This document shows, piece after piece, positions 1-39,624 of a stretch of 39,624 nt of DNA. Numbering within the stretch: the first letter of the stretch is position 1; the number at the start of each line of letters is the position of its first letter. The notes under the pieces were generated by a model. It ran no database searches. It had not been told where the DNA came from and saw only the letters and a program-made list of their open reading frames with translations. The position numbers were made by a program, and so were the translations under genes. This DNA is from a virus: the UHGV virus genome UHGV-0068444. One strand, 5' to 3'.

Positions 1-6
1 TAACGG

Positions 7-39
7 TTATCAAAACTTTATCAAAATAAGTTATCAAAA
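7..39. repeat. Three direct copies of TTATCAAAA (7-15, 18-26, 31-39) at 11-13 bp spacing, just upstream of the GTG start at 50
   Basis: Exact 9-mer seen three times within 33 bp; possible integrase arm-type sites of attL or operator sites for the adjacent cargo gene. Confidence 0.5.
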
Positions 40-49
40 CGAGGTTGAA

Positions 50-667
50 GTGAAACGCATAAGGATAAAGAAACCAAGATGGATTTTTGTTATTTTATTT
101 TTTGTATTTTTAGGTATTCCATTATTTATTGATGGTATCAAGTATACTGATTACGCTTCAGAGAATTTGCTGCCTGAATTTACTGGTGTAATACTTGAGT
201 TTGTAATCATTCTTTATGTTATTGATTATATTCAAAAGAAAAATGAGCGTGATAATAAAATAAAAGCAGAAAAACGTTTGCGTGAAATGTTTATTTTTTT
301 CTTTAATAAACTGAATGACCACGTTCCTGAAAATTGCAGGATCGGATCTTTTTACGGGCGAGAGCATGATAAAAATAAGCGTCAAATGTCATTAATGAAA
401 GCCCATATAGAAAAACATGGGCTAGATGAAAAGGCAATAAGAGAAATTCGTATTCATTGCAAAGGTGATATTGATTTATTCAATAGTTTTATTCCAGTTG
501 TTGCTACATTAGAAGAGCAGCATTTAAAAGCATGGACGAGAATTTCATATTACATGAATGCAATAATTACGGAAAGAGAAACTGTACAATTTTCCGTTAT
601 AAAAATCATTGATAAAATACAGACATTTGATGATGCATCCTATAATAATAAACTGATAGTAGATTAA
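50..667 (+). CDS. Hypothetical membrane protein (two N-terminal hydrophobic helices plus charged cytoplasmic domain); AT-rich cargo gene
   Basis: 205-aa ORF with GTG start and AGGT-type RBS; visibly AT-rich versus the adjacent int; converges on and overlaps the int stop by 4 nt. Confidence 0.5.
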   Translation: MKRIRIKKPRWIFVILFFVFLGIPLFIDGIKYTDYASENLLPEFTGVILEFVIILYVIDYIQKKNERDNKIKAEKRLREMFIFFFNKLNDHVPENCRIGSFYGREHDKNKRQMSLMKAHIEKHGLDEKAIREIRIHCKGDIDLFNSFIPVVATLEEQHLKAWTRISYYMNAIITERETVQFSVIKIIDKIQTFDDASYNNKLIVD

Positions 668-1791
668 GAGGGTATTTTTTGCCATTCTTTACCTCTGTCA
701 TCATGATATTTATCTGTTTGATGCTGGGTTTTATGACCCAGCAATTTTTGTGTATCAATTCCCTGGTCTTTGTAAAGACGTTCAGACAATGATCTTTGCT
801 CATGGAATGTAGCGGGTGTTCCATCTCCCCATTTAATACAAGCCTTATCCCTCGCCTTACTGAAATTCATCGTTAATGTGTTCGATTTAACTTGTGCGCC
901 TCGTTTAGCCTGTGATGTAGCTCGGAAAAAGTGAATCAGATAGGGGCTAACTGCATAATCTCGACAGCGCGCAACGACGTCACGTAAACTCCAGTTAATC
1001 GCATTGAGGCGAAGAGAAAGAGGTATAGCAATTTTGCTGCCGGTTTTTTCCTGTTCGATATGCAGATGATCATCCCAGATATCGCTAAATTTCATTTTGG
1101 ATATGTCACCAAGACGTTGCCCAGTCACAAGGGCAAGCAGCATTGCATTTCCCATATATTGATGTTTCTTATCTGCGATATCGAAAATCTTCAGCCACTC
1201 TTCGAGACTAAGTCGTTGTCTGGTAATCTTGCGCCTGGGCTGTTTAGTAGCAAGGGCAGGGTTGTGACCAGGCGGCACTTCACCGTAGTGTTGGGCCTCT
1301 TTGAAAACATCGATCAGTACTGAACGAACAACTTGTGCCATTCTTGGTTGACCTGCAGATAGATACTCTTCAAGAATTTGAGCAATATCCCTGACATCAA
1401 CAGAAGATATGAGCTTCATTCCCGCACGTTCCTTAAGAAGTGCAACTGGCTTGGCTTTTTGTTTATACGTATTCTCCTTGATATCACCTGAAGCGAATCT
1501 TTCCTCCTGAATTTTCCAGTACCGCTCAAGCCAGGTAACAGTGGTAATTGACTTACCCTTGCCGGTAGCAATTCGATCGCTTATAGCCAGTACCTGTCTT
1601 GAACGCTGCTCAGCAAGTCTTGCGTTTGCCTCAGTAGCAATTGCTTTAGCCTCAACTTCATCAGTACCTAGGCTGTGAAATTTCCCCGTTACAGGATGCT
1701 TGTACCTCCAATACACTTTATTGACCTTACGACTGTATAGTGGATAGAGGTTAGGTATTGATACATTATTTTTACGTGGTCTCGCAGCCAT
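664..1791 (-). CDS. int: Tyrosine integrase, lambda Int family
   Basis: Start at MAARPRKNNVSIPNLY (ORF extends to 1869); N-terminus and C-terminal HEQRSLSERLY...LLGHK...YHDDRG region parallel lambda Int arm-binding and catalytic motifs. Confidence 0.9.
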   Translation of the reverse strand: MAARPRKNNVSIPNLYPLYSRKVNKVYWRYKHPVTGKFHSLGTDEVEAKAIATEANARLAEQRSRQVLAISDRIATGKGKSITTVTWLERYWKIQEERFASGDIKENTYKQKAKPVALLKERAGMKLISSVDVRDIAQILEEYLSAGQPRMAQVVRSVLIDVFKEAQHYGEVPPGHNPALATKQPRRKITRQRLSLEEWLKIFDIADKKHQYMGNAMLLALVTGQRLGDISKMKFSDIWDDHLHIEQEKTGSKIAIPLSLRLNAINWSLRDVVARCRDYAVSPYLIHFFRATSQAKRGAQVKSNTLTMNFSKARDKACIKWGDGTPATFHEQRSLSERLYKDQGIDTQKLLGHKTQHQTDKYHDDRGKEWQKIPS

Positions 1792-2017
1792 CGCTGAGGA
1801 TCCTTTGCAATTTTGGTGAATCAGATTTCTTGATAACCGGCGCAGCAAGTTCTCCAACCAATTCCGCATCCTCCCTAACTCTCCAGAGCCTACCTTGCTT
1901 CATTGCTGGTGGAGAAAAGAGATTTTGCTTAGCGTAACGGCGCAATGTCGAGACGCTAGGTGGATTACTTCTGTATTTATCGGTTGCCCATTCTTCAAGA
2001 GTTAACATCTGAATCAT
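1772..2017 (-). CDS. xis: Excisionase (lambda Xis-like)
   Basis: 81 aa; MLTLEEWA...RRYAKQNLFSPP resembles lambda Xis MYLTLQEW...RRWVRECRIFPPP; GGAG RBS; overlaps int start as in lambda. Confidence 0.75.
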   Translation of the reverse strand: MIQMLTLEEWATDKYRSNPPSVSTLRRYAKQNLFSPPAMKQGRLWRVREDAELVGELAAPVIKKSDSPKLQRILSDGCETT

Positions 2018-2062
2018 GCGTTATTCTCCATTTAATAACCCGGCTGCACCCGGCATACGTCA

Positions 2063-2365
2063 TTATAAATTATCGCTGGTTAGCTTTGGTGGAACAGCAT
2101 AGAGAGGCCCAGGTGAGACATCAAAACGGCGCCAGCGTATATTACAGGTTCTCTCTTCACCTTTTTTGTGCCAGGCAACGACATCTGCCACTGGCTCGGC
2201 GTTCCTACCTGCCAACACCTCATCTACTACCTTCAACATATCCGCGAGAATGTAAGCTCTGTTCCCGCCGTTTGAGTACTGGGTATCATGCAGTAGGTGT
2301 TCACGTATCTGGTGTAGGCGATCGAGTGATACAGAACCGTTCGCCGGGTGGTTGTTAGTTGTCAT
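2063..2365 (-). CDS. Hypothetical phage early protein
   Basis: 100-aa ORF in the leftward early operon; stop/start overlap with the upstream gene. Confidence 0.5.
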   Translation of the reverse strand: MTTNNHPANGSVSLDRLHQIREHLLHDTQYSNGGNRAYILADMLKVVDEVLAGRNAEPVADVVAWHKKGEERTCNIRWRRFDVSPGPLYAVPPKLTSDNL

Positions 2366-2691
2366 GCTGCCCCCCTACGTTGATGGCCCAGTGCGTGACG
2401 CGCTTCTATCGGGTCCTCTTCTTCGTATTCACCATTGACGCTTTTCACCATCGCCACGCAGCATTCGTTGCAGCACCGATAGGACATAAGTTCGCCGTCG
2501 AATTTCCACGCCGTACTACGGTGAATTTCATCCTTTAAAATTACGCCAGCGCAAATGTGGCATTTGTATTCACCTCGAGAGGTAACGATTTTGTTCGATA
2601 GTTCTGTATCGCATGGCGTACCGAAATCACCTTCGAAAAGATCAAAGTCCAGTGCGTCGTCTAAATCCTGTTTGTTGAGTGAGTTAGTCAT
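2362..2691 (-). CDS. Hypothetical Cys-rich early protein (possible zinc-binding)
   Basis: Start MTNSLNKQDL with GGAGG RBS; CHIC...CCNECC cysteine cluster; translationally coupled to neighbours. Confidence 0.5.
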   Translation of the reverse strand: MTNSLNKQDLDDALDFDLFEGDFGTPCDTELSNKIVTSRGEYKCHICAGVILKDEIHRSTAWKFDGELMSYRCCNECCVAMVKSVNGEYEEEDPIEARHALGHQRRGAA

Positions 2692-3028
2692 TCCAGGCCT
2701 CCAGCTCATTCTGAATCTCTTCGTCGATTTCGTCATTGGTGGCGTCTTCGTTCAGATAGGCGTGCGCCTCTTTGAAATACTTGTCGCGGCGTTCGTCATA
2801 CCAGGCAGAGAACTCAGGCGACCAGGCATGGGTATGTCCGAAAAAATCGACTCTGGCGTTATCTTCTGCGAGACGCTCAACCATGCAGTAAGCTGTGATC
2901 AAACCGCATTCACGGATGTACCCACGCAGGTCGCGCTTGCGCCAGTACGGGCTATATTTCGAGTCGCAGCGGCTTTTAAATTCGACAGTCCAGCGACGGA
3001 TGCAACGTGCGTTCAGTGATTTACTCAT
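2684..3028 (-). CDS. Hypothetical phage early protein
   Basis: 114-aa ORF; ATGA start/stop overlap with the upstream gene at 3025-3028. Confidence 0.5.
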   Translation of the reverse strand: MSKSLNARCIRRWTVEFKSRCDSKYSPYWRKRDLRGYIRECGLITAYCMVERLAEDNARVDFFGHTHAWSPEFSAWYDERRDKYFKEAHAYLNEDATNDEIDEEIQNELEAWND

Positions 3029-3279
3029 TGAGTTGCTCCCTGTCTGGCTCTATTCAATAACTGGTTAAACATCATGGTTAGGCTGTTACTGCACCCAAAT
3101 GGCATATCGTTAACACGGTATGTTGGAATGCCCTTGCGAACACCTGACTTCACGATCCGGCCGGTGCCATAGAGTTGCGATAATGCGCCAGCGACCGCGG
3201 GTGTCTTTTTGTTCATACCTTTGGCGATTTCACCGCTGGTGGTATTCGGATGAGCCTGGAGATATTCAAATACGGTCAT
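3025..3279 (-). CDS. Small putative winged-helix DNA-binding protein
   Basis: 84-aa ORF; basic, HTH-like composition (assignment by eye only). Confidence 0.45.
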   Translation of the reverse strand: MTVFEYLQAHPNTTSGEIAKGMNKKTPAVAGALSQLYGTGRIVKSGVRKGIPTYRVNDMPFGCSNSLTMMFNQLLNRARQGATQ

Positions 3280-3452
3280 GGCGTTTTACCTTTACGTTCC
3301 TGTTCCAGTTGCACCAGAGACTCTTTTAATGCTGCGAACGTAGCGTCCAGTCTGGTGGCAACTTCGCGCATAAGCGGTGCATGCTTTGGTGGCAGTTCAG
3401 CAACGGAGGCAAAAGCCTCCGTAACGAGTTCTTTTACCTTCATGCGGCGCAT
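3276..3452 (-). CDS. Small hypothetical protein (58 aa)
   Basis: Hand-translated MRRMKVKELVTEAFASVAELPPKHAPLMREVATRLDATFAALKESLVQLEQERKGKTP; fills the gap between two genes with ATGA overlap; below the ORF-track length cut-off. Confidence 0.35.
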   Translation of the reverse strand: MRRMKVKELVTEAFASVAELPPKHAPLMREVATRLDATFAALKESLVQLEQERKGKTP

Positions 3453-3979
3453 TGGCGCAGCTCCGCCAGTTCGTTAAAGCGGTTCATGAACAGGCCATAG
3501 GATTGACCTGGACGGAGAGGGATAACCTGAACGAGATCAGAGCAGGGAATACCTTCGAGAATTTCCCACTTCGAACCGTTATCGATTTCCAGATCACGGC
3601 GCTCGGTAGCTAACATGGTTAGATCGGCGTATTTCACGACGGCAGATTGCTCAAGCGGGATACCGAATTTAAAGCGGATAAGACCATCAACATAAGTTTC
3701 CATGCGCTGGTAGTCAGGCAGCAAGGCTTTGAGCGGGGCTGGAATATCCTGGCAATATGCCTCCGCAGCGTCGTGCATCAACGCTTCAAAGGCGAACTCT
3801 GGCGGCACAATCTGGCTTACAAGCACAGAGTGCTGGGCCACGCTGTAGAACTCTGGCAGATGCCCAGCGAATCGACAGATGTTGGAAAGAGCAGTCGCGA
3901 TATCCTCAACATCGATATCGTCGATTGTGGCGGTCAGGTAGTTAAATTTTTTACCGGATAATGTCTGAATGTAGCTCAT
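3440..3979 (-). CDS. HD-domain phosphohydrolase (YfdR-like 5'-deoxynucleotidase family)
   Basis: Start MSYIQTLSGKK after GGAG RBS; HD signature in ...EALMHDAAEAY...; size and context recall the CPS-53 yfdR gene. Confidence 0.65.
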   Translation of the reverse strand: MSYIQTLSGKKFNYLTATIDDIDVEDIATALSNICRFAGHLPEFYSVAQHSVLVSQIVPPEFAFEALMHDAAEAYCQDIPAPLKALLPDYQRMETYVDGLIRFKFGIPLEQSAVVKYADLTMLATERRDLEIDNGSKWEILEGIPCSDLVQVIPLRPGQSYGLFMNRFNELAELRQCAA

Positions 3980-4107
3980 GGTTTTCTCCATATTGGCGCG
4001 CTGCACCACGCAGATTTTGGTTGCACGAATCCCTCGCCGGATGGCGATAATTAATGGAATTACGCTTCAATAAATCCCCGCGGCGCCGGGGATTTAATGC
4101 AGAGCAA

Positions 4108-4935
4108 TTAGGCTTTAAAGTTACCGATGAAAGTTTCCACTGATTCACCTTCGAACTTGCTGATCAGCAAATCGCGGAATTCATTGGCGATAGCTTCTTC
4201 CTGGGCTTCCAGTTGTACTATGCGCAGTACAAAACGAGGTTCATCACCTGTAAGCAAACTGTTGCGTAAGCTAAAGCGGCGTTCGCCTAAACCTTCATAC
4301 GGCACACATTTGAATTCGAACGTTACCGGCATTACGTCTTTGCTGCTGGCTTCAATACTCTGCATAAGCGATTTTTTGCCGCTGAAATCGCTGTCTTCAT
4401 GATCCTGCTGGGTTGCCTGCTGGATAGTGATACGACGAACGGACTGAGCGGCTTGTGAAATCTGCATCGTTCCACCTTCAGCGTCGAACGCTAAGAGGTA
4501 ATCGCTCCAGTCTTCCAGCCACTCGGCGATTTGTTTTTGTTTCAGACGTTCACCGTTGATCTGGAGAAGAGCACGGAATGGTGCGGTCTGTTTTAGGGTG
4601 ATGGATGCAACATTGTCCGCATGACCGGGGTTATCGAGTGTGCCAATGTTGAATACTGAACGGGCTGTCATATGGTCAGCGTCAATAAAGCAGCGTGCTT
4701 TTTCAGTGGCGCTGGCATAGCCTTTTGAATAACGAGCAAAATCTTCAATGCTGGTCGTGGTCATGGCACCGCGGAAGCGGAAACGCTCCAGAGAAAAACG
4801 CTCGAGGCTTTCAATGCCGGTACCCTCTGGCAGTAATGCGGTCGGGCAAGCCAGGCCATGAATATCATTCAGGTGGTAGCCAGAAAGGACCAGGTCTTTT
4901 ACCTGCTGAAATGTACCGCTGTCTAACTGGGACAT
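4108..4935 (-). CDS. DUF2303 / YfdQ-like phage protein
   Basis: 275-aa ORF; length and position next to the HD gene match the yfdQ-yfdR arrangement of CPS-53-type prophages (recollection, not searched). Confidence 0.55.
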   Translation of the reverse strand: MSQLDSGTFQQVKDLVLSGYHLNDIHGLACPTALLPEGTGIESLERFSLERFRFRGAMTTTSIEDFARYSKGYASATEKARCFIDADHMTARSVFNIGTLDNPGHADNVASITLKQTAPFRALLQINGERLKQKQIAEWLEDWSDYLLAFDAEGGTMQISQAAQSVRRITIQQATQQDHEDSDFSGKKSLMQSIEASSKDVMPVTFEFKCVPYEGLGERRFSLRNSLLTGDEPRFVLRIVQLEAQEEAIANEFRDLLISKFEGESVETFIGNFKA

Positions 4936-4991
4936 ATAAATTCCTTATTAACTGATGATCGAAGAGGTATCAGTGAATTTTTTGTTGCGGA

Positions 4992-5366
4992 TCACTGAGC
5001 CGCTTTAAGCTTTCCGTCCACCGCGCCGGTGATGCCGAAGAGTTGCCCCTGATCCTCCTGGAGGATGGTGAGCTTCCCGCCTTTGTTGACCCACATTGGT
5101 GTTTCGGTGGTGTCTTCTTCAGAGACTTTGCCGCGCGGCGTTGGTGTGCTGTATTTCAGCTTGTGCTTGATCTTGACGCGTTTCTCTTCGACAGAGTTAC
5201 CCATGCGCTCAAAATCAAAGGTGAGAACTACCTGGCCTTTGTTACCGTTGTTCAGAACGCCGAGCGCAGTGGTATTAAGCGCTCCTGCTATTTTGTTCAT
5301 GAACACTCCGGCATCCAGTTCGCTCAGAAAGTCGGGTACTACGGTCGTGCGGTCATTACTCATGGT
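4992..5366 (-). CDS. Hypothetical phage early protein (possibly YfdP-like)
   Basis: Start MSNDRTTVVPDFL (ORF extends to 5450); first gene of the leftward early operon. Confidence 0.45.
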   Translation of the reverse strand, partial: TMSNDRTTVVPDFLSELDAGVFMNKIAGALNTTALGVLNNGNKGQVVLTFDFERMGNSVEEKRVKIKHKLKYSTPTPRGKVSEEDTTETPMWVNKGGKLTILQEDQGQLFGITGAVDGKLKAAQ

Positions 5367-6420
5367 TTTACCCTCGTTAAGGCGGCTGCCACCGCCGTGT
5401 TTTCTCCATACACAACAGAGAAGGGCACCTGCAATTGTTGGCGACTGCAATCGCTATCCTCTTGCCCGGGTGGATTGGGTTATGAGCCCGTCACACGGTG
5501 ATACCCTTTTCTGTTGCGTAAAAAGGGCGGTACCGAGGTAGAACATTATCTTCGTCCCCCTTGCATAAGGTTGAAGACCCTGGTACCGCCAAGACTACAC
5601 ACAGCAATACTGGAACTACGGTTATCACGGTCCTAAGCGTGATTTGGTTGTGGTGGCCGGTACTACGATATTCCGGCATGGGTTGATTATCAGTGACGCA
5701 CCCTTTCGGGACACTACCTCACGGTTTAGCGCATCAGCCTGCGCATTCACCACAACGAAGAGAGCACTGCCGGTGTTCGAATCGAACGAACCTTTTCCCT
5801 GCCCAACCCTCCCAACTGAATGGGACTGTCTGGAATCGAACCAGCACTTATGCCTTGCTCGTCAATGCTCTCGTCGTTGTGCCCTGAAAAAGGCTGGCGG
5901 TGACCGGACAAGTGGGAAAACACCGGGCCGCCAGAACAGGGAAGTACTTGTTATTGCTTTGGCCTGCTTTTAACCACATCAGGCGCGGTGGTAAGCCATT
6001 TGCGAATCATCCGGTTATTCATATGCCACCGGCGGCTACTTCGTGGGCGTCCTGCCTGTTCGCTGTTGATGAGTTGAATATACTTGTGAGTAATTTTTGT
6101 GTAAATACCTTTTGGTATATTTTTATTTACTTTTATAGCAACTAATTGCTTTTAATTGGATTTTAATTAAGCAGGTGATGGGTGTTATGCTCAAAAAAAC
6201 ACCAGGTGGCTTGGTATAGAACGTGATGAACTGGAAGAAGACCGTGCGGCATTCATCGCTGGTGAAATTGGCGGTGCAGTTTTCGAGTTGATAATCAACG
6301 GTGTGGTGATAAGTCGAGATGCGATTGTACATAGCTTGGAGACTAAGCGTCGCGCGGTTGGAAATGTGATTCACAAAGGAGTGTTGCGGGATGCTGCTAT
6401 GGTGAGAAAATAATATTTAA

Positions 6421-6452
6421 CCCGGCGCTTGCGCCGGGTTAAATGTTATTTT
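6421..6452. terminator. GC-rich hairpin terminator downstream of the repressor gene, possibly bidirectional
   Basis: cccggcg-cttg-cgccggg (7-bp GC stem) flanked by A-rich sequence on one side and T-rich on the other. Confidence 0.6.
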
Positions 6453-6492
6453 CTAGAAGATGTTAAGTCTGTTTCAAATTCTAACACCAAAA

Positions 6493-7203
6493 TTACAATT
6501 TGTTGTAAGCTATTGATTCGTGTAGTAATGCTTTACCCATAATGTACAATTGATCCTGGTTTTCTTCTGTTATGTACCAGTCTTTGTACACCGGGTTATC
6601 GGATAAAACTGCAAGTTGCAAGCCCTGCATCTGCAAGCGCTTCACATGGAAGTGCTGTCCGAATACAAACGCATAAACACCATCAACCTTGAAGTTTCTT
6701 ACCGAAACATCAAAAAACAACCTGTCTCCAGACTGTATAGTTGGACACATGCTGTCGCCATCGACAGTCATCACTTTTACGTCTTCCTGAGAACGATTTC
6801 CGAAAAGTGAACGAGCGTGCTCGGTGGTGAATTCAATGGCGTGTAGAACCTCAACAAATTCAGAGAGCATAAAACATCCAGGACCAGCACTCACAGTAAG
6901 GTCGAGAACTTCTACACGATAATTGTCGGCTTTGTGAGTGGGTACATCAACATCCATTTTTGAAGTTGGACTAAGACCATCCATCCATCCCCGGCTGATT
7001 TTCAAAGCATCCTCGATCTGCCGAGCAGCCTGCTCCCCAATATTCCGCTTATTAGGTTTACCAGCAGGGTAAAGCATCCGAGAAACAACAGTCGGATCAA
7101 GTCCTGCCTTTTCAGCAAACTCTCTTTGGGTCTTAAAGCGAGTTACTAACTCCTGAAGTTTGAGGCGTCGTAACTCGAAGATCTTAGGCGTTTCCGTTTT
7201 CAT
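6493..7203 (-). CDS. CI-type prophage repressor (N-terminal HTH, C-terminal S24 LexA-like autopeptidase)
   Basis: 236 aa; HTH-like N-terminus; C-terminal GDSMCPTI (Ser) and HVKRL (Lys) motifs of S24 peptidases; divergent from the cro-like gene. Confidence 0.85.
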   Translation of the reverse strand: MKTETPKIFELRRLKLQELVTRFKTQREFAEKAGLDPTVVSRMLYPAGKPNKRNIGEQAARQIEDALKISRGWMDGLSPTSKMDVDVPTHKADNYRVEVLDLTVSAGPGCFMLSEFVEVLHAIEFTTEHARSLFGNRSQEDVKVMTVDGDSMCPTIQSGDRLFFDVSVRNFKVDGVYAFVFGQHFHVKRLQMQGLQLAVLSDNPVYKDWYITEENQDQLYIMGKALLHESIAYNKL

Positions 7204-7250
7204 AATTTCATCTTACTTAAATCTACCTTGAGGTAAATGACTTGTGGGTA

Positions 7251-7279
7251 TTGACTTGTGTTTACTTGGGGGTATATTT
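7251..7279 (+). promoter_or_regulatory. PR-like sigma70 promoter for the rightward early operon
   Basis: -35 TTGACT (7251-7256), 17-bp spacer, -10 TATATT (7274-7279); AGGAGG RBS at 7293-7298; short direct repeats (gacttgtg x2) and a near-palindrome TACCTTGAGGTA upstream suggest operators. Confidence 0.6.
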
Positions 7280-7302
7280 GCTTTTTAAGCACAGGAGGCG
7301 TG

Positions 7303-7545
7303 ATGGAAACGTTAAGAAATTACCTAAACGCTTTGTCGCTCGAAAAACAGAGAGAGTTTGCATCACGATGCGAAACCTCTCTTGAGTACTTGCGTAAAGC
7401 CATAAGCAAAAAACAAAAGTTGGGAGCTGCTCTATCTGTTTCTATCGAAACGCATTCGGGCGGCTCAGTTAGCAGGAAAAACCTCCACCCAGATGATTGG
7501 GAAAAGATTTGGCCTGAACTTGATCATAAAAAAACAGCAGCATGA
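7303..7545 (+). CDS. Cro/YdaS-like small DNA-binding regulator
   Basis: 80 aa; METLRNYLNALSLEKQREFASR...; AGGAGG RBS; divergent from CI across the operator region. Confidence 0.65.
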   Translation: METLRNYLNALSLEKQREFASRCETSLEYLRKAISKKQKLGAALSVSIETHSGGSVSRKNLHPDDWEKIWPELDHKKTAA

Positions 7546-7574
7546 AAGTAACCACAGAAGAGAGGAGTTAACCG

Positions 7575-7819
7575 TGGGTAACAGCAGCGAGACAAAAGAT
7601 ACAAACAGCGTGACCGCTAAAAGCGATGAAGGACAAATAACCATTTCCGAAGGAAAGATGCGGGTTTACATGTCATTCCAGCCAATTGTCCTTCCCCTTA
7701 TTGGCGAGCTGATAAACGAGATGATCCTTAGAGGGAGATCCGCGGAGGAAATACAGGCGGCAGTTGAAAGCGCCGCCCGTGGTTATTCAACGTTCTATCT
7801 TTCGTTTGTTCATGGCTAG
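7575..7819 (+). CDS. Hypothetical early protein
   Basis: GTG start 6 nt after GAGGAG RBS; 81 aa; longer ORF 7493-7819 overlaps cro. Confidence 0.4.
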
Positions 7820-8052
7820 CACTGCGTACGTTGATATTGCTCTTCGGTTTCTTTTGATCTGGCGGACTCTATTTCCTTCAGTTTGTTTCGGTAAAGCTCA
7901 CTGAAGACCAGTTCTGCATTGGTGATCAACTGAAAAACCTCTTCTGGCGACTTCTGGAATGTTTTGAAGTGACCAGACAAGACAAGATTCATGGCCAGAT
8001 CGTGAGCGGCTTCTTCGGGAGACTTGCCGTAAGGCAGTGAATTTACAGACAT
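7816..8052 (-). CDS. Small hypothetical protein encoded antisense within the rightward early region
   Basis: 78 aa from MSVNSLPYGKSPEEAAH; AAGGAGG RBS 7 nt upstream; converges on the 7575-7819 gene with 4-nt overlap. Confidence 0.5.
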   Translation of the reverse strand: MSVNSLPYGKSPEEAAHDLAMNLVLSGHFKTFQKSPEEVFQLITNAELVFSELYRNKLKEIESARSKETEEQYQRTQC

Positions 8053-8137
8053 GTCGAACCTCCTTCGGTTCTGTTGGTGTGAGAGCTTGCAGGCTATCAC
8101 CGTCAGGAAGTTCGGCGCCAATAATGGAGTTGCAGTA

Positions 8138-8686
8138 ATGAACGAACCGCAATGGAAAGTCGAACGTCAGCCAGCCTGGCTGGTGGTAGCGATTAAAAAA
8201 ACGATTACCGATCTGCCAGGTGGCTACGCCGAAGCGGCGGAATGGTTGGGGGTGACAGAGAACGCATTGTTTAACCGCCTTCGCGTCGACGGGGATCAGA
8301 TCTTCCCTATGGGATGGGCGATGGTGTTACAGAAAGCCGCCGGTGTCAGCTACATAGCTGATGCGTTTTCTCGTCAAACAGATAACGGGATACACGTTCC
8401 GGGTGCGGTGCCAGATGACGAAAACGAAGAAATTGGCTTAAAGCTGGCCGAGCTGGTGGGGCGTCTAGGAGAACTGGTCAACGCTTACCGTTGGTATATC
8501 GACGATGGGGTTGTTGATAAGGGTGAGTGGCAGAGCCTTAACGACATTGCATATCAGTTCAGGGTAACTCTGATGACCTTTCTGAATTTGATTGCCCGTG
8601 TTTACTGCCTTCCAGAAAAGAGTGACGCCCGCGAGTGTGCAGCTCCGGGCGCCTTGGCGAACAACTCTTCGAGTATGGAGAAATAA
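8138..8686 (+). CDS. Phage regulatory protein, CII-like (CP76 family, by recollection)
   Basis: Start MNEPQWKVERQ after GGAG RBS; HTH-like LGVTENALFNRLRVDGDQIFPMGW and C-terminal CLP motif resemble the Enterobacteria CP76 CII regulator. Confidence 0.45.
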   Translation: MNEPQWKVERQPAWLVVAIKKTITDLPGGYAEAAEWLGVTENALFNRLRVDGDQIFPMGWAMVLQKAAGVSYIADAFSRQTDNGIHVPGAVPDDENEEIGLKLAELVGRLGELVNAYRWYIDDGVVDKGEWQSLNDIAYQFRVTLMTFLNLIARVYCLPEKSDARECAAPGALANNSSSMEK

Positions 8687-8858
8687 TCCGCATGAACAGT
8701 TTAACGGCTTTTAACCGTCTACCGCAACTCAGGATGATCCCTGTTTCGGGTACTCCGTTGTTTCGGTATGAACGCAGATTATCAAACCGCTGGGTTCCGT
8801 GTAACCACAGTAGGGCGGTTTCAATTGTGGGGGTCTACAACCGGAGGGCAAAACGCCT

Positions 8859-8972
8859 GTGCGCGAACTTAACCGAAGGTTCAAAGACTACCGTGGAGTG
8901 CCAGTCCGTGATATCCGCTGGGAACCTGAAACACAGCGCGTTATCTATCTGCGTGATGGCTACCCGCACTAA
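8859..8972 (+). CDS. Candidate small protein (37 aa) in the intergenic region before the replication gene
   Basis: GTG start 8 nt after GGAGG; hand translation VRELNRRFKDYRGVPVRDIRWEPETQRVIYLRDGYPH looks more protein-like than the overlapping 8635-9018 ORF. Confidence 0.25.
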   Translation: MRELNRRFKDYRGVPVRDIRWEPETQRVIYLRDGYPH

Positions 8973-9027
8973 TGCTTCAGCCCACTTGAGCATTTCAGGC
9001 GAAAGTTCAGGGAGATAACGGACGATC

Positions 9028-9894
9028 ATGAGCCAGATATTTGAAATCGTTCAATCGCTGTCGGGGCAAAGGAATAGCATCACCATTCCGGTCCCGTACC
9101 TCGATTATTTCTCCGGCGATCAGCAGGCGCATGCTTTGGGCGCTGTGCTAAACCAGCTCGTGTTCTGGTCTGGTAAATCAGATCTGAATGATGGCTGGTT
9201 TTATAAAGAGCACAGCGAGCTTGCGGCAGAGATTCGCGGCGTGAGTGAAGATCAGGTGCAGCGCCTGGTAAACAAGATTTGTACCCGCTGGCTACCAGGG
9301 GTTGTTGAAAAGGCGCAGCGACAGGTAAACGGCACGAAAAAGACGCATTACCGTATCAATGGCGAAGCGCTAATCAATGTTTTATTCCCGGCAACGCTGG
9401 ATTCCGCAGAATCGCGGAACGGGAAACGCGAAGTCGCGGAACCTATTCTCTATACAGATCATTACTCAGATCACCACAAACAGATCATTAACCCCTCTTG
9501 TCCGGTTGCGCCGCAACCAGACCCTGAGGTGTTGATCACTGATAACGCCATCCTGGTTTTAACTCATTTGAACCAGGTAAGCGGCTCCCGGTACCAGAAA
9601 TCTAAAACCTCTCTGGAAAACATACGTGCCCGTCTGCGTGAAGGTTATACCGTCAGCGACTTAACGCTGGTGATTGACCTCAAGCATGAACACTGGAACG
9701 GCAATGACGCGCAGTATCAGTACATGCGGCCTGAAACTCTGTTTGGGCCGAAAAAATTTGAGGGTTATCTGCAAAGCGGGCTCCGCTGGGATAAGAAAGG
9801 CCGTCCCCCTCGTGAAAGCTGGGGCGAGAAGAAACATGACCCGATGAAGTTCGGCCCGGTAGATACCAAAATTCCAGAGGGATTCAGAGGATGA
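9028..9894 (+). CDS. Phage replication initiation protein (conserved phage C-terminal replication domain)
   Basis: 288 aa; C-terminal ILVLTHLNQVSGSRYQKSKTSLENIRARLREGYTVSDL...HWNG resembles the Phg_2220_C-type domain of phage replication proteins. Confidence 0.6.
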   Translation: MSQIFEIVQSLSGQRNSITIPVPYLDYFSGDQQAHALGAVLNQLVFWSGKSDLNDGWFYKEHSELAAEIRGVSEDQVQRLVNKICTRWLPGVVEKAQRQVNGTKKTHYRINGEALINVLFPATLDSAESRNGKREVAEPILYTDHYSDHHKQIINPSCPVAPQPDPEVLITDNAILVLTHLNQVSGSRYQKSKTSLENIRARLREGYTVSDLTLVIDLKHEHWNGNDAQYQYMRPETLFGPKKFEGYLQSGLRWDKKGRPPRESWGEKKHDPMKFGPVDTKIPEGFRG

Positions 9895-11213
9895 TTGAAA
9901 ACAAATACTGCCGCGCGCTGGCCGAACTGCGTTCAAAACCAGCTCACGAATTGAAAGAAGTTGGCGATCAGTGGCGGACACCGGATCTGCTTTTCTGGGG
10001 TATCAACGCGCTATTTGGTCCATTAGTTCTGGACTTGTTTGCTGACGACGACAACGCGAAATGCCCGGCATGGTGCACCGCCGAAGATAACGCACTGACG
10101 CAGGACTGGACTGAACGTCTGGCAGAACTGGGTGGCGCGGCTTTTGCCAACCCTCCATATAGCTGCTCGCAGTACCACGAGAAACAGGCGATCACTGGTA
10201 TGACGCACATCATGAAGTACGCAGCAACCCAGCGCGAGAAGGGCGGTCGCTATGTATTCCTGATAAAAGCCGCGCCGAGTGAAACGTGGTGGCCGGAAGA
10301 TGCCGATCACATTGTATTCATTCGCGGGCGCATTGGTTTCGATCTGCCAGTGTGGTTTGTACCTGCTGACGAAAAACAGAAGCCCACCAGCGCGTTTTTT
10401 TCCGGAGCCATAGCTGTATTCGATAAGTCATGGCGTGGCGAGCGATTCAGCTATATCAACCGCACAGAACTGGAAACAAAAGGGCGAGCGTTTATGGCTT
10501 TGGCACAGTTTGCCACCAGCAAACCTCAGCCAGCAACCGCCACACCACCTGTAGCTGACAAGCCAGAAGCAGAGTTGCCACTTACCCAGAAAGATATTTT
10601 TGATATCAGCGGTGTTGAGGCGTGGGCATGCGTTAGAGCTGCGTTCGGCGATAAAGAAGAATACACATTCAGTGAATCGAAGTTTGGGCATACCTGGGCG
10701 GCGGATTCTGTCGAAGCACCGGAATTCACTCAGGTATCACCATTAACGATCGACAAAGCGAAGCTGCTTATTCGTGAGAGTATTTTGCTCGGTGTGGATG
10801 AGTGGCTGTTGTCGATTGAATTCGATGACGCTGCTGCGCGCCTGGATATGTCGGAACGTATTCGTACTGTTGCCCTTGAAGCATCTGGTGAATATGGCAT
10901 GAACAGTACTGATTTCATTGCAGCTATGGGAAGCCTGGATGTTTCCAGTTGGTCCAATATTCGCCAGATCCGCATGCACATCCGTGAGAAAGCTAAACCA
11001 GTAGCCGATCAGCTTCCCGAGTCCCGTATATGGCCACTGGAGGTTGGAATTGTATTCGACCAGGTGGATGGTGCTGACATGCTGGATGAATCACAGCAGA
11101 ACAAGCTGAAAGCCAACATCAATCAACTCTGGCTGGAACGAACGGCCACCAGCGAAATTATCACAATTGCGCAAGGTCTTGTCGACAGCATGCAGGGGGT
11201 AACTCATGCGTGA
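9891..11213 (+). CDS. Phage Dam-type N6-adenine DNA methyltransferase fused to a ~250-aa C-terminal domain of unknown function
   Basis: 440 aa; N-terminal WRTPDLLF...LVLDLFADD...FANPPYS motifs; Pro/Ala/Thr-rich linker (ATSKPQPATATPPVADKPEAELP) then an unassigned domain. Confidence 0.65.
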   Translation: MIENKYCRALAELRSKPAHELKEVGDQWRTPDLLFWGINALFGPLVLDLFADDDNAKCPAWCTAEDNALTQDWTERLAELGGAAFANPPYSCSQYHEKQAITGMTHIMKYAATQREKGGRYVFLIKAAPSETWWPEDADHIVFIRGRIGFDLPVWFVPADEKQKPTSAFFSGAIAVFDKSWRGERFSYINRTELETKGRAFMALAQFATSKPQPATATPPVADKPEAELPLTQKDIFDISGVEAWACVRAAFGDKEEYTFSESKFGHTWAADSVEAPEFTQVSPLTIDKAKLLIRESILLGVDEWLLSIEFDDAAARLDMSERIRTVALEASGEYGMNSTDFIAAMGSLDVSSWSNIRQIRMHIREKAKPVADQLPESRIWPLEVGIVFDQVDGADMLDESQQNKLKANINQLWLERTATSEIITIAQGLVDSMQGVTHA

Positions 11214-11327
11214 AACAGTCTTTTATCGCCCTGCCGGTATAGCGCCTATTTCGGATGTTGTTCAACGTGTTCGTCACTATAGCGGGAAAGTTGAGGTATG
11301 TTTCAGGAATTATGACGGAGGCTTTTA

Positions 11328-11714
11328 ATGAGGCTCATACTCCCATTTCCACCCAGCGTGAACACTTACTGGCGCGCTCCTAACAAGGGGGCGCAGGCTG
11401 GTCGTCACCTCATTAGCGCTGAAGGCCGTAAATACCAGAGCGCTGCCTGCGTGGCGATCATTGAGCAATTACGACGTCTCCCGAAGCCATCGACTGAACT
11501 GGCAGCGGTAGAAATCACTCTGTACCCGCCGGATGCGCGCCGCCGGGATATCGATAATTACAACAAAGCCCTGTTTGACGCGCTGACGCATGCGGGTGTC
11601 TGGGAAGATGACAGCCAGATTAAGCGCATGCTGGTGGAATGGGGACCCGTAGTGCCGAAAGGTCGGGTAGAGATAACGATCAGCAGATATGAACCGGCGG
11701 GTGCAGCCGCCTGA
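11328..11714 (+). CDS. rusA: RusA-family Holliday junction resolvase
   Basis: 128 aa; LPFPPSVNTYWR...RRRDIDNYNKALFDALTHAGVWEDDSQI parallels E. coli RusA. Confidence 0.85.
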   Translation: MRLILPFPPSVNTYWRAPNKGAQAGRHLISAEGRKYQSAACVAIIEQLRRLPKPSTELAAVEITLYPPDARRRDIDNYNKALFDALTHAGVWEDDSQIKRMLVEWGPVVPKGRVEITISRYEPAGAAA

Positions 11715-11727
11715 TATGGAGAAAAGT

Positions 11728-12414
11728 ATGAGCCAGTTAATCGTGAATGGTGTAGTAACAATGTCCAGCCGTGATATTGCGGATCTGGTTCAGAGTAAAC
11801 ACAGTGACGTGAAACGCTCGGCTGAGCGTCTTGTTGCTGCGGGAATTTTAACCGCGCCATTGGCGCAGTTCGATTTTGAGCATAACGGTAATGTGTACCA
11901 GGAGTATCGTTTTAACAAACGCGACTCTCTGGTGATTGTTGCCAGACTGTCACCTGAATTTACCGCCGCGGTCGTCGATCGCTGGCAGGAACTGGAAGAA
12001 GGGCAGAGTGTCAGTGTTCCCCGCTCATTACCGGAAGCGCTTCGCCTGGCTGCTGATTTAGCCGAGCAGAAAGAGCAACTGACGATCCAACTGGCAGCCG
12101 CGGCGCCAAAAGTGGAGTTTGTTGATCGTTATTGCTCAGCAAAAGGCTCCATGTCATTCCGGCAGGTAGCCAAATTGCTTAACGCAAAAGAAACTGAGTT
12201 TCGTCTGTTCCTTATTGAACGCAATATCCTGTATCGCCTCGGCGGCACACTTACCCCCATGGCGCAGCACATTTCCGCGGGAAGATTTGAAGTTAAGACG
12301 GGAACATCGAGCACATCCAATCACGCATTCAGCCAGACGCGTTTCACTGCCAAGGGAGTACGCTGGATTGGTGGTTTGTGGGCTGAACATATTGCAGGGG
12401 GGCAAGCGGCGTGA
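11728..12414 (+). CDS. Rha-family regulator with C-terminal KilA-C/antirepressor-like domain
   Basis: Start MSQLIVNG after GGAG RBS (ORF extends to 11689); N-terminal Rha-like region, C-terminal antirepressor-like region. Confidence 0.6.
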   Translation: MSQLIVNGVVTMSSRDIADLVQSKHSDVKRSAERLVAAGILTAPLAQFDFEHNGNVYQEYRFNKRDSLVIVARLSPEFTAAVVDRWQELEEGQSVSVPRSLPEALRLAADLAEQKEQLTIQLAAAAPKVEFVDRYCSAKGSMSFRQVAKLLNAKETEFRLFLIERNILYRLGGTLTPMAQHISAGRFEVKTGTSSTSNHAFSQTRFTAKGVRWIGGLWAEHIAGGQAA

Positions 12415-13406
12415 GGGCTTTGTTAACTCCTGAAGTAGCCCATCGCATGGGGATTGTGTTGTTTCGTCCCGGCGCGGAACTGATGCACCTCTTCATGCGC
12501 GGTCGCGTCCTTCTCGAACCTGAACCAGAAGAAATGGCGTCATTCAGTACAGGAGCTGTTCCCGCCGCCATTCAGCCGCTGGCTGATGATCCGGTAATGC
12601 GGCAGGTCTTCGGGAATGAGCGGGTTATTCAGCGTGCCGGTGGGCTTCCTTCCCTTGAGCAATGGTTGAGTACCCGGTTTGATTGCCAGTGGCCACATTC
12701 ATCGTGGCACGACAAGAACTTCACAACAATGCGGCACCCACCAGGAAGCATTCGCCTGTGCTGGCATTGCGATCACACTTTGTCCGGGCAGCATACTGAA
12801 CAGCTTGCAGTTATAGCTGCCGGAAACCTGGTATCCTGGATTCTGGAAGTCATTCGGCGTGATTCTGGTTTTCCCGAGTCGCATATCCTGACGCTTCCGG
12901 AACTGTGCTGGTGGATGGTCAGAAACGACCTGGCTGATGTTATTCCGGAAAGCGTTGCGCACAGGGGGTTGCGCCTTCCGGATGAGAAGATCCGCTCTGT
13001 CATGAGGGAAAGCGACATAGTGCCTTCCCCGTCTGCAACCAGCCTCGTGCAGAAGAAAGCGAAGAAGATCCTCACGCTCTCTGTTGATCCGGAGTCTCCT
13101 GAATCTTTCATGCTCAGGCCAAAACGCCGCCGCTGGGTAAATGAGACATACACCCGCTGGGTTAAAACACAACCCTGTGAGTGTTGCCGACGGCCAGCAG
13201 ATGATCCGCACCATATCGTAGGGCACGGTTTGGGTGGTACAGCAACAAAAGCCCATGACCTCTTCGTGATCCCTCTGTGCAGAGAGTGCCACGACGAGTT
13301 ACACGCCGATGTACCGGCATTCGAGCAGAAGCATGGTACGCAGCTTGAGCTGCTACTGCGTTTTATGGATCGGGCGCTGGCGATCGGCGTAATTGCGAAA
13401 GCTTAA
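12411..13406 (+). CDS. DUF968-family phage protein (YdfU-like) with Cys/His-rich C-terminus
   Basis: 331 aa; GTG start overlapping the upstream stop; C-terminal CECC...HHIVGHG...CRECHDELH cluster; lies directly upstream of the Q-like gene as ydfU does in Qin. Confidence 0.5.
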   Translation: MRALLTPEVAHRMGIVLFRPGAELMHLFMRGRVLLEPEPEEMASFSTGAVPAAIQPLADDPVMRQVFGNERVIQRAGGLPSLEQWLSTRFDCQWPHSSWHDKNFTTMRHPPGSIRLCWHCDHTLSGQHTEQLAVIAAGNLVSWILEVIRRDSGFPESHILTLPELCWWMVRNDLADVIPESVAHRGLRLPDEKIRSVMRESDIVPSPSATSLVQKKAKKILTLSVDPESPESFMLRPKRRRWVNETYTRWVKTQPCECCRRPADDPHHIVGHGLGGTATKAHDLFVIPLCRECHDELHADVPAFEQKHGTQLELLLRFMDRALAIGVIAKA

Positions 13407-13427
13407 GTGTATGGAGCGCAAAGAAGC

Positions 13428-14117
13428 ATGAATCAACAAGACCTGAATTTTGTAAGAATAGAATTGCGCCGCGCGCTACCTGACCTCTCTGGGGGAACAA
13501 AAGGGCAGCTTGAGGCTTTCAGTGAACACCCACCAGCAGACAAAAATGCCACCCCGCGCCGTGGAATTCATCTCGTCGAACTCGAAGGAGAGAAGGGGCC
13601 TCGCTTTGTTAACTCGCTTTCCGCGCCATTGTATGTATTGGAAACACGCAGCCGCTGCAGGCCAATGCCGCCGATAAAAGATGCGGAATTTGAGTCCGCG
13701 CCGTGGCGTAGGGCAGTGTCCGCGCTTAGTGGATACCAGCAGGCCTGGTTGCGGTACTGCTACGGTTTTGACCTTAGCTATAAGCACCAGGTGATGATGT
13801 GTGAATACGTCTGGAAAACTTATCAGAAATGTCTGGGTGATAATTCCCTTCAGGAGCGCGTAGTAAAGAAACTGATTGGCCTGGTATGGCTGGCAGGGCA
13901 GGAAATTGCCGCAACCAGAAATAATGAAACCTATAAAGACTATGCTGGTGCAGCGTTGGCCCGCATGGTTAGCGTTGATCGTTCGACATGGTTGCGTGTC
14001 TATTCAGGGCACTGGGCTGGGTTAAAGGCCGCTTTTACCCAGCTTGATGAATCTGCGTTGGCAATGGCTCTTGAATACTATGAGGAAGAAGAAGCCCTCA
14101 AAGTGGCAGAAATGTAA
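13428..14117 (+). CDS. Late-gene antitermination protein, Q-like
   Basis: Start MNQQDLNF (alternative GTG at 13407); position between nin-like genes and a tR'-type terminator; family assignment by context and recollection. Confidence 0.55.
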   Translation: MNQQDLNFVRIELRRALPDLSGGTKGQLEAFSEHPPADKNATPRRGIHLVELEGEKGPRFVNSLSAPLYVLETRSRCRPMPPIKDAEFESAPWRRAVSALSGYQQAWLRYCYGFDLSYKHQVMMCEYVWKTYQKCLGDNSLQERVVKKLIGLVWLAGQEIAATRNNETYKDYAGAALARMVSVDRSTWLRVYSGHWAGLKAAFTQLDESALAMALEYYEEEEALKVAEM

Positions 14118-14212
14118 AGTAAATTTCACTATCTCCTTCAAACGCGCTTGCAAAATGCAACAAAATAAGCCATATTTAAAGCGTATTTGATATGTTGCCA
14201 AAGTTTTATAAA
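14118..14212 (+). promoter_or_regulatory. Presumed late promoter (PR') and Q-utilisation region
   Basis: Inferred from position between the Q-like gene and the tR'-like terminator; candidate -35 TTGCAA and -10 TATTTA hexamers; exact site not determined. Confidence 0.35.
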
Positions 14213-14233
14213 CCCGCCAATGAGCGGGTTTTT
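14213..14233 (+). terminator. tR'-like intrinsic terminator
   Basis: cccgc-caatga-gcggg hairpin followed by TTTTT, about 100 nt downstream of the Q-like stop. Confidence 0.7.
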
Positions 14234-14280
14234 GCGTTATAATTCACCGATTTAAACCAATTGTTTTAAATAGGTGAAGT

Positions 14281-15132
14281 ATGAAAATAGATAATCCCGA
14301 AAATCCACTTGAACGAAACGATTTTTCGATGGATGACTTCCATCACTACTTAAGGGAGTTTGATAAAGCTGTATGTGAAGCGAATGCTGTAAGTCAGGGG
14401 GTTGGTGTGCGAATGGCTGAGGCTTTTAAAGGGTGGTCTACATACATTTTTTCACGAATCTGCATTCATGCTTCAATAATGATTTCCAACGTACCAAAAT
14501 CAAGATGGGCTAAGCGGGATTATGACTTTTGGGATTTTTCGGCGATTGCACCTCATGTAAGAGCGATTCTGGAAGCTGAGTTATTGTTTATGTATTTATC
14601 TGAGAATCCAGATTCAACTGAGGAGTGGTCAGCAAAGTTGAATGTCATGCACATGAATGATTGTGTAAAGAGAATTGAGTTATTTACATCTAGTGATAAT
14701 ACGAAAGCATTGGATTTTTATCATGAACAAAAAGATATAATAACTGAGAGACTTAATAACAACCCTGTTTTTTTATCCCTTGAACAAGGAACCAGAAAAC
14801 GTTGCTTGACTGGAAAAGCGCTTATGATTCCAAATCGAGATGAGTTATTGGTTAAACTGGGAAAAGATCCAAAGTCATTTAAAATAATGTTCGATTTTTT
14901 ATCTCATTATACGCATATACTACCTATGTCATATTATAAAATGGAGCCAAACGGAAGAGGAACTGGTTGTTTTAACAACTATGACTTTGGCTATATGATT
15001 ATGGGGATGATTATTTGTACTGAATCCTTGACTAAGTGTACAGATAGATTAGTAGAACTTTTTCCTGATGTTAGACGGTTGCGAAAAGGAACTAAATCAA
15101 AATTCACGTTAGGTCCTAAACCTACAAAATAA
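14281..15132 (+). CDS. AT-rich hypothetical protein (283 aa), cargo gene; function unknown
   Basis: ATG after AGGTGAAG RBS; visibly lower GC than flanking phage genes; no hydrophobic segments; no motif recognised. Confidence 0.6.
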   Translation: MKIDNPENPLERNDFSMDDFHHYLREFDKAVCEANAVSQGVGVRMAEAFKGWSTYIFSRICIHASIMISNVPKSRWAKRDYDFWDFSAIAPHVRAILEAELLFMYLSENPDSTEEWSAKLNVMHMNDCVKRIELFTSSDNTKALDFYHEQKDIITERLNNNPVFLSLEQGTRKRCLTGKALMIPNRDELLVKLGKDPKSFKIMFDFLSHYTHILPMSYYKMEPNGRGTGCFNNYDFGYMIMGMIICTESLTKCTDRLVELFPDVRRLRKGTKSKFTLGPKPTK

Positions 15133-15162
15133 CAATGAGTCGCTTGCTGCTATTTTAAAGGC

Positions 15163-15185
15163 TTCCAAATGGAAGTCTTTTATAA
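15163..15185 (+). terminator. Weak hairpin terminator after the 14281-15132 gene
   Basis: cttcc-aaat-ggaag stem-loop followed by tcttttat. Confidence 0.35.
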
Positions 15186-15350
15186 TTTCAGGTTTCGCAA
15201 ATTATACTTATCTTCACATTTTCATAATAGCGCATAAGCCAGCCCCCCCTCCATCAACCACAGCGCCATACGAACTATCGGAGGTGAGGCTAAATTAGTA
15301 ATCGTTCTTACCTGCACAGGTGCATAAAAATCAGCCTAAAATGCGAGTTT

Positions 15351-16013
15351 TTATGAAGAGAGCAGCATGACTTTTTCTTTTGCGGGCGAAGGTGACTGCT
15401 CTTTCAAAGGGAAAATTATAAATGCTATAAATGCAGTAAATAATACTATGAAAGCTAGCACTGTAACTTTCCTTGAAGATGATAGGGCTTTGTTATATTC
15501 CTTGGCTATTTTGTTCGTTATATGGATCTTAGTGCTATTTATTTCATCTTTTAGTATGGATAATTTATTTATAAATTCCTGTGTTTCTTCTCGAGAGTAA
15601 AGTTCTGAAGCATCTCTTGGGGTTTCATGTGGATGCCGAGTATAACCAAGTATTTGTGGTATTAAATTACCATGCGATTGAACTACAGATTCATATTTCT
15701 TATAGCAAGCATTATCAAAAAATCTCATTCTTATGCTAAGTTCTCTGAGTTTGTCAACGTCTAGAGAAACTTGTTCGTTGGCAATAATTAAATCTCCGCG
15801 GTTTAATGTATTCTTGTGTTGAAAAATTAGTAAAAGCCATTCTGTATTATTGTAAAGCTTTTCAAGATTGGCATGTATATCAAGTCCGAGTTTTTCATAT
15901 GCGGATAATTTGACCTCTTTTTCCTTTGCAGAAAGAGAAGATGAATAAGCCAGTAATCCGCTTATTATGGCAACAATAAATGTTCCTATAATGGTTAAGG
16001 TATTCGAGTCCAT
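15351..16013 (-). CDS. AT-rich hypothetical membrane protein (one N-terminal and one C-terminal TM helix), cargo gene
   Basis: Start MDSNTLTIIGTFIVAIISGLL (ORF extends to 16070); C-terminal VLAFIVLFTAFIAFIIF hydrophobic helix; convergent with the 14281 gene. Confidence 0.55.
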   Translation of the reverse strand: MDSNTLTIIGTFIVAIISGLLAYSSSLSAKEKEVKLSAYEKLGLDIHANLEKLYNNTEWLLLIFQHKNTLNRGDLIIANEQVSLDVDKLRELSIRMRFFDNACYKKYESVVQSHGNLIPQILGYTRHPHETPRDASELYSREETQEFINKLSILKDEINSTKIHITNKIAKEYNKALSSSRKVTVLAFIVLFTAFIAFIIFPLKEQSPSPAKEKVMLLSS

Positions 16014-16120
16014 TGTATTCTTCAAAAGTTGGTCAAAAATATATTGTAATATTTTAATGTATAAAATCAATCATTTCCCCTCATTCTGAGAGGACTCCCA
16101 GCAACAAAGAGGGGGGCTAA

Positions 16121-16507
16121 ATGTCCGATCCGATTTCCGGTTCTGGGATGGCTGGTGGTGTCCTGACGGGGGCCAGCGTCTATGGATTTCTGTCCGGAAC
16201 CGATTACGGCGTGGTGTTTGGCGCATTTGCCGGGGCTGTATTTTACATTGCAACCGCAGCGGATCTAAGTGCAGCGCGCCGACTGGCATATTTTCTGGTG
16301 TCGTATATTGCGGGGATCCTTTGTTCCGGGCTGGTGGGTTCAAAGCTGGCTCAGGCTACCGGCTACAGTGATAAACCACTGGATGCCATTGGCGCCGTAA
16401 TCGTTTCTGCTTTAGCCGTCAAAATCCTGACATTCCTGAATAATCAGGATGTCGGCTCGCTGGTGGCGCTGATAACGCGCCGGGGAGGTTCAGGTGGTAC
16501 AAAATGA
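16121..16507 (+). CDS. Putative holin (three predicted TM segments)
   Basis: 128 aa, Gly/Ala-rich hydrophobic segments; first gene of the lysis cassette upstream of endolysin. Confidence 0.55.
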   Translation: MSDPISGSGMAGGVLTGASVYGFLSGTDYGVVFGAFAGAVFYIATAADLSAARRLAYFLVSYIAGILCSGLVGSKLAQATGYSDKPLDAIGAVIVSALAVKILTFLNNQDVGSLVALITRRGGSGGTK

Positions 16508-16775
16508 CCCATCGGCAACTTTTAATGCATTGCTTTGTGCTGGGGTAGTGTTAACCCTGATGTTTTACCGTCGCGGCGACTCGCGACATCGACCGTGGAT
16601 ATCTCGCTTAGCGTGGCTGCTTACGGTCATCTACAGCGCCGTTCCGCTGGCGTATCTGTGCGGTATTTACCCGTACTCATCATGGGCCACTATCGGGGCC
16701 AACTTTATTTTCCTGTCCGTGCTGGTCGCCGTAAGAGGCAACGTGGCACGTCTGGTTGATCATCTGAGGCACTAA
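16494..16775 (+). CDS. Second small membrane lysis protein (holin or antiholin-like)
   Basis: 93 aa, three hydrophobic segments; overlaps the upstream gene; stop overlaps the endolysin start. Confidence 0.45.
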   Translation: MVQNDPSATFNALLCAGVVLTLMFYRRGDSRHRPWISRLAWLLTVIYSAVPLAYLCGIYPYSSWATIGANFIFLSVLVAVRGNVARLVDHLRH

Positions 16776-17389
16776 TGAACCAATCACAATTTCAGCAGGC
16801 GGCTGGTATCAGCGCCGGGCTTTCTGCGCGCTGGTTTCCGCACATTGACGCGGCAATGAAAGAGTTTGGCATTACAGCTACGAACGATCTGGCTATGTTC
16901 ATCGCCCAGGTTGGGCATGAGTCTGCTGGCTTTACCTCGCTGGTGGAAAGCTTCAACTACTCGGTAGAGGGGCTGAAGAAAACCTTTGGTAAACGGCTTA
17001 CTCCTTATCAGTGTGAAATGCTGGGTCGTGTCGATGGTAAGCAGGTGGCCCACCAGCCGCAAATAGCCAATCTGGTTTATGGTGACCGCATGGGGAATAA
17101 CAGCCAGGGTGACGGCTGGAAATATCGCGGTCGCGGCCTGCTGCAAATCACGGGTCGTGAGAACTACACCAAATGCGGCACGGCGCTGAAACTTGACCTT
17201 ATCAGTACGCCAGAATTGCTAACGCAAGAGCGACATGCGGCTCGTTCGGCTGCGTGGTACTTCACGTTACGCGGTTGCCTGATGTATTCGGGTGACGTGG
17301 CACGCGTTACGCAGATTATTAACGGCGGACAGAACGGCATTAAAGACCGCCGTGAACGTTACGCCAAAGCTAAAGCTGCACTGGTGTGA
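16775..17389 (+). CDS. Endolysin, glycoside hydrolase family 19 (chitinase-like lysozyme)
   Basis: 204 aa; AQVGHESAGF...YRGRGLLQITGRENY resembles the GH19 catalytic core. Confidence 0.8.
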   Translation: MNQSQFQQAAGISAGLSARWFPHIDAAMKEFGITATNDLAMFIAQVGHESAGFTSLVESFNYSVEGLKKTFGKRLTPYQCEMLGRVDGKQVAHQPQIANLVYGDRMGNNSQGDGWKYRGRGLLQITGRENYTKCGTALKLDLISTPELLTQERHAARSAAWYFTLRGCLMYSGDVARVTQIINGGQNGIKDRRERYAKAKAALV

Positions 17390-17396
17390 GGTCAGT

Positions 17397-17666
17397 ATGG
17401 GGCTTGAAATGATTATCGGCCTGGTTGTTGCTGTGCTGGCTGCAATTGCAGGTGCTTTTGGGCTGGGCAAATCACGCGGTACCAGTATCGCTGAAACAAA
17501 AGCGGACCAACAACGCACTGAAGAACGTGCAATAGCTATTGAAGCGGTTGCAGAACGCCGGGTAGAAACAACAAAAGGAGCCAGGGATGTACAACAGACT
17601 GTTAACCATATGCCTGATGACGCTGCTGATCGCGAGCTGCGCAAAAACTGGACACGTAAGGATTGA
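17397..17666 (+). CDS. Inner-membrane spanin (Rz-like)
   Basis: Start MGLEMIIGLVVAVLAAIAGAFGL (N-terminal TM) after GAGG RBS; charged coiled-coil-like remainder; directly after endolysin. Confidence 0.6.
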   Translation: MGLEMIIGLVVAVLAAIAGAFGLGKSRGTSIAETKADQQRTEERAIAIEAVAERRVETTKGARDVQQTVNHMPDDAADRELRKNWTRKD

Positions 17667-17808
17667 GGTTATTGACACCGGCTGCGATTGGGTAAAACCC
17701 ATCTACGGCACTGCTCATGATTGGGAAGTGCTGGACAGGCAGACCAAGAAAGACATTCTTATGCATAACAAAGTGTGGATGTCAAACTGTGGCTCTATAA
17801 CTTATTGA
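17587..17808 (+). CDS. Outer-membrane lipoprotein spanin (Rz1-like), overlapping Rz out of frame
   Basis: MYNRLLTICLMTLLIASC has a lipobox (LIASC); starts inside the Rz-like ORF in another frame. Confidence 0.6.
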   Translation: MYNRLLTICLMTLLIASCAKTGHVRIEVIDTGCDWVKPIYGTAHDWEVLDRQTKKDILMHNKVWMSNCGSITY

Positions 17809-18459
17809 TTTTGTTTTTTTGTTGTCTACCATATCAGGCAATGTGAAGGCATATAGAAGAAATACTTCGGTGAAACCAATCATTTCTTGAGCATCTTCTT
17901 TTGAAAATTCTTCATCAGAATGAACTGCTCCATTGGAATCGATTCGAACTATATGTGCCCATTCCCTCATTTGATCTGTAATCAGTCCCTTAGCATGCAA
18001 CATAGAAATCCGTTTAACCAATTTTTCATCTTTTGAGTCATTTCCCAGTAACTCCCGTGTAGCAATGTCCAAGACTTTACGGCAAAGCATAACGGATGTG
18101 TCGAAACGACAGCGCCCTAAGTTGTCTTTTGCTTCTATGAAAGCCATAGCAGCACGTGGCGGAGTGTGTTCGGGGGCGTTAAGGAGGGTGGGTTTCGGGA
18201 TGATATCAATCAACTGGTACTCAGTATTTCCAGGAATGATTACGTTTACATCATTATTTTGCCTAGATTTTGCACGAGGTAAATAACCACCGGGATTATT
18301 CATTTTTACAATAGCAATACCTGATTGAAAACAGCTTCGACAACAAAATGCAATATTAACTAAAGGCCCGGCGTTGATACGCAGTTCTGCCCATCCTTCA
18401 AGGACAGCATTTTCCCTCAGACAATGTGGGCAAGTGATATCGAAAGTGAGAATTCGCAT
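17782..18459 (-). CDS. Hypothetical protein with N-terminal zinc-ribbon (CPHC...CCRSC) and C-terminal helical domain; reverse-strand cargo gene
   Basis: Start MRILTFDITCPHCL after GGAG RBS (ORF extends to 18504); moderately AT-rich; C-terminal region loosely reminiscent of DUF4145-type domains (unverified). Confidence 0.55.
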   Translation of the reverse strand: MRILTFDITCPHCLRENAVLEGWAELRINAGPLVNIAFCCRSCFQSGIAIVKMNNPGGYLPRAKSRQNNDVNVIIPGNTEYQLIDIIPKPTLLNAPEHTPPRAAMAFIEAKDNLGRCRFDTSVMLCRKVLDIATRELLGNDSKDEKLVKRISMLHAKGLITDQMREWAHIVRIDSNGAVHSDEEFSKEDAQEMIGFTEVFLLYAFTLPDMVDNKKTKSISYRATV

Positions 18460-19140
18460 GACTCTACTCCATACATTAAAAGAAATTGAAAATGAATTAC
18501 ACAATGCACAACGACCTGAGTCTACACTCCTTCAACGATATGAAGTATCGAATGAGATTAAAAAAAAGGAGTTTGTAGTCGCTTTGATCGGTAAACTGAT
18601 AGAATTGGACCGCCGTCTCTATGTCACATCATTGAAGCCTTAGTTTCAATTTTACCGATTTATCGCTTAAGGGGTAGGACTTCAACACTACTAAGTGAGC
18701 ATTGCAGCAGGCATTCAGGGGAATGCTGTGACAGTAGTTAGCTAGGGTAAACCGTTTGCGCCTGGGGATTTTACTTTGCGACGGAAAATTAAAAAACTAT
18801 ATGATTTCTTATCCCACTAGGATGTCTGCGGACTACTACTGACTGTTTAGGCTATTACGAGGGGCTCAAACTCAACGTCTGGCATCAACGCAGAACTGAA
18901 AAAGTCGCCATGAATGTGGTTACGGTATTTGGTGGGATATAAACGTACCTTCATTTCTAAGCTTGATAATCACCTTTGTCCGAATTGCCTACGCGATAGT
19001 CATGTAGTTTTAGTCATAACCGTTTACCCTATTGATGTCAAGATAAATTGGATAACACTGATGAATCGAACCTCTAAATCCTTTGATGGGCCACTCATAG
19101 CTGACTGGTTCAAAAAAGTGTTATCAATGGTATGATAAGT

Positions 19141-19170
19141 TGAGATGAAAGGTGTAAATGAACTATAATA
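19141..19170 (+). promoter_or_regulatory. Sigma70-like promoter for the 19205-19854 two-gene cassette
   Basis: -35 TTGAGA (19141-19146), 18-bp spacer, -10 TATAAT (19165-19170). Confidence 0.5.
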
Positions 19171-19204
19171 ATTCAACAGTTAATCTGAGAAAAATGGATT
19201 ATGT

Positions 19205-19474
19205 ATGTCGAATGTAAAAAAAATAGATGCTATAGTTCAAAATTTATTTGAATTCAGAGATGCTACAGGTGAACTTACGGATAAAAATATTGTTTTAATA
19301 CAAAAAATCATAACGAACTTACCTGACTATGCTGGTAAGGATCCATATGAATTTTATTCATCATTTTCTGAAGATATTAATGAGTCGCTCAAAGCAATTG
19401 CCAATTATCATAAGGCACATGCTAAATACATTAATGCCCTCGATAAATTAGCAGAGCTTAGGTCGGAGGGGTAA
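19205..19474 (+). CDS. Small hypothetical soluble protein (89 aa), first gene of an AT-rich cassette
   Basis: Very AT-rich ORF; stop lies 2 nt before the start of the next gene. Confidence 0.55.
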   Translation: MSNVKKIDAIVQNLFEFRDATGELTDKNIVLIQKIITNLPDYAGKDPYEFYSSFSEDINESLKAIANYHKAHAKYINALDKLAELRSEG

Positions 19475-19476
19475 TA

Positions 19477-19854
19477 ATGGCTACGGAAGATATTCAGGCT
19501 TTGTTATCTAAAGTTAATGCGTTAAGATTTGAAGATAAAAGAATAGAGAAGGAAACAGGAGAGATTGAAAATGAAATTCAGGCTCAATTTCTTCGTGATG
19601 GTAAAACAAGGAGTACATTAACCATAACATTTATGAGAGGCTTTTTTGGTCTTATCGTTTTTTCTTTTATATTTGTGATAGCTTATAACTATTGCGCAGT
19701 GCAATGGGTACTTCAATTACAAAGCAAAGGGCTCATGGAGGCTTCTAAAAGTATCGCACTACTTGAGTTAGATAAGGTGTTATCTATTATGGTTAGTGCG
19801 TTAGGAACATCTCTTGGGTTTATAATTGGCTATTATTTTAAAGACAAAAAATAA
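19477..19854 (+). CDS. Hypothetical membrane protein (125 aa): charged helical N-terminus plus two C-terminal TM helices
   Basis: FFGLIVFSFIFVIAYNY and VLSIMVSALGTSLGFIIGYYF hydrophobic segments; followed by a strong terminator. Confidence 0.55.
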   Translation: MATEDIQALLSKVNALRFEDKRIEKETGEIENEIQAQFLRDGKTRSTLTITFMRGFFGLIVFSFIFVIAYNYCAVQWVLQLQSKGLMEASKSIALLELDKVLSIMVSALGTSLGFIIGYYFKDKK

Positions 19855-19930
19855 ATAATTTAATTTTACATTGCTATTTATGTTTTGCTTTTAAGATTTT
19901 TAACTTTCTAGATGTAGAGTTATTGTTAAA

Positions 19931-19958
19931 GCACTGGTATTTGCCAGTGCTTTTTTAT
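19931..19958 (+). terminator. Intrinsic terminator closing the 19205-19854 cassette
   Basis: gcactgg-tatttg-ccagtgc hairpin followed by TTTTTT. Confidence 0.7.
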
Positions 19959-20360
19959 TAAAATCCGCGGATTAATGACGGCAATCATGAATACTCCTCC
20001 AAAGACTGATCCAACGATACGGGTGTATAAGTCACACTTGTTTAATCTGTGATTGATGGCACTATAATTTATGTTGCACAACATAAACTGCCGATGGAGG
20101 GAATTGAGTGCTGAGCATGTCAGACATAAGTGTGTTGTCGAAGGTCTCCTCAGGCATGGTTTCTGCATAACGTCGACACTTGAAAGCCTCCATAATGACA
20201 ATAAAGTATAAGTATTATCATTATTAATTGTCACTTGCCGTTGCGACATGCTTGGGCGGCGACCGCCTAAGTTCTCTTTATAAATGAGAAGTTCCCGCTA
20301 GCGACCGTTTCTGATTCTTTTTTTCTACTAAGTTTGTATCAAATAAACAGGATAATGCCG

Positions 20361-20723
20361 ATGCCAGCACGAGCAAAGCGTCCATGCCGGCACAAGGGCT
20401 GTGCGGCAGTTACCAACGATGCCAGTGGCTATTGTGATCAACACCGACAGCGGCATGCTGGTGATGGCTGGCGTAACTATCAGGCAGGAAAGAGCAGGCA
20501 GGAACGTGGATATGGGCGGACCTGGGAAATTAAACGGGTGCGTATCCTTCAGCGTGATAAGTACCTGTGTCAGAACCATCGCCGGCAGAAGATTGCAAAA
20601 AAGGCGACCAGCGTTGACCACATCATTCCAAAAGCTCATGGCGGTACTGATGACGATTTCAATCTTGAGTCGTTGTGCTGGGACTGCCACAGAGCGAAGA
20701 CGGCAAGAGAGCGTATCCGATGA
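20361..20723 (+). CDS. HNH endonuclease (terminase-associated type)
   Basis: Start MPARAKRPCRHKGC (ORF extends to 20334); Cys pairs CRHKGC...CDQH and C-terminal HIIPKAHGGTDDDFNLESLCWDCH motif; sits just upstream of terminase small subunit. Confidence 0.8.
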   Translation: MPARAKRPCRHKGCAAVTNDASGYCDQHRQRHAGDGWRNYQAGKSRQERGYGRTWEIKRVRILQRDKYLCQNHRRQKIAKKATSVDHIIPKAHGGTDDDFNLESLCWDCHRAKTARERIR

Positions 20724-21058
20724 GTTAGACCCATTGCACATATTTTGGTTCACGGCTCTATACAATAGCTAACTGCCCAAAATAATGGGGTGGTTCATCG
20801 CGCCGCGCCAACCTGCACTGCAGCTATTGTGGGCAGTCAGGGCATAACTCTAGTGCCTGTCCACATAATGAGAGCTGCGGTCGTCGGCGCAGCCTGAATG
20901 ATGACTTCCATCTTGATTGATGCCCACACAGGCCAGGGGAAGGGGGGATCAAATCCCTGACCCCTTTCGCCTTCCAGGACTGCCGCCTGAAGGACATTTT
21001 TATACGCAAGAAATAAGGATCTTTTTTCCGGTAGGTTTTAACTATTAATAGAGGTGTT

Positions 21059-21493
21059 ATGGCTGGTGGAATTCGATCATCAGGCGGAGGGCGAAAGCCC
21101 GTTTTACCTTCAGGACAAAAAAGCAAACTGACCAGAATCGCACCTCCCGCTGAGTTAATGGGGGAGAATGCAATAAGACTGTGGAAAACCCAAAGTAAAA
21201 TTCTGATCGAAAGAGGCGTGTTTGAACTGGAGGATGCGCCCCTGCTTCTGGCTTACTGCAATGCCTTCCATTTAATGCTTGAAGCTGAAAAATTGCTCTC
21301 GTCAAGCCTGACGACCGAAAGTGAAATGGGGGGATTAAAGAAACATCCCGCCGTTAACATCAGAAATGATTCTGTTTCCCAGATAGCCCGTCTTGGCTCG
21401 CTTCTGGGGTTGGATCCACTCAGCCGAATTAGGATGCGTGGCAGTGGAAATGATCCGGACGACGACGGGAATGAATTTGATGAGTTTGACTGA
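21059..21493 (+). CDS. Terminase small subunit (P27-like family)
   Basis: 144 aa; position immediately upstream of and overlapping the large-subunit start; acidic C-terminus. Confidence 0.65.
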   Translation: MAGGIRSSGGGRKPVLPSGQKSKLTRIAPPAELMGENAIRLWKTQSKILIERGVFELEDAPLLLAYCNAFHLMLEAEKLLSSSLTTESEMGGLKKHPAVNIRNDSVSQIARLGSLLGLDPLSRIRMRGSGNDPDDDGNEFDEFD

Positions 21494-23214
21494 TGGCTAC
21501 ATATCCGAACGTCAATGCAGCGAACCAGTATGCAAGAGATGTTGTTGGCGGGAAGATCCTTGCTTGTCAGTTAACTGTGCTTGCCTGTCAAAGACACCTT
21601 GATGATTTGGAACGTGCGAAGGATCCTGCCTGGCCTTACCGGTTTGATAAAAACAAGGCCGAGCGATTTTTGCGCTTTGCTCAGAAGATGCCTCATACGG
21701 CCGGTGAATGGGCCAGGAAGAAACTACGAATAGAATTTGAGCCCTGGCAAAAGTTTGCCCTTGGTGTGCCATTTGGATGGGTTAATAAGAAGTCCGGATT
21801 CCGGCGTTTTTCTGAAATATATATTGAGGTGCCCAGGAAAAATGGGAAATCCGCAATTGCAGCTGCCGTTGGTAATTATATGTTTTGCGCCGATGGTGAA
21901 CATGGTGCAGAAGTGTACTGTGGCGCCACTACTGAAAAACAAGCCTGGAAAGTCTTCTCTCCCGCTCTACAAATGGTAAAAAAACTCCCGGCATTGCGAC
22001 AAAAATACTCAGTCAAACCCTGGGCGAAGAAAATGACCCGTCCGGATGGCTCTGTTTTTGCGCCAGTCATCGGCGATCCTGGTGACGGCGATTCCCCTTC
22101 ATGTGCAATTATTGATGAATATCACGAGCATCAGACTGATGCACTTTATACAACGATGACTACCGGGATGGGGGCAAGGGAGCAGCCTGTTACTCTGATT
22201 ATTACTACAGCGGGTTATGACATTACTTCGCCCTGTTACGAGAAGCGTGTGCAGATAGTGGAAATTCTCCGCCGTAACCGGACAGGAGAAGAAAACGAGA
22301 CAATATTTGGCATTATATACGGTCTGGATGACGATGATGACTGGACCAGGCCCGAAGCGCTGATTAAAGCAAATCCCAACTTTGGTGTTTCTGTTAAAGA
22401 GCATTTTCTTCGGGCGAAGCAGTTACTGGGAATATCCAATCCCAGCCAGACTAACAAAATTCTGACCAAGCACTTTAACCGGTGGGTAAGTGCAAAAACG
22501 GTTTTTTATGACCTGCAAAGATGGATGGCTGCTGCGGATAAAAACCTTAAATTATCTGATTTTGTTGATGAGGATTGCTGGCTGGGTATTGATCTGGCCT
22601 CGAAAGTAGACCTGAATGCCGTAGTGCCAGTGTTCAGGAGAGAGGTTGCTGGTATAACCCATTTTTACTGTGTGGGGCCGCTGTTCTGGGCGCCTGAAGA
22701 TACAATTTATTCACCAGATCCCACGCTGAAAACCATTTCTGAACGTTACCAGTCATTTGTGAAACAGGGGGTATTGATACCTACTGAAGGGGCTGAGGTG
22801 GATTATCGGTTAATTTTTGAGTCAATTCTTCAGTTACGCCAGCAGGTTAAAATTGTCCAGTGCCCGATAGATCCTTACGGGGCAACATCATTGCGCCATC
22901 TGCTTGAAGAGGAGGGGCTGGAATCCGTTGAGATCAGGCAAAATTTTACACATATGAGTGATCCAATGCGTGAAATTGAGGCGGCGCTGGCATCAGGACG
23001 CTTTCATCATGACGGTAACCCTATCATGAACTGGTGCATCCAGAATGTTATAGGGCGTTACTTACCAGGAAGCGATGACATTGTTCGCCCAGGGAAGGAG
23101 AGAAAGCAAAACAAAATAGATGGCGCGGTAGGACTAATGATGGGAGTCGGGCGAGCCATGCTGAACGGAACTGTCAGTAAATCGGCTTATGATGAGGAAG
23201 ATATTACATGTTGA
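21493..23214 (+). CDS. Terminase large subunit
   Basis: 573 aa; ATPase-like N-terminal region and nuclease-like C-terminal region (WLGIDLASKVDLNAVV); follows the small subunit, precedes portal. Confidence 0.9.
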   Translation: MATYPNVNAANQYARDVVGGKILACQLTVLACQRHLDDLERAKDPAWPYRFDKNKAERFLRFAQKMPHTAGEWARKKLRIEFEPWQKFALGVPFGWVNKKSGFRRFSEIYIEVPRKNGKSAIAAAVGNYMFCADGEHGAEVYCGATTEKQAWKVFSPALQMVKKLPALRQKYSVKPWAKKMTRPDGSVFAPVIGDPGDGDSPSCAIIDEYHEHQTDALYTTMTTGMGAREQPVTLIITTAGYDITSPCYEKRVQIVEILRRNRTGEENETIFGIIYGLDDDDDWTRPEALIKANPNFGVSVKEHFLRAKQLLGISNPSQTNKILTKHFNRWVSAKTVFYDLQRWMAAADKNLKLSDFVDEDCWLGIDLASKVDLNAVVPVFRREVAGITHFYCVGPLFWAPEDTIYSPDPTLKTISERYQSFVKQGVLIPTEGAEVDYRLIFESILQLRQQVKIVQCPIDPYGATSLRHLLEEEGLESVEIRQNFTHMSDPMREIEAALASGRFHHDGNPIMNWCIQNVIGRYLPGSDDIVRPGKERKQNKIDGAVGLMMGVGRAMLNGTVSKSAYDEEDITC

Positions 23215-23387
23215 TCACTCTTTTAAGTTTTATTATCGGCCTCGCCGGAGCCGGGTTAGTGTCTGCCGGTGCCTGGCTTATTTCACCTGCAGCCGGGCTT
23301 ATTACTGGCGGTTCAATCTGCCTGCTGTGGTCATTTTTAATCGCGAAATCGATGTCCGCCAGCGTAATTAAATCAGGGGGTGAATAA
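23208..23387 (+). CDS. Small hydrophobic protein (59 aa) between terminase and portal
   Basis: Hand-translated MLITLLSFIIGLAGAGLVSAGAWLISPAAGLITGGSICLLWSFLIAKSMSASVIKSGGE; start overlaps the terminase stop, stop overlaps the portal start. Confidence 0.45.
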   Translation: MLITLLSFIIGLAGAGLVSAGAWLISPAAGLITGGSICLLWSFLIAKSMSASVIKSGGE

Positions 23388-24646
23388 TGTTCATTCCCCA
23401 GATGTTTCGGGGTAAATCTCAGTCTGGTGGTGGTTTCTGGCAGGCGATGCTGGGTGGGGTGAGTTCCAGCCAGAGCAAGGCGGGGATCATTATCACTCCT
23501 GAAACCGCACTGGCGTTATCGGCGGTCCGGGCATGCGTAACGCTTCTGGCAGAATCGGTGGCGCAGTTGCCGTGTGAACTTTACAGGCGAGGCGCTAACG
23601 GAGGCCGTGAACGGGCGACTGACCACCCTGTTTATGATCTGATTCATTCCCAGCCCAACAAAAAAGACACCTCGTTTGAATACTTTGAGCAGCAACAGGG
23701 CCTGCTCGGGCTGGAGGGAAATTGCTACTCGATCATCGACAGGGACGGGAAAGGGTATCCCCGCGAATTAATCCCGGTTAATCCCAAAAAAGTCATCGTC
23801 CTGAAAGGGCCTGACGGGATGCCCTATTATGAACTCCCCGAAATTGGCGAAACGTTGCCAATGCGCATGATGCATCATGTGAAGGTTTTCTCGCTGGATG
23901 GTTATATCGGTAGCTCTCCGATCCAGACGAACGCAGACGTTCTTGGGCTGAACCTGGCCGTTGAAGAGCATGCTTCTCAGGTTTTTCGCCGTGGCACAAC
24001 GATGAGCGGCGTTATTGAGCGACCAAAGGAGGCTCCGACAATAAAGAACCAGGAGAAGATTGACCAACTTCTTGCTAAATGGACGGATCGTTATTCCGGT
24101 ATGCGTAATGCCTTTTCTGTCGCATTGCTTCAGGAAGGGATGAGCTACAAACAGCTATCTCAGGATAATGAGAAAGCGCAGCTGTTGCAGTCCCGCCAGT
24201 GGGGCGTGGAGGAAGTTTGCCGACTCTATAAAATCCCGCCTCATATGGTGCAGATGCTGGCGAAAGCCACAAATAACAACATTGAGCATCAGGGGCTGCA
24301 GTTCGTCATGTATACGCTTTTAGCCTGGCTGAAACGCCATGAAGGCGCATTAATGCGCGATCTGCTTTTACCCAGCGAGCGCGGTAGTCTGTACATTGAA
24401 TTCAATGTATCCGGCCTGCTGCGCGGGGATCAGAAGTCACGCTATGAATCTTATGCGCTGGGCCGTCAGTGGGGCTGGTTATCGGTTAATGACATTCGCC
24501 GCATGGAGAACCTTCCTCCCATCGCCGGTGGGGACAAATACCTGACGCCTCTGAATATGGTCGACAGTAAACAAATCTTACCTGGCAATAACGCGCCAAC
24601 AGCTAAACAACTGGCAGAAATCGAAACTATTCTGGCCAGAGCCTGA
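23387..24646 (+). CDS. Portal protein (HK97-like family)
   Basis: 419 aa; position after terminase large subunit and before the prohead protease. Confidence 0.85.
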   Translation: MFIPQMFRGKSQSGGGFWQAMLGGVSSSQSKAGIIITPETALALSAVRACVTLLAESVAQLPCELYRRGANGGRERATDHPVYDLIHSQPNKKDTSFEYFEQQQGLLGLEGNCYSIIDRDGKGYPRELIPVNPKKVIVLKGPDGMPYYELPEIGETLPMRMMHHVKVFSLDGYIGSSPIQTNADVLGLNLAVEEHASQVFRRGTTMSGVIERPKEAPTIKNQEKIDQLLAKWTDRYSGMRNAFSVALLQEGMSYKQLSQDNEKAQLLQSRQWGVEEVCRLYKIPPHMVQMLAKATNNNIEHQGLQFVMYTLLAWLKRHEGALMRDLLLPSERGSLYIEFNVSGLLRGDQKSRYESYALGRQWGWLSVNDIRRMENLPPIAGGDKYLTPLNMVDSKQILPGNNAPTAKQLAEIETILARA

Positions 24647-24658
24647 TTATTCCCCGCT

Positions 24659-25603
24659 ATGCGGGCTGACCTGGTATATCTCATGACAACAAAATTACTT
24701 AACCTGCCGCACCTCGCAGAAATGGTCTTCGGTGTGCCTCATTACGCAACACAACAGACGATGGACGCCGTGAAGGCGGTATTGCTTCCCCGTATTCAGG
24801 GAACGGTGACGGATCCGGTCATTACGATGGCGCTAAATCCGGATGATTCGCCATCCCCGGAAGAGCTTCAGCCAGCCGGTGGTATCGCGGTTATTCCCGT
24901 TCACGGGATTCTGGTCCCCCGGCGCGGGCAAATTACAGCGATGTGTACCGAACTGACAAGCTATGAGCGAATCCGCAGCCAGCTGCATTCGGCATTAAAT
25001 GACCCATCCATCAGTGAAATCGTTCTGGATATTAATTCAGGCGGCGGTTTAGCGCCCGGGTGCAAAGAGCTGGCTGATTATATTTATCAGTCGCGAGAAA
25101 TGAAACCGATCACCGCTATTGTGAACTTTAATGCCTTCTCTGCCGCGTATTTTATCGCGTCGGCCTGCAGCAAGATTGTCGCCAGTCAGACCAGTGGCGT
25201 TGGCTCTATCGGGGTGATCATGGAGCACCTTGATACGTCAAAGCTGGAAGAGATCATGGGCGTAAAATTTACTGCACTCTACCGGGGAGATAACAAGAAT
25301 AATGGCACGTCACATGCCGCGTTGAGTGAATCGGCTCTGACGATGTTCAACAAAATGCTCGACGACATGTACGAGACATTTACCTCCTCAGTGGCTGAGT
25401 ATCGTGGTCTTAAACAGCAGGCAGTGACAGATACCCAGGCGGGAATCTACTTCGGCGCTGATGCTATTTCTGCTGGTCTTGCTGATGAAGTTTCGGATCC
25501 TCAGTCTGCGATTAATGCCATTGCGGCAAAGTACAAACAACCTTCACAAACCACTTCCATAAAGCTGCAGGCAGCCGCGATGGACCTGCAAACCAGAATG
25601 TAA
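24659..25603 (+). CDS. Prohead protease, S49 (SppA/ClpP-like) family
   Basis: 314 aa; DINSGGG...IVNFNAFSAAYFIASACSKIVASQTSGVGSIGV resembles the S49 active-site region; between portal and capsid. Confidence 0.75.
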   Translation: MRADLVYLMTTKLLNLPHLAEMVFGVPHYATQQTMDAVKAVLLPRIQGTVTDPVITMALNPDDSPSPEELQPAGGIAVIPVHGILVPRRGQITAMCTELTSYERIRSQLHSALNDPSISEIVLDINSGGGLAPGCKELADYIYQSREMKPITAIVNFNAFSAAYFIASACSKIVASQTSGVGSIGVIMEHLDTSKLEEIMGVKFTALYRGDNKNNGTSHAALSESALTMFNKMLDDMYETFTSSVAEYRGLKQQAVTDTQAGIYFGADAISAGLADEVSDPQSAINAIAAKYKQPSQTTSIKLQAAAMDLQTRM

Positions 25604-25678
25604 CCCGGCGCTCACGCGTCATTACCACCAGAAAGCAGCCTTAGTGCTGTTTTTTTATACCTGAAAAGAGAGAAAACT

Positions 25679-26962
25679 ATGCCACAGATTGAAGAATTAC
25701 GTCGTCAGCGTGCGGGTATTAATGAGCAGGTTCAGGCCCTGGCCACGATTGAAACTACCGGTGGAACGCTGACAGCGGAGCAGTTAACCGAATTTGCCAG
25801 CATGCAGCAGCAGTTCACGGATATCAGCGCCAAAATTGAGCGTCTGGAAGCGGCTGAACGTGCCGCGGCGCTTGTTGCCACACCGGTTAGAGGCACACAG
25901 CAGGCTCCTGGTGTCATCGTTAAGGCGGAGCCAAAGCAATATACCGGGGCAGGCATGACCCGTCTGGTGATGTCGATTGCAGCAGCGGAGGGTAACATCC
26001 AGGAGGCTGCAAAATTTGCGGCGGAAGAACTGAATGACCCGTCTGTCTCGATGGCCATCAGCACTGCCGCTGCGTCAGGCGGCGTTCTTATTCCGCAAAA
26101 CCTTCACAGCGAAGTGATTGAGCTACTGCGCGATCGTACCATCGTTCGTAAGCTGGGCGCGCGCTCCATTCCGCTGCCGAACGGCAATATGGCGCTGCCG
26201 CGTCTGGCCGGTGGAGCGACGGCGAACTATACCGGGGAAGGTAAGGATGCGAAAACATCAGAAGCGCGCTTTGACGATGTGAAACTCACTGCGAAAACCA
26301 TGATTGCGATGGTGCCCATCTCAAATCAGCTCATTGGCCGCGCAGGTTTTAACGTTGAACAACTGGTATTGCAGGATATTCTGACGGCGATTTCTGTTCG
26401 CGAAGATAAAGCTTTTCTGCGTGATGATGGTACCGGTGATACGCCGATCGGTATGAAAGCGCGTGCAACGGAGTGGAATCGCCTTAAACAATGGGCTGGC
26501 GCAGATTTATCCCTGAATTCTATTGATGCATACCTGGATGACATCATCCTGATGGCTATGGACGGGAACAGCAACATGATCAGCTGCGGCTGGGGCATGT
26601 CGAACCGGACCTACATGAAACTGTTCGGGCTGCGCGACGGTAACGGCAACAAGGTTTACCCGGAAATGGCCCTGGGGCTGCTGAAGGGATATCCGGTTCA
26701 GCGCACCAGCGCTATCCCGGCAAACCTCGGTGACACCGGCAAAGAGTCAGAAATTTACTTCGCTGACTTCAATGATGTGGTTATCGGTGAAGACGGCAGC
26801 ATGAAAGTGGCATTCTCTCAGCAAGCCGCCTACCAGGACGGGGACGGCAATATGGTTTCCGCGTTCTCCCGTAACCAGTCATTGATCCGTGTGGTGACTG
26901 AGCACGATATCGGCTTCCGTCATCCGGAAGGTCTTGTACTCGGGACAAAAGTGCTGTTTTAA
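25679..26962 (+). CDS. Major capsid protein (HK97-fold) with N-terminal coiled-coil delta/scaffold domain
   Basis: 427 aa; coiled-coil N-terminus (MPQIEELRRQRAGINEQVQAL...ERLEAAERAAAL); downstream of the protease. Confidence 0.8.
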   Translation: MPQIEELRRQRAGINEQVQALATIETTGGTLTAEQLTEFASMQQQFTDISAKIERLEAAERAAALVATPVRGTQQAPGVIVKAEPKQYTGAGMTRLVMSIAAAEGNIQEAAKFAAEELNDPSVSMAISTAAASGGVLIPQNLHSEVIELLRDRTIVRKLGARSIPLPNGNMALPRLAGGATANYTGEGKDAKTSEARFDDVKLTAKTMIAMVPISNQLIGRAGFNVEQLVLQDILTAISVREDKAFLRDDGTGDTPIGMKARATEWNRLKQWAGADLSLNSIDAYLDDIILMAMDGNSNMISCGWGMSNRTYMKLFGLRDGNGNKVYPEMALGLLKGYPVQRTSAIPANLGDTGKESEIYFADFNDVVIGEDGSMKVAFSQQAAYQDGDGNMVSAFSRNQSLIRVVTEHDIGFRHPEGLVLGTKVLF

Positions 26963-26972
26963 CCGGTCCTGC

Positions 26973-27000
26973 ACGCTGTGCGACCACGGTCGCACAGCGT
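26973..27000 (+). terminator. Long perfect hairpin immediately after the capsid gene (no U-tract)
   Basis: acgctgtgcgac-cacg-gtcgcacagcgt, a 12-bp perfect stem; likely partial terminator or RNA-stability element. Confidence 0.4.
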
Positions 27001-27060
27001 AAAAAGCACGTAATCCCCCAGGCCCGCAGCAGCGGGTTTTTTCTTTTCAGGAGCAAAACG

Positions 27061-27474
27061 ATGACAACGAAAGCGAAAAAAGAAGCGGCGGCGGGCGGCG
27101 CCCGTGGTGGGGAAAAACAAGGAGGCCATACCGCGGCAGCCGTTGATGTGAAAAAGCAGGATGACCTGCCGACGGAACATACGGTGGACGGGGATGGCGG
27201 CCAGAATACTGCCGCTGGTTCAGGTAATGACGGTGTTGATCTGACCGGAAGTGAAACAAACGGGGCCGCGGGCCTGACGGGAGCAGAAGTGATGCGGAAA
27301 GCGGTTTTTTTCCTGGGACCATACCATCGTTATTCACGCGGTGATACGGCCTGTTTTGATGCTGAGTACGCAGAGGAACTGGTTGAACGCCATATCGCGG
27401 TATGGCCAAAAGATGCGAAAAAGGCGATGAGTCCCCGCAAGGGAGCCGATAACCATGATACTGAAATTGGATGA
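27061..27474 (+). CDS. Hypothetical head-associated protein with Gly/Ala-rich N-terminus
   Basis: 137-aa ORF between capsid and connector genes. Confidence 0.45.
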   Translation: MTTKAKKEAAAGGARGGEKQGGHTAAAVDVKKQDDLPTEHTVDGDGGQNTAAGSGNDGVDLTGSETNGAAGLTGAEVMRKAVFFLGPYHRYSRGDTACFDAEYAEELVERHIAVWPKDAKKAMSPRKGADNHDTEIG

Positions 27475-27772
27475 TGTGAAAACCCAGCTCCGTCTGGAGC
27501 CGGAGTTTACGGAGCATGACGACATGCTCCGTAAAATGATGGCGGCTGCGCAGAAGAGTATTGAGCGTGACTACTACTGCAGACTGGTGAGAAGCGATGA
27601 CGAACTGCAGGCGCTACCGGAAGGGGTACGCGGTTTTGTGGCGAATGAAGATATCCAGCTGGCCATGCAGTACCTGGTCGGGGATGCGTATCTGAATGGT
27701 TTCACTGGTCAGTGGCTGGAGACGGATGCCGTCCAGTCTCTTCTTTTCCCGTTGCAGGAGAATACCGTATGA
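27455..27772 (+). CDS. Head-tail connector (gp6-like)
   Basis: 105 aa; MILKLDDVKTQLRLE... typical N-terminus for this family; position after capsid. Confidence 0.55.
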   Translation: MILKLDDVKTQLRLEPEFTEHDDMLRKMMAAAQKSIERDYYCRLVRSDDELQALPEGVRGFVANEDIQLAMQYLVGDAYLNGFTGQWLETDAVQSLLFPLQENTV

Positions 27773-28119
27773 GCCTGAAGCCGGAGGAGATGACCTGCCG
27801 CCTTTCGATTGGGTATATGCAATCCGGACGGGGGCCGCTGGGTGAACACCTGCCGGAAAAACTGGTCACGACCGGGAAAGCCTGGGCGAAGCGCGAACTG
27901 GTGTCAGGCAGAAAGGTTCGCACACTGGATCAGCAGCAGGTTGTTGAAACGTGTCTTTTTACCACTCATCCGAACCTGAATATTGATATCGACTGGAAAA
28001 TAACGACGTCTGACCGGGTTTATACCGTTCGTAACGTCGAACGTCTTACTGACCGCATTATCATCACGGGGGAGGCAGACGCACGTCATGATCGAGCTGG
28101 CATTAAAGACATCACTTGA
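27769..28119 (+). CDS. Head closure / head-tail joining protein
   Basis: Start MSLKPEEM after AGGAG RBS, ATGA overlap with the previous gene; family assigned by size and synteny. Confidence 0.5.
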   Translation: MSLKPEEMTCRLSIGYMQSGRGPLGEHLPEKLVTTGKAWAKRELVSGRKVRTLDQQQVVETCLFTTHPNLNIDIDWKITTSDRVYTVRNVERLTDRIIITGEADARHDRAGIKDIT

Positions 28120-28516
28120 ACGCCTGACCGGGCTGGTTGTTTACCCTCTGCTCCTGCCCGATAAGCTGCTGGAGGGGGTTACTTACCAGCGGATTTCCGA
28201 TCCTGAAATTGAAGTGGGTCTGGTACGTACGGGTCTTGTCACGGCGCGATTCCAGATAACCCTGTATCTCACCGATGATTACACCGGACTGTTACGACTG
28301 GATCAAAAAATCTGGCGTGCATGGCGGCCGGTTGTCCACGGGCAGATAGAAGGGTTTCCGGTGCAGTACGTGGCGCGGGGCAGCATTCAGCAGGATAAAA
28401 ATGTGCTGACCAGCGGCAGTGTGCAGTACCGGCTGGCACGTGACTTTTTCTTTACGTACGCGCAAAGCGCTGACGCTAATGGTGTCGGGGAGGTCGGCGA
28501 TGAGAATATCCGTTGA
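28088..28516 (+). CDS. Tail completion / neck protein (synteny-based)
   Basis: 142-aa ORF within the head-tail joining cluster. Confidence 0.45.
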   Translation: MIELALKTSLERLTGLVVYPLLLPDKLLEGVTYQRISDPEIEVGLVRTGLVTARFQITLYLTDDYTGLLRLDQKIWRAWRPVVHGQIEGFPVQYVARGSIQQDKNVLTSGSVQYRLARDFFFTYAQSADANGVGEVGDENIR

Positions 28517-28916
28517 GGTTGAAGGACTGGCGGAGCTGGAGAAAAGCCTGCTGGCGCTCGGGGAAAACATTGCCCTGAATATCGTACGCGACGCCGGTAC
28601 GAAAGCCATGCAGCCGGTGGTGGATGAAATGATAAGGCACGCGGGATTTAACCCTGATAATGACGGGGAGCATATGCGTGACACCATCCGGGTAAGAAGC
28701 CGTAGCCGTGTCAGGGATGGCCGCTGGCCGACCCTGATGACATTCCGGGCGGGCCCCTCAGCACCGCACACGATAAAAGCCCGCGCGCAGGAGTACGGTA
28801 CGTATAAACAGGTCGCCATACCCTTTATGCGACCAGCTCTCGATAACAATATTCCCAAAATCCTTAGCACGCTTGCACGTGAAATTCGTGCGGGCATTAA
28901 CAGTTATAAACAATAA
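28500..28916 (+). CDS. HK97 gp10-like tail component
   Basis: Start MRISVEVEGLAELEKSL after GGGGAGG RBS; N-terminal pattern typical of the gp10 family. Confidence 0.5.
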   Translation: MRISVEVEGLAELEKSLLALGENIALNIVRDAGTKAMQPVVDEMIRHAGFNPDNDGEHMRDTIRVRSRSRVRDGRWPTLMTFRAGPSAPHTIKARAQEYGTYKQVAIPFMRPALDNNIPKILSTLAREIRAGINSYKQ

Positions 28917-28930
28917 GCACGAGGTCAGAC

Positions 28931-29401
28931 ATGACAGGTAAAACATCATCTGAGTACGCGACCCTTCCGGCAGGATCGGCCGTGAAGTGGGGGATGCCCG
29001 GCGACAATGTCGCGGCGCTGAAGCCACTGAAAAGCTGTACCGGCGTGGGGGCGATGGGGTTACAGGGTGGTTTTGTTGACTGTACCACGCTGCTGGACAC
29101 CCAGAAGCAGTACATTTCGGATCTGCCTGACGGACCGGATAAGACGCTGACGTTTGTTGATGATCCGGAAGACCAGAATCTGACGGATTTTCTGAACGCA
29201 GCAGAGCGTCGCGAGGTGGTGCAGTTTTACGTTGAACTGCCCAATGGTCGCACATCAACGTCAGTTATTGCGCTGGCGGGCTGGCAGATGGCGGAAATCA
29301 AGGCTCCGGCGAGCGCAGCCATCCAGCTCGAGGTGAAGGGTAAGCAAAACTCCATTACATGGGGAAGTAAAGCCACTACCCCGGTTACCCCAAAACCATA
29401 A
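28931..29401 (+). CDS. Major tail (tube) protein
   Basis: 156-aa ORF immediately upstream of the tail assembly chaperone pair (synteny). Confidence 0.5.
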   Translation: MTGKTSSEYATLPAGSAVKWGMPGDNVAALKPLKSCTGVGAMGLQGGFVDCTTLLDTQKQYISDLPDGPDKTLTFVDDPEDQNLTDFLNAAERREVVQFYVELPNGRTSTSVIALAGWQMAEIKAPASAAIQLEVKGKQNSITWGSKATTPVTPKP

Positions 29402-29468
29402 TCGCCCGGCGCCACACGTTAAACGCATCATTTCCTGTTACCCCTTCTGTAAATAAGGACTCTGATAA

Positions 29469-29816
29469 ATGAAAAATCTGAAAAGCGCGCTGCTGTCTGC
29501 CACCCGTACGGTTGCGGACTGTACCCTGCTGGGCGTGCCGGTGCACATCCGTCGTATGAGTGCACTCGAGGCGGCAGACTACGACGATGCCATCGCAGAT
29601 GCCCGCGCAGCGAATAATGCGCTGGTCCCCGCCCGACTCAGTGCCGGACTCATCCTTTCAGTGCTGGTGGATGAAAACGGGAATGCCATTCCACCCAAAA
29701 GCCTCCCCACCGTGGATGAGTTGCTGGCCGTACATGATAACGCCGCCCTGATTGAGGCTGTGTCAGTTATTCAGCGGCACAGTTACGGGACGCTGGAGGA
29801 GGCGCAAAAAAACTGA
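29469..29816 (+). CDS. Tail assembly chaperone (lambda G-like)
   Basis: 115-aa ORF ending just past an A_AAA_AAC slippery heptamer; directly upstream of the tape measure gene. Confidence 0.65.
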   Translation: MKNLKSALLSATRTVADCTLLGVPVHIRRMSALEAADYDDAIADARAANNALVPARLSAGLILSVLVDENGNAIPPKSLPTVDELLAVHDNAALIEAVSVIQRHSYGTLEEAQKN

Positions 29817-30055
29817 GGCAATCTCCCTGGCTGTTGCTGGCTTACCAGCTGGCTGACCGCCTGGGAGAACCCGATCCACTGAAAATTCTGTCTCTGCCAG
29901 CTTCTGTTCTGATGGGGTGGCTGGCGTTTCTTAATCTTCCGGAAATTAATGGTATGGCACCTGGCGACCCGCCCGACAGCGGACTGAATGTACCTGCCAT
30001 TTCACCGGATGATACTGCCGCGGCCTGCGCTGCTTTTATGAGGGTGATGAAATGA
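29469..30055 (+). CDS. Tail assembly chaperone frameshift fusion product (G-T-like), made by -1 slip at 29807-29813
   Basis: Downstream ORF lacks an ATG start (listed with TTG) and is continuous in the -1 frame with the G-like ORF (KKLRQSPWLLLAYQLADRL...); conserved arrangement in long-tailed phages. Confidence 0.55.
29807..29813 (+). other. Programmed -1 ribosomal frameshift site (slippery heptamer A AAA AAC) linking G-like and T-like frames
   Basis: X_XXY_YYZ heptamer 3 nt before the G stop; the -1 frame is open from the slip site through the 29834-30055 ORF. Confidence 0.6.
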
Positions 30056-33024
30056 GTGGTAATGCCGGAACGCTGGCGGTCAGTCTGCATGTGAACAGCG
30101 CCTCTTTCAAAGCCGACCTTATGGATGCTTATCAGACCGGCAGCCGTGAGGCCCGGCGATTTGCTGAGTCCACTCGCAGGGAAATGAAAGAGACCGGGGA
30201 TGCCATCGGCAGTGTGGGTACCAGTGCCGGAGGGCTGGGACGCACTTTCGAAGGCCTTTCCTCGCGCCTGAAAACAGGAAGCGGCGGCTTTGATCAACTG
30301 CGTAGTGCTCTCAATGGTTTTGCTGCCACGGGGAATGTGTCCGCCAGTACGCTGGCTAATGCCCTGGTACCGGCGATATCCCGGACGCTGACGGGGGCTG
30401 AACAACTGAAAGGTGTGCTCGCTCAACAGCGGGACGCGTTCAGCAAAACCGCTCAGGCGGCATATGATGCCGCCCGGGCGCAAATCCAGTCGGCGCAGGC
30501 GGCAAAGCAAAAAGCACTGGATGTGGCACAGAGCGCGGCAAAAGACTATGAAGCAGCGAAGGCTGTCGAAGAAAATGCCGTGGCGCTGGCGCGTCATTAC
30601 GATCAGCAGCAGAAAGTCAATAAAGAGTACGGTCTTGCGGTCAGTTACAGAGAGGAATACCGGAAGATAAACGCGCAGCTTAAAGAGTCAGACATGGCGG
30701 CCAGCGTCGCCAAACAACGGGTGGCTGCGGCGGGAAAGGCAGCGGCAGAAGCGGAGGCACTGGAAGCACTCGGAAAGTCGAAGCTCTCGGATGCCATGCG
30801 TCTTATCAGCGCCAGGAACTATGAGATTTCTCTGTCAGCGCGTGCCGCCGCTGCGGGTACCGCGTTGCTGAACGGTGCACTGGCGATGGTAGGCGGGCCG
30901 GTCGGTCTGGGGATTATTGCGCTGGTTTCTGGCGTGACGGCACTGTGGTCTGCCTACAGCAAAGCTGAAGAAAAAACGAAAGCCCTGAATGCGGCATTAC
31001 TGCAAGGCAATAGTGGCGCGTCACTCAGCCTGACCCGGATCCGGGCGCTGAATAAAAGCCTGGGTGACACGGATGGCTCCATGAAGGCAGTGACGGCTGC
31101 GGTTAAGGCCGGGTTCAGCGGCGAGATGCTGGATCGCGTGTCCTCAGTCGGTAGCCAGCTGGAATCACTGGGGGGGAATGCGGATGAGCTGGTCCGACAG
31201 CTGTCATCCATCAGTGGCGATCCGGTCAAAGCGATGCAGGATGCCACGCAGCAGGGGTACGAATTTAATGCTGCGCAGATAGAGCAGATTGCCACCCTGG
31301 CCCGCCTGGGTAAAACCGCCGAGGCGGTGGCGCTGGTGCAGAAAATCATGCTTGATGACGTTGCGGACAAAATGAAGGAGCAACAGCGTCAGACTGAGGA
31401 GAGCATTGGCTGGTGGGAGAAGCTGAAGAAAGCTGTTTCTGAAGGGCTTGAGGGCTACGCTTCAGCGCAGATTGAGACCAGTCGCGCGATGGCGGCCGCG
31501 GTGGGGGTGGATATTGATGAGCCCGCCCGAAAGCTCAAAGAGAAGCGGGACGAAGAGAAAAAACAGGAGGAAGACCGGGCTCAGGCCGCCCGTCAGCGCC
31601 AGGATGAGCAGAGCAAAGAAATCACCGCCCAGATAAATCTGGCCGCCTGGATCAAGGCCGGGACGGATAAAACCCGTCTTGCAGCAGAAGCCACCGCCGA
31701 TCTCAGTACCCGCTATAAGGCCGGAAAAATCACCGCTGATGAGTACGCTTCTGCCCTGAGAGGGATAGACAAACTCTACGGTGATAAAAAAACCGGGGTG
31801 TCCGCCCATCAGGACAGCGAGGGTGTTCGCCGTCTGGCGCAACTGAAGCAACAGGAAGTGGTGCTGAAAGCGCAGGGGCGTGAAACGGAGCGGATGGGTG
31901 AAAGTCAGAAAAAATTACTGGCTTTTGAACAGGAAATCGCGTCTTACGCCGGGAAAAAACTGACAAAGGCCCAGGAAAGCGTACTGGCTATGCAGGATCA
32001 ACTGCGTGCCCAGCTTGAAACTAACGCAGCCCTGGAGAAGCAAAACGCACAACGTAATCTGGCTGTGACGCTTGAAAAACAACTCCGGGATGTCAGGGAG
32101 GAAACGGCACGCCGTCAGCAGGAGCAGAATAACGCTGCTGCTCAGGTGACGATGAGCGACCGGGAATATGAGCAGATGGTCACCCTGCAACAGATCCGTG
32201 AGGATTTTGCGCAGAAACAGAAAGCGCTCGATGAGGAGGTAAAAGACCATTCATCAGTGCTTTACCAGGCACAGACACAGGCGCTTGCCGAAGAAATGCA
32301 GAGGCAGACTGAAATCGTCAAAAAAGGCGCCGAAGACAAAAAAGCGGCTGAGGAGGATTTTGCGGGAGCCGCCGCCGCAGGCATGAAGAACTGGATGGAC
32401 AAGGCCGGTAACTATGCACAGCAGATAAAGGACGCAGTGTCGAACGCCATGGACGGGCTGGCGGATAACATTGTCGCCACCCTTAACGGCAATAAAAGCT
32501 CATGGCGTGACTGGGGGACGATGATACTCCAGACCATTCAGAAAATTCTGGTGAATGCCGCGCTGGTTAACGGCCTGAAGGCACTGGGCGGATCACTGGG
32601 TGGTGCCGGAGGGATCCTGGGAGGGATTGGCAGTGCAATTTCCGGTGTGGTGGGTAATGCCCGGGGGGGCGTCTATGACTCTCCGGGACTCAGTGCTTAC
32701 AGCTCTACTGTCGTCGACAGGCCCACGCTGTTTCCGTTTGCCAAAGGGGCGGGACTGATGGGGGAAGCGGGGCCGGAAGCGATTATGCCGCTGACCAGAG
32801 ACAGTAAAGGTCGTCTGGCCGTCACCGCGACGGGAATGGAAGGGACGGGAGGTGGCGTGGTGGTTAATCAGCAGTTCAGTGTGCACATACAGAATGACGG
32901 CAGTAACGGTGAAATAGGCCCCGGCGCGCTGAAGATGGTGTATGAGATTGCCGAACAGGCAGCAATGAAAACACTGACTGTGCAGGGGCGTGATGGTGGC
33001 AGGCTGAGCGGAGCATACAGATGA
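30052..33024 (+). CDS. Tail tape measure protein
   Basis: 990 aa, long Ala/Gln/Glu-rich coiled-coil regions, Gly-rich C-terminal segment; between the G/T genes and M. Confidence 0.85.
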   Translation: MSGNAGTLAVSLHVNSASFKADLMDAYQTGSREARRFAESTRREMKETGDAIGSVGTSAGGLGRTFEGLSSRLKTGSGGFDQLRSALNGFAATGNVSASTLANALVPAISRTLTGAEQLKGVLAQQRDAFSKTAQAAYDAARAQIQSAQAAKQKALDVAQSAAKDYEAAKAVEENAVALARHYDQQQKVNKEYGLAVSYREEYRKINAQLKESDMAASVAKQRVAAAGKAAAEAEALEALGKSKLSDAMRLISARNYEISLSARAAAAGTALLNGALAMVGGPVGLGIIALVSGVTALWSAYSKAEEKTKALNAALLQGNSGASLSLTRIRALNKSLGDTDGSMKAVTAAVKAGFSGEMLDRVSSVGSQLESLGGNADELVRQLSSISGDPVKAMQDATQQGYEFNAAQIEQIATLARLGKTAEAVALVQKIMLDDVADKMKEQQRQTEESIGWWEKLKKAVSEGLEGYASAQIETSRAMAAAVGVDIDEPARKLKEKRDEEKKQEEDRAQAARQRQDEQSKEITAQINLAAWIKAGTDKTRLAAEATADLSTRYKAGKITADEYASALRGIDKLYGDKKTGVSAHQDSEGVRRLAQLKQQEVVLKAQGRETERMGESQKKLLAFEQEIASYAGKKLTKAQESVLAMQDQLRAQLETNAALEKQNAQRNLAVTLEKQLRDVREETARRQQEQNNAAAQVTMSDREYEQMVTLQQIREDFAQKQKALDEEVKDHSSVLYQAQTQALAEEMQRQTEIVKKGAEDKKAAEEDFAGAAAAGMKNWMDKAGNYAQQIKDAVSNAMDGLADNIVATLNGNKSSWRDWGTMILQTIQKILVNAALVNGLKALGGSLGGAGGILGGIGSAISGVVGNARGGVYDSPGLSAYSSTVVDRPTLFPFAKGAGLMGEAGPEAIMPLTRDSKGRLAVTATGMEGTGGGVVVNQQFSVHIQNDGSNGEIGPGALKMVYEIAEQAAMKTLTVQGRDGGRLSGAYR

Positions 33025-33365
33025 CAGCGCAACTGAAAACATTTCACTGGTCGCCCAGAGAAGGGATGAAGATGGCATCAAAGCCGTCTGTTGTCACGGT
33101 GAGATTTGGTGACGGGTATTCGCAGCGCAGGGCGGCAGGGCTGAATGCGCAACTGAAAACGTGGTCGCCGGTATTCCGGGTTCAGGGGGAAAGGGAGATT
33201 CGCGCCCTGAACGATTTTCTGGATGCGCATGCAGGGTACCGGGCTTTTTTGTGGCGACCGCCGCTGGTGAACCGGCTGGTCAGAGTGATATGCCCTGAAT
33301 GGGATGTCAGCAATCTGGGGGGGTACACTGATTTCTCATGCAGGTTTGAGCAGGTCGTGATTTAA
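33021..33365 (+). CDS. Minor tail protein M (lambda gpM family)
   Basis: 114 aa; KTFHWSP...KPSVVTVRFGDGYSQRRAAGLNAQLKTWS...FLWRPP...FEQVV closely parallels lambda M. Confidence 0.9.
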   Translation: MTAQLKTFHWSPREGMKMASKPSVVTVRFGDGYSQRRAAGLNAQLKTWSPVFRVQGEREIRALNDFLDAHAGYRAFLWRPPLVNRLVRVICPEWDVSNLGGYTDFSCRFEQVVI

Positions 33366-33481
33366 AGATCGAAGAATCGATCTGATCGATCGATATATTT
33401 AATTGAACTTATTCAGCTGCTGGTGATGTTGTTCAGGCGCACGCCATGGTGCGCCTTATAAACAAACTGAAGGGAAACAAT

Positions 33482-34012
33482 ATGAATAAGTTAGCAGTGG
33501 CTGTTCTGGCTATGTCGGTTCTTGGTGGTGTCGGGGTTGCAAGTGCCGCTGATTATAAAAATACCGTGTCTCTGGGATATGCACATACACATTTGTCTGG
33601 TTTGATTTCAGGAAATGCAGCTGGTGCGAATCTGAAATATAACTGGGAACATCTGAATAGCGGGTTTGGCGTAGTGGGATCGCTTACCTATACCGAAGCT
33701 GATCTTAATAATTATTATTACGGCTATCGGGTTGGCGAAGTTAACTACACGTCTTTCCTTGTGGGGCCGTCATATCGTTTTAATGATTTTCTGAGTACCT
33801 ACATCATGCTCGGAGGGGCCAGTGGCGAAGTGAAAGATAATTTTGGGCACAGTGAATCTAAAACGAGTTTCGCCTATGGGATCGGTATCCAGGTTAACCC
33901 GGTAGAGCATTTTGCAATCAATGCCTCATATGAGCATGCTAAATTCAGTACTCAACTGGGTGATGATATTGATGCCGGAACCTGGGTTTTGGGTGTGGGT
34001 TACAGTTTCTGA
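33482..34012 (+). CDS. lom: Ail/Lom/PagC-family outer-membrane beta-barrel protein (cargo gene)
   Basis: Start MNKLAVAVLAMSVLGGVGVASA (signal peptide); ends GVGYSF (aromatic terminal residue typical of OMPs); alternating hydrophobic pattern; lower GC than neighbours. Confidence 0.8.
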   Translation: MNKLAVAVLAMSVLGGVGVASAADYKNTVSLGYAHTHLSGLISGNAAGANLKYNWEHLNSGFGVVGSLTYTEADLNNYYYGYRVGEVNYTSFLVGPSYRFNDFLSTYIMLGGASGEVKDNFGHSESKTSFAYGIGIQVNPVEHFAINASYEHAKFSTQLGDDIDAGTWVLGVGYSF

Positions 34013-34031
34013 CAGTATTCAATATTCCAAT

Positions 34032-34059
34032 AAAAAACCCTCCACTGTGAGGGTTTTTT
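34032..34059. terminator. Bidirectional intrinsic terminator between the lom-like and sodC genes
   Basis: aaaaaaccctc-cactgt-gagggtttttt: hairpin flanked by an A-run and a T-run, between convergent genes. Confidence 0.75.
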
Positions 34060-34126
34060 ATTGGGTAAATTTTCCGGCCTCCTCCTAAAGGTGCTGTCCG
34101 GTGTCTTTTTGTTGTATTACCTGCTG

Positions 34127-34654
34127 CTAGTTTATGACACCACAAGAAAAACGTGCCCCACCTCCGCCAAGAGTCACCGGAGTGTCAGAGTAGTTATCAC
34201 CACCTTTGTGGATCATAAGTGAATGCCCCTTAAGGTCGGACAGTGATTTAAGGCGCGGAGCCAGGATCGGGTATGTGGCATGACCATCAGTGTTGACAAC
34301 CAGCCCAGGCAGATCGCCCAGGTGACCTTTATCATTGTACGGTCCAAGGTGTTTACCTGTTTTCTCAGGATCCAGATGACCTCCCGCCATCAGGGCTGGC
34401 ACATTTTTTCCATCCTGGAGACCAGGCATGCAGGATGGATTAGTATGGACATGGAAGCCATGAACTCCCGGGGTAAGGTTGTTAAGGTCGGGGGTAAAAA
34501 GCAGGCCGTAAGGTGTCTCAGACACAGTTATTTCGCCGATGTTTTTACCTGCACCGTCAGAGAGTACGTCGTTCATTTTGACGGTCAGGCTGTTTTCTGC
34601 CACCGCTGAACAACTGATCAACATTCCAGCCATCACTAATATTCTTAATTCCAT
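34127..34654 (-). CDS. sodC: Periplasmic Cu/Zn superoxide dismutase (cargo gene)
   Basis: 175 aa with signal peptide; HGFHVH, GGHLDP, HLGDLP and GGGGAR...CGVI motifs characteristic of Cu,Zn-SOD. Confidence 0.9.
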   Translation of the reverse strand: MELRILVMAGMLISCSAVAENSLTVKMNDVLSDGAGKNIGEITVSETPYGLLFTPDLNNLTPGVHGFHVHTNPSCMPGLQDGKNVPALMAGGHLDPEKTGKHLGPYNDKGHLGDLPGLVVNTDGHATYPILAPRLKSLSDLKGHSLMIHKGGDNYSDTPVTLGGGGARFSCGVIN

Positions 34655-34744
34655 GATTAATGTTCCTTTTCTGTCAATGACATCAATATTCTTATGTGAT
34701 GGAGAGGTCTTTTTTCAACCAGTTTTACAGAAAGGATTTTGATT

Positions 34745-35440
34745 ATGCAGGACGTCCCACAGGACACGCTTAACGAAACCACCCGAACAGAGCAGTCCGC
34801 CCGAATCAGTCTCTGGGAATTTGATGCAACAGCCATCGGAGGGGAGCGTTATTTTTTCTGTAATGAGCCCAATGAAAAAGGCGAGCCGGTGACCTGGCAG
34901 GGGCGACAGTATGAGCCTTACCCGATACAGTCAGATGATTTTGAGATGAACGGCGTCGGCCCGGCGCCGCGTATCAGCCTTGTCGTGTCGAATATGTTTG
35001 GTCTGGTGACGGGCATGGCGGAAGATCTGCAGAGTCTGACCGGCGCGCGGGTGGTGCGTCGCCTGGTGTATGCAAAATTTCTCGATGCGGTGAATTTCGT
35101 GAACGGCAATCCGGATGCCGATCCGGAACAGGAGGCCGTGGCCTGGTATGTGGTGGAGCAGCTCTCGGAACTCACATCCGGCACTGCCACATTTATTCTC
35201 GCTAACCCTGTTGAAACTGACGGCTCGGTGTTTCCGGCACGTATTATGCTGGCGGATATCTGTACGTGGACATACCGGGGAGATGAGTGCGGGTATGACG
35301 GCCCGCCGGTAGCCGATGAATTTGATAAACCCACCTCAGATCCTGCAAAGGATCAATGCAGCAGATGTCCTGCAGGATGCAGGCTACGTAACAATATTGC
35401 CAGAGCAGGCTTTTTTATCTCCATTAACAAACTTTCCTGA
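34745..35440 (+). CDS. Minor tail protein L (lambda gpL family)
   Basis: Start MQDVPQDTLNETTRTEQSA; near-identical blocks to lambda L (GGERYFFCNE.NEKGEPVTWQGRQY, TWTYRGDECGY, FRNN...SINKLS). Confidence 0.95.
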   Translation: MQDVPQDTLNETTRTEQSARISLWEFDATAIGGERYFFCNEPNEKGEPVTWQGRQYEPYPIQSDDFEMNGVGPAPRISLVVSNMFGLVTGMAEDLQSLTGARVVRRLVYAKFLDAVNFVNGNPDADPEQEAVAWYVVEQLSELTSGTATFILANPVETDGSVFPARIMLADICTWTYRGDECGYDGPPVADEFDKPTSDPAKDQCSRCPAGCRLRNNIARAGFFISINKLS

Positions 35441-35450
35441 CGGTGACGTT

Positions 35451-36194
35451 ATGACAAAAACAGAACAGGATATTCTGGCGCATGCCGCACAGTGTGCACC
35501 GGCGGAATCGTGCGGGTATGTGGTCAGAACGGATGCGGGGGAGATGTACCTTCCCTGTGAAAATCTGTCTGCGGAACCCACCATGTATTTTCGCATGGTG
35601 CCGGAGGCGTATCTCCGTGCGCAGGCGGCAGGCGACATCGTGGCGCTGGTCCACAGTCACCCGGGCGGCCAGCCGTTTCTGAGTGAAGGGGACCGATGTT
35701 TGCAGTTACAGAGTGCACTTCCCTGGTGGCTGGCCTGCGACGGTAAAGTGCATAAGTTTCGCTGCGTGCCGCATCTCACAGGGCGGAGTTTTGAACATGG
35801 TGTGACGGACTGCTACACACTGCTGCGGGACGCCTGGCATCTGGCGGGGATCGAACTGCCTGATTTTGAACGCCAGGATGGCTGGTGGGATCGTGGGGAG
35901 AATATGTATCTGGATAATTTTCCTGACATTGGTTTTTACCCGGTAGAGCCTGAGGCCACGCAGACGGGGGATGTGTTGATTTGCTGCTTCGCATCGTCGG
36001 TGGCGAATCATGCCGCAGTGATCTGTGACAATGGGGAGCTGTTACACCATATTCCTGACCAGTTAAGCAAACGAGAGAGGTATACCGACAAATGGCAACG
36101 CCGCACACACTCAATCTGGCGTCACCGGGAATGGCGCGCATCTGCCTTTACGGGGATTTACAACGATTTGGTCGCCGCATTGATCTCAGCATAA
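35451..36194 (+). CDS. Tail tip assembly protein K (lambda gpK family)
   Basis: Start MTKTEQDILAHAAQCAPAESCGYVV; blocks VALVHSHPGG, HKFRCVPHLTGR.FEHGVTDCYTL, SKRERYTDKWQRRTHS match lambda K. Confidence 0.95.
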   Translation: MTKTEQDILAHAAQCAPAESCGYVVRTDAGEMYLPCENLSAEPTMYFRMVPEAYLRAQAAGDIVALVHSHPGGQPFLSEGDRCLQLQSALPWWLACDGKVHKFRCVPHLTGRSFEHGVTDCYTLLRDAWHLAGIELPDFERQDGWWDRGENMYLDNFPDIGFYPVEPEATQTGDVLICCFASSVANHAAVICDNGELLHHIPDQLSKRERYTDKWQRRTHSIWRHREWRASAFTGIYNDLVAALISA

Positions 36195-36802
36195 ATTCAG
36201 CGGCGGAAGGGCTGCATGCGCTGTTTATGCAGATACCGGAATTCCGTCAAAAACTGAACGAAGGCTGGTACCAGGTCCGGATTTCAGGACAGGATATTGC
36301 TTCTGATGAGGTGACCGCCCGGCTGCATGAGCCTTTACTGCCGGGGGCTGTCATTCATATCGTGCCCCGGGCCGAAGGTGCAAAATCCGGCTGGGGGGGG
36401 ATAATTCTGGGGGGAATTCTGGTCGCCGCTTCATTTATCCCCGGGCTGAATGCAATGGTGGCGACCGCCATGCTTTCATTTGGTATCTCAGCGACACTGG
36501 GGGGCGTGGCGCAGTTACTGACCCCGAAAGTGAATACGGCGGATGGCAATACAGCCGATAACGGTAAGCAGAGTACATACTTTTCCTCACTCGAAAACAT
36601 GATTGCCCAGGGGAATCCGATGCCGGTACCGTACGGTGAAATTATGGTGGGGTCCCGGCGGATTTCGCAGACCCTGAGTACACGGGATGAGAGCTCGCCG
36701 GAGAAGGTGATTAATTATGGCGGACCGTTCGCCCGGTACGAGGAGCTCATGTTACAGATTGCCGGGCTGCCCATTACGAAGCCTCGAGTTATTGTGCACT
36801 GA
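36092..36802 (+). CDS. Tail assembly protein I (lambda gpI family)
   Basis: MATPHTLNLASPGMARICLYGDLQRFGRRIDL parallels lambda I; alternative start at MARICLYG (36131); overlaps the 3' end of K. Confidence 0.85.
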   Translation: MATPHTLNLASPGMARICLYGDLQRFGRRIDLSINSAAEGLHALFMQIPEFRQKLNEGWYQVRISGQDIASDEVTARLHEPLLPGAVIHIVPRAEGAKSGWGGIILGGILVAASFIPGLNAMVATAMLSFGISATLGGVAQLLTPKVNTADGNTADNGKQSTYFSSLENMIAQGNPMPVPYGEIMVGSRRISQTLSTRDESSPEKVINYGGPFARYEELMLQIAGLPITKPRVIVH

Positions 36803-36871
36803 CGCAGTTTCACAGCGTACCGATACTGACCGCCCTGATGGCGGTTTTGTCATTTATGGAGTGAGTAAAAC

Positions 36872-39624
<2,753 letters not shown>

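Follow-up and report, generated by a model that had tools for sequence, protein, structure and literature searches.

The window analysed here, i.e. the whole 39,624-nucleotide stretch of virus genome UHGV-0068444, carries a compact two-gene cassette, termed A-B, which belongs to no described family and, although unproven, is a good candidate for a new module of phage exclusion or abortive infection. The two genes are strictly paired, are under selection as coding sequences and combine a nearly invariant membrane core with hyper-variable parts that are predicted to be cytoplasmic. They are mobile among phages and reside in slots for cargo and defence genes. Since no homology ties A or B to known families, the class of function has to be inferred, and use of A-B in phage–phage conflict is considered most likely. 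The features of the cassette and its immediate neighbourhood are as follows:

17782-18459, minus strand: RAZR-like cargo gene with a Cys4 zinc-ribbon-like N-terminus and a DUF4145/HEPN-like domain with R-x7-H
18914-19135, plus strand: decayed HNH endonuclease fragment directly upstream of the cassette promoter, with 68% nucleotide identity to the HNH gene of locus L030
19140-19169, plus strand: candidate sigma70-like promoter of the cassette (-35 TTGAGA at 19140-19145, 18-nt spacer, -10 TATAAT at 19164-19169)
19205-19474, plus strand: gene A, 89-aa acidic soluble protein, a predicted antiparallel helical hairpin that matches PHROG 21707 (unknown function)
19465-19471, plus strand: Shine-Dalgarno sequence GGAGGGG of gene B, read from the sequence within the 3' end of gene A
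19477-19854, plus strand: gene B, 125-aa predicted inner-membrane protein that matches PHROG 20796 (unknown function; 8e-49)
19928-19961, plus strand: intrinsic terminator, with an 11-bp stem and 4-nt loop (19928-19953) followed by a T-run

The initial annotation had proposed near-consensus sigma70 hexamers upstream of the two genes. This 11/12 site, located 36 nt 5' of ORF A, was found to be the sole sigma70-like match of ≥11/12 on either strand of the 39.6 kb window. Shuffles that preserved local composition gave an expectation of 0.52 sites of ≥11/12 per window, and a plus-strand site within 200 nt upstream of A occurred in just 1% of shuffles (p about 0.01). Related loci were drawn from IMG/VR because nucleotide searches gave no close annotated relatives, and counts were made over 35 non-redundant loci. 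A site of ≥9/12 was present upstream in only 18/35 of these loci, at positions that were not conserved, and matches of this quality are cheap in AT-rich DNA. In phylogenetic footprinting of the promoter, the DNA 5' of A did not align between the window and the closest homologue, from Buttiauxella (B 68% identical). At the other end of the cassette, the annotated terminator folded into a hairpin of -16.9 kcal/mol (z = -3.67), with an equally stable fold in 0/200 shuffles, and a terminator was detected within 200 nt after B in 25/35 related loci. An Rfam search of positions 17500-20500 gave no match. The stop codon of A (19472-19474) precedes the ATG of B (19477) by 2 nt, as had been noted, and the genes overlap or abut in most related loci. 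The arrangement of these signals indicates that B is translationally coupled to A.

Morons were recognized by the Juhala/Hendrix definition as summarised in PMC3594210. In addition to its own terminator (i.e. a hairpin and T-run here and a terminator in 25/35 loci), A-B deviates in base composition, with a GC content of 0.325 for the two genes as compared to ~0.5 for the phage window. Across related loci the GC content of the module was 0.32-0.39 and lay at least 0.11 below the flanks in 30/35. Description of the cassette as the most AT-rich coding stretch was overstated, as ORFs 50-667 (0.294) and 15351-16070 on the minus strand (0.322) are both more AT-rich. The cassette is also 'more DNA' in the sense of being present, absent or exchanged among related phages: locus L023 shares its lysis cassette (96%) and HNH gene (87%) with the window and has a differing A-B allele between them, and A-B occupies at least four cargo slots in unrelated phage backbones. 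The reading of A-B as an autonomous transcription unit rather than part of the late operon is thus well supported by the promoter-like site, the terminator, the GC dip and the multiplicity of slots.

The usual site of A-B is the lysis/terminase junction, where the accompanying lysis cassettes draw on six families of holin and four of endolysin, and the terminases are of three types. In at least 23/35 non-redundant loci A-B lies directly 3' of the holin-endolysin-spanin genes on the same strand. Other sites include positions beside int and the gpA-gpQ region of P2-like phages, a documented defence hotspot (PMC9122126). [quoted passage not shown] A-B is common in prophages of Klebsiella, Enterobacter, Serratia, Pantoea, Proteus and Providencia. 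Searches of the phage collection and of complete E. coli genomes with the nucleotide sequence of the cassette gave no match, and a search with HNH-terS-terL gave only fragmentary E. coli matches. A-B also adjoins Kiwa and HicAB cargo in related loci.

Two remnants or items of cargo precede A-B in the window. The HNH fragment, which retains 43% identity over 51 aa (E 2e-10) but no longer has the catalytic DH, is a scar of recombination and delimits the cassette on its left side. Upstream of this scar, the minus-strand gene at 17782-18459 matched DUF4145 (8e-11) and more weakly the PADLOC HMM for PD-T7-4 (E 0.0019). Both a CPHC...CCRSC motif and R-x7-H were read in its sequence, the latter with the same spacing as R146/H154 in RAZR (PMC13017515). 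The same slot in Klebsiella phage 2b LV-2017 contains a RAZR-like gene only. PADLOC searches of the other cargo ORFs beside A-B in related loci, and of the Q-holin cargo of the window, gave no match. Cargo is in this way stacked at the lysis/terminase junction of HK97-like prophages (i.e. RAZR-like gene, HNH scar and A-B), making the junction a useful place to mine for further systems.

Pairing of the two genes was examined with an HMM built from 13 partners of B. In 42/42 loci this HMM matched the ORF that immediately precedes B, and it matched no other among 2,738 ORFs. In homologous pairs, pN was much lower than pS for both genes, with dN/dS values of 0.09-0.59 for A and 0.04-0.09 for B, indicating at the codon level that both are under purifying selection and that A is the faster-evolving. 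Both ORFs are real genes; spurious reading frames in AT-rich DNA were ruled out by this codon-level selection and by deep conservation. Mean pairwise identity was 0.24 for A, 0.20 for residues 1-39 of B and 0.58 for residues 40-125 of B. Co-divergence between A and the N-terminus of B was weak (partial rank correlation 0.20) and was dropped as evidence of binding between the two proteins. The wider B superfamily comprises 234 clusters at 50% identity and extends beyond Enterobacterales prophages into marine, root and Planctomycetota metagenomes. Distant B homologues, one of them in a non-prophage chromosome, also have an ORF of 87-94 aa directly upstream, and these partners had no homology to family A that was detectable by HMM or hhalign.

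The protein features described initially were largely recovered. ORF A is free of hydrophobic segments, and its AlphaFold2 model is a helical hairpin (pLDDT 92). In a Providencia/Moellerella subgroup, A seems to have its own hydrophobic N-terminal anchor, which would place A at the membrane. B has the anticipated charged, helical N-terminus and two C-terminal TM helices, as judged from Kyte-Doolittle peaks and the AlphaFold2 model. It begins with a variable helix (residues 1 to ~50, predicted to be cytoplasmic), followed by a juxtamembrane RDGKTRS, TM1 (~54-76) with Y70-N71, a periplasmic loop with LLELDK, TM2 (~101-121) with a glycine zipper (G110xxxG114xxxG118) and a YYFK tail; the long N-terminal helix continues into TM1. 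Charges of +3 before TM1 and +2 at the tail place positive residues on the cytoplasmic sides, and an N-in/C-in topology with two TMs is predicted. The membrane core is nearly invariant (TR..YN..GxxxGxxxGYYFK). Family alignment A1 shows no variation at G110, G114, G118 or YYFK, and across the wider superfamily R45, N71, F115 and Y119-K122 are invariant.

Neither protein had been recognised in the initial annotation, and the sequence and structure searches agreed in matching no described family. Pfam and NCBIfam detected no domain in A, B or diverse B homologues. PADLOC-DB v2.0.0 had no match for A or B and none that was consistent across 25 diverse B homologues; weak matches to PD-T4-6 and KwaA, in one homologue each, were treated as noise. 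Profile searches of PDB returned only compositional helical matches, and Foldseek found no match with E <0.1 for either model against PDB or for B against BFVD. Searches of the literature by accession numbers and PHROG ids found no paper. The original suggestion of an abortive-infection, exclusion or toxin-antitoxin-like module consequently stands in part: residence in cargo and defence slots and the RAZR-like neighbour favour it, whereas homology to known families does not. Location is in any case a weak guide to the function of A-B, because the same slots also hold non-defence cargo.

To the reading that we prefer we would assign about an even chance, namely that A-B is a moron encoding a two-component membrane module, with B as effector and A as regulator, that aborts or excludes infection by competing phages. 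On this reading temperate phages would carry, as cargo, a two-gene operon that is AT-rich and moves horizontally. The promoter of the cassette would permit expression from a repressed prophage, and, because the cassette is oriented in the same way as the late operon, it would also be transcribed late by Q-antiterminated read-through. B would insert into the inner membrane in the N-in/C-in orientation, and its two-helix core, with the TM2 glycine zipper, would most plausibly self-associate into a lesion or channel, as in pinholins or RexB. The argument from glycine zipper to pore draws on general knowledge. A would be a small cytoplasmic helical hairpin made stoichiometrically with B, and may bind the fast-evolving cytoplasmic N-terminal helix of B so that B is held inactive; alternatively, A may sense the invader. 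Infection by a competing phage would disturb the A-B balance, and B would then permeabilise or depolarise the membrane, such that the infection is aborted or excluded. A broader proposal is held only tentatively, at rather less than an even chance. A-B would be the founding example of an undescribed and widespread two-component immune or abortive-infection family, with an invariant glycine-zipper effector B and a small, hyper-variable helical partner, always 5', serving as phage sensor or safety catch. In such a family lineages would have retained the effector, whereas the partner would have been exchanged or have become unrecognisable through divergence.

Alterations in phage entry or in lysis could also account for a membrane protein in these positions. 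It is possible, although unlikely, that B excludes superinfecting phages at DNA entry by blocking genome injection, as do HK97 gp15, P22 SieA and T4 Imm, without lesions or killing, and that A is an accessory for stability, insertion or specificity. B is indeed a small predicted inner-membrane protein from a moron, its Proteus copies occupy the exact HK97 gp15 site (PMC3594210), and both its membrane core and its periplasmic loop (LLELDK, W77) show strong conservation between genera, as would be expected of contacts with a conserved entry component of host or phage. However, known injection blockers are single proteins whereas A-B has a strictly conserved cytoplasmic partner, the fast-evolving parts of A-B are cytoplasmic rather than periplasmic, and homology to gp15 or SieA was not detected. 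A role as lysis accessory, which the initial annotation had named as a case against its own proposal, is improbable. B would be holin- or antiholin-like and A its cytoplasmic regulator, and read-through from late pR' would tune the timing of lysis or late membrane events. The class II holin-like topology of B (i.e. two TMs and a charged C-tail) and its glycine zipper agree with this, and the position directly after holin-endolysin-spanin genes in at least 23/35 loci fits a lysis role equally well. Yet the holins found with A-B belong to six unrelated families, most phages that have these holins lack A-B, and the pair is also found far from lysis genes (P2 gpA-gpQ, int, tail genes and a non-prophage chromosome). 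The window itself already contains two holin-family genes, an endolysin and spanins besides A-B; the cassette has its own promoter-like site, terminator and GC dip; and B matches no holin family, with no Pfam holin match and E 0.36 for the PHROG holin phrog_7045. The lysis-accessory case is just weakened by these findings, because most A-B copies directly follow spanin genes.

Two further explanations dispense with a specific action against phages. Pure addiction, in which B is a membrane toxin and A a labile antitoxin that together stabilise the prophage or island, is doubtful to a high degree. A tightly coupled operon with the small soluble gene first, residence on mobile elements and in at least one ordinary chromosomal neighbourhood, and the faster evolution of A than of B would all be expected of such a system. 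Against this, A has no DNA-binding or autoregulatory domain that is recognisable and no antitoxin family match in Pfam or NCBIfam, and B matches no toxin family; a type II system would combine a DNA-binding antitoxin with a toxin of known family, and A is a plain helical hairpin. The toxin-antitoxin and abortive-infection readings of A-B are compatible with each other. Morons serve many kinds of host-benefit function (PMC3594210), and A-B could in principle be lysogenic-conversion cargo unrelated to phages (e.g. an envelope-stress, colicin-tolerance or host-interaction factor). This is very improbable, as A-B recurs at exclusion and defence slots beside RAZR-like, Kiwa and HicAB cargo and diversifies rapidly, as conflict systems typically do.

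The preferred reading of A-B as an anti-phage module has several consequences. If correct, a very compact defence family (~650 bp) is missing from PADLOC, Pfam and NCBIfam, and A-B could affect phage-therapy host range in the genera that carry it. The contrast between a hyper-variable cytoplasmic part (A and the N-terminus of B) and an invariant membrane core offers a clean system in which to study the silencing and triggering of small membrane effectors. If A-B instead tunes lysis, it would represent a new class of lysis regulator common to phages with unrelated holins.

A-B resembles several known systems. P2 old/tin, Tai and RAZR/PD-T7-4 cargo have no sequence relation to A-B but share its slots (gpA-gpQ for P2-like phages, the lysis/terminase junction for lambdoid ones). 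P22 SieA and T4 Imm resemble B in being small inner-membrane proteins encoded by phage accessory genes and expressed in the lysogen, but are single-gene systems. Similarly, the HK97 gene 15 moron is an insert that is AT-rich relative to its flanks, has a promoter-like site and a terminator of its own and encodes a small inner-membrane protein (PMC3594210), but it is a single gene with a product of 62 aa, whereas B, at 125 aa, has two TMs together with a cytoplasmic domain. All hhalign probabilities for the comparators were below 1% (SieA 0.12%; gp15/YebO family 0.25%; A against RexA 0.2%; B against RexB 0.4%). Class II holins or pinholins, such as S21 of phage 21, have two TMs, an N-in/C-in topology, a charged C-tail and a glycine-zipper-type motif in TM2. 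B is predicted to share all of these features and is usually encoded beside lysis genes. It differs from class II holins in its ~50-residue cytoplasmic N-terminal helix, in matching no holin family and in its position after the spanins, not in the lysis cassette before the endolysin. RexB of the lambda abortive-infection system (144 aa) has four TMs as compared to two in B, and is encoded with RexA (279 aa) in the immunity region. RexA and RexB nevertheless resemble A-B in being a soluble and inner-membrane pair expressed from the prophage, and the same logic, in which a cytoplasmic partner controls a membrane-depolarising effector, is proposed by analogy for A-B.

The A-B cassette is a moron, i.e. 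an operon of two genes that is mobile and foreign in base composition, has its own terminator and is preceded by a suitably positioned promoter-like site. Its products, a soluble helical protein and an inner-membrane protein with two TM helices, always occur as a pair. The elements described in the initial annotation were all found at 19140-19961:

19140-19169, promoter-like site TTGAGA-18-TATAAT
19205-19474, ORF A, 89 aa
19477-19854, ORF B, 125 aa
19928-19961, terminator, an 11-bp hairpin and then a T-run

The promoter-like site was the sole match of at least 11/12 on either strand of the 39.6 kb window. Shuffles preserving local composition contained 0.52 sites of this quality per window, and a plus-strand site no more than 200 nt ahead of A arose in 1% of shuffles. 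Folding of the terminator was estimated at -16.9 kcal/mol (z = -3.67), with equally good folds in 0/200 shuffles. The ATG of B lies 2 nt beyond the stop codon of A, and a GGAGGGG Shine-Dalgarno sequence is located within the 3' end of A. GC content was 0.325 for A plus B versus 0.497 for the window. The ranking of the cassette as the most AT-rich coding stretch was slightly overstated, as 50-667 (0.294) and 15351-16070 on the minus strand (0.322) are lower.

Homologous pairs exhibited pN far below pS for each ORF (Nei-Gojobori), dN/dS ranging over 0.09-0.59 in A and 0.04-0.09 in B. A and B are therefore genuine coding genes, of which A diverges faster. Relatives of B numbered 132 in a 90%-clustered protein database; all are ~125 aa, derive from Enterobacterales or metagenomes only and are labelled 'hypothetical'. 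Full-length B matched PHROG 20796 (8e-49) and A matched PHROG 21707 (5e-8), both PHROGs having no assigned function. A scan of IMG/VR produced 40 loci, and every locus with upstream DNA contained a ~100-aa ORF ending at or overlapping the start of B. An A-family HMM trained on 13 of these upstream ORFs recovered all 39 upstream ORFs and 3 outside the training set, with no further match among 2,738 ORFs, indicating that pairing is strict (42/42 loci).

Protein A lacks hydrophobic segments, carries a net charge of -3 and was modelled with high confidence (AlphaFold2, pLDDT 92) as an antiparallel helical hairpin (helices 3-42 and 55-88, with a short helix at 47-52). Only R18, Y68 and Y75 are near-invariant across the family. 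In Providencia, Morganella and Moellerella, the A reading frame continues ~40 codons further upstream, an extension that gene callers include (related loci L027, 4505-4933; L029/L031, 4481-4879; L051/L052, 5592-5990). A hydrophobic motif, IFFPL(F/I)A(L/I)WM(L/F)WK, is conserved in the extension, and second codon positions vary least, suggesting that A is membrane-anchored in this subgroup.

The model of B (pLDDT 78) has a single long helix (3-83), in which a charged cytoplasmic region runs into TM1, after which come a short stretch in the periplasm and TM2 (98-122). From hydropathy and charge distribution, the topology is predicted to be N-in/C-in. Conservation is markedly uneven: mean pairwise identity was 0.58 over B residues 40-125, against 0.20 over B residues 1-39 and 0.24 in A. 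R45, T49, F52, Y70-N71, W77 and the entire G110-T-S-L-G114-F-I-I-G118-Y-Y-F-K122 stretch are invariant in the B alignment, the latter including a glycine-zipper pattern (i.e. G110xxxG114xxxG118). In channel-forming proteins, pinholins included, glycine zippers allow helices to pack tightly into homo-oligomers.

An exhaustive HMMER search with a B profile (E <= 1e-3) detected a superfamily of 234 clusters at 50% identity, nearly all of 100-150 aa, with a core of TR...TM1...YN...TM2-GF(I/V)xGYYFK and sources that include marine, root and Planctomycetota metagenomes. In three distant members with visible context, which come from a Planctomycetota MAG and from root and other metagenomes, B is immediately preceded by an ORF of 87-94 aa (L053, 4664-5687; L055, 547-1272; L056, 3010-3647); L053 lies in an ordinary chromosomal, housekeeping, non-prophage neighbourhood. 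These partners are mutually homologous (common motif IDxLxxQTxxLF) and had no detectable similarity to the Enterobacterales A proteins. As these distant B genes are also preceded by a small ORF, one not detectably related to A, the A-B architecture predates the detectable sequence family of the partner.

Locations of the pair were surveyed by Pfam annotation of plus-strand ORFs around 35 non-redundant loci. Upstream were lysis genes of many unrelated types, with six holin families, GH19, T4-type lysozyme, M15 or GH108 endolysins and Rz or LysC spanins; downstream were HNH genes and three terminase types. The usual site is therefore the lysis/packaging junction, whatever the module, as in Klebsiella phage P7641, a prophage within a K. 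pneumoniae plasmid, and Buttiauxella, Pantoea and Moellerella loci. Other sites were between replication gene A and portal gene Q of P2-like phages, i.e. the old/tin locus, a documented defence hotspot (PMC9122126); in Proteus phages, between the tail chaperone and tape measure genes, where HK97 has its exclusion moron, gene 15 (PMC3594210; HK97 annotation); next to a lambda-type integrase in two loci (L014/L015); and after a P2 gpD-like gene in one. Module GC was 0.32-0.39 and at least 0.11 under the flanks in 30/35 loci, and a hairpin-plus-T terminator was present within 200 nt after B in 25/35. Promoter-like sites of at least 9/12 were found upstream of A in 18/35 loci, a level of match that AT-rich DNA makes cheap and at positions that are not conserved.

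Other cargo was observed in these loci. In a Pantoea prophage with A-B after its lysis genes, the stretch from Q to the holin is occupied by HicAB and, on the reverse strand, by Kiwa (KwaA/KwaB) (L049/L050, 1370-3868), such that one phage has several cargo slots filled. A recurrent uncharacterised pair of ORFs (~485 aa and ~206-212 aa) directly follows A-B, ahead of HNH/terminase, in two unrelated phages (L022, 5403-7483; L050, 6504-8566); these had no match in Pfam or PADLOC and may represent a further cargo unit using this slot.

The window is a lambdoid, HK97-like prophage with the following layout:

664-1869, minus strand, integrase
13407-14117, Q antiterminator
16121-16775, two holin-family genes
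16775-17389, GH19 endolysin
17400-17808, spanin-like ORFs
17782-18459, minus strand, RAZR-like gene (Cys4 zinc-ribbon-like N-terminus, DUF4145/HEPN-like domain; longest ORF to 18504)
18914-19135, plus strand, decayed HNH fragment (73-aa ORF)
20334-20723, intact HNH
21059-21493, terS
21493-23214, terL, with portal, protease and capsid beyond

A 2.6 kb gap containing the A-B cassette separates the spanin-like ORFs from the intact HNH gene, the order being the minus-strand DUF4145 gene, HNH fragment, cassette and intact HNH. The related locus L023 was 96% identical in nucleotide sequence to the window over 16076-17771 (lysis genes) and 87% over 20361-20723 (HNH), whereas between these blocks it has another allele of A-B (B 43% identical), and the extra ORF differs as well. 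The HNH fragment, a recombination scar, exhibited 43% identity over 51 aa to an intact HNH and has lost the catalytic DH. It appears that recombination within HNH stacked two cargo units ahead of the intact HNH gene of the window.

The RAZR-like gene lies between spanins and cassette, on the strand opposite to the late operon, and encodes CPHC...CCRSC at the N-terminus and R-x7-H inside DUF4145. This resembles the architecture of RAZR/PD-T7-4, an abortive-infection RNase (PMC13017515); the match to the PD-T7-4 HMM was weak (E 0.0019). An unannotated RAZR-like gene lies alone between the spanin gene and terS of Klebsiella phage 2b LV-2017. As Tai defence genes are also reported to lie mostly upstream of the packaging module (PMC11364771), genuine defence genes use this slot. 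RAZR-like homologues were additionally observed in the early region of Stx phages, by a Ren-like gene and a RelE/ParE gene.

Further ORFs of the window were noted. A 73-aa ORF (17587-17808, plus strand) with a lipobox-like LIASC signal overlaps the end of an i-spanin-like ORF (17400-17666); it had no match in Pfam and is probably the o-spanin (i.e. Rz1 equivalent). Two AT-rich cargo ORFs, 14281-15132 (plus strand, GC 0.36) and 15351-16070 (minus strand, GC 0.32), occupy the slot that separates Q antiterminator and holin, the site of toxin genes in Stx phages. Neither matched PADLOC or NCBIfam, and the former had only a sub-threshold DUF5677 match. ORF 50-667 (plus strand), which has the lowest GC of the window ORFs and adjoins the integrase gene at its 3' end, had no family match and may represent either host DNA flanking the prophage or cargo at the prophage end.

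A-B likely acts in phage-phage conflict, with about an even chance given to the following mechanism. The invariant glycine-zipper hairpin of B would self-assemble into a membrane lesion, and A, made in coupled stoichiometry, would restrain the variable cytoplasmic helix of B or sense an invader. Fast divergence of A and of the B N-terminus could then reflect an arms race or cognate-pair specificity. A variant in which the pair excludes by blocking injection adds to the probability of a conflict role and is, taken singly, rather unlikely.

An accessory role in lysis timing would fit the position after the spanins, but the pair also occurs far from lysis genes and alongside six unrelated holin families, making this role improbable. 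A plain addiction TA is slightly more improbable again, and lysogenic conversion unrelated to phage conflict is the least probable of these explanations.

The proteins, unrecognised in the initial annotation, gave no significant match in Pfam, NCBIfam, PADLOC v2 or PDB sequences, nor did both models in Foldseek searches of PDB or the B model in BFVD; B matched no holin family, and in the literature library searched, the accessions and PHROG ids occurred in no paper. The A-B family itself is undescribed, and is a well-delimited, widespread and testable candidate whose function is inferred only. The favoured mechanism, lesion formation by B under the control of A, resembles RexAB or a regulated pinholin, although A-B belongs to neither family; hhalign probabilities against RexA, RexB, SieA and gp15 were all <1%. 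In kind the module is a known one, as prophage morons encoding small membrane proteins and membrane-effector modules of two components are both familiar.

Follow-up and report, generated by a model that had tools for sequence, protein, structure and literature searches.

A predicted cos site of the HK97/phiKO2 type between the HNH endonuclease and terS genes of a lambdoid prophage

The window, meaning the whole 39,624-nucleotide stretch of DNA analyzed here, is a lambdoid prophage with an integrase candidate on the minus strand (664-1869) and a lysis region at ∼16.1-17.7 kb, followed by the head and tail genes. The preliminary description had proposed a cos or packaging-initiation region in a 335-nt non-coding gap between an HNH endonuclease gene and terS, within a gene set of the HK97 type. 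Both the gene set and the boundaries of the gap were confirmed: HNH, terS, terL, and portal genes were all found, TerL is of the HK97 type, and the end of the HNH gene at 20723 and the start of terS at 21059 place the gap at 20724-21058, exactly 335 nt (Table 1). These four genes are intact open reading frames with full-length family matches, and a Shine-Dalgarno sequence, GAGG, lies ahead of terS at 21051-21054. The HNH start at 20361 was the one used in the gene calls of eight assemblies, and the HNH protein was 86% identical to phiKO2 Gp60, the HNH protein of that phage; phiKO2 Gp63 was also considered for this role and rejected, having no Pfam match. TerL was 56% identical to phiKO2 TerL (gp2), and its only match among solved structures in the PDB was HK97 TerL (6Z6D, E 3.5e-30). 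The gap was identical base for base in seven of eight other assemblies, with a single-base difference in the remaining one, and the exact terS protein was annotated in E. coli, with near-identical terS proteins in Citrobacter amalonaticus.

Table 1. Coordinates of genes and of known or predicted features at the HNH-terS junction of the window.
Feature	Position	Strand	Basis or content
HNH endonuclease gene, 120 aa	20361-20723	+	PF01844, E 8.7e-13; phrog_144, E 5.4e-37; accessory nuclease of the packaging module
Pseudogene, 66-aa phiKO2 Gp64 family (two CCHC zinc knuckles)	20720-20920	+	Same-frame homology
Left arm of predicted cos (right end of virion DNA)	20921-20980		G-run, AAATCCCT, CCT, GGAC
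Left-arm G-run	20936-20939 and 20942-20947		
Left-arm AAATCCCT	20951-20958		
Left-arm CCT	20963-20965		
Left-arm GGAC	20977-20980		
Predicted 10-nt 3' cohesive end, TGCCGCCTGA	20981-20990	+	Alignment to phiKO2, PY54, and HK97 ends
Right arm of predicted cos (left end of virion DNA), candidate terS binding site	20991-21030		ATTTTT...AAATAAGGA...TTTTTT
Right-arm ATTTTT	20996-21001		
Right-arm ACGC	21004-21007		
Right-arm AAATAAGGA	21011-21019		
Right-arm T6	21022-21027		
terS, P27 family, 144 aa	21059-21493	+	PF05119 (Terminase_4), E 5.2e-15; phrog_83
terL, HK97 type, 573 aa	21493-23214	+	PF03354 and PF20441
Portal gene	23387-24646		Follows terL

The interval that separates the lysis genes from the HNH gene (17782-20300) looks like an acquired accessory region. 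It contains a gene for a DUF4145 protein on the minus strand (17782-18504) and two small genes of unknown function at 19205-19854 (phrog_21707 and phrog_20796). Ahead of the HNH gene lie an AT-rich stretch (GC 21-40% in the profiled part, 19.8-20.3 kb) and a terminator-like hairpin (20250-20272).

Base composition does not set the gap apart. Its GC content, 49.6% versus 49.7% for the whole window, does not bear out the earlier impression of a GC-rich interval, nor are palindromes enriched: three with arms of at least 5 nt occur in the gap, versus 1.3 ± 1.3 in shuffled sequences (16% of which reach three) and 1.7 ± 1.5 per 335-nt tile elsewhere in the window, a count at chance level by both comparisons. 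The palindrome singled out in the preliminary description, ctgcactgcag, does occur (CTGCACTGCAG, 20813-20823), but it lies outside the cos site, on codons L-H-C-S of the gene remnant described below, is no more than expected by chance, and is not conserved, the corresponding bases in phiKO2 being ctgcgctgtag. Inverted repeats in the gap were only short or imperfect, and one direct repeat (GCAGCCTGAATGA / GCCGCCTGAAGGA), not conserved in phiKO2, was taken as chance. An open reading frame on the minus strand (20824-21126, 100 aa) is probably spurious; it was called in none of the eight assemblies, and virion DNA would split it at the predicted cut.

The description of the gap as non-coding holds insofar as no intact gene is left, but ∼200 nt of it are a pseudogene homologous to gene 64 of phiKO2. 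Gp64 (66 aa; MSYTRCNYCGSGFHTRANCPKTWGGSSRRANLRCSYCGQSGHNSNACPHNASSGRRRSLNDDFHLD; gene at L001 932-1132) is encoded just left of the phiKO2 cos and contains, by eye, two zinc knuckles of the form CX2CX4HX4C, a pattern found by eye once in the window. The knuckles are of the retrovirus-style CCHC kind, and such proteins are encoded directly left of cos in phiKO2-like phages and in some prophages; PF00098 (zf-CCHC) scored 16.6 and 16.3 bits, under the Pfam cut-off of 20.8, and no PHROG family matched the Gp64 family. In the window, the ATG of the remnant overlaps the HNH stop codon, in-frame stops follow at codon 3 (TAG, 20726-20728) and codon 22 (TAA, 20783-20785), and the first knuckle has been destroyed by C-to-F and H-to-Y changes. 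The second knuckle (CSYCGQSGHNSSAC) and the tail are intact, with no ATG, GTG, or TTG start in frame.

The Gp64 family is small (∼20 clusters), mainly from enterobacteria, and named only "hypothetical protein." Among relatives, gene 64 is intact at the same place in phiKO2, Kpn74, Kpn_R1, 48ST307, and loci L045, L062, L116, and L138; decayed in L129, L035, and L106; and absent from the ST846phi9.1-type phages, F1055, sal3, PY54, HK97, and the Vibrio phages, a pattern that marks it as a dispensable accessory gene. The remnant is thus a decayed accessory gene, lying outside cos. That it might still encode a single-knuckle peptide of ∼36-44 aa ending at 20920, which would explain the conservation of 20786-20920, is suggested by how little the second knuckle and its RRRSLNDDFHLD tail have changed (four of 44 residues differ from phiKO2) and by the existence of single-knuckle versions with their own ATG (P0019, 42 aa; P0016, 54 aa). 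We regard such residual coding as quite improbable, since the only potential start after the TAA at 20783 is a CTG at 20813 that lacks a Shine-Dalgarno sequence, and none of the eight assemblies calls a gene there. Either way, the assignment of cos would be unaffected, as cos lies downstream of 20920.

Homology to the genome ends of known phages shows that the gap is more than a chance sequence. When 50,697 phage records were searched with the gap by sensitive blastn, 94 of them matched, exclusively Klebsiella, Salmonella, and Vibrio phages carrying the cos element, and the phiKO2 group of Klebsiella phages ranked best (Kpn_R1, E 2e-66). This sensitivity was needed: megablast of 20300-21500 returned six partial matches in 5426 complete E. 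coli genomes and two partial matches in the phage collection. The match to phiKO2 covers its right end (51335-51597 of 51601; 263 nt, 80% identity, E 8e-60) and stops 4 bases short of the end of the linear record, while the bases of the window past the predicted cut match the first bases of phiKO2 and of PY54. When the phiKO2 ends (...ggac tgccgcttca and ggtagattttt) are joined at the slash as ...GGGGGGATCAAATCCCTAACCCCTTTCGCGCTAAAGGAC TGCCGCTTCA / GGTAGATTTTTGCGCGTGAGAAATAAGAATTTTTTTTT, they align without gaps to ...GGGGGGATCAAATCCCTGACCCCTTTCGCCTTCCAGGAC TGCCGCCTGA / AGGACATTTTTATACGCAAGAAATAAGGATCTTTTTT in the window. The ends of PY54 have the same layout as the window, and those of HK97 the same architecture (...GGGGGGGGGATCAAATC...ATGAC/CGCCGCCAAA, then GTTTGAATTTAACGC...TTTTTTT; joined form ...GGGGGGGGGATCAAATCTTCAAAACCTTTGCCCCAAATGAC CGCCGCCAAA / GTTTGAATTTAACGC...TTTTTTT).

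The ends of HK97 and PY54 have been described previously. HK97 DNA has 10-nt 3' overhangs, and its terS site lies at +15 to +29 downstream of the cut, T-tract included (PMC11331095); the positions given in that work (T16, C:G at 21, and an A-tract at 24-29) fit the numbering of the HK97 record, so that +1 corresponds to the base with which that record starts. Cleavage of the HK97 cos is stimulated by the HNH protein gp74 (PMC11331095; PMC9410871; PMC13595911), and PY54 has 10-nt 3'-protruding ends (PMC10612081). Comparison with the mapped cos sites of related phages, which had been named as a check on the original proposal, came out in its favor: sequence in the gap corresponds to the physical genome ends of phiKO2, PY54, and HK97, and the window aligns with their virion DNA ends column for column. 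The accompanying caution, that sequence alone could not reveal the cos, proved overly pessimistic, as homology to mapped ends leads to a prediction at the level of single bases.

A further record marks physical DNA ends through an artefact. GenBank OQ790078 (Klebsiella phage Kpn74; L003/L004) has foreign flanks at both of its ends (∼40 nt right, 62 nt left), which we take to be native barcode 03 and the ligation adapter used in nanopore sequencing. The insert between them runs from GGTAGATTTTT to ...CTTCGGGAC and is without the 10 nt TGCCGCTTCA that are present at that junction in its sister phages, Kpn_R1 and 48ST307. Because end repair trims away 3' overhangs but fills in those at 5' ends, a 10-nt 3' cohesive end is expected to leave just such a clean 10-nt loss. 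The overhang type of phiKO2 itself we infer from the ends of its record, from Kpn74, and from PY54 and HK97.

By alignment to these ends, the nicks in the window are predicted at 20990/20991 on the top strand and 20980/20981 on the bottom strand, with 20991 as the first packaged base and the terS start 68 nt further on; the virion DNA would then end in ...CAGGACTGCCGCCTGA-3' on the right and begin with 5'-AGGACATTTTT on the left (from 20991). The overhangs differ among phages (TGCCTGTCCC in PY54 and TGCCGCTTCA in phiKO2, as against TGCCGCCTGA in the window), and a cos whose overhang is identical to that of the window occurs in the representative genome of Citrobacter werkmanii. The overhang is less conserved than any other part of the core, with 50% identity to Vibrio phage K303 and many variants among relatives, and the region around the two nick sites lacks a two-fold symmetry that could fix their positions from sequence; both observations would be compatible with a cos in the gap whose nicks lie off the aligned positions, either because the overhang has another length or because the cut is shifted by a few bases. 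Such a displacement is unlikely, however, because GGAC and ATTTTT are equally far apart in the window, phiKO2, and PY54, and because the three phage records ending at cos and Kpn74 agree on the same alignment columns. The lack of symmetry also fits the suggestion that the two strands may be cut by different nucleases (PMC11331095).

With its HK97-type neighbors and its alignment to three sets of virion ends, the gap very probably contains, as first proposed, a cos site, which we place at 20921-21030 and assign to a temperate phage of the HK97/phiKO2 type integrated as a prophage. The site is an ordinary cos of the already known HK97/phiKO2/PY54 class: it lies at an HNH/terS-terL junction, is accompanied by a TerL of the HK97 lineage, and shares DNA homology with the genome ends of class members. 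The direct basis for this assignment is the homology to phage genome ends, the gene identities, the pattern of conservation, and the match between right-arm and terS types described below; the nick positions, the assignment of proteins to arms, and the continued activity of the site we infer.

Headful (pac) packaging, in which the conserved element would be a pac site or a regulatory region, has nothing specific in its favor, although a terS of the P27 family is not by itself diagnostic of cos packaging. It is hardly credible given that the TerL of phiKO2, 56% identical to that of the window, belongs to a phage whose record ends at the element, that HK97 TerL is the only PDB match, and that the element coincides with unique genome ends in three phage records. 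A regulatory role fares no better, as no promoter or terminator rose above background in the cos core; a scan of the gap gave one promoter-like match (9/12), inside the pseudogene, and no terminator. Searches of the whole window returned no Rfam match at gathering thresholds and no tRNA, and a structured element was rejected because 20915-21035, folded as single-stranded DNA, was no more stable than shuffled sequences (z -0.18).

Decay of the neighboring zinc-knuckle gene might also be taken as a sign that the cos is the relic of a defective prophage and is no longer used. The loss of that gene implies no defect, however, because it is absent or decayed in many relatives and is absent from the isolated phages PY54 and HK97; moreover, HNH, terS, terL, and portal genes are intact over their full family lengths, and the window retains all positions that the family conserves, all of which makes a relic quite unlikely. 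If the cos functions as its relatives do, then during lytic growth a ring of terS would bind the right arm at about +14 to +37 (21004-21027), by analogy with HK97 through specific bases and the T-tract. TerL, aided by the adjacent HNH endonuclease, would nick the two strands 10 nt apart at the positions predicted above, leaving TGCCGCCTGA as 3' cohesive ends, and packaging would proceed rightwards from 20991, through both terminase genes and then the genes for head and tail, to stop at the next cos.

Distinct versions of the core, 41 in all, were gathered from phage records, IMG/VR contigs, and genomes. A pattern scan of IMG/VR gave mostly chance matches, and the 31 of 121 that passed a filter for the G-run and T-run were kept as family members; a scan of genome contigs with a stricter pattern recovered three species only. 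The left arm was kept in all 41 relatives, HK97 included, whatever the type of terS. It was 80% identical to that of phiKO2 and 72% identical to that of Vibrio phage K303, and across left arm and overhang the window was identical to HK97 at 46 of 66 positions; the alignment score on this side of HK97 was 18, versus -11.5 ± 4.6 in 1000 shuffles (∼6 sd above). The left arm and the GC-rich overhang may accordingly serve the nicking or termination step of the conserved TerL/HNH machinery.

The right arm followed a different pattern, tracking the type of terS without exception wherever terS was readable. Type A right arms accompanied terS proteins of the "G(I/M/V)R(S/A)xGGG" type at 23 loci, and type B right arms ("ATTTTTATACCCGCGAAAAATGAAATTT") accompanied sal3-type terS proteins at six loci, L103 counted. 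In L103 (277-1605), a 184-aa gene lies between cos and terS, so that terS begins ∼800 nt after the cut versus the usual ∼30-70 nt. The right arm of the window was 87.5% identical to that of Vibrio phage K303, whereas DNA identity of the flanking genes was lower (terS 62.6%, HNH 67.8%), and 82 Vibrio phage records matched 20992-21027 at 94% by blastn. No significant similarity to the right arm of HK97 was detected.

The terS protein of the window was 44% identical to phiKO2 gp1, 41% to PY54 gp1, and 49% to the K303 terS; HK97 gp1 was 19% identical in the multiple alignment and gave no BLASTP match. Arg6, in the N-terminal arm GIRSSGGG of terS, was invariant in the alignment, and a single-sequence AlphaFold model of terS (pLDDT 46) was too poor to use. 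The right arm is likely the binding or recognition site of terS, which would read specific bases and the T-tract as in HK97; this mode of binding is proposed by analogy, because the right arm is unlike that of HK97 and because the two terS proteins are so distant.

A broader reading, which we offer tentatively and as possible rather than favored, is that the cos sites of this group (HK97, phiKO2/PY54, E. coli/Klebsiella/Salmonella prophages, and Vibrio phages) consist of two modules that meet at the nick and can be exchanged: a left arm present almost universally (G-run, AAATC(C/T), GAC, and GC-rich overhang), which would be the recognition element for nicking or termination by TerL-HNH, and a right arm that would be swapped together with terS. 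One mosaic, L045 (1342-1500; IMGVR_UViG_2711768169_000005), from a close relative of the window, combines a window-type HNH end and left arm and an intact zinc-knuckle gene with a right arm and terS of type B (sal3-type), which suggests recombination at or near the nick; if the two-module reading is true, L045 would identify the surroundings of the nick as a joint formed by recombination. More speculatively, the small double zinc-knuckle protein encoded beside cos might be a dispensable packaging accessory.

The named systems nearest to the predicted site include the cos sites of the Klebsiella telomere phage phiKO2 (NC_005857) and the Yersinia phage PY54 (NC_005069), to which DNA homology extends over the whole site, at the 80% identity given above for phiKO2. 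They share the order of HNH gene, zinc-knuckle gene (where present), G-run/AAATCCCT/GGAC, 10-nt end, and ATTTTT...AATAAG...T-run, followed by a P27-type terS ∼60-70 nt past the cut. Unlike the linear plasmid prophages of these phages, the window is an integrated lambdoid prophage with an integrase; its right arm is 70% identical to theirs, and terS, as noted, only 41-44%. In phiKO2, genes for gp61-64 lie between HNH (Gp60) and cos, whereas the window is without genes 61-63 and its HNH gene abuts the gene 64 remnant.

Coliphage HK97 (terminase gp1/gp2, HNH gp74) likewise has an HNH gene at the right end of its genome, terS/terL at the opposite, left end, a clearly homologous left arm, a TerL of the same structural family, a 10-nt 3' overhang like the one predicted for the window, and, within its mapped terS site, a T-tract downstream of the cut. 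That tract, however, lies at +24 to +30 in HK97 and at +32 to +37 in the window, gp1 gives no score in PF05119, and the HNH proteins share only a 46-residue stretch, in addition to the distance between the right arms and between the terS proteins.

The cos of lambda (cosQ-cosN-cosB) has 12-nt 5' overhangs and is served by Nu1/gpA and IHF, with no HNH protein. It resembles the predicted site in the flanking of the nicking site by a terS binding site (in the window, a candidate one) on the side of the terS gene and a conserved element on the other, and in the packaging of unit lengths from concatemers. The two share no sequence similarity, and a lambda-type cos was rejected for the window, whose terS belongs to the P27 family rather than to Nu1 and matches PF05119 and no other Pfam family.

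The analysis predicts to the base, and in a testable way, where the genome of this prophage, which occurs in assemblies of E. coli and Citrobacter, begins and ends; the prediction can be used to orient the genome correctly and to annotate cos in related prophages. The comparison also separates the half of an HK97-type cos that follows terS from the half common to all relatives, and the common half points to where the recognition element of TerL/HNH should be sought. The current understanding of cos packaging is unchanged by these results; the modularity of the arms and the zinc-knuckle gene are modest leads.

In L029 (6141-11812; IMGVR_UViG_2609459977_000007), two different cos-terS-terL modules occur in tandem, 3.4 kb apart, in the order ST846-type cos, terS, and terL, then zinc-knuckle gene, phiKO2-type cos, terS, and terL, which could represent two elements lying side by side, a prophage that has been truncated, or a chimeric assembly. 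In L144 (NZ_BMZO01000013.1, a 52,353-bp contig of an assembly labelled Limoniibacter endophyticus), the cos core is identical to that of Klebsiella telomere phages of the 48ST307 type; since a phage of this kind has about the length of the contig, contamination is likely.

Follow-up and report, generated by a model that had tools for sequence, protein, structure and literature searches.

A Gifsy-2-type Ail/Lom and SodC gene pair, very probably a two-gene moron, at the M–L junction of a lambdoid Escherichia coli prophage

Genes and features between tail genes M and L

The window analysed here, the whole 39,624-nucleotide stretch of virus genome UHGV-0068444, carries in its tail operon an insert of 1,379 bp (33366–34744) that separates tail genes M and L. 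The insert is low in GC (0.45 vs 0.54–0.57 for H, M, and L) and contains two convergent genes, encoding an Ail/Lom-family beta-barrel protein on the + strand and a Cu,Zn superoxide dismutase on the − strand. Its surroundings, as identified with Pfam, are those of a lambda-like tail operon, with the tape measure gene H upstream of M and the genes K, I, and J downstream of L. The relevant features are the following:

13407–14117, + strand: Q-type late antiterminator (Pfam Phage_antiter_Q, 125 bits)
33021–33365, + strand: tail gene M (minor tail protein), left boundary of the insert (Pfam Phage_min_tail, 113 bits; 46% amino acid identity to Gifsy-2 gpM)
33366–33481, + strand: M–ail intergenic region, GC 0.41 (inspection and alignment with Gifsy-2)
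33482–34012, + strand: Ail/Lom-family 8-stranded outer-membrane beta-barrel protein, 176 aa (Pfam, PHROG 108, structure alignment)
34026–34065, both strands: bidirectional intrinsic terminator common to the two convergent genes (A6-CCCTC-loop-GAGGG-T6 core, 17-bp stem)
34127–34654, − strand: predicted periplasmic Cu,Zn superoxide dismutase, SodCI type, 175 aa (Pfam, NCBIfam, PHROG, structure alignment)
34655–34744, − strand: sodC upstream region, which also holds the gpL ribosome-binding site, GC 0.31 (inspection and alignment)
34745–35440, + strand: tail gene L, right boundary of the insert (Pfam Phage_tail_L, 300 bits; 77% amino acid identity to Gifsy-2 gpL)
35451–39589, + strand: tail-tip genes K (35451–36194), I (36092–36802), and J (36872–39589) (Pfam)

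J is broken in UHGV-0068444 by an IS1-family end, and the prophage may therefore be defective in this genome. A search for tRNA genes found none.

The open reading frame at 33446–34012 (+) matches the Pfam families OMP_b-brl (PF13505, 62.3 bits) and Ail_Lom (PF06316, 59.3 bits vs a cutoff of 23) as well as PHROG 108, Lom (E = 9e-42). Residues 26–176 of its product align with residues 4–157 of Yersinia pestis Ail (3QRA) over the full length (E = 3e-26), and OmpX is matched as well. Cleavage of a signal peptide is predicted after ASA22 (N-terminus MNKLAVAVLAMSVLGGVGVASA, followed by A), and the C-terminus (...TWVLGVGYSF) is intact, with the aromatic beta-signal strand present. Ail, Rck, PagC, and Lom belong to a family known for host-interaction roles. 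The window protein reaches the NCBIfam equivalog cut-off neither for OmpX (NF006917, 104.8 bits vs 176) nor for Rck (NF011777, 51.3 bits vs 258), so that no specific function can be assigned to it.

Translation most likely starts at ATG 33482 and not at ATG 33446, from which an earlier sequence-only reading had begun the gene. ATG 33446 sits in the loop of a GC hairpin (33436–33455) and is thrown out of frame by a 2-bp indel in the otherwise near-identical copy of an E. coli isolate (L084); ATG 33482 has a good Shine-Dalgarno sequence (GAAGGGA), and in alignments the Gifsy-2 and Fels-1 genes start at the same position. Gene calls in two assemblies from NCBI and one from a Logan run give 33482–34012 (176 aa), and those in two metagenome-derived contigs give a 188-aa form.

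The product of the opposing gene matches Pfam Sod_Cu (PF00080, 105 bits vs a cutoff of 28.9), the NCBIfam SodC equivalog (NF007628, 210.8 bits vs 165), and PHROG 1975, whose category is "moron". Its copper ligands are H68, H70, H93, and H149, its zinc ligands H93, H102, H111, and D114, its disulfide C75–C171, and its catalytic arginine R168, roles established for SOD1 and SodC. All ligand positions, the catalytic arginine, and the disulfide are identical in the alignment to the SodCI structures 1EQW and 6D52. The hydrophobic N-terminus comprises 19 aa ending in AVA, and the alignment to both structures starts at E20, the position aligned with the first residue of the mature SodCI chain in 6D52; the protein is thus predicted to reach the periplasm by way of a cleavable signal peptide. 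By its alignments it is of the SodCI type and nearer to SodCI than to chromosomal SodC/SodCII: identity is 84% to Gifsy-2 SodCI, 58% to SodCIII, and 57% to O157 SodC-F, a search of the PDB gives 310 bits for SodCI vs 189 bits for the monomeric E. coli SodC (1ESO), and the protein falls into the same 90% cluster as proteins named SodC1. Comparison of the window gene with Gifsy-2 sodCI yields a dN/dS of 0.04 with dS saturated, which indicates that sodC is under purifying selection and has been conserved over a long period rather than being a recent relic.

Between the two genes lies a strong hairpin with an A-run on one side and a T-run on the other (−23.5 kcal/mol on the + strand, z = −5.9, none of 200 shuffles as stable), which folds equally well on the − strand. 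Rfam gave no matches at the gathering score; a sub-threshold Trp_leader hit (24.8 bits vs 41) merely reflects this terminator. The M–ail spacer contains a GATC-rich inverted repeat (33376–33394; four GATC sites in 33367–33391) and a TTGAAC motif kept in Gifsy-2, while the GC hairpin around ATG 33446 is absent from Gifsy-2. On the other side, a putative sigma-70 promoter for sodC can be discerned by eye (−35 TTGAAA, 34718–34713; −10 TAAGAA, 34694–34689; Shine-Dalgarno, 34668–34663), but a sigma-70 consensus scan passed no promoter for either gene, this candidate included. Upstream of sodC, little is conserved with Gifsy-2 beyond this −35-like hexamer, for which Gifsy-2 has TTGCAA in the alignment. 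Control of sodCI by PhoPQ was reportedly described by Golubeva and Slauch in 2006. A PhoP-box-like direct repeat, sought with up to 3 mismatches, was not found in 34655–34744, and together with the poor conservation of the region this means that PhoPQ control cannot be transferred from SodCI to the sodC of the window. One PhoP-box-like match at 34607–34623 (2 mismatches) falls within the sodC reading frame and was set aside as due to chance or to conservation of the coding sequence.

Most of what the sequence-only reading had proposed for the locus thus stands: two convergent genes interrupting M–L, a signal-peptide beta-barrel protein of Ail/Lom type, a periplasmic Cu,Zn SodC, and a bidirectional terminator between them. 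Its further statement that both genes are established lysogenic-conversion functions has to be divided. For SodCI such a role is experimentally established (PMC2654757, PMC7067206), whereas for the Ail/Lom homologue it rests on homology, and in Gifsy-2-type phages the gene is often truncated.

Kinship with Gifsy-2 and distribution of the cassette

The closest known arrangement is that of the Salmonella prophage Gifsy-2. In the deposited genome annotation its order and orientation are H-M-STM1043 (Lom homolog)-sodCI (opposite strand)-L-K-I-J, with STM1043 and STM1044 (sodCI) convergent between gpM (STM1042) and gpL (STM1045), as in the window, and with a hairpin between the two cargo genes at the same place as the window terminator. 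Protein identity is 84% for SodC, 64–68% for the outer-membrane protein (STM1043), and 60–77% for L, K, I, and J. At the DNA level, Gifsy-2 31216–37082 matches window 33458–39364 with 69.5% identity over 5,990 bp (blastn), the sole DNA homology between the two phages, and this block is limited to ail-sodC-L-K-I-J. Outside it, identity drops to 30% for H and 46% for M, and the genes for head, lysis, and early functions are unrelated; an HK97-type capsid with its S49 protease and an early region resembling that of ST64B set the window phage apart from Gifsy-2. Since head and early genes are unrelated, the cargo has moved with the tail-tip module into a different phage, and since synonymous sites are saturated, the split between the window and Gifsy-2 is old. 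The two also differ in host, Salmonella for Gifsy-2 and, judging from NCBI protein names, E. coli for the window, and in the state of the barrel gene: STM1043 of LT2 stops before the last strand, which bears the C-terminal beta-signal, whereas the window protein is intact. A nonsense codon causes this loss of the last beta-strand in 15 of the 24 Gifsy-2-type copies examined, sodCI being retained, which argues against a strong host benefit of the barrel protein, at least in Salmonella.

The exact SodC occurs on 19 contigs, with the same gene order in all five places shown, among them E. coli assemblies and an infant-gut metagenome. Exact copies of the proteins, which NCBI names as E. coli proteins, turn up in ordinary E. 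coli drafts and in an assembly from a human gut metagenome (ERR525704, project PRJEB6456). The same order is found in all 23 sodC-carrying Gifsy-2-like loci of IMG/VR (Salmonella contigs). A megablast search with 32900–35500 against a phage collection and 5,426 complete E. coli genomes returned no match, and sensitive blastn against the complete E. coli genomes returned only partial matches of ~66% to O157-type prophage sodC; the module is accordingly absent from these 5,426 genomes, and its kinship to Gifsy-2 appears only at the protein or low-stringency DNA level. A SodC search of genome contigs found no copy of the UHGV-0068444 prophage. The next-best SodCs from genome contigs, from S. arizonae (71%) and from Brenneria and Pectobacterium (66–67%), came without tail-gene matches, and the neighbours checked for S. 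arizonae and Brenneria place the gene in non-phage chromosomal contexts.

Twelve related loci (L112, L117–124, L126, L137, L139) have M directly next to L, and in a further eight the two are split by unrelated cargo; these carry Porin_1, a Zn-ribbon membrane protein, DUF4236, a BamE-like protein, a P22 antirepressor, or HicA; the junction is therefore a general moron slot. Two loci considered as alternative cargo on the same backbone were rejected: L115 is a deletion derivative whose sodC has been cut to 64 aa and runs into head-gene sequence of the capsid/protease region, and in L135 a variant outer-membrane protein is fused to the C-terminus of L.

A moron, in the definition of Juhala and Hendrix as cited in PMC7067206, is an independent cargo transcription unit in a phage late operon. 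The insert separates genes that adjoin in related phages, has its own terminator (34026–34065), and deviates from its flanks in base composition, all of which supports reading it as cargo. The pair is thus very probably a two-gene moron, that is, a lysogenic-conversion cassette, of Gifsy-2 type at the M–L junction in the tail operon of a lambdoid E. coli prophage. Comparison of this junction across related phages, the check that had been proposed for the lysogenic cargo idea, upholds the cargo status and removes the supposed novelty of the position: the M–L placement, previously described as less familiar, is standard in the Gifsy-2 group, as seen in the annotation of Gifsy-2, the IMG/VR loci, and the Lom-like gene of Fels-1.

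Proposed working of the cassette and alternative readings

In a lysogen, we infer, the late operon would be silent, sodC would be read leftward from a promoter of its own within the 90-bp sodC–L spacer, and the ail/lom-type gene would be read rightward from the M–ail spacer, both transcripts ending at the common terminator. In Gifsy-2, sodCI is among the few genes that are highly expressed while lytic genes are silent, and it is for this gene alone that expression in lysogens has been shown (PMC7067206). Once exported to the periplasm by its signal peptide, SodC would dismutate external superoxide, such as that of the phagocyte oxidative burst, a role taken from the function demonstrated for the 84%-identical SodCI. 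The barrel protein would insert into the outer membrane as an 8-stranded barrel and, by analogy with its family, might alter surface properties such as adhesion or complement resistance. During lytic growth, Q-modified RNA polymerase would be expected, as in lambda, to pass the terminator and the antisense sodC, so that L-K-I-J could be expressed. The cassette is very probably inherited with tail-tip L-K-I-J as a single block, which has recombined onto a phage whose head and early genes are unrelated.

What the pair does for its carrier can be read in several ways. It may be a commensal fitness module, in which the SOD shields gut E. coli from the oxidative stress that inflamed mucosa or competing microbes cause, and adds no pathogenicity. 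The occurrence of the exact proteins in gut and ordinary E. coli material fits this idea, as do the lack of other recognisable virulence cargo in the window (for example, the Gifsy-2 type III effectors sseI and gtgE) and a sodC promoter unlike the Gifsy-2 one, with no PhoP-box-like site. However, the one phenotype demonstrated for SodCI, with which the protein shares 84% identity, is protection against the phagocyte NADPH oxidase (PMC2654757), and fitness and virulence are inseparable by sequence, both sharing one mechanism; we regard the idea as possible, though somewhat doubtful. A different division of labour is unlikely, namely that sodC is the only true host-benefit gene and that the Ail/Lom-type protein, made late in infection or in the lysogen, changes the cell surface in the interest of the phage, for example to exclude superinfecting phages or to keep progeny from re-adsorbing to debris. 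Its gene does share the strand of the late genes, no independent promoter passed the scan, and the OmpX and Rck thresholds are not reached; moreover, the frequent truncation in Gifsy-2 beside a retained sodCI shows the protein to be dispensable to Salmonella, and the separation of the Lom-like gene from sodCIII in Fels-1 indicates that the two genes are not functionally tied. Yet the gene is missing from many relatives with the same tail genes and is hence not needed for tail function, its family is known for acting on hosts, its low GC and own terminator are moron-like, and the TTGAAC-bearing spacer upstream has been kept between the window and Gifsy-2 despite an identity of only 46% in M, which points to a conserved regulatory region.

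That the pair is a decaying relic, functionless in its present host, is very improbable. The interrupted J of the window copy, the existence of the deletion derivatives L115 and L135, and the frequently truncated Gifsy-2 barrel gene would be compatible with decay, but both reading frames are intact, with metal ligands, disulfide, and C-terminal beta-signal all present, the dN/dS of sodC is low, and the same intact pair occurs on 19 contigs, among them isolates with an intact J of 1,166 aa.

As a Gifsy-2-type moron, then, the pair is real but ordinary, a diverged addition to a known kind of pair, and its importance beyond cataloguing is small. It documents that the classical sodCI/ail cassette of Gifsy-2 also exists outside that Salmonella phage, that it travels with the tail-tip module, and that it occurs, much diverged, in a rare E. 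coli prophage from human gut samples. A more far-reaching proposal is tentative, and we consider it doubtful: an old ail-sodC unit tied to L-K-I-J would have been carried from a Gifsy-2-like lineage onto an unrelated chassis in E. coli, where, with an outer-membrane protein that is intact, unlike that of most Salmonella copies, and with a sodC promoter that has been rewired and seems independent of PhoP, it would confer on rare lineages from the gut or from extraintestinal sites a SodCI-like resistance to phagocytes, usually regarded as a Salmonella-specific trait. If E. coli lysogens did gain such resistance, this would be of modest interest for the evolution of E. coli pathotypes.

Comparison with other known systems

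Y. pestis Ail (PDB 3QRA) and E. coli OmpX (1QJ8) share with the window protein a full-length 8-stranded barrel alignment and the C-terminal ...GYxF; the extracellular loop regions differ, and ligand specificity is therefore not transferable. The lambda genes lom and bor follow the same moron logic, being host-interaction genes in late regions that are expressed from the prophage. In the gene order of lambda, lom stands downstream of J. Lambda Lom belongs to the same Ail/Lom family (PHROG 108) but is only ~32% identical and has no SOD partner.

E. coli O157:H7 and Stx phages (prophages CP-933R/V) carry sodC-F1 and sodC-F2, prophage Cu,Zn SOD genes that lie antisense in a lambdoid tail operon like that of the window. 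SodC-F, however, is only 57% identical, its gene lies between I and J, Lom comes after J, as it does in lambda, and nothing separates M from L. Like other prophage SodCs, the products of sodC-F1 and sodC-F2 form dimers and exceed chromosomal SodC in activity and stability, and dimeric quaternary structure, protease resistance, and periplasmic tethering have been described for SodCI and SodC-F (PMC2569942).

Salmonella phage Fels-1 has a Lom-like outer-membrane protein, STM0920 (57% identical), in the same M–L slot, and its sodCIII (STM0924, 58% identical) is antisense within the tail operon, as is sodC in the window. There, however, sodCIII lies between I and J and not beside the barrel gene, so that the two do not form a pair. 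Set beside these systems, the window adds one more documented case of the M–L junction as a general cargo slot in lambdoid tail operons.

The ail–sodC insert and its products

The cargo pair proposed by the sequence-only reading is found in the ORF table and the raw sequence as two convergent ORFs flanked by gpM-like and gpL-like genes.

Features of the tail region
30052-33024, tape measure protein H
33021-33365, M (Phage_min_tail)
33446-34012, + strand, OMP ORF (Pfam OMP_b-brl and Ail_Lom)
34127-34654, − strand, SodC ORF (Pfam Sod_Cu)
34745-35440, L (Phage_tail_L), followed by K (JAB + NlpC/P60), I and J

M and L are separated by 1,379 bp, counted from stop to start codon, with a GC content of 0.45 (0.31-0.41 in the spacers); H, M, L, K, I and J have 0.54-0.57. 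The stop codons of the two cargo ORFs flank a perfect hairpin (34026-34065) bordered by A6 and T6. Its folding energy on the + strand is −23.5 kcal/mol (z = −5.9), and the − strand forms an identical stem; it is therefore a genuine bidirectional intrinsic terminator, as had been suggested. Together, the ORFs, their Pfam families, the tail neighbours, the terminator, and the GC deviation confirm the observed cargo pair.

The OMP start had been placed at 33446, but ATG 33482 is favoured: it follows a Shine-Dalgarno sequence (GAAGGGA) and coincides in the alignment with the Gifsy-2 and Fels-1 starts, and in an almost identical copy from an E. coli isolate a 2-bp indel shifts ATG 33446 out of frame. 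Two NCBI assemblies and one Logan run assembly have the 176-aa form annotated, two metagenome-derived contigs the 188-aa form. ATG 33446 lies in the loop of a perfect GC hairpin (33436-33455, GGCGCAC-GCCATG-GTGCGCC), which the E. coli copies have and Gifsy-2 and Fels-1 lack. Further upstream, just 3′ of the M stop codon, an inverted repeat (33367-33394, ATCGATC-TGATC-GATCGAT) carries four GATC (Dam) sites within 25 bp, the mean across the window being one per 239 bp; it is partially conserved in Gifsy-2 (two GATC sites) but not in Fels-1, and may act in weak termination behind M or in Dam-sensitive regulation.

The assignment of the OMP to the Ail/Lom type is borne out by Pfam, by membership in PHROG 108 (Lom), and by alignment of its whole mature length with Yersinia pestis Ail (3QRA) and OmpX; its signal peptide is typical (...VASA|A) and its C-terminal strand (...GVGYSF) intact. 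The protein scores under both the OmpX and the Rck NCBIfam equivalog cut-offs, so it is a generic family member to which no specific function can be transferred.

The second product was correctly recognized as a periplasmic Cu,Zn superoxide dismutase. With 210.8 bits it clears the NCBIfam threshold of 165 for the SodC equivalog, it belongs to PHROG 1975 (category moron), and it has as its best solved relatives Salmonella SodCI 6D52 and 1EQW (E ~1e-92), with alignments starting at E20, right after a 19-residue signal peptide ending AVA. All Cu ligands (H68, H70, H93, H149) and Zn ligands (H93, H102, H111, D114) are identical to those of SodCI, as are Arg168 and C75-C171, which we take, from established knowledge of Cu,Zn SODs, to be the catalytic arginine and the disulfide, the ligand roles being assigned likewise. 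Identity is 84% to Gifsy-2 SodCI, 58% to Fels-1 SodCIII, and 57% to O157/Stx-phage SodC-F. Between the window and Gifsy-2, synonymous sites of sodC are saturated (dS ~2.5) and dN/dS is 0.04 (L 0.12, K 0.18, M 0.39), so the pair is old, with sodC under strong purifying selection; it is no recent copy of the Salmonella cassette.

Among species-representative genomes, the next-closest SodCs (66-71% identity) are those of S. arizonae (L004) and of Brenneria and Pectobacterium (L005-L008), and a search for tail-gene matches around them found none nearby. Both loci checked have a non-phage chromosomal context: L004 sodC adjoins an autotransporter, and L005 reads srfB/virulence-factor-sodC-ogt-fnr. 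These SodCs are nearer to the phage enzyme than E. coli SodC (PDB 1ESO) is, a hint that the SodCI lineage does not derive from the host's own sodC.

Distribution and predicted expression

NCBI names E. coli for the exact proteins (HAW0071985.1, HAW0071986.1, WP_044690662.1), and cluster-mates of the OMP and gpM (90%-identity clusters) carry names from Salmonella serovars Denver and Ngili. Two NCBI assemblies and the human gut metagenome assembly ERR525704 are among the sources of the 19 contigs with the exact SodC; gene order is unchanged at 5/5 places among the matches listed. A search of 5,426 complete E. coli genomes found no copy of the module, which is thus rare in the species.

In the lysogen, with the late operon repressed, ail and sodC would be expressed independently, both transcripts ending at the common terminator. 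Such independent expression has been demonstrated by transcriptomics for Gifsy-2 sodCI, one of a small number of strongly expressed genes in its prophage (PMC7067206). A consensus promoter scan passed none for ail or sodC; a weakly supported sodC candidate has −35 TTGAAA (34718-34713) and −10 TAAGAA (34694-34689), and Gifsy-2 has TTGCAA aligned to the −35, the rest of the region not being conserved. PhoPQ control has reportedly been described for sodCI; the window's sodC promoter region contains no PhoP-box-like repeat, and such control cannot be assumed here. During lytic growth, polymerase modified by Q (antiterminator gene at 13407-14117) would, by analogy with lambda, read through the terminator, so that L-K-I-J would be made.

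SodC would act in the periplasm on exogenous superoxide. The protection that SodCI gives is specific to the phagocyte oxidase, and a sodCI mutant shows no phenotype in phox-/- mice (PMC2654757). Compared with the chromosomal enzyme, which is a monomer, prophage SodCs are dimeric, more stable and about 3x more active (PMC2569942).

The role of the OMP is the least certain part of the proposed mechanism. In its Gifsy-2 orthologue STM1043 (L140, NC_010393.1, 31730-31775), the Trp codon of ...AGTWVLGVGYSF, nine codons from the end, has become TAG, so that the last beta-strand is lost. This change was found in 15/24 Gifsy-2-type copies examined (among L091-L138 and L140), the others being intact (6/24, 174 aa) or 5′-deleted (3/24), and LT2 has an extra 15-bp tandem duplication at the site; sodCI is intact in all 24, and the window OMP gene, unlike STM1043, is intact. 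In many strains, then, the gene labelled 'bacteriophage virulence determinant; Lom homolog' (STM1043) may be a pseudogene. Such frequent truncation fits the lack of a mouse phenotype that Ho et al. 2002 reportedly saw for single knock-outs of Gifsy-2 virulence-gene homologues except sodCI and gtgE.

Other features of the window

The window contig is identical to metagenome contig L086. Its J (905 aa) diverges at ~39569/39570 from the 1,166-aa J of isolate copies that are otherwise 99.5% identical, and runs into 55 bp (39569-39624) that recur on plasmids and up to 26 times in an E. coli genome. The one listed record to name the feature at the match gives a transposase of the IS1 family; an IS probably interrupts J at this point, where the window ends. 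In the Q-lysis-terminase region, ORFs lie antisense or inserted at 15351-16070 (−), 17782-18504 (−), 19926-20249 (−), 20328-20765 (−), and 14281-15132 (+); these extra ORFs include a DUF4145/PHROG 1305 'DNA binding protein', a DUF5677 protein just after Q, and two with no family match, and may be additional morons. At the left end, beyond the integrase gene (664-1869, −), an AT-rich ORF (50-667, +) encodes 205 aa, rich in Lys, Ile and Phe, with an N-terminal membrane segment and no significant family match.

The M–L junction and the relation to Gifsy-2

A gpL-seeded survey of IMG/VR, scored with tblastn, covered 51 loci. The ail-sodC pair lies between M and L in 23 Gifsy-2-like loci (L ~77% identical) and two of the window's phage type, M and L are adjacent in 12, and eight have unrelated cargo there (Porin_1, a Zn-ribbon membrane protein, DUF4236, a BamE-like lipoprotein, a P22-type antirepressor, the HicA toxin), so the junction is a recurrent moron slot; the porin, found in other lambdoid phages, has 387 aa. 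Loci with other cargo are L110/L111 (3680-4843), L114 (4298-4936), L125 and L128-L132, with L119/L121/L122/L127 at the L-K junction, where L122 carries a Fic/DOC protein and L119/L121 a 2.3-kb insert. Two IMG/VR loci of the window's phage type are deletion derivatives. In L115 (4716-4910), only the first 36 residues of sodC remain, and they run directly into sequence from the head genes (capsid/protease region). L135 (4596-5258) has an in-frame fusion of a different Ail/Lom variant, which shares the signal peptide and is 37% identical across the alignment, to the C-terminal third of gpL.

In the annotated phage collection, Gifsy-2 is the best tblastn match for both proteins. Its whole genome shares one homologous block with the window, ail-sodC-L-K-I-J (33458-39364 against 31216-37082, 69.5% nucleotide identity over 5,990 bp), and nothing further matched; protein identity is 30% for H and 46% for M. 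The mosaic joint lies within the M-ail spacer, which still shares the GATC-rich inverted repeat and a TTGAAC motif with Gifsy-2. H, M, head, and early genes come from other lineages. The capsid of the window phage is of HK97 type, its protease is an S49 protease, and its early genes are ST64B-like or E. coli-phage-like.

In an Stx2a phage, unlike the window, M and L are adjacent, sodC lies between I and J, and Lom follows J. Fels-1 has a Lom-like gene in the M-L slot, as in the window, with sodCIII elsewhere, between I and J. The Gifsy-2 annotation (STM1041 gpH, STM1042 gpM, STM1043 Lom homolog, STM1044 sodC on the opposite strand, STM1045 gpL, then K, I, J) gives exactly the window's arrangement. 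The lysogenic-conversion pair is thus real and was interpreted correctly, but its placement, thought less familiar, is not novel: by annotation and in the 23 loci, ail-sodC is the standard M-L occupant of the Gifsy-2 group. What is new, at most, is that this classical moron pair has a strongly diverged member in E. coli, on a different phage chassis and in linkage with the tail-tip module.
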